Virus record (IMG/VR): IMGVR_UViG_3300033067_000818
Location: 1-25,072 of that record
Source of the DNA: a virus
Taxonomy: Duplodnaviria > Caudoviricetes
Direction: 5' to 3' (one strand)
DNA: 25,072 bases
Positions 1-25,072 of the stretch are shown here, one piece after another; within the stretch, counting starts at the first letter, position 1, and each line of letters starts with the position of its first letter. The notes beneath the pieces were generated by a model, which did not search any database, had not been told where the DNA came from, and saw nothing but the letters and a program-made list of their open reading frames with translations. Position numbers and translations under genes: made by a program.

Positions 1-133
1 GCGTGAACATGCCCCGCCTCACTGCTTCGTTGAACTCGTCCAGGCTCAATACTGCGCTCGGCGTGTGCTCGATCTCTTCGGTCGAAAAGCCTTCGAGGAT
101 CTGCAGAAACTTGTGCGTTTCGTTGAGCTTCAT
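1..133 (-). CDS. Hypothetical protein, 3'-truncated by window edge (MKLNETHKFLQILEGFSTEEIEHTPSAVLSLDEFNEAVRRGMFT...)
   Basis: Not in ORF track; ATG at 133 overlaps the TGA (130-132) of the acyltransferase (ATGA coupling) and the frame is open for 44 codons to the edge. Confidence 0.7.
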   Translation of the reverse strand, partial: MKLNETHKFLQILEGFSTEEIEHTPSAVLSLDEFNEAVRRGMFT

Positions 134-681
134 CGTGCACGCGCCCTGAGCTGCCGCTCAAGCTCGTAGATGCGCACGAGCGGACGCTTTCCAAGCACAC
201 GGCAGGGAACGCCGCCGTTGACCGTCCATGGCTCGATGTCTCGTTTCACCAGCGAGCACGCGCCCACAACTGCGCCCTCGCCAATCGTCACGCCTGGCAG
301 CACAACGCTATTCGCGCCGATGATGCAGTGCTTTCCGATTTTGATGAACGAGCGTGAGACGGCGCGAAACTCAGGCGGCACCGTCGGGTTTGTAAGCGCG
401 CTGCCAAGGTAATCGTCGTTTCCGGTGAACAAGCGCACGCCTGCGCTGATGCCCGAGAAGTCGCCCATGTAGAGACGGCCGCCGCCTTGGATCGAGCTGT
501 CGCACGCAAGGTGCACGTAGCTGCCGATCTCGGTTTCATCGGCGGCGAAGAGCTTGGCGCCGGTGTCGATCATCACGTGGTCGCCGAGAGTGACGTGCTT
601 GGCGCCGACAAAAACCGCGCCGGGGTGAATGACGATGTTCTCGCCGCACGACTTGAACGCATGCGAGTTGAAGGCGTTCAT
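130..681 (-). CDS. Hexapeptide-repeat (left-handed beta-helix) acyltransferase, AntD/VioB-like NDP-4-amino-4,6-dideoxyhexose N-acyltransferase
   Basis: [LIV]G hexapeptide repeats (TLGDHVMID, EIGSYVHLA, IGKHCIIGANSVVLPGVTIGEGAVVGA); loop NDDYLGSALTNPTVP and C-terminal WTVNGGVPCRVLGKR...IYELE resemble Bacillus AntD as recalled; ATGA-coupled to upstream SDR. Confidence 0.85.
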   Translation of the reverse strand: MNAFNSHAFKSCGENIVIHPGAVFVGAKHVTLGDHVMIDTGAKLFAADETEIGSYVHLACDSSIQGGGRLYMGDFSGISAGVRLFTGNDDYLGSALTNPTVPPEFRAVSRSFIKIGKHCIIGANSVVLPGVTIGEGAVVGACSLVKRDIEPWTVNGGVPCRVLGKRPLVRIYELERQLRARAR

Positions 682-1391
682 GCCATTCCCCCGTTCACGC
701 CGAGCACTTGCCCGGTGATGTACGCCGCCTCATCGCTGAGCAGGAAAGCCACGAGCGCTGCGAGCTCTTGCGGCTCACCGAGTCGCGCGAGCGGGATCGT
801 GCCCATGACGTGGCTGAGCGTGTTTGCGTCGACGGAGCGAATGAGCCCGGCCGAGAAGTAGCCCGCCGCGATGGCATTCGCGGTGATGTTCTTCGGCGCC
901 AGCTCAAGCGCGAGCGACTTCGTGTAGCCAATGACGGCAGCCTTCGCTGCAGCGTAGGCTGCAGCGCCAGCGATGCCAGTTTGACCCACCACGCTCGTCA
1001 CGTTGACGATGCGGCCGCGCCCGGCGTTGCGCATGCGCGGGATCGCCCCTTTGCAGACGTTGTGTGTGGTGATGACGTTCTGCTCGAGCACGTTGGCAAA
1101 GTCGCCGGCGCCGAGCTTCCACGACATGCCGTTGATGCATCCGCCGGCAAGATTCACGATGCCCCATAACGGCGTCGACGTGCCGGCGGCGTGAAGCATC
1201 AGATCGGCCGCTTGCTGCTCGTCAATGAGATCGGCTTTGATGAGCCGCACCTTGGCGTCTGGCGCGACGATCTTGGGCTCGACGGATCGATACTGCGCGA
1301 CCACGTCGTAACCACGCAAAGCGAGCACGCTTGCGACGACGCTGCCGAGCCCACCGCTTGCGCCAGTGACGATGACGGTGCCGCTTACCAT
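678..1391 (-). CDS. Classical short-chain dehydrogenase/reductase, FabG/PhaB-like 3-oxoacyl-(ACP/CoA) reductase
   Basis: TGASGGLG Rossmann motif, VNLAG, GRIVNVTSVVG catalytic Ser, YAAAK (YxxxK), C-terminal IPLARLGEPQE...YITGQVLGVNGG. Confidence 0.92.
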   Translation of the reverse strand: MVSGTVIVTGASGGLGSVVASVLALRGYDVVAQYRSVEPKIVAPDAKVRLIKADLIDEQQAADLMLHAAGTSTPLWGIVNLAGGCINGMSWKLGAGDFANVLEQNVITTHNVCKGAIPRMRNAGRGRIVNVTSVVGQTGIAGAAAYAAAKAAVIGYTKSLALELAPKNITANAIAAGYFSAGLIRSVDANTLSHVMGTIPLARLGEPQELAALVAFLLSDEAAYITGQVLGVNGGMA

Positions 1392-1654
1392 TGGCCGCCG
1401 CCTTTCTGCTGACGCTGTTGCCCACCGCGTTGCTGCTGCGGCCGCTGATCGTGCTCGTCGCGCGGCTGGGGCACGCGCAGCTGTAGCTGCCCGTTCACTG
1501 GCAATGCGTCGAGAAACACGTTGATCGATCCGTCTTTGTTCGTGAACGCCGAGCCCACGCGAACCCAGAACGATTTTTGCTCACCGTTTTGGCCGTCGCG
1601 CTTGACGATCGTATGTACCTCGAACCGTTGCTTTGCTGCGTTTTCCCCGTCCAT
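1385..1654 (-). CDS. Small beta-rich protein (89 aa) with Gln/Gly-rich tail, possible ssDNA-binding protein
   Basis: Start reassigned to ATG 1654 behind strong SD AAAAAGGAG; core FWVRVGSAFTNKDGSINVFLDALPVNGQLQLR; low-complexity tail QRPQQQRGGQQRQQKGGGQW; stop overlaps SDR start. Function is inference. Confidence 0.7.
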   Translation of the reverse strand: MDGENAAKQRFEVHTIVKRDGQNGEQKSFWVRVGSAFTNKDGSINVFLDALPVNGQLQLRVPQPRDEHDQRPQQQRGGQQRQQKGGGQW

Positions 1655-1823
1655 TGCTGTCTCCTTTTTGCTTGCCGAAAACCGCCGGCCGCAGAATGCG
1701 GCGGACGATCGCTGACACACTGTTTTCTTCGTCGAACGCGATTTGCTCGAGCGCCTCTTTGAGCACCGGCTCAACCATGATGCTCATGGTCACGAGGTCG
1801 TCTTTTTCAGTTTGCATTGCCAT
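1581..1823 (-). CDS. Ribbon-helix-helix (CopG/Arc-like) DNA-binding protein
   Basis: Alternating beta strand VTMSIMV then helices EPVLKEALEQIAFDE and NSVSAIVRRIL; GGAG 10 nt before ATG 1823 (alternative ATG 1817); overlaps both neighbours. Confidence 0.7.
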   Translation of the reverse strand: MAMQTEKDDLVTMSIMVEPVLKEALEQIAFDEENSVSAIVRRILRPAVFGKQKGDSNGRGKRSKATVRGTYDRQARRPKR

Positions 1824-2892
1824 GATGGTGAATCTCCGTTTTTCCGTAGAACTCATCGAGCGCCGCGCATAATTGCCGGTTCTCGTCTGCTGTCATGTCG
1901 GCAGGGAAAGCCACGCACGAGCGCTGCCACGGCTCGTAGTTCGCGCCCGGGATCGGATCGTAGGTGCGCCTGCACTGAAACCCACGCTCGGCCATGAACG
2001 CCACGAGCTCGTCGGCGCGGGGCATCGGGAACACGGGCAGTGATGGCCAGTTGCCGAGCTGCGGGAAGTCGATCCCGTCCTTGCTTTGCATCTCCTTGCC
2101 GTCGCTTTTCCCGGCGCCGTAAGCGTGGGTCGCCACGTGGATCACGAGCGCGCGCATGTTGTCCGCTCGTCGCTCGAAGTGCTTGGCGTGTTCGAGCTGC
2201 TCGATGAGCAACGAGCAGCGCAGCTCATCGAGCTTGGCGTTGATGCCGAACGGCTCGACGGGCTTGCGGTCGATGTCGAACCCGAACGACATAGCGCGAT
2301 GCACGGCAAGCTGCGCCATCTCGCGATGCTTTGGCACAAGCACCGCACCACCTTCGCCGATCGGAAAATTTTTCGTTGCGTGGAAGCTCACCGCCACAAT
2401 GCAATCCTTGCCGATGTGCTCGAACGCCGATGCATCGCCAAAGCCACCGGCGGCGTCGATCACGTCGTTCGCTCCGCACCAAAGCAGATCGCGATCGTAT
2501 CCCCACCACTTCGTGCGCACGGCGATCTCGGTGGGGTCGACGCGCTCGTTGGTGTCGATGATCGTGACGTCGTGACCGGCGACCATTTTGGCAGCGCACA
2601 GCGTCGCGTGAAAGGTGAACCCTTCCACGTTCACCGCGCCGTTGTAGCAAGAGAGCGACTGCTCACGCGAAGCGCCGTAGATGGCGAGCGCGACTGCATC
2701 AGTGCCATTGGCCACGGGGAAAGCGACGTAGCGCCCCTCTGTGAAGTTTTCGAGTCGGCGTGCAGCTTCGTGCCACAGCGTGCCGCGGTTGCTATGCTGC
2801 CCGGTCATGTTGGTGACGTGCTTCCACCGCAGATAGAAGTCGTCGCTTTGCGGGAACGATGGGCGGGTGAGTGGTACGCGGGGGTTTGCCAT
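1807..2892 (-). CDS. DegT/DnrJ/EryC1/StrS PLP-dependent sugar aminotransferase, VioA/AntC-like
   Basis: ANGTDAV, FTFHAT, IDAAG (PLP-binding Asp), SFHATKNFPIGEGGAV (catalytic Lys), SFGF and GINAKLDE; SFHATK plus GxNxK is typical of the VioA subgroup. Confidence 0.88.
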   Translation of the reverse strand: MANPRVPLTRPSFPQSDDFYLRWKHVTNMTGQHSNRGTLWHEAARRLENFTEGRYVAFPVANGTDAVALAIYGASREQSLSCYNGAVNVEGFTFHATLCAAKMVAGHDVTIIDTNERVDPTEIAVRTKWWGYDRDLLWCGANDVIDAAGGFGDASAFEHIGKDCIVAVSFHATKNFPIGEGGAVLVPKHREMAQLAVHRAMSFGFDIDRKPVEPFGINAKLDELRCSLLIEQLEHAKHFERRADNMRALVIHVATHAYGAGKSDGKEMQSKDGIDFPQLGNWPSLPVFPMPRADELVAFMAERGFQCRRTYDPIPGANYEPWQRSCVAFPADMTADENRQLCAALDEFYGKTEIHHHGNAN

Positions 2893-2923
2893 GCGCGACC
2901 ATTGGCCGCCATTGGCTAAAGAG

Positions 2924-3193
2924 TCAAGACTTGCGCTTGCTCTTCGCTGGTTTCACCGTGCGAGCTTCGTGCAACGTGAGCGCTTTTAGGATCGTGAAGT
3001 CCGCGATCCCGACTTGGCGTTGACGATCGGCTAGCAAGCGCTGACGCTGCTGATCGAGGATCTGCAGCGCCGAATCGATCTCTTGGATCTTGTCGTTCGA
3101 GCGCTGGTTATCTTCGAGCAGCTGCGCCTCGATCGGATCGAGTTGCTCGCGTGGCGTGTCTCGTAGCTTCTGAATTTGCGCGGCGATATCCAT
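2924..3193 (-). CDS. Coiled-coil hypothetical protein (89 aa) after tail fibre, possible fibre assembly factor
   Basis: Start reassigned to ATG 3193 behind AAGGAG; heptad-like IQEIDSALQILDQQRQRLLADRQR; basic C-terminus. Confidence 0.65.
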   Translation of the reverse strand: MDIAAQIQKLRDTPREQLDPIEAQLLEDNQRSNDKIQEIDSALQILDQQRQRLLADRQRQVGIADFTILKALTLHEARTVKPAKSKRKS

Positions 3194-3210
3194 GGTGGGT
3201 TTCTCCTTGC

Positions 3211-4428
3211 TTACGTCTGTGTGCCAACACTGACGAAAGTGCCAGGGGTTCCCGCGGCCGTGCAAATTTTGAGCACGCCGGCCGTCGTCACGTACATGTG
3301 ACCGATCTGGTGTGCGCCGCTCGGTGTTGATTGCGCGATCACGCGAAACGCCGCCGTTGCGCTATTTCCAGAAACTGAAAGCGCCGTGCCCGATGCGCCG
3401 CTGTGCGACACGCCGATGCCCGTTCCTGTGCCAAGGTGCCCAACGCTGAGACCGGTCGACGATGCATCGCCACCAGATCCCATGAGCACGTTTAGCGCGG
3501 TGAATGATCCGCTTCCGCTGTGCTCGACAGATGCCGCGATCCCGTTGGTGGCCAGCGCTCGCAAACCGTACGTGCTCGCGTTTGCCGTCTCGAATTTGCC
3601 GCCGCATGAGTTTCCGGTTGATCCGGCTGCACCGTACACGCCGGCGCCGGTACCGTCAGGGACGCCGACAACGCCGCTGCCATTCGATCCAGCCTCGGCC
3701 ACGCCTTTGACGCCAGCGGCCGCGCCTGTGCCGAGAACGCCAATGCCAGTCGAGAGCCTGCCCGTACCCTTGACGCCGATCGTTCCGTTGCCGCCGAACG
3801 CGTTGCCGGTGCCCGTGATCGCGGCATCGCCTTCGTTGGGTCCCGAGTACGCCGACACGCTCTTGAGCGTTGGCAGCTGCGCAAAGTCGCGGTTCTCGAT
3901 CTGGTGAATGTTGCCGCTGTTGACGGTGTTCACCCATCCGTTGGGCACCGTGACGTAGCCAAGTATCACGTCGCCGGCGACCTTCGATGGCACGACCGGG
4001 CTGGCAGATGGCGTGCCCTGAATCACGACCACTTGCGACTTCTGCAGCGTCGTCAGGATCACGGTGTCGTGCGGCAGCGTCGGACGGTTGATCGTGAGCC
4101 CAGTCGCTTGGTTTTTGCGCGCGACGATCAGATCGAAACGGATGTTGGTGGGATCGCCTGCAGCGATCGGCGCAACGGTGTTCGAGTCGACCACGTGCAA
4201 GTATCCGTCATCGCCGAGCGCGACGAACGCAGACACGTTCACCGATGCGTTGGCGCCGTTCGGCGAGATGACGCCACCCGAGAGCGTCGCTGCCTTCGTG
4301 AGGTAGGCGAACGATCCACGCATCTGATCGACGAGCGTGCCTTGGATCGCTGCAAAGTCGCTCGGCCCCCAAAGGTACCGTTGATAGAAGTTGTAAAGCG
4401 GGCTCGCTGCGTTCGCGTAGGTGGCCAT
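3211..4428 (-). CDS. Tail fibre / receptor-binding protein
   Basis: Downstream of baseplate genes; AGGAG SD; N-terminal attachment-type motif IAAGDPTNIRFDLIVAR...GTPSASPVVP...VILGYVTVP; Gly-rich GVxG repeats suggesting a beta-helix. Confidence 0.8.
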   Translation of the reverse strand: MATYANAASPLYNFYQRYLWGPSDFAAIQGTLVDQMRGSFAYLTKAATLSGGVISPNGANASVNVSAFVALGDDGYLHVVDSNTVAPIAAGDPTNIRFDLIVARKNQATGLTINRPTLPHDTVILTTLQKSQVVVIQGTPSASPVVPSKVAGDVILGYVTVPNGWVNTVNSGNIHQIENRDFAQLPTLKSVSAYSGPNEGDAAITGTGNAFGGNGTIGVKGTGRLSTGIGVLGTGAAAGVKGVAEAGSNGSGVVGVPDGTGAGVYGAAGSTGNSCGGKFETANASTYGLRALATNGIAASVEHSGSGSFTALNVLMGSGGDASSTGLSVGHLGTGTGIGVSHSGASGTALSVSGNSATAAFRVIAQSTPSGAHQIGHMYVTTAGVLKICTAAGTPGTFVSVGTQT

Positions 4429-4429
4429 G

Positions 4430-5179
4430 TCAGATCTCCTCGATTCGTAGCATTTGACGCAGGTACCGCGCGCGATGGCGCGCGAGCCCCAGCGTGAGCG
4501 GCGTTTTGTGGATAATCAGCTCAGAAAAGCAGGTGTAGCTTGCGTCACCAGATGAGTCCTTGACCTGGAATAGAAAGGTGTCATCGCTGCCCCAATCAGC
4601 AGAAAGCGCGGCAGGCCCGTCGCATGTGCCCATGTACTCGCCGTTGACGAACGCCGTCCACCGCGGGACGTCGCCCATGTAAAGGCTGATGCCCAGGTGA
4701 CAGAGCTCGCCGAAGCGCACCGCGCCGATCGCGAAGACGTTGCGCAGCAGAATGTCGGCGCCAAAGCTTCCAACGCCGCCGTTATACGCCGCGGGCTGGA
4801 TCTTCATCGTGTCAGCGCTCGACGACGAACTCACGCGCATGTCGAACCACGTGCCGCTATGGCTGCTGTTCAGGAAGTGCAGCAAAAAGCCCGCGGTGTT
4901 GCTCAGCCTGAAAACCGCTTCGACGGTGAACGTATCGCCCGGGTCGAAGTTGCCCATGGCGGGCGCGCCGAAGAGCTGCTGATTTGCTGACAGGCCTGTC
5001 GCGGTGAGCGTCTTAGCTTTGCCTATGCCGCCGGGTCGATTGTGGATCGTGTTCACAAGAGAGTACGTGCCAGATGCGTTCAGGCTGGCGATCGAGTGAT
5101 AGCCCGTGCGCGACTGCACGAGCTTCGTGCTCGTGTTCACGTCATCCATGACCCAGTGTCCAAGTGCGGGTGTGCTCAT
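4430..5179 (-). CDS. LamG/concanavalin A-like jelly-roll domain protein, probable baseplate- or fibre-associated adhesin
   Basis: GHWVMDD at start, DTFTVEAVFRL, HLGISLY...AFVNGEYMG, FSELIIHKTPLT pattern; ATGA-coupled to the gp48-like gene. Confidence 0.65.
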   Translation of the reverse strand: MSTPALGHWVMDDVNTSTKLVQSRTGYHSIASLNASGTYSLVNTIHNRPGGIGKAKTLTATGLSANQQLFGAPAMGNFDPGDTFTVEAVFRLSNTAGFLLHFLNSSHSGTWFDMRVSSSSSADTMKIQPAAYNGGVGSFGADILLRNVFAIGAVRFGELCHLGISLYMGDVPRWTAFVNGEYMGTCDGPAALSADWGSDDTFLFQVKDSSGDASYTCFSELIIHKTPLTLGLARHRARYLRQMLRIEEI

Positions 5180-5925
5180 GGCAGATCCTCGGGAACGATC
5201 GGCAGAACGAAATCAGCCGAAGCGCCGGCGTTGTGCTCGTTGCTCTCGGTGATCGGGTGATAGACGCTCGCGCGGCCAAAGCGATCGAGATCGGCCTGCA
5301 GGAGCGCCTTGACGTCGACGGGTAGCGTCGCGTCGAAGATCCGAAGCTCGACGGTGTACGCCGATTCTCTTCGAGCACGCAGATCGTCGTCGCTCAGTCC
5401 GAAGTCGGACGCGGCAAGATCGCAATCGCCGTCGTCGTTGATGATCTCGGCGCCGCCCGAAAGATACGTGTCGTAGCCAAGCTGTGAAAGCCCGATCGAC
5501 CACGCCGGCGTATTGCCGCTCGCGTCGCGCCCGGTGTTCCATTCGAGATAATCCCAGTCGTAGTTTACGCCGGGCGCGCCGATGCGCGCAGCGATGAGCG
5601 CGCGCATGTCTGTCGGGTTCAGCGTCGGGTGCGTGCGCAGCTTGCCGAGAATGCGATCGCGCCGTTCCTGCAACGTCGACGCGCCACCCTGCGGCGCGCC
5701 GTACACCTTGATCTCCCAGTCGATGATCCGCTCGTCGGCTGTCTGCGGGAAGTTGTTGTCATGAATGCGCGCCATGTTCGCATAGAACGTCGCGAGCACC
5801 TGCGCCGATGAGTCGCTGTCAGCCGTCGACCAATACGCGCTCGGCTGCCCGTCCGGGTACGTCGCCGGCGGCAGCTCGCGCTGAATGACGCGATAGAGCT
5901 CTTCGCGCGTAAGGAAGTGCGGCAT
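5176..5925 (-). CDS. Baseplate wedge protein, Mu gp48/YmfQ (DUF2313)-like
   Basis: ELPPATYP, FPQTADERIIDWEIKVYG, TLQERRDRILGKLR motifs; follows baseplate J. Confidence 0.85.
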   Translation of the reverse strand: MPHFLTREELYRVIQRELPPATYPDGQPSAYWSTADSDSSAQVLATFYANMARIHDNNFPQTADERIIDWEIKVYGAPQGGASTLQERRDRILGKLRTHPTLNPTDMRALIAARIGAPGVNYDWDYLEWNTGRDASGNTPAWSIGLSQLGYDTYLSGGAEIINDDGDCDLAASDFGLSDDDLRARRESAYTVELRIFDATLPVDVKALLQADLDRFGRASVYHPITESNEHNAGASADFVLPIVPEDLP

Positions 5926-5928
5926 AGC

Positions 5929-7167
5929 TCACCAGTCCCCGATCGTGATCGCGCCGGGGATCGGTTTCATGTTGCGATCGATCGTCTGATTTGCCGACTG
6001 GTCATCATTGGCCGCGTCGAGCTCGACGGTACGATCGACGACGATCTGCGCAAGCTCGCCAGTGACCTCGGCACCCGGAATGTCTGCGCCAAGCCGCGAA
6101 TCGATCATGTCTTCGATCGACTTGCGCGTGACATATCCCTGCGTGTCGATCACGGTGCCGCCGATCGGCGTTTTGTAGATCGCGCGCTCGACCTCACGCG
6201 CAAGGATCTCGCCCTGCGTCATCGGCAGGCCAGAGATCGGATCGAGGAAGTCGGGTAGCTGTGTGTCTTTCGTTCCCGTCTTGAACTTCGCGCGCACCGT
6301 GACCGGGATCGCTTCTTCGCTCGCGCCATAGACGTCGATGCAGTCCGTTTCCGGTCGCTTCGTCTCGACGTAAGCTTTCACCGTGGCGATGAGCGCATCG
6401 CTTGGCTCGAAGACGATGGGCTGTCCGTTGTCGAGCGCCGTATCGATGTCCGTGGTGCCGCTCGTGATGACGATCCCAACGGTGCCGCCGCCGCGCACGA
6501 AACGAATGCAGCGCGAGAAGCTCACCGATGGGTCGGCGTCTTTCGCCCATTGCTCGTAGTCGCTCGAGTGACCGCCCTTTGGCGGCGTTTGTATGAAGTC
6601 GAGCACGCGTTGCGCGGCTTCTTCTTCCGTCTCTTCGTTCTTTCCGTCGAGCAGCCCCGGGTCGACCACGGTGGCCGTGCTGCTGATGTTCAGCGGCGGC
6701 GACGTGAACGTGAGCACGGCGCCGGGCAGCAGGTTTTGAATCTGCCCCACGCCAACGCTCGTGACTTGGATCAGGCCCGTAGCGGCGTCGAGCGTGACCG
6801 TGTCGTCAACGGTGTACGTGTTGCCGTTCGGCCCGTACGTGAGTTCGGTGCCGGCGTTCACTGGCGCGCCGATGGTTCCCGAGATGAGAAGCGGTCCCGT
6901 TGCCGGTTGCGCAGGCCTGAACGCGTCTTCGTCGAAGTAGGTTTTGATGTGACGCAAAACCGCTTCGCGTCGAGCAGCTTGCGGGAACGCGTCATCGCCG
7001 ATCTTTCGCTGATCGGCGTACGCGCCGGCGGTGACGCCGCCCGTGACCTTCGATCGGATCGTCCAGTCGTTGTCCTCTTGCTTGGTGTCCGCGTCGGGTC
7101 GCAGGCCTTTGAGATGCGTCAAATACTCATCGGCGATTTGGTCGGGTGTCTTGAAGGTGATCGTCAT
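5929..7167 (-). CDS. Baseplate J-like protein (Mu gp47-like)
   Basis: RPAQPATG, GVGQIQNLLPG, DGKNEETEEE...RVLDFIQTPPKGGHSSDYEQWA, RGGGTVGIVI motifs. Confidence 0.93.
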   Translation of the reverse strand: MTITFKTPDQIADEYLTHLKGLRPDADTKQEDNDWTIRSKVTGGVTAGAYADQRKIGDDAFPQAARREAVLRHIKTYFDEDAFRPAQPATGPLLISGTIGAPVNAGTELTYGPNGNTYTVDDTVTLDAATGLIQVTSVGVGQIQNLLPGAVLTFTSPPLNISSTATVVDPGLLDGKNEETEEEAAQRVLDFIQTPPKGGHSSDYEQWAKDADPSVSFSRCIRFVRGGGTVGIVITSGTTDIDTALDNGQPIVFEPSDALIATVKAYVETKRPETDCIDVYGASEEAIPVTVRAKFKTGTKDTQLPDFLDPISGLPMTQGEILAREVERAIYKTPIGGTVIDTQGYVTRKSIEDMIDSRLGADIPGAEVTGELAQIVVDRTVELDAANDDQSANQTIDRNMKPIPGAITIGDW

Positions 7168-7169
7168 GC

Positions 7170-7550
7170 TTACCCTACGCTCGGCAGGCCGAGCACTTGC
7201 GGTTGTCCGTCTTTGCCGATGATTTCGGCCACGAATCCGATGCCCTGCGCGCGCCCTTGCTCGACGACTTTGGCGGCGATGTCGAGCGCGCGGCCGTCAT
7301 CGACCATGGGCTTGAGCGCTTGCGCGGCGAGCGTCTCGATGAGCTCGACGTTGTGCGGGCTTGCCATGGTGTTCTTCTTGACCTCGCTGAGCTTGCTGCC
7401 GAGGTCCGGATTGTACATCCACTTGTTTTTCGGGCAGCGCAGGCGAATCAGCGCGGGAACGAGCAAGTCGCCCGGCGGCGTATTCACCGGCGAGCCGTTC
7501 TGCACGATGTAGTCGAGCGTCTTTGGATCGCGATCCCACTGAGCAGCCAT
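7170..7550 (-). CDS. Baseplate wedge / sheath initiator, Mu gp46-like
   Basis: WMYNPDLGSKLSEVKK and AAQALKPMVDDGRALDI motifs; directly before baseplate J. Confidence 0.85.
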   Translation of the reverse strand: MAAQWDRDPKTLDYIVQNGSPVNTPPGDLLVPALIRLRCPKNKWMYNPDLGSKLSEVKKNTMASPHNVELIETLAAQALKPMVDDGRALDIAAKVVEQGRAQGIGFVAEIIGKDGQPQVLGLPSVG

Positions 7551-7581
7551 GCGTGCACCCTACGTTTTTGAGCGGCAGAGG

Positions 7582-8058
7582 TCACGAAATCGTGCGGGGC
7601 GTGCCGCCTATCGTTGCCGTCCCGCCGGCGTTCTTTCCGTCCAGAAAATTCGCCATCCGATCCATTGCCGGCGGCTTGGTCGTCTCCGATTTATTGGGCA
7701 CGAACACACTCGCATTCATGCTCGACGCGATCGAAGAGAGCCCCGCCGGCGCAGCGATGGCGCTCGCTCCTGTGAAGTAGGAGCCAGGCGAGCCAGAAAG
7801 CCGCGACCACCATGCAACGATGCCGGCCTGCACGGCGTTCTTTCCGTCGCTTGCGAACGGCGTGATCATCGCGGCCGCCATGTCAGCCTTGGCGAGCGCG
7901 ATGTTGACGGGGTTCGTGGTGAACGAGACGCCGTTGCTTGTGACCGCTGCAGCAAAGTACGCCGCCCACGCGTCCGCCCATGCGTTGGCGGCAGCGGAGT
8001 AGGTGATCGCGCTGATACCCTGCAGCGCGGTCGATAGGGCTGACGGCGAGTAGCTCAC
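7582..8058 (-). CDS. Ala-rich hypothetical protein coupled to the spike gene
   Basis: GTG start overlapping the spike TGA (GTGA); 158 aa; no motif recognised. Confidence 0.7.
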   Translation of the reverse strand: MSYSPSALSTALQGISAITYSAAANAWADAWAAYFAAAVTSNGVSFTTNPVNIALAKADMAAAMITPFASDGKNAVQAGIVAWWSRLSGSPGSYFTGASAIAAPAGLSSIASSMNASVFVPNKSETTKPPAMDRMANFLDGKNAGGTATIGGTPRTIS

Positions 8059-8654
8059 CCGAGTCTCACGTGCCCGGCTTTGACGTCGCTCACGCTCTGC
8101 GCGTTCTGCATGCTCACCGGCGGTGGACCCACGGGGCCCATGGCGCTCGGCAACACCATCGCGTTGAAGATCGTAGCGTTGCCGTCGATCGTGGCTTTGA
8201 GTTTCTCAAGCTCTTGTTTCACGAGCGCAGCGATCGCGCCGAGCAGGCTGTCAGGCAGATCTTTCCCGCCCACGCTGAACTTGCGATCGCCGGTGTCGAT
8301 GTAGGGATCGGTGTCGCGCAGCATGAGAACGTTGCCGTGACCGTCGTACAACACGACGTCGCCCTTGTTCTCGAGCTTCGGCGCGTCTGGGTCGCGATGG
8401 CCGATGATGATGCGATTTCCCGCGTGCGCGCCTTGCACCGCAACGATGCTAGTCACGCCGTCCTTGGCTCGCGACTTGAGCCCGTACGGGTGCATGACGG
8501 GGCGCGCCGGGATCGTCGTCATCGCCGAATAGAGCTTGTCGATGCCCTCGCGCCCTTTGTCGTCAGCGTCTTTCGACTGCCCCGTCAGGATCGCCGTGAC
8601 CTGCTTGCCGACTTCGGTGCGGATGATGTCGATCACTTCGGCGCGCGAGATCAT
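8055..8654 (-). CDS. Baseplate central spike protein, Mu gp45-like
   Basis: HPYGLKSR, GNRIIIGHRD, KLENKGDVVLYDGHGNVLML motifs; follows the hub gene. Confidence 0.85.
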   Translation of the reverse strand: MISRAEVIDIIRTEVGKQVTAILTGQSKDADDKGREGIDKLYSAMTTIPARPVMHPYGLKSRAKDGVTSIVAVQGAHAGNRIIIGHRDPDAPKLENKGDVVLYDGHGNVLMLRDTDPYIDTGDRKFSVGGKDLPDSLLGAIAALVKQELEKLKATIDGNATIFNAMVLPSAMGPVGPPPVSMQNAQSVSDVKAGHVRLG

Positions 8655-9877
8655 GGAGCCTCGGCATCGGCGACGATCGTGCCGAGTTTGCAGAAGTGCA
8701 ACGAAGTGCTTTGGCCGCCGCCCTCGTCCATCATGTAGTCCACCGCGTAACAGTACATGTTTTCATCGATCTGGGCGCGGTCGTTGAAAATGTGCGCGAC
8801 GGTGTCGGCGGTGTAGGCGATCCCGCTGTCGTTGCAGTGCCCAGGCACGAGCACTTCCACATCGAGCTCGCCCACGTTCGCGCGCGCAATCATGCGTTTG
8901 ACGTAGGCGTTGACGTATCCCGATGCATCGTTACGAAGCGTGTTCAACGCAACGCCGTCGCTCTGCACGTTGCTCGTCGGCACGCTCACGACGACCGTTT
9001 TGTTGATGATGTGACCAGCCTTGCGCAGCGCCGTGCAGCGCGTCGCCGGGTTCTGGATCACGCCAGTCGCAAAGGCATCCTGCGCGAGCTCTCCGCCGCT
9101 CCAAATGCCGAGCACGCCGTTGGGAATACGCCCGGCGTTTTTGTTCACCTGCATGTAAATCACGTTGCTCTTGCCGTCCTTCTTCCGCACGAAGAACTGG
9201 CCAAGGTTCGCAGGCTGCGCAAAGTTCGGTTTCCCGCACACGATCGTGCCGTCTGACTCGGTCCACACCAGGGCGTTGAGCGGCTCGAGGAAACGCAAAA
9301 GCGCGCTGAGCTTCGACTCGCCTGGCGAGTAGGCGAGCAGCTGCCGCACGTCCTGAATCCCCTGCAGGCGCACGTTGTCGCCGTTGATGCGCGTTTGCTT
9401 GGCAAGCTCGCGGATCACGCTCTTGAGAGAGACGTTTTCGCCGTACTCCATTTTAGGCTTGCCGCTGCCATCCTCGAAGGTGACCGCGTCCTGATCCTCG
9501 AACTGGCCGAGCAGATCGCGCCCGTTGATCGTGAACGTTTCGCTTTCGCGCGCCGAGCGCAGGCCGATCGAGTCGACGATCCCCGTCGCGATCATGGTGT
9601 CGTCGGTGTCGTCGCCTTGGTGCACGGTCACAACGTCGCCTTCGCGGATCAGATCATCGATCGCTGGCGAGCCCGGGTTGTCTGGCTTCGACGGCGGCTG
9701 AAACGAGAACGAAAACGCATCGACGGGCACGAGCATCGATTGCGAAAAGCGATAGCTCTTGAACGCCGCGGTTTTGTAAACTTCGTACGAGTTGTTGGGC
9801 GAGTCGTAGCGCTGCACTTGCACGCGCATCGGCTGAAAGCGACCCTTCTTCTGCAGCTGCGAGACGGCGATCGTCAT
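8651..9877 (-). CDS. Baseplate hub protein, Mu gp44 (gpP)-like
   Basis: Start reassigned to ATG 9877 (ATGA overlap); DAFSFSF, INGRDLLGQFED, SPGES, LVWTESDGTIV, GGQSTSLHF motifs. Confidence 0.85.
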   Translation of the reverse strand: MTIAVSQLQKKGRFQPMRVQVQRYDSPNNSYEVYKTAAFKSYRFSQSMLVPVDAFSFSFQPPSKPDNPGSPAIDDLIREGDVVTVHQGDDTDDTMIATGIVDSIGLRSARESETFTINGRDLLGQFEDQDAVTFEDGSGKPKMEYGENVSLKSVIRELAKQTRINGDNVRLQGIQDVRQLLAYSPGESKLSALLRFLEPLNALVWTESDGTIVCGKPNFAQPANLGQFFVRKKDGKSNVIYMQVNKNAGRIPNGVLGIWSGGELAQDAFATGVIQNPATRCTALRKAGHIINKTVVVSVPTSNVQSDGVALNTLRNDASGYVNAYVKRMIARANVGELDVEVLVPGHCNDSGIAYTADTVAHIFNDRAQIDENMYCYAVDYMMDEGGGQSTSLHFCKLGTIVADAEAP

Positions 9878-11232
9878 GACACTGGCACCTTCAAAACGGT
9901 GCCGGCGGGGATGTAGTTCACGCTTTCGAGCCATTGGTTGAGCAGCTCGATGTCGCTTGAGCTGTTCGGGCTGATGCCGTTTTCAAACGCCACTTCTCGG
10001 ATGCTCATCAGGCGCGGCGTCGTATAGTTGATGATGCGCGTCTGCGAGCTCTGCAGTCCTTGCTCGAGCACTTCCTGCGCAGCGATCACACTTTGCTTAA
10101 GCGAAAGGATCCCCTCGTACATGTCGAGCACGATCCCATTCGTCTTGAAGTCGTCGAGAATCTCTTGCACCTGTCCGCGAAGCACGCTGCAGCGCTTGGT
10201 GAGATCCTGCGCGGCGAGCGCTTGCCGTGCGACGTCGCTCAGCAGCTCTTTCGGCACGCTAGCGAGCGGGTCGTTGGCAGCGACGACAGTGCGAAAGCGC
10301 GTGCCCACTTGCACGAACCCGCCGGGCAGCGTCGCCGTGCCGCCGGTGCCTGCAGTGACGGCAGTGCTCGCGCGAGCTCGCGACGACGCTGGCGCCGCGA
10401 GTCCGCCCGCGCTCACGGGCACGATGCCGGGCAGCGAGCTCACGGCGCCGGCAACGCCGAAGGTGGAGTTGCAGTCGACGAGAAACGAACGAAACGTCTG
10501 CGTGTACTCGTTGATCTTGGCGATGATCTGGCGAGCGACCGAGCGCGCGATCGTACCGATGGCGCCGAGCAATTGGATCATTGCGCTGATCGCGTTCAGG
10601 ATCGCGAGCGCCTTCGCCAGCTTGGTCGTGAACGTGTCGATCAGCTTTCCGAAGCTCAGCGCGCTGAAGTTCGTTTCACGCAGCGTGATCCGCAGCATGG
10701 CCGCGTTCGTGCGATCGTGGCTGTGCTCGATCTCGTACGTGTCAAGCTTGCACTCGACCTCGCCGCGCACGGGATGCAAAAGCGTGCCGCTCGTGGGCTG
10801 CTGCAGCACGGTCAAGATCTTGTTCAGGCCGTTGCGGTACGTGAGCCCGTACACGATAATCTCAAGCGAGAAGTGCTCGCCCTTGCGGCCGAGATCTTCC
10901 TGCGTCTCGCCGTCTTCGTACAGCAGCTCGATCGACTGGCTGCGGCGGCCGCCACTGTCGCGAATGCTCGGCATCGACGCCTGATAGTTGTTTCGCGCGT
11001 CGGCGCGCTTGCTGACGAAGATGTTGAACAACACTGGGGTAGGCGGGAGGCTCTTGTTGTAGCGCGACGGTGTGTAGGAGCACTCGACGATATTCCATTC
11101 GCTCTGATCGCGTGAGAACGAGGCGAAGAGCTGCGCGAGCGCCGGCGACGCGGCGCCCGAGAGCTCGCCGCCGAGCTTCTGCGACGTGATGCGTGCAAAG
11201 TCGATCGGCCTGTTGATGTCGTACTTGCTCAT
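9874..11232 (-). CDS. Mu gpN-like DNA circularisation N-terminal domain protein with C-terminal LysM/tail-X-like motif
   Basis: EDLGRKGEHFSL...GTLLHPVRGEVECK...RITLRET; C-terminal IELLNQWLESVNYIPAGTVLKVP; follows tape measure. Confidence 0.85.
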   Translation of the reverse strand: MSKYDINRPIDFARITSQKLGGELSGAASPALAQLFASFSRDQSEWNIVECSYTPSRYNKSLPPTPVLFNIFVSKRADARNNYQASMPSIRDSGGRRSQSIELLYEDGETQEDLGRKGEHFSLEIIVYGLTYRNGLNKILTVLQQPTSGTLLHPVRGEVECKLDTYEIEHSHDRTNAAMLRITLRETNFSALSFGKLIDTFTTKLAKALAILNAISAMIQLLGAIGTIARSVARQIIAKINEYTQTFRSFLVDCNSTFGVAGAVSSLPGIVPVSAGGLAAPASSRARASTAVTAGTGGTATLPGGFVQVGTRFRTVVAANDPLASVPKELLSDVARQALAAQDLTKRCSVLRGQVQEILDDFKTNGIVLDMYEGILSLKQSVIAAQEVLEQGLQSSQTRIINYTTPRLMSIREVAFENGISPNSSSDIELLNQWLESVNYIPAGTVLKVPVS

Positions 11233-13040
11233 TGACCGCTACCCCGATCTCCAAGCGGCACCTGCTTAGGGTTCTTCCGCCCGGGTTGTTTCGCCTGCTG
11301 CTCCATTGCGCGGCGCACTTCGTTGATCGCCTGCGCATTAGCTTCGTGCGCTTGCTTGATCCCTTTCCAGTCGACGCCGGCGAGCCCTGCGGTGATGTCG
11401 CTCAGCCACTGCTGCGCCTCGCTCACCTTCTGCGTGATGTAGTTGCCTTCGACGCCGGTCTTATCGCTCTTGCCGTACGTGTACGCATTCAGCGCTTCAA
11501 CGGTGACCGTGCCAGCGGTGAGCCCCACGCCAACGGCGCCGAGCATCATCGACGCGGCGCCTAGGAAATTCTTGCCGCTGCTCGCACCGCCGCCGCCGAT
11601 CCCGGGGATGCCGCCGCCCATCGCACCGCCGATCTGCGAGTAGTTCACGACATACACCGGGATCGTTTTCTGCCCGGTGATCGCTTCCGCCGCTGCGCCC
11701 GCTGCCAGGCTTGAGCCAAGAGCCGAGCCCGCGCCGCCCTTGCCAAAGAGCTTGCTCGCGCTCGAGAGCCCGCCAGCGAGCCCCAGGAATCCCACGCCGG
11801 CGAGAAGTCCTGCGTGCTCTTTGAGCGGCGAGAAGTCGCCGTTGCTGATTTTCTTGGCGATGTCCGTCGCGCCGTTCGTGACCTTGGCGAGCGGCTCGGC
11901 TGCCATGCCTTTCACGCGGTTGAATCCGCCTTGTACCGCTTCGCCGAACCCAAGCGAGTCGTCATACGCTTCGCCGAGCGTGCGGCGGTTCTTCTGCGCG
12001 CGCTTCTGCGCTGCCTCGATCTTGTCGAGATTCTGCATGAGGCGCACGGCGCCCTTTGCGCCCGCTTCGTCGACGCCGAACGTCCGCATAGCGTCCTCTT
12101 TCGAGAAGCCAATGCGCCCAGTCGCGCCGGGCAGGAACTTGCGCAGATAGTCGATATTGAGCCCGTTTTCGCCGAACGCTTTGCCGAGCCCCTGCGCTGC
12201 TGCAGGCAGGCGACCGAGCGCGCTTTGATTGTTGTACGACTTGAAAAAATCCATCGCGCCCGGGCTATTCGCCTCGGCGAGCGCCATGCCTGCATAGGCC
12301 TTCGGCTCGAAGGCGCGATACTTGTCGGATGCCTGCCCGTGAAAAAAGTCTTTCATCTCGGCGAGCGCCTGCGTTGCGCTCTTGCCGGTGTTCTGCATCG
12401 TGCTCAGCGTCGAATTGATGACCTGCTGCATCTGTCCGCGGTCGTTCACGTCGCCGCCGCGCTCGGTGATGACACCGGCGATGCCCTTGGCGATCGCGCC
12501 CTCTTGCCCGCGCTCTTTGCCCACGCCGGCGAGAAGGCCTGCAGCTGCGGCGTAGTCCTGCAGCGCATCCTTGCTGCGCACCTGCGTCTCGCCGAGCCCC
12601 TCAAAGGCGTTGGCGGCTGCGTCGGTGTCGAGCTTGAGCGCGCCCATGCGCTTGCTCACCTCGGTTTGAAATTGCACGAAGTCGGCGCCGGTGAGTCCGA
12701 GCGTGTTGCCCACGCGCCGTAGCGTGTCGTTCAATCGCTGGGCGCCCGTTACGGCCGTTTTCAGCTCGTGGCCTAGGCGATCCCCTAGCTTGAGCGCTCC
12801 GGCCTTCGCCAGGCCTTCAAATGAGCCGCGAATCTCGTCCGCCGCGCGCCGCGCGAAGTCTTTGAGATCCTCAAGAAACTTCTGCGTCTTCTTCGTGTTG
12901 TCGCGCAGCTTGTTCTCGACTGCCTTGCCAGTGTCCGCCATCGACTCTTGGACGTCGACGCCGGCCTTTTCGACCTGACGCAGCGCTTTGATCACGTCGT
13001 CGAGCTCGGCGCGTGATGTGATGATTACGGTGTTGCTCAA
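11229..13040 (-). CDS. Tail tape measure protein
   Basis: 603 aa, helical and Ala/Gly-rich with hydrophobic C-terminal segments and IPVYVVN; TTG start behind AAAGGGGA; between chaperone and gpN-like genes. Confidence 0.88.
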   Translation of the reverse strand: MSNTVIITSRAELDDVIKALRQVEKAGVDVQESMADTGKAVENKLRDNTKKTQKFLEDLKDFARRAADEIRGSFEGLAKAGALKLGDRLGHELKTAVTGAQRLNDTLRRVGNTLGLTGADFVQFQTEVSKRMGALKLDTDAAANAFEGLGETQVRSKDALQDYAAAAGLLAGVGKERGQEGAIAKGIAGVITERGGDVNDRGQMQQVINSTLSTMQNTGKSATQALAEMKDFFHGQASDKYRAFEPKAYAGMALAEANSPGAMDFFKSYNNQSALGRLPAAAQGLGKAFGENGLNIDYLRKFLPGATGRIGFSKEDAMRTFGVDEAGAKGAVRLMQNLDKIEAAQKRAQKNRRTLGEAYDDSLGFGEAVQGGFNRVKGMAAEPLAKVTNGATDIAKKISNGDFSPLKEHAGLLAGVGFLGLAGGLSSASKLFGKGGAGSALGSSLAAGAAAEAITGQKTIPVYVVNYSQIGGAMGGGIPGIGGGGASSGKNFLGAASMMLGAVGVGLTAGTVTVEALNAYTYGKSDKTGVEGNYITQKVSEAQQWLSDITAGLAGVDWKGIKQAHEANAQAINEVRRAMEQQAKQPGRKNPKQVPLGDRGSGQ

Positions 13041-13629
13041 GCTCGATCCCCTTTCGTGATGCTTCTACGGCCGCTGGCGATCTCTTGGACCGCCCACCAC
13101 GTCACTTGTCCGCTGGTGAATCTGCGCTGGTCACCAAAAAGCGGACAAGTTGATCCAAATGCGCCCGCGATAATGTCGTCGGCAGTGGCTGGGCGTTTTT
13201 TTTTACCCACTCGACGAGCGCCTGCAGCTTCTCAGTGCTCAGCTCTTCGATCGCCGGGTTAACCCGCTCGCACCCGTCGCGGTACTGCTCGAAGAGCGCG
13301 AGCAGCTCGGCCACGGTGAAGCGGTCGATCGTGCCGCGCGAAAGCGGGCCCTCGATCTTGCTGTCGAACGGGATGCGCGATGCGCGCTGCAGCGTGTGAA
13401 GCGCGATGAGATACGCTTCGTGCACGTTCGTCTTGAGCTCGGCTTTGACCGTCGAGAAGTCGCGCGCGACGTCGCTGGCCACCTGCAGCGTCTCGGATAC
13501 GCTCAGCGGGCGCACGGGCACGACGAAGTCGCGCACGCGGATCTGGAAGGTGTAGTCCACGCCCAAACGCATAGCGGCGAGAACGGCATTGGTGTCGGAG
13601 TAGGACGGCGTGATGGTGGGATCTTGCAT
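13037..13629 (-). CDS. Tail assembly chaperone -1 frameshift product (gpGT-like, 197 aa)
   Basis: After GTA AAA AAA the -1 frame reads KRPATADDIIAGAFGSTCPLFGDQRRFTSGQVTWWAVQEIASGRRSITKGDRA to TGA 13037-13039, overlapping the tape measure TTG. Confidence 0.75.
13102..13629 (-). CDS. Tail assembly chaperone (gpG-like, unshifted product, 175 aa)
   Basis: Between tube and tape measure; VRPLSVSE motif; slippery A9 run near the 3' end. Confidence 0.8.
   Translation of the reverse strand: MQDPTITPSYSDTNAVLAAMRLGVDYTFQIRVRDFVVPVRPLSVSETLQVASDVARDFSTVKAELKTNVHEAYLIALHTLQRASRIPFDSKIEGPLSRGTIDRFTVAELLALFEQYRDGCERVNPAIEELSTEKLQALVEWVKKNAQPLPTTLSRAHLDQLVRFLVTSADSPADK
13195..13204 (-). other. Programmed -1 ribosomal frameshift slippery site (A AAA AAA / A AAA AAC)
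   Basis: Nine A's on the coding strand (T 13196-13204 on +) in correct X XXY YYZ phase at the canonical chaperone position. Confidence 0.8.
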
Positions 13630-13643
13630 GCCGCCACCTTACG

Positions 13644-14066
13644 TCAGGCGAGCGCGATGTCCAAAGTTGCGGCTGCCAGGCCGATCGGATCTTTGTAGTC
13701 GAGCGCACCGAAGTTGAACGTGCTTTGCACTTCGTTGCCTACGCCGCTGCCGTTGTCGTCGTTGTCGACGAGAAAGCAGTCCAGATAGGTGAGCTGCTCG
13801 GCGCCGAAGATCGCAGTCAGCGCAACGGTGTTCGTCTCGTAGTCGATCGCGTCGAACTTCGGACGCGCGACTTGGTTTTGCACCGCGATCTGAACCGTCA
13901 GGCTGATGTCGAGATTTCCCGACGTGAAGCCTTTGTTGCGACGGTTGCGCGTCATCGACTGCACCGCCTTGCGGTTGAAGTTGTGGCGCACTTGGACGCT
14001 CTGAACGTCGATCATCTCGAAACCGTTCACCGAGATGAAAATGCGATCTGCATACATTTGGCTCAT
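13644..14066 (-). CDS. Tail tube protein
   Basis: 140 aa, beta-rich, immediately after sheath; SD AAAAGGAG. Confidence 0.82.
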   Translation of the reverse strand: MSQMYADRIFISVNGFEMIDVQSVQVRHNFNRKAVQSMTRNRRNKGFTSGNLDISLTVQIAVQNQVARPKFDAIDYETNTVALTAIFGAEQLTYLDCFLVDNDDNGSGVGNEVQSTFNFGALDYKDPIGLAAATLDIALA

Positions 14067-14093
14067 GGCTCAGCTCTCCTTTTGCTCTCGGTG

Positions 14094-15302
14094 TTAGACC
14101 ACGATGACGTCGAACTGCGTGACCGCTTCCACGCGGCCGAGCAGTCTGTGCAGGCCCGGGATCACGTTCACCGGCGTGTAGTACTCGAACGCGCTGCGGT
14201 CGCTCGAGCTGCGTTGCACCTTGAAGAACGGCGCCAGCTTGTCGACGGCTTGGAACATCTCTTCGCTCTCGAACTCGGCCGCCATGCGGAGGAGCTCTGC
14301 GAGCGCGGCTTGGCGCTTCTTCTCGCTCGCCTTCACGTTCTTGAAGTCCGGTTGCGAGAAGCGCGTGTAGACCGTTTTGCGCCACAGGTAGAGCACCTGG
14401 AAGTCTTGCACGTCGATGTAGCTGTTCAGCACCGGCGAGCCCGTGCCGTCCGCGCTGAGTCGAGCGGTGATCGTGCGCACGAATGCGACGTCACCACTAG
14501 GCAGCACGCGCAGCGGCTGCCAGCCCTTCTGCAGCACCGTCTCGCTTTCGAGCGTGTCGCCCACCGAGTACCAGTCCGAGATCTTCACCGGCGCGGTGAC
14601 GTTCGCGATCGCGACGTCGTCAAGCGGGTTGAACGGCGCAAGGTTGCTCGCCATGCGCGCTGCCGCCGCCGCCGCGAGCTCGCCCACGCTGTACGGCTGC
14701 GCGCTGCCGCCGGCGCCCGTGTCACGCATGGTGACGAGCGAAAGGAACTGCGAGTCAGCCGTGGGCAGCGTGCTCGGGTCGGCGACGCTGATGTTGGCCG
14801 CGACGCCGATGGTGCCGAATTGATTGTTGCTCACGCGAGCGGCTGCGCTCATGTCCGCCGCTGCCGTCTTGAGCTTCGTGCGCGGCGTCGAGCTGTTGCC
14901 GTCGTAGCAGCTCACGAGGAACTCGGCCTTTTGCGTCTTGGCGGCAACGAGCGCTTCGTCAGCCGCACCGAAGCCGGTGTCGGCGAAGAGCAGGTTGACG
15001 CACTTGAGGCGCGGGAACACCGAGCCGCCGGCGTTCGCCTTGATCGCGGCGAGTACCATCTTGCTCAGCTCGGATGCCACGCCGAAGTAGCCTTCGGCCT
15101 CCGTCTTCGCTGCCGTCGCGTCGCCGCTGTTGTTGATCACCTTCGCCGAGTACGCGGCGACGGAACCCGAGCTCGATCCGGATGCGACGTGCCCAATGAG
15201 CAGCACTTCCTGATTGCTGTCGGGCTCGGTCGTGTCCGGTCCTAGAACGACTTCGAGCGGTCGGCCAGGGGTGCGTGCGGTGCCAATGCCAGTAAGTCCC
15301 AT
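14094..15302 (-). CDS. Contractile tail sheath protein, Mu gpL-like, compact
   Basis: N-terminal RTPG, VLLIGH, AEGYFGVASELSKM; C-terminal LQKGWQPL...VAFVRTIT, YIDVQ, PVNVIPGLH. Confidence 0.9.
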   Translation of the reverse strand: MGLTGIGTARTPGRPLEVVLGPDTTEPDSNQEVLLIGHVASGSSSGSVAAYSAKVINNSGDATAAKTEAEGYFGVASELSKMVLAAIKANAGGSVFPRLKCVNLLFADTGFGAADEALVAAKTQKAEFLVSCYDGNSSTPRTKLKTAAADMSAAARVSNNQFGTIGVAANISVADPSTLPTADSQFLSLVTMRDTGAGGSAQPYSVGELAAAAAARMASNLAPFNPLDDVAIANVTAPVKISDWYSVGDTLESETVLQKGWQPLRVLPSGDVAFVRTITARLSADGTGSPVLNSYIDVQDFQVLYLWRKTVYTRFSQPDFKNVKASEKKRQAALAELLRMAAEFESEEMFQAVDKLAPFFKVQRSSSDRSAFEYYTPVNVIPGLHRLLGRVEAVTQFDVIVV

Positions 15303-15305
15303 GGG

Positions 15306-16010
15306 TCAGTCCTCCGTGGTCGTCGATTGCTCGAGACCGATCTCCACTTCGTTGTTTGCTTGCGCGGCGAGATCTGCGTTGGACGCATCGTCGCGCACCG
15401 CGCCGATCTTGCCGATGAACGTTGCAAGGTTCGCGAGCGTGCGCTCAAAGGGCTCGTCCTTCGTGCGCGCGTCTTCTTCGAGCCATCGATCCCACGCGCT
15501 CAGATCGATCCGAAAATCGATCACGACTTGAGTGAGCGGGACAAAATTCTGATCGCTGATCTCGAACATCGCCGACTTGTCGACGCGCATCACCTTGCCC
15601 AGCACGTTCAGCCCGTGCACGGTTGCGAGCACGTTGCGGAAGAACGTGGGCCGGCGAAATTGCTGGATCAACGCTGCCGTGACCATGTCAGGCAGCAGCT
15701 GCAGCTCGTCGCGACGCATCGACGCTGGCCAGATGAGATCGGCGATGAGCTCGCCTTCGATGTACCAGCTCTCGGCCGTCTTCGCGTACGTGTTGTTGTA
15801 CACGCGCAGCGCGGGCAGATTCCGAACCGCGTAGTCCATGCGCATGTAGTGATCGATGAACTCACCGAACACGAGCGAGAACGCAGGAACTTTGACGAGC
15901 TCGGCACACACCGTTTTCGTCAGGAACTCAGTGGGCCCGTCAAGAAAAGGGTTCGCGTCGAGCGCTTCGAGCTTCTCTTGGATGCCCTGCGGTAGCGTCT
16001 TGTTTGTCAT
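15306..16010 (-). CDS. Probable tail terminator / neck protein (Mu gp37 position)
   Basis: Between virion morphogenesis and sheath genes; NLPALRVY motif; assignment mostly positional. Confidence 0.6.
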   Translation of the reverse strand: MTNKTLPQGIQEKLEALDANPFLDGPTEFLTKTVCAELVKVPAFSLVFGEFIDHYMRMDYAVRNLPALRVYNNTYAKTAESWYIEGELIADLIWPASMRRDELQLLPDMVTAALIQQFRRPTFFRNVLATVHGLNVLGKVMRVDKSAMFEISDQNFVPLTQVVIDFRIDLSAWDRWLEEDARTKDEPFERTLANLATFIGKIGAVRDDASNADLAAQANNEVEIGLEQSTTTED

Positions 16011-16600
16011 TGGTTCAGCACCTCAGCGAGTTTGTTGCTGAGCGCTTTGCCGATCTCGGCCACGTCGCGCGTGGTGAGGTAGTCGAAACGACGCGCGGGG
16101 ATCTTCACGCTCTTGCGGAAGATCACGCGCTCTTTGGCGCCGGTCGTTCTGTTGACCTGCGTGACGCCGCCCTTGCGAGCGTCCTTGGCTTCCGCTGTGG
16201 CGCGTTTGCCGGCGGGGAGGGGGATGCGCAGCACCTTGCCATCTTTCGCGCGCAGAACGCCGCCAGGCAGCCCCGTCGTGCCGTAGTTCATCATCGCGGC
16301 GTAGATGAGCGACGATCCGACTTGCACCGTGCTGCCGTTGAAACGCACGATTCCGCCCGGGCCCGGCGTGCCATTGGCGCCGAGCGACTTGCGCAGGTTG
16401 CCACGAGCGGCGAGCGTTTGACCGTTGCGGAACAAAGGCGCCGGCCAAGCGACACCGCCGTTACGACGTCCGCCGCTGTCGAAGAGCAACCCGCGATTCG
16501 TCTGGATCTGCGCAGCCGTGAAAAGCATCAGCTCGCGCCGTGCCTTCTCGAACTTGCCGACGAGCTTAGGAAACACGCATGCAATGTTGATCCCGCTCAT
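16007..16600 (-). CDS. Phage virion morphogenesis / tail completion protein (Mu gpG / P2 gpS family)
   Basis: WPAP, TLAARGNLRKSL, VQVGSSLIYAAMMNYG, VKIPARRF motifs. Confidence 0.88.
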   Translation of the reverse strand: MSGINIACVFPKLVGKFEKARRELMLFTAAQIQTNRGLLFDSGGRRNGGVAWPAPLFRNGQTLAARGNLRKSLGANGTPGPGGIVRFNGSTVQVGSSLIYAAMMNYGTTGLPGGVLRAKDGKVLRIPLPAGKRATAEAKDARKGGVTQVNRTTGAKERVIFRKSVKIPARRFDYLTTRDVAEIGKALSNKLAEVLNQ

Positions 16601-17178
16601 GGGTCGAAGGTCCCATTCCAGATCGTTTCGCTCGGGTCGTTGATCTGCTTGCCCGGATAATCGCCGTCGCCGCCGTCCTGTGCAGTGACATGCACTGCGC
16701 CAAGAAAGCCCGTGTCGCCGAGTGCGTTGTGCGCAGCGAGCCGCAGGCCTGGCAGCGGTGGGCGGCGAAATTGCTGCGTGCCGCCTTCGACGCCTTTGCG
16801 ACGCTCGACGAGTGAAGCGACGTCGTCTTTGTAGCGCTTCTCGACGGCGCTCTTATACTTGTCGCCGTCCGTCGCCGTGCCGCTGCCAAAGTCCGTTTCG
16901 AGCACGCGCACGACGATGGCGAGGCGGATCGCCTGCGTGATCGCGCGACGCGTGGGGAACTCGGGAAGCTTCGAGAAGTCGCTGCCGTCGATGCACTGCA
17001 GGGGCACCATGTAGCGCTCGGACACGTCGACCTCGAATTGGCTTTCAGCCTCATCGATCAACTGCTCGAGCAGCGCGCGGGGCATCTTATCGGGCTCGCC
17101 CTCGGGATCGTCCGTCAGCCGAACTTTCCCGCCGAGCCGCGCCTCAATGTCCGCGGTTTTGATGCCGTAGCGACCCAT
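16597..17178 (-). CDS. Head-tail connector, Mu gp36 (DUF1320)-like
   Basis: YGIKTADIEARLG, LEQLIDEAESQFEVDVSERYMVPL, EKRYKDD motifs. Confidence 0.8.
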   Translation of the reverse strand: MGRYGIKTADIEARLGGKVRLTDDPEGEPDKMPRALLEQLIDEAESQFEVDVSERYMVPLQCIDGSDFSKLPEFPTRRAITQAIRLAIVVRVLETDFGSGTATDGDKYKSAVEKRYKDDVASLVERRKGVEGGTQQFRRPPLPGLRLAAHNALGDTGFLGAVHVTAQDGGDGDYPGKQINDPSETIWNGTFDP

Positions 17179-17186
17179 CGTCTAGC

Positions 17187-17504
17187 TCAGCCCACCACGG
17201 TGCAACGTTGGAAGGTTTCCGGGCGCTCGTCGGCGCCGCCCTCGCGCAGGCCCACGAAGGCGTACGTGTTGCTGTACTTCTTCGTGAAAAGCGCGGCGAC
17301 TTCCGGGGTGACGTCCGCCGTCTCGCCAGGGTTCAGGAACGCGCCGTCAGGCAGTTGAGTCGGACGGTGCGCGAGCAGCTTGACGAGCTTCTGCGCTGGC
17401 GCTGCAGGAGGCGCCGGCGGCGTCTGCTGCTGCGGTGCGGGCTCTTGATCGAGCTTCGTGCGTTGCGGGTCTTGGGTCAGGTTGCTTTTCTTCGGCGCTT
17501 CCAT
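17187..17504 (-). CDS. Hypothetical protein after major capsid (105 aa; Pro/Gln-rich N-terminus)
   Basis: Start reassigned to ATG 17504 behind AAGGAG; small domain LPDGAFLNPGETADVTPEVAALF resembles small post-capsid phage proteins. Confidence 0.7.
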   Translation of the reverse strand: MEAPKKSNLTQDPQRTKLDQEPAPQQQTPPAPPAAPAQKLVKLLAHRPTQLPDGAFLNPGETADVTPEVAALFTKKYSNTYAFVGLREGGADERPETFQRCTVVG

Positions 17505-17516
17505 TTGAGGCTCCTT

Positions 17517-17664
17517 GGTGGTGCCCCGTATCGCCGGGGCCACGCGCCGAACGGATCGCCCGCTCGAACCGCGGGAGCCTTACGCAGGCTGCCAAGCGGG
17601 GGCCGTATCGCCGGCCCCAAACGCGTCCCACCATAGGAGCCCCAGCGGACTAGCCGCCGAGCCT
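17517..17664 (-). ncRNA. Putative structured cis-regulatory RNA with two hairpins sharing a CCG-GCGAUA-CGG cap
   Basis: GGGGCCG-GCGATA-CGGCCCC (17599-17618) and GCCCCG-GCGATA-CGGGGC (17523-17540), plus AGCCT-GCGTA-AGGCT and CCCGC-GGTTCGA-GCGGG hairpins in a 160-bp gap. Confidence 0.45.
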
Positions 17665-18747
17665 TTAGTGTCCGGTGACTTGCGCCGTCAGGACGTCGAA
17701 CGGGCGATCGAGCTTCACGCCGCCGTACACGCCGGCGACGATGTCGAAGAACGGATTCCCCGGGCCGCCCTTGGTGCCCGGCGCGATGTGATCATCGACC
17801 ACGAGGAACTTGCCCGTACCCGGTTGATCGATCGTGCCAGTCGCGAGGTTTTGGCCCATGACGAACTCGCCGAGCACGTCGCCGCCGGGCAGCTCCGTCT
17901 CGAAGAAGATCAAGCCGTCCGGGATGTGGTACACGCCATCGCTGACGGTGATCTTGCCGTTGACGACGCTCTCGGTGCGGTACCAGCCGTTGTACACGGT
18001 GACCTTCGGCGTGCCCGGGATCATGAACTGGAGCGCCTTGTTGATGTCCAGCTCGCCCATGATGTTGTAACCAGCGTACTTCAGCTCGCCCTTCACGTTG
18101 GTGTTGTCCAGGAAGAAGCGAGCCGTGTTCGGGTTCATCACGGCGCCGGTGATCTTGTACTTGCGGAACGGCGCGTAGCCGCCCGAAGTCCAATAGCGCC
18201 AGTCGAGCAGCGGATCGGCGCTGTTGTTGGCGCTCGTGCCGTTCGTCGACCAGTCTTGGCCAACGGGCACCGCGCGGTTGCCGCTCGGGATGCCGAACGA
18301 AACCGACTTGCCCATGAACGAATAGCCGCCGTTGAAGAGCGCCTGCCAGCGCTCGTACTCCATGCGCACTTCGAGCCGCTGATTGAGGCGCATCACGCCG
18401 CGGTCGATGTACTGACGGATGCCGCGCTGCGAGCGGTCATTCTTGCCGAGCTCGCGAAGATACAGGATCTTCGGCTCGTCGAAGTGCAGCGCTTCCTTGT
18501 ACGCGGGCGGCTCGAACTCGAACGCCCGGTTTCCGGCTTGCGCGATGTACTTCGGCTCGGTGCCAACCATGTGCTCGTTGGTCATGCCGCCCGTCGCTTC
18601 GAGGATCTCGACGCGGATTTTGCGGGCAGGCACCGCCACAGGGGGCAGATACTTCTGCCCGATGTAGGTGCTCGGGTCGACTTCGATTTCCTGCACGAGC
18701 TTTTGCAGGATCTCGGTGTGCTCGTTCGTGATAAATTCGTTTGCCAT
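17665..18747 (-). CDS. Major capsid protein, lambda gpE-like family (HK97 fold)
   Basis: 360 aa; FEPPAYKE, RLEVRMEYERWQALFNG, VSFGIP, W...ADPLLD, AVMNPNT, YHIPDG motifs; follows decoration gene. Confidence 0.92.
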   Translation of the reverse strand: MANEFITNEHTEILQKLVQEIEVDPSTYIGQKYLPPVAVPARKIRVEILEATGGMTNEHMVGTEPKYIAQAGNRAFEFEPPAYKEALHFDEPKILYLRELGKNDRSQRGIRQYIDRGVMRLNQRLEVRMEYERWQALFNGGYSFMGKSVSFGIPSGNRAVPVGQDWSTNGTSANNSADPLLDWRYWTSGGYAPFRKYKITGAVMNPNTARFFLDNTNVKGELKYAGYNIMGELDINKALQFMIPGTPKVTVYNGWYRTESVVNGKITVSDGVYHIPDGLIFFETELPGGDVLGEFVMGQNLATGTIDQPGTGKFLVVDDHIAPGTKGGPGNPFFDIVAGVYGGVKLDRPFDVLTAQVTGH

Positions 18748-18777
18748 TTTCGTTTCGTGTCCTTTCGCCGATGTGGG

Positions 18778-19173
18778 TTAGAAGCTGAAAATCACCGTGC
18801 CATCGGCTTCGGTGTACGTGCGGCCGCCAACGTCCGTTTTGCCGTTGGCGTCCATGCCCGTGAGGGCGGCGTTGTAGAGCTCGCCGTGGACGATGCCCAC
18901 CGCGAGCTTGGTGCCGCTCGATTCCAGATCGGTCACCGCATCAGCGAGCACGCAAACGGCGGTGTTGACGCCGCTGCCACCCGCGTCGTCGTACTTCTTG
19001 TACAGACCGTCCGCGGGGTCGCGCGCGAGCACTTGCCCCTGCGGATAGCCTGCGCTGTTGTACCCGAGGCGCACAGGCATCGTGACGAGCCGGCTCATCG
19101 ATTTTGCGATGAGTTGCGGAAAGTCCTTGCGGAAGATCTCGGGCTTGAAATTCACATCACCGGGGGTTGCCAT
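18778..19173 (-). CDS. Head decoration protein, lambda gpD-like
   Basis: YPQGQVLARDPADGLYKKYD...GVNTAVCVLAD...IVHGELYNAAL; between scaffold and capsid genes. Confidence 0.85.
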   Translation of the reverse strand: MATPGDVNFKPEIFRKDFPQLIAKSMSRLVTMPVRLGYNSAGYPQGQVLARDPADGLYKKYDDAGGSGVNTAVCVLADAVTDLESSGTKLAVGIVHGELYNAALTGMDANGKTDVGGRTYTEADGTVIFSF

Positions 19174-19205
19174 TCTCTCGTTTTCCTTTCTTCGGTGTTC
19201 TGCGC

Positions 19206-20132
19206 TTAAGCGCCGAGCACTTCCGTTACGGCCGTTTGGTATTCACTGAGGCGCGTGCCGAGCTCTTCGACGCGCGCAGAGAGCGTTGCCATGTGCTGAT
19301 CGGCGTCTGGCATCGCGATGCCTTCGGCCGTGAAGTGCATGAAGTCCCGAAGGTACTTGCACTTCGCCATGAGGTCTTGGACGTTGCCGCTCTTGGCCGC
19401 GTCTTCGATGTCCACGACCATCTTGCCGAGCTTCTCGACCGTGAGCGCGAGCTCCTCGGTTTTATCGGTCTTCTGCGTTGTCTCGCTCGCGAGCTTCACC
19501 GGCGCGGCCGCAGGCGTGGCGAGTTTCGCCTTGTCGCCCTTGGTCTTTCCGCGCGTCATGTTCGCGCGCGTCTCTTCCTCGAGCGCGGCCAGGCGAGCCG
19601 ACTTGGCGTCAGCCTGAACCGTGGTGAGGTCGACAGCGGCGACGCTGCCGAGCTGACCCGTGTGGATCACGGGCTGGCGCGCTTCGTAGGACGAAAGCAC
19701 CGCCTCGATCGTTTCCTTCGAGCCCGCGGCGAGCTTGATCACGTCGATCTTCTTGCGCTCGGCCGGCGTGATCTTCGCCGCCGACTGCAGCTTGGCGAGA
19801 CGCACGCTGATGTTGCCGGCCGTCGCCGCAAGGCGCGCCTGCGTGAGCGACTCGCCCGCCGCAGTGCCGAGCTTCGTGAGCTTGTCTTTGCCGGCGGCGA
19901 GACGGGTCACGGTCGCGGCGTTCGCGGCGTGCAGCTCGTCCTGCTCTTTCTTTTTCTTCTCGTCCTCTTCGGCCGCGAGCTTCGCTTTCTTCTCTTCGTC
20001 CTCGGCCGCTGCGAGCTCAGACTTTTTCTCGTCGTCGCTCATCTTGGACAGCTTGTCGTCAGCGTCTTTCTCGCTGAGGTTTTGCTTGTCCATGAGTCGC
20101 TTTTTCAGGGCTTTGAGCTGCTCTTCGTTCAT
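19206..20132 (-). CDS. Nested in-frame scaffolding protein (Mu gpZ / lambda Nu3-like, 308 aa)
   Basis: GGAG (20141-20144) 8 nt before in-frame ATG 20132 (Met172), at the protease/coiled-coil boundary. Confidence 0.65.
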   Translation of the reverse strand: MNEEQLKALKKRLMDKQNLSEKDADDKLSKMSDDEKKSELAAAEDEEKKAKLAAEEDEKKKKEQDELHAANAATVTRLAAGKDKLTKLGTAAGESLTQARLAATAGNISVRLAKLQSAAKITPAERKKIDVIKLAAGSKETIEAVLSSYEARQPVIHTGQLGSVAAVDLTTVQADAKSARLAALEEETRANMTRGKTKGDKAKLATPAAAPVKLASETTQKTDKTEELALTVEKLGKMVVDIEDAAKSGNVQDLMAKCKYLRDFMHFTAEGIAMPDADQHMATLSARVEELGTRLSEYQTAVTEVLGA

Positions 20133-20645
20133 TCGGATCGCTCCATTGGTGAGCAGCGACGCCTTTGCCGCTGCAGGGAAAGGCGTGACCGTCAGCTCGG
20201 TCAAAACGCCTGCGTCGAAGTCTGCGCCAACGGACAGGTGACACCACCGTCCATCACGCGCCTTCTCTGCGTTCTCTGCGCCGAGGAAACGGCAAGCGCC
20301 GAACAAACCAAGCCGTTCGGTGCCGTCGATGACGACCGGCGCAAGTTCGAGGTCGACGGGCAGCACGCGGCCGATCGTGACCGTCGCGCTTGTCGAGTGA
20401 TCGAGCTGCAGCGGCGGCAGCAGGCGTGGAACAAAGTCGCCTTCGTTCCGCGCGAGCGCCATGCGTGCGTTGTGGTTCGTGGCGAGACGCTGCAGCATCT
20501 CGGCGGTGACGGTTACCTCACCGTCCATGCTGTTGAAGGTTCCCGTGTAAACGAGCAGCGCGCGCTTATCGAGCGACGAGCCGTCATCGGCCGCCGCAAG
20601 GTGCGTCGCTTCTAGGTGCCCGCCTTTGAGTCGCGTCAACTTCAT
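19206..20645 (-). CDS. Prohead protease-scaffold fusion (Mu gpI-like architecture)
   Basis: N-terminal protease-like domain (GTFNSMDG, PLQLDH, GRWCHLSVG, ELTVTPFPA) followed by charged coiled coil and AAKITPAER. Confidence 0.85.
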   Translation of the reverse strand: MKLTRLKGGHLEATHLAAADDGSSLDKRALLVYTGTFNSMDGEVTVTAEMLQRLATNHNARMALARNEGDFVPRLLPPLQLDHSTSATVTIGRVLPVDLELAPVVIDGTERLGLFGACRFLGAENAEKARDGRWCHLSVGADFDAGVLTELTVTPFPAAAKASLLTNGAIRMNEEQLKALKKRLMDKQNLSEKDADDKLSKMSDDEKKSELAAAEDEEKKAKLAAEEDEKKKKEQDELHAANAATVTRLAAGKDKLTKLGTAAGESLTQARLAATAGNISVRLAKLQSAAKITPAERKKIDVIKLAAGSKETIEAVLSSYEARQPVIHTGQLGSVAAVDLTTVQADAKSARLAALEEETRANMTRGKTKGDKAKLATPAAAPVKLASETTQKTDKTEELALTVEKLGKMVVDIEDAAKSGNVQDLMAKCKYLRDFMHFTAEGIAMPDADQHMATLSARVEELGTRLSEYQTAVTEVLGA

Positions 20646-20809
20646 TGGCAGGTGTCATTGTTTGCCTGCCGCGTTGTCGATTCGCTTGCGCTCTCTCGAC
20701 AAGGCGCAAGGTGTCACGATGCGTGCGCGCGTGTAAAGAAAACGGAACCTGTCAAGAGGTTTCGCGCGCGGTCTACCTAGTGCATTCTTGGGCCATTCTT
20801 TGGCCGTAA
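20646..20809 (-). promoter_or_regulatory. Probable regulated late promoter / leader for the head-tail genes
   Basis: 164-bp gap with TTGACA (20750-20755) inside an AACCT/AGGTT inverted repeat, direct repeats and leader hairpins; no canonical -10 at 17 bp. Confidence 0.45.
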
Positions 20810-21738
<929 letters not shown>

Positions 21739-21748
<10 letters not shown>

Positions 21749-22266
21749 GGGGCAAGGTACCCTAGGCGGGTGAATCCGGGGATGTTGCCGAGCACGCGCT
21801 GCTTTTGCCACACGCCATCGCCGTCGCGTTGGTTCACCGCTCCCGTGTTTCCTTCGACGGTGCGTAGCGACACGCCGCCCGTTGGCTCCATGAAAACACC
21901 GGTGATGATGCCGCAGTGCCCTTGCATCTTGTTCGAGTCGTGTTGCCACACAACGATGCAGCCCGGCGTCGGAACTAGACGGCGCTGCGCCTTCGGCGTC
22001 GACTCCCACAGGCCGATCGTCCACTCGGTGCCAAAGAGCACGTTGTGCGAGCTCGGCGGGTAAGTGACGAGCGCGCGGTCAAAGAGCTCGTCGATCTGCT
22101 TCACGCAGTGCTGAACGAAGCACACACACCAAGGCTCGCCGCTCGCCACGCCGTCGACTGCGCGTTGGAACTTCTCGATCATAGCACCGCCGTTCGTCTT
22201 CGTTTCGGTCACGCCAACGAACTGCTCGGCGAGCCATGCTAGCGCGCCCTCTTTCGGGTTGATCAT
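21739..22266 (-). CDS. CHAP-domain peptidoglycan hydrolase (endolysin candidate)
   Basis: GEPWCVCFV (catalytic Cys), PTPGCIVVW, GHCGII (catalytic His), TVEGNT. Confidence 0.88.
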
Positions 22267-22505
22267 GTCTGTCCCTTTGTCGTTTCGTCGAGCTCATCGG
22301 GCATGCCCCGCAGCTGCTCGAGCTGTTCATCCGTCATCAGATTGCCGGCGTCTATCTGCTCGTTGATGATCTCGCCGAGCAGGCGCGCCACGTTGTTGAA
22401 GTCGACGGTTTCGCCGGCGCGGCGCAGCACGTGCAGACGATCGATCAGCGTTTCGGCCACGATGCCAACAAGCTGCTCAGGCGTTGGCTCTCGGCGATCA
22501 CTCAC
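22263..22505 (-). CDS. Acidic hypothetical protein (80 aa)
   Basis: GTGA and ATGA overlaps with both neighbours; no motif recognised. Confidence 0.65.
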   Translation of the reverse strand: MSDRREPTPEQLVGIVAETLIDRLHVLRRAGETVDFNNVARLLGEIINEQIDAGNLMTDEQLEQLRGMPDELDETTKGQT

Positions 22506-22807
22506 CCGTGCATGCCCATCTTGGTCTCCAAGATCGTTTGCCGGCGATCGATGTCGCGCACGATCTCGCCCATCGCTTTGAACTGCTCGACGGTGACCTG
22601 CGATTTGACCGCAGCCTCCACCGAGTCAAAGCGAGCTTTGTAGCGAATGGCATCGCGCCGCACGAACGCCCACACGAGCGAGAGAAGCGCGCACGCGATG
22701 ACGACGAGCGAGCCCTTAGGCAGCGATTCTAGGATCGATGACTCGCCGATCCCGGCCATCGTGATCGTGGAAAGAAACGCTGCGAATGAACCCTGAGAAC
22801 CGTCCAT
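22502..22807 (-). CDS. Small membrane protein, holin-like
   Basis: One clear hydrophobic helix SLVVIACALLSLVWAFV followed by RR and a coiled coil; two genes upstream of the CHAP hydrolase; start uncertain. Confidence 0.55.
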   Translation of the reverse strand: MDGSQGSFAAFLSTITMAGIGESSILESLPKGSLVVIACALLSLVWAFVRRDAIRYKARFDSVEAAVKSQVTVEQFKAMGEIVRDIDRRQTILETKMGMHG

Positions 22808-22855
22808 GCGCAGACAGTGCCAGCGAGGCGCGGCTTTCGTCTAGTTTTGCGAGGC

Positions 22856-25072
22856 TTAGCGGATCAACGTGGCTTGCAAGTCGTAGGCATCGAAGCGCAC
22901 GATCTTCGATCCCGTGCCCGCACCGCTCGACCACTTGCCGAGGATTGGCGAGACGCTTTGGCCGTTTCCGCTCGGCACGTTGCTCGTGATCTGTGCGCCG
23001 AGCGACGTGTAAGCGCCGGTGTCGACCGCATAGTAGCAATTCACTTTTGTGCCGTCCGGCGACATCACCCACTTGAGCCGCCACCAATGGCCCGCTGTCA
23101 TCGCTGCGCCGGCGCCGCCGCTCGTCGTGCTCGTGGAGCTCGCCGCAGTCGCCTTGCATTGCCATTGGCCGCTATTGGTGCCGCTTGTGTACTGAAAATA
23201 GATCCCGTTGGTTTGCGTCGCCGAGCTGACGACGTTCCCGAGCCCGACAATAATCGTGTACGTGTTCGTGCTGTCGCTCAGCGCGTCGACGTAAACAGTC
23301 GCTTCCATCTGCCAGCCGTCAACGGTCGCGCCCATCGCCATGCCGCCGGTGTCGTAATAAATCGCCCCGCGGCCGCTCGCGCTCGTGCCGTTGACGATCA
23401 CCTGTCCAACGTGGCTCGCGTCGCTGCCCGTCGTGCTGCCCGTGGTGATCGTGTCGGTTGCCGTCGACGTCGCCCAGCCGTTGAAGCCTGCAGCGCTGTT
23501 GGCGATCCACTCTTCGTGAAGCCTAAAGCGCGTGATGTCATCGGCGGGGATGTAGCGGCAATTCCACGTGCTCGCGCTCTCGGCGTAGCAGTCGAACGAC
23601 GAGTTGATCGGCACGCTCACCGCAGCATCAGCGGCAAGGCATGGCCCGCCCGGATTGTGCAGCGAGCAGATCGAATCGCCAGTGCCAGGGAAAAGCGCCG
23701 CGTATGCTGCGCCCTTGTTGACGACCATGCAGCGATCGCCGGCCGTTGGCGTGGCAGGCAGGATCACCGAGTCGCCAGCCGTTGCGACCGTTCCGAGCAC
23801 TGCCATGTAGCTCGTTCCCGAGCTCGTGCAGATTGCCGTCGCGCTGCCGCTGCCGCCGCCGGCGTGCGCAGTGATGCTCGTGGTCACGGTGAGCCCGCCG
23901 CCGCTGCCTGCGGGGCCCGTGGGGCCAGTTGGGCCGGTCGTGCCTGTGCCCGTTGGGCCAGTCGGACCGGCCGGGCCCGTGTTGCCAGTCGCACCCGTGG
24001 GGCCGGTCGGACCGGCTGTGCCGCAAGATTTGTAGGTCTGATCGCCGTACAAGCACGTGGTGCTATTCGCCGTGCCGCTGCCGAGTCGCGCGGTGGCCAT
24101 AGTGCCGCTCTGGATCGACGCAGCGTCCAAGCCGCCGAACGCGAGCACGTTGCTTTCAAGCCGCAGCACGTCGTGTGCGCTCGCTGCGCTGATGTCTGCG
24201 ACGTTACCACCAGTGTTCGCCGAGCGACCGATCACGCTCGTCGCGCCACCGGTGCGCAGCTTGGCGTCAGTGACAACGTTCGTGTCGATGGTCCACACGG
24301 TGCCGCTTGAGCTGACGACTACGTCGCCCTTGTCGCCGTCGCTGATGCCTGGCCCGGTTGCGCCCGTTGCGCCCGTTGCGCCCGTTGCGCCCGTGGGCCC
24401 AGTTGGCCCTTGCGGGCCCGTGTTGCCCGTTGCGCCTGCGCTGCCCGTGTTACCGGTTGCGCCCGCGGGGCCAGTGTTGCCCGTCGCACCTGTGACGCCG
24501 GTAGGTCCGGTGATGCCCTGCGGTCCCTGTGGACCGGTGTTGCCGGTGTTACCCGCCGAACCCGTCGCTCCCGTTGGACCGGTGATGCCTTGCGGCCCCT
24601 GCGGTCCGGTCGCACCGGTGTTGCCGGTAGCGCCAGCGCTGCCCGTGTTTCCGGTCGCGCCGGTTGCTCCCGTTGGGCCAGTCGGACCGGTGAGTCCGGT
24701 GTTACCAGCCGAGCCCGTTGCGCCAGTCGCACCGGTTGCGCCTGCAGTGCCTTGCGGGCCGGTGTTTCCGGTCGCACCCGTGACGCCAGTCGGACCCGTG
24801 ATGCCTTGTGGTCCCTGTGGTCCCTGTGGTCCCTGCGGCCCCGTGGCGCCCGTAGCGCCTGCCGATCCTGCGCTGCCTGTGGCACCCGTCGCGCCGGTTG
24901 CTCCCGTGGCGCCTGCAGTGCCGGCCGAGCCCGTCGCACCCGTGGGGCCAGCGGCACCCGTGGGGCCGGTAGGTCCAGTCGGACCAGCGGGCCCCGTGCC
25001 ACCGCTGCCGCCGCTCGCTCCGCCCGTTGCAACGGTCCACCATTGGCCGTTGCGGCGTTTCAGGATCAACGT
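22856..25072 (-). CDS. Collagen-like (Gly-X-Thr rich) fibre protein with phage fibre repeats and C-terminal lectin-like beta-sandwich; 5'-truncated
   Basis: Frame open to window edge; about 74 contiguous GXY triplets, then GDKGDVVV and [11 protein letters not shown] fibre motifs, a second short GXY tract and two globular domains. Confidence 0.88.
23900..24022 (-). repeat. Second, short collagen tract with one register interruption
   Basis: [41 protein letters not shown]. Confidence 0.85.
24347..25012 (-). repeat. Collagen Gly-X-Y coding repeat, including perfect 9-bp tandem units
   Basis: About 74 triplets by hand count; GCGCCCGTT x3 near 24360-24386 and TGTGGTCCC x3 near 24807-24833. Confidence 0.95.

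Follow-up and report, generated by a model that had tools for sequence, protein, structure and literature searches.

A threonine-rich collagen–lectin fibre and a family-wide glycosyltransferase in uncultured Mu-like myophages

The fibre gene and its neighbours

The window, by which we mean the whole 25,072-nucleotide stretch of viral DNA that was analyzed, carries a Mu-like contractile-tail module and a lambda-type capsid with a decoration protein, all on the minus strand, as judged from Pfam and PHROG scans of 31 proteins. This agrees with the tailed, myovirus-type phage proposed in an earlier sequence-only reading, and tail-fibre PHROG matches likewise bear out its assignment of the collagen-bearing product as a fibre protein. 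The fibre is encoded in a minus-strand frame which runs stop-free from 25072 to 22856 (738 residues) and is followed by two small ORFs, a CHAP endolysin and MuF, so that it sits beside lysis and head-morphogenesis genes. The features discussed below are presented in Table 1.

Table 1. Position of the fibre gene, its segments and the sugar-related genes in the window
Feature	Position	Strand	Basis or remark
Fibre gene, 5'-truncated	22856..25072	minus	738 residues visible; tail-fibre PHROG matches
Residues 1–17, end of a domain starting outside the contig	25022..25072	minus	aligns to the G041 protein from residue 636 onward
Main collagen tract, residues 18–242	24347–25021	minus	75 uninterrupted Gly-X-Y triplets
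Non-collagen segment, residues 243–350	24023..24346	minus	widespread in phage fibre-like proteins
Short second collagen tracts, residues 351–394	23891..24022	minus	9 + 5 triplets, by triplet count
Domain B, residues 395–509	23546..23890	minus	six cysteines; homologue comparison
Predicted C-terminal L-type-lectin/ConA beta-sandwich (SO2946-like)	22859..23545	minus	Cys pair; AlphaFold2 model
CHAP endolysin, downstream of the fibre	21739..22266	minus	Pfam/PHROG; order as in G041 and L116
DegT/DnrJ/EryC1/StrS sugar aminotransferase	1807..2892	minus	PF01041, E = 3e-16; intact PLP motif
FabG-like short-chain reductase	678..1391	minus	Pfam
Hexapeptide-repeat acyltransferase	130..681	minus	Pfam

The 5' end of the fibre gene is lost at the contig end. 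The homologue in the closest relative, G041, has 1230 residues compared with the 738 visible in the window, and the two proteins are 55% identical over 342 aligned columns. Contigs from run X1, which is possibly the source sample, tile positions 20000–25072 and their major form matches the window letter for letter, so the collagen tract is not an assembly artefact; the gene is real, with its start missing. Contigs from these runs reach beyond both window ends, one X1 contig continuing 534 nt further past the cut end of the fibre gene, and run X2 of the same study also spans the tract. Two variants were observed in run X1: a minor form with an in-frame loss of 9 nt at 24828 (within 24737-24887), in which the collagen is shorter by one triplet, and a co-existing tail-fibre allele at 3478-3906 with 26 differences in 325 nt.

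The Y position of the 75 triplets is occupied by threonine in 50, alanine in 12, glutamine in 10, serine in 2 and glycine in 1, and the tract contains no D, E, K or R, which confirms the earlier observation of about 50 threonines in about 74 uncharged triplets. When glycine is barred at X the tract comprises 72 triplets, 49 of them with threonine at Y, and the protein matches the Pfam Collagen family (PF01391) at E = 1.4e-33. Alanine (25) and proline (24) are about equally frequent at X. GPT had been given as the commonest triplet, but it was found only 11 times against 23 for GAT, with GPQ (10) and GNT (9) close behind. Threonine at Y has been reported at 48.3% in Gram-positive collagens (PMC3368898) and 31.6% over all bacterial collagens (PMC8968730), and the usual bacterial Thr/Gln collagen pattern is described in these sources as mostly free of sugar. 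Threonine at Y is an ordinary bacterial pattern which does not imply glycosylation, and the collagen taken alone is ordinary.

Outside the main tract, the middle region (residues 236–352) has 299 homologues. The six cysteines of domain B are all-or-none among homologues and may form three disulfides. The AlphaFold2 model of the C-terminal domain (pLDDT 93.8) gave TM scores of 0.55–0.62 against legume lectins, 0.65 against 2a5z and up to 0.85 against uncultured phage proteins, and SO2946 was also matched. Because the model has an L-type-lectin fold, this domain is predicted to be a glycan-binding tip. A search of GenBank phages with the tip returned one weak match only.

BclA from Bacillus anthracis has a C1q/TNF-like C-terminal domain and GPT as its dominant triplet, whereas the window protein is a GAT-dominated phage product with a predicted lectin tip and, likely, a Sec leader and disulfides. 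Like BclA (PMC7793302, PMC8968730), it combines a long, uncharged stalk having threonine at Y with a C-terminal globular domain, and the same genome holds a DegT-type aminotransferase and a hexapeptide acyltransferase; by contrast, a glycan on the window collagen is putative and the sugar genes are not tied to collagen across relatives. The E. coli O157 prophage side-tail fibres EPclA/B (PMC3368898) are also phage fibres with a collagen stalk between globular domains, but these are rich in charge and have 20% threonine at Y, where the window fibre is uncharged, has 67% threonine, is lectin-tipped and likely carries a leader.

The sugar genes had been placed in the same gene block as the collagen. 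They are co-directional with it, but roughly 25 genes and about 20 kb separate the two: the sugar genes lie past the tail fibre, at the opposite end of the virion module, and are interspersed with a small SSB-like gene and one of the ribbon-helix-helix type. Of the VioA/AntD-like enzyme proposed there, what stands is a DegT protein with an intact PLP site (Asp146 and Lys174, invariant in 6/6 aligned sequences); scores against all specific models fell far below cut-off and VioA identity is not established. The FabG-like reductase was found in none of 14 relatives searched. No glycosyltransferase was present among the 31 proteins scanned from this truncated window, which stops 130 nt past the acyltransferase; in G041 and its near-duplicate G042 a GT2 gene directly follows the acyltransferase homologue. 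The cut ORF at the left end (44 residues) was ruled out as a GT2 start as it matched nothing in relatives. Promoter and terminator scans of the window gave results at shuffle level and are silent on operon limits. The small gene at 1385-1654, which had no Pfam match and is presumably SSB-like, has its best plasmid match on a Myxococcus plasmid (49%, E = 2e-12), and Myxococcota clusters were matched too. This offers a weak hint, from sequence similarity, of a Myxococcota host.

The phage family and its fibres with predicted leaders

The window phage belongs to an uncultured family of Mu-like myophages of about 50 kb. Its capsid protein has 464 homologues at E ≤ 0.001, of which the best 119 non-self matches are 59–73% identical, while no match was found among 50,697 GenBank phage records. 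The capsid alignment used as query recovered 37 viral, 1 genome and 31 metagenome loci, and a glycosyltransferase scan recovered 16 loci, 6 of them from new records; no locus was recovered from viral contigs when the fibre C-terminus, the capsid or DegT served as a single-protein query. The capsid's only GTDB genome match is L039 (JAHEYR010000086.1), a 12-kb contig in a Bacteroidales MAG which is possibly misbinned. We analyzed 23 whole records together with L002, itself a whole record, with genes called by our own script, and the Pfam scan of the family covered 76 cluster representatives and 96 singletons of at least 150 residues.

Export leaders were called with a simple hydropathy heuristic of our own, not with SignalP. 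Among homologues of the middle segment, leaders were called in 7/14 collagen-bearing proteins versus 5/99 others, and among C-terminal homologues in 5/7 collagen-bearing proteins versus 27/137 others; the same heuristic called none in 120 capsid proteins or 305 core genes. In the G041 homologue the leader begins at a GTG codon which overlaps the upstream stop. Domain-B homologues (n = 38) fell into 17 with a leader and at least four cysteines, 6 with at least four cysteines and no leader called, 15 with neither and none with a leader and few cysteines. Where at least five of the six cysteines were present a leader was called in 15/21 proteins, and several of the others had visibly hydrophobic or truncated starts. 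The window domain B groups with the six-cysteine form, and since this form is a single clade its correlation with leaders counts as one event. Of the six nearest relatives of the lectin domain, three had a leader and two cysteines and three had neither, while cysteine count and leader were not associated over all 90 lectin-domain homologues (p = 0.63) or among Ser/Thr-rich family proteins (p = 0.33).

Leaders are not confined to the collagen-bearing proteins, and 9/13 near-complete relatives (G008, G014, G015, G022, G024, G026, G034, G035 and G041) have at least one leader-bearing, Ser/Thr-rich, fibre-like gene, for example L077:12868-15912 and L056:5434-7923. One of the leader-bearing genes encodes a tail-collar domain and another an S74 chaperone domain.

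Since collagen-bearing homologues often have leaders and the window protein has their cysteine-rich domain versions, the window fibre is likely to be exported by way of an N-terminal leader, its own N-terminus lying outside the contig. It could instead be an ordinary side or head fibre assembled in the cytoplasm, the leaders of its homologues being anchors or not applying to the window allele. The tail-fibre PHROG matches would fit such a fibre, as would the occurrence of the lectin domain at the tip of a protein in the tail-fibre region of the cultured phage Pan5 and the absence of leaders from most non-collagen homologues; we nevertheless regard it as unlikely given that the G041 homologue, with the same flanks and gene position, has a leader and that the window has the six-cysteine form of domain B. 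Bdellovibrio MAT fibres (PMC10769870) are likewise described as mosaic proteins that resemble phage fibres, carry a signal peptide and vary in their binding tips, but those are chromosomal adhesins whereas window-type genes lie in a phage late block, and the likeness drawn here is one of architecture. A search of the literature, with most subscription journals outside its reach, found no report of leader-bearing phage fibres.

Glycosyltransferases and sugar genes across relatives

The earlier proposal of a phage equipped for glycosylation holds at the level of the family. A GT2 gene was found in 13/13 near-complete genomes, or 11/11 capsid-anchored genomes when the two found through the GT2 type c22 are left out. 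There is exactly one GT2 per genome, and the two types are mutually exclusive, c22 occurring in 9 of the 13 genomes and c42 in 4. The c22 type had no match in Pfam, NCBIfam, a PDB sequence search or GenBank phages; its model is soluble, single-domain and folds as GT-A/GT2. The c22 and c42 profiles are colinear over 198 columns but the alignment is weak (E = 0.008), so that their kinship rests on fold and position. A c22-type gene lies at L075:5946-6698 and has nine further homologues, and a DegT–acyltransferase–GT cassette was also seen in two larger phages which do not have the family capsid, G037 (104 kb) and G038 (152 kb).

The family repertoire further includes RmlB, RmlC, RmlD, DegT, two acetyltransferase types, methyltransferases and a GT9-like gene. 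In G030 and G036 GT9 heptosyltransferase-like genes adjoin RCC1-cluster genes after the tail fibre (L085:11380-12390, L075:9610-10614). The DegT of the window is closest to those of G041 and G042 (36–38% compared with 23–28% for others), and these genomes also hold the closest relatives of its endolysin and SSB-like gene. The G041 DegT (L146:1135-2140) is split over two reading frames, by assembly error or real inactivation, and is whole in the near-identical G042.

To relate collagen to sugar genes a matrix of 13 genomes was used, made up of G041 (88% complete) and 12 genomes with a completeness of at least 90%; G042, in which the fibre region is missing, and all shorter fragments were not included. 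DegT was present in 7 of the 13, always with c22, and collagen in 1. Over the wider set DegT was found in 8/36 records (5/11 at least 90% complete) and collagen in 2/40 (0/12 at least 90% complete), and 3/25 distinct capsid-anchored loci covering the head-gene island had collagen, the carriers being scattered on the capsid tree. An association of collagen with VioA/AntD-like genes, suggested as a check on the sequence-only reading whose failure would count against it, was not observed: the Fisher p value for collagen and DegT was 1.0 over the 13 genomes and 0.47 with the window added, at low power with only two collagen genomes, and DegT stood without collagen in 6/7 near-complete DegT genomes. 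A specific collagen–aminotransferase pairing is not supported. All three collagen genomes with a visible sugar region (the window, G041 and L106) do contain sugar genes, which is to be expected because GT2 is universal in the family.

These data bear on whether the phage GT2, or a GT4, might decorate the threonines at Y with a 4-acylamino-6-deoxysugar glycan ahead of export or assembly, to give a BclA-like, glycan-coated fibre. Threonine at Y reaches 67% in the window as against 8.9% in viral collagens generally (PMC3368898). Collagen is joined in G041 with DegT, a methyltransferase, an acyltransferase and a c22 GT2; in L106, where RmlC and RmlD lie close by, a GT4 directly follows a collagen fibre gene (L106:2392-4672) in the interval from portal to MuF, and no other locus is as good a candidate for a pairing of collagen and transferase. 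The association of FabG, acyltransferase and DegT is presumably reminiscent of anthrose synthesis and of flagellin-glycan acylation. Polypeptide GalNAc-transferases were among the top Foldseek matches of the c22 model (TM 0.63), but the fold is generic GT-A and the bacterial GT2 6p61 fits as well (TM by target 0.75). Besides the lack of a statistical pairing with DegT, four genomes with the window's cassette type (G002, G006, G030 and G040, each with DegT, the same type of acyltransferase and c22) have neither collagen nor a leader-bearing Ser/Thr-rich protein, in G041 the collagen is whole where DegT is split, and a phage collagen with 20% threonine at Y is reported to be stable without glycosylation (PMC3368898). 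Glycosylation of the collagen by phage enzymes is compatible with other acceptors and does not exclude them, but even as an additional acceptor of family glycosylation the collagen seems doubtful.

The Mimivirus precedent put forward with the sequence-only reading also proved less close than supposed. Mimivirus collagens are modified on hydroxylysine by L230, with viosamine located in fibril polysaccharides (PMC9614988), which makes this a weaker parallel. The pairing was thought to be undescribed for a myovirus; pelagimyophages are reported to have collagen-repeat and ConA-domain structural proteins together with deoxysugar and glycosyltransferase genes (PMC7029224), although these are not presented there as enzyme and substrate, and our own literature search, which most subscription journals lay outside, found no phage collagen or fibre described as the substrate of a phage sugar pathway. 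Overall the observation made in that reading is confirmed and its interpretation is partly supported.

Proposed roles of the fibre and the sugar cassette

The account we favour, at a probability of roughly 0.55, is that the accessory collagen–lectin fibre is exported through Sec, and that the distant sugar genes belong to a family-wide glycosyltransferase cassette which acts on a conserved virion protein and not on the fibre. The fibre would be made late, exported via host Sec, then disulfide-folded and trimerized outside the cytoplasm. Three chains would form a triple helix of about 65 nm, rich in threonine, alanine and glutamine and held by hydration and the flanking domains without sugars. 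Such a fibre would be an interchangeable glycan-binding appendage. It might be acquired by the particle during lysis, or else act as an adhesin that stays on the cell surface or is released from it; we slightly favour its joining the virion.

In the same account DegT, the acyltransferase and the FabG-like reductase would make an NDP-4-acylamino-6-deoxyhexose, with FabG perhaps tailoring the acyl group, to supply a GT2 whose gene fell beyond the end of the contig. The target of the sugar enzymes is probably one that members of the phage family have in common, and not the collagen fibre. A virion protein appears the likeliest acceptor because late genes surround the cassette, a search of 18 records gave no tyrosine integrase and, in three TET genomes, DNA has a transferase of its own; we would put a conserved virion protein as acceptor at even odds. 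Two observations speak against this acceptor. No conserved C-terminal Ser/Thr tag was found on capsid or tail tube, capsid ends being variable (serine or threonine in the last three residues of 53/120) and tube ends mostly hydrophobic; and in several genomes TET/ParB DNA-modification genes adjoin the cassette, some of whose genes are on the opposite strand. For mycobacteriophages, glycosylation of virions by phage enzymes is established. A comparable case is mycobacteriophage Che8, where phage glycosyltransferases are proposed to act on virion proteins (Freeman et al. 2023, via PMC11256854, PMC12619734). The window's relatives also encode glycosyltransferases, but they differ in being myophages with variable nucleotide-sugar pathways of their own, in the missing end tag and in having a putative acceptor.

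Alternatively, the cassette could act on host LPS, EPS or surface proteins during infection, altering the envelope so as to prevent superinfection, and be unrelated to the virion. RmlB/C/D, the NeuD/PglB/VioB acetyltransferases and the GT9-like gene are enzymes of surface polysaccharides, and the same role is proposed for the pelagimyophage genes (PMC7029224). Pelagimyophages and cyanomyovirus S-SCSM2R (PMC7029224, PMC12801897) resemble the window phage as myoviruses with deoxysugar and glycosyltransferase genes; theirs are read in these sources as modifying the host cell wall, whereas the window family is Mu-like, about 50 kb, and has a single GT2 per genome. With no integrase found in 18 records, a GT2 whose model is soluble and single-domain, and genes placed between terminase, portal and MuF or after tail fibres, we consider an envelope function rather unlikely.

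It is also conceivable, though quite improbable, that the cassette sugars feed DNA hypermodification. TET genes were present in 6/13 genomes, genes of the TAGT, ParB-like and ADDT types also occur in the family, and in G024 the order DegT–acetyltransferase–GT2–methyltransferase–ParB–TET runs all in one direction. Against this, the 7/13 genomes without TET still have GT2, three TET genomes own a TAGT, c22 had no match to TAGT-type transferases, and the main text of a preprint on DNA glycans (bioRxiv 10.1101/2023.12.21.572611) does not mention aminotransferase, rhamnose or acetyltransferase. A separate TET-associated glycosyltransferase accompanies the virion-block GT2 in G014, G034 and G035. 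DNA-modification genes of the family (TET/JBP dioxygenase, TAGT, ParB-like, ADDT with glutamine amidotransferase, PhyH) were observed in G014, G022, G024, G030, G034, G035 and G040.

A fuller scheme, in which the family makes acylated amino-sugar glycans, adds them to threonine-rich collagen in the cytoplasm, exports the product through Sec, folds it with disulfides and fits it to the particle at lysis as a glycan-coated appendage matured in the periplasm, we judge decidedly improbable.

What the favoured account leaves is an accessory fibre that is real, carried by a phage family which has yet to be described; GT2 is universal among its near-complete genomes, the sugar pathways vary and the glycosylation target is a proposed one. 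If fibres with export leaders are borne out, part of the recognition gear of a tailed phage would mature outside the compartment in which the particle is built. With one GT2 per genome and swappable rhamnose and amino-sugar pathways, the family offers a clean and testable system outside Actinobacteria for the study of such putative virion glycosylation.
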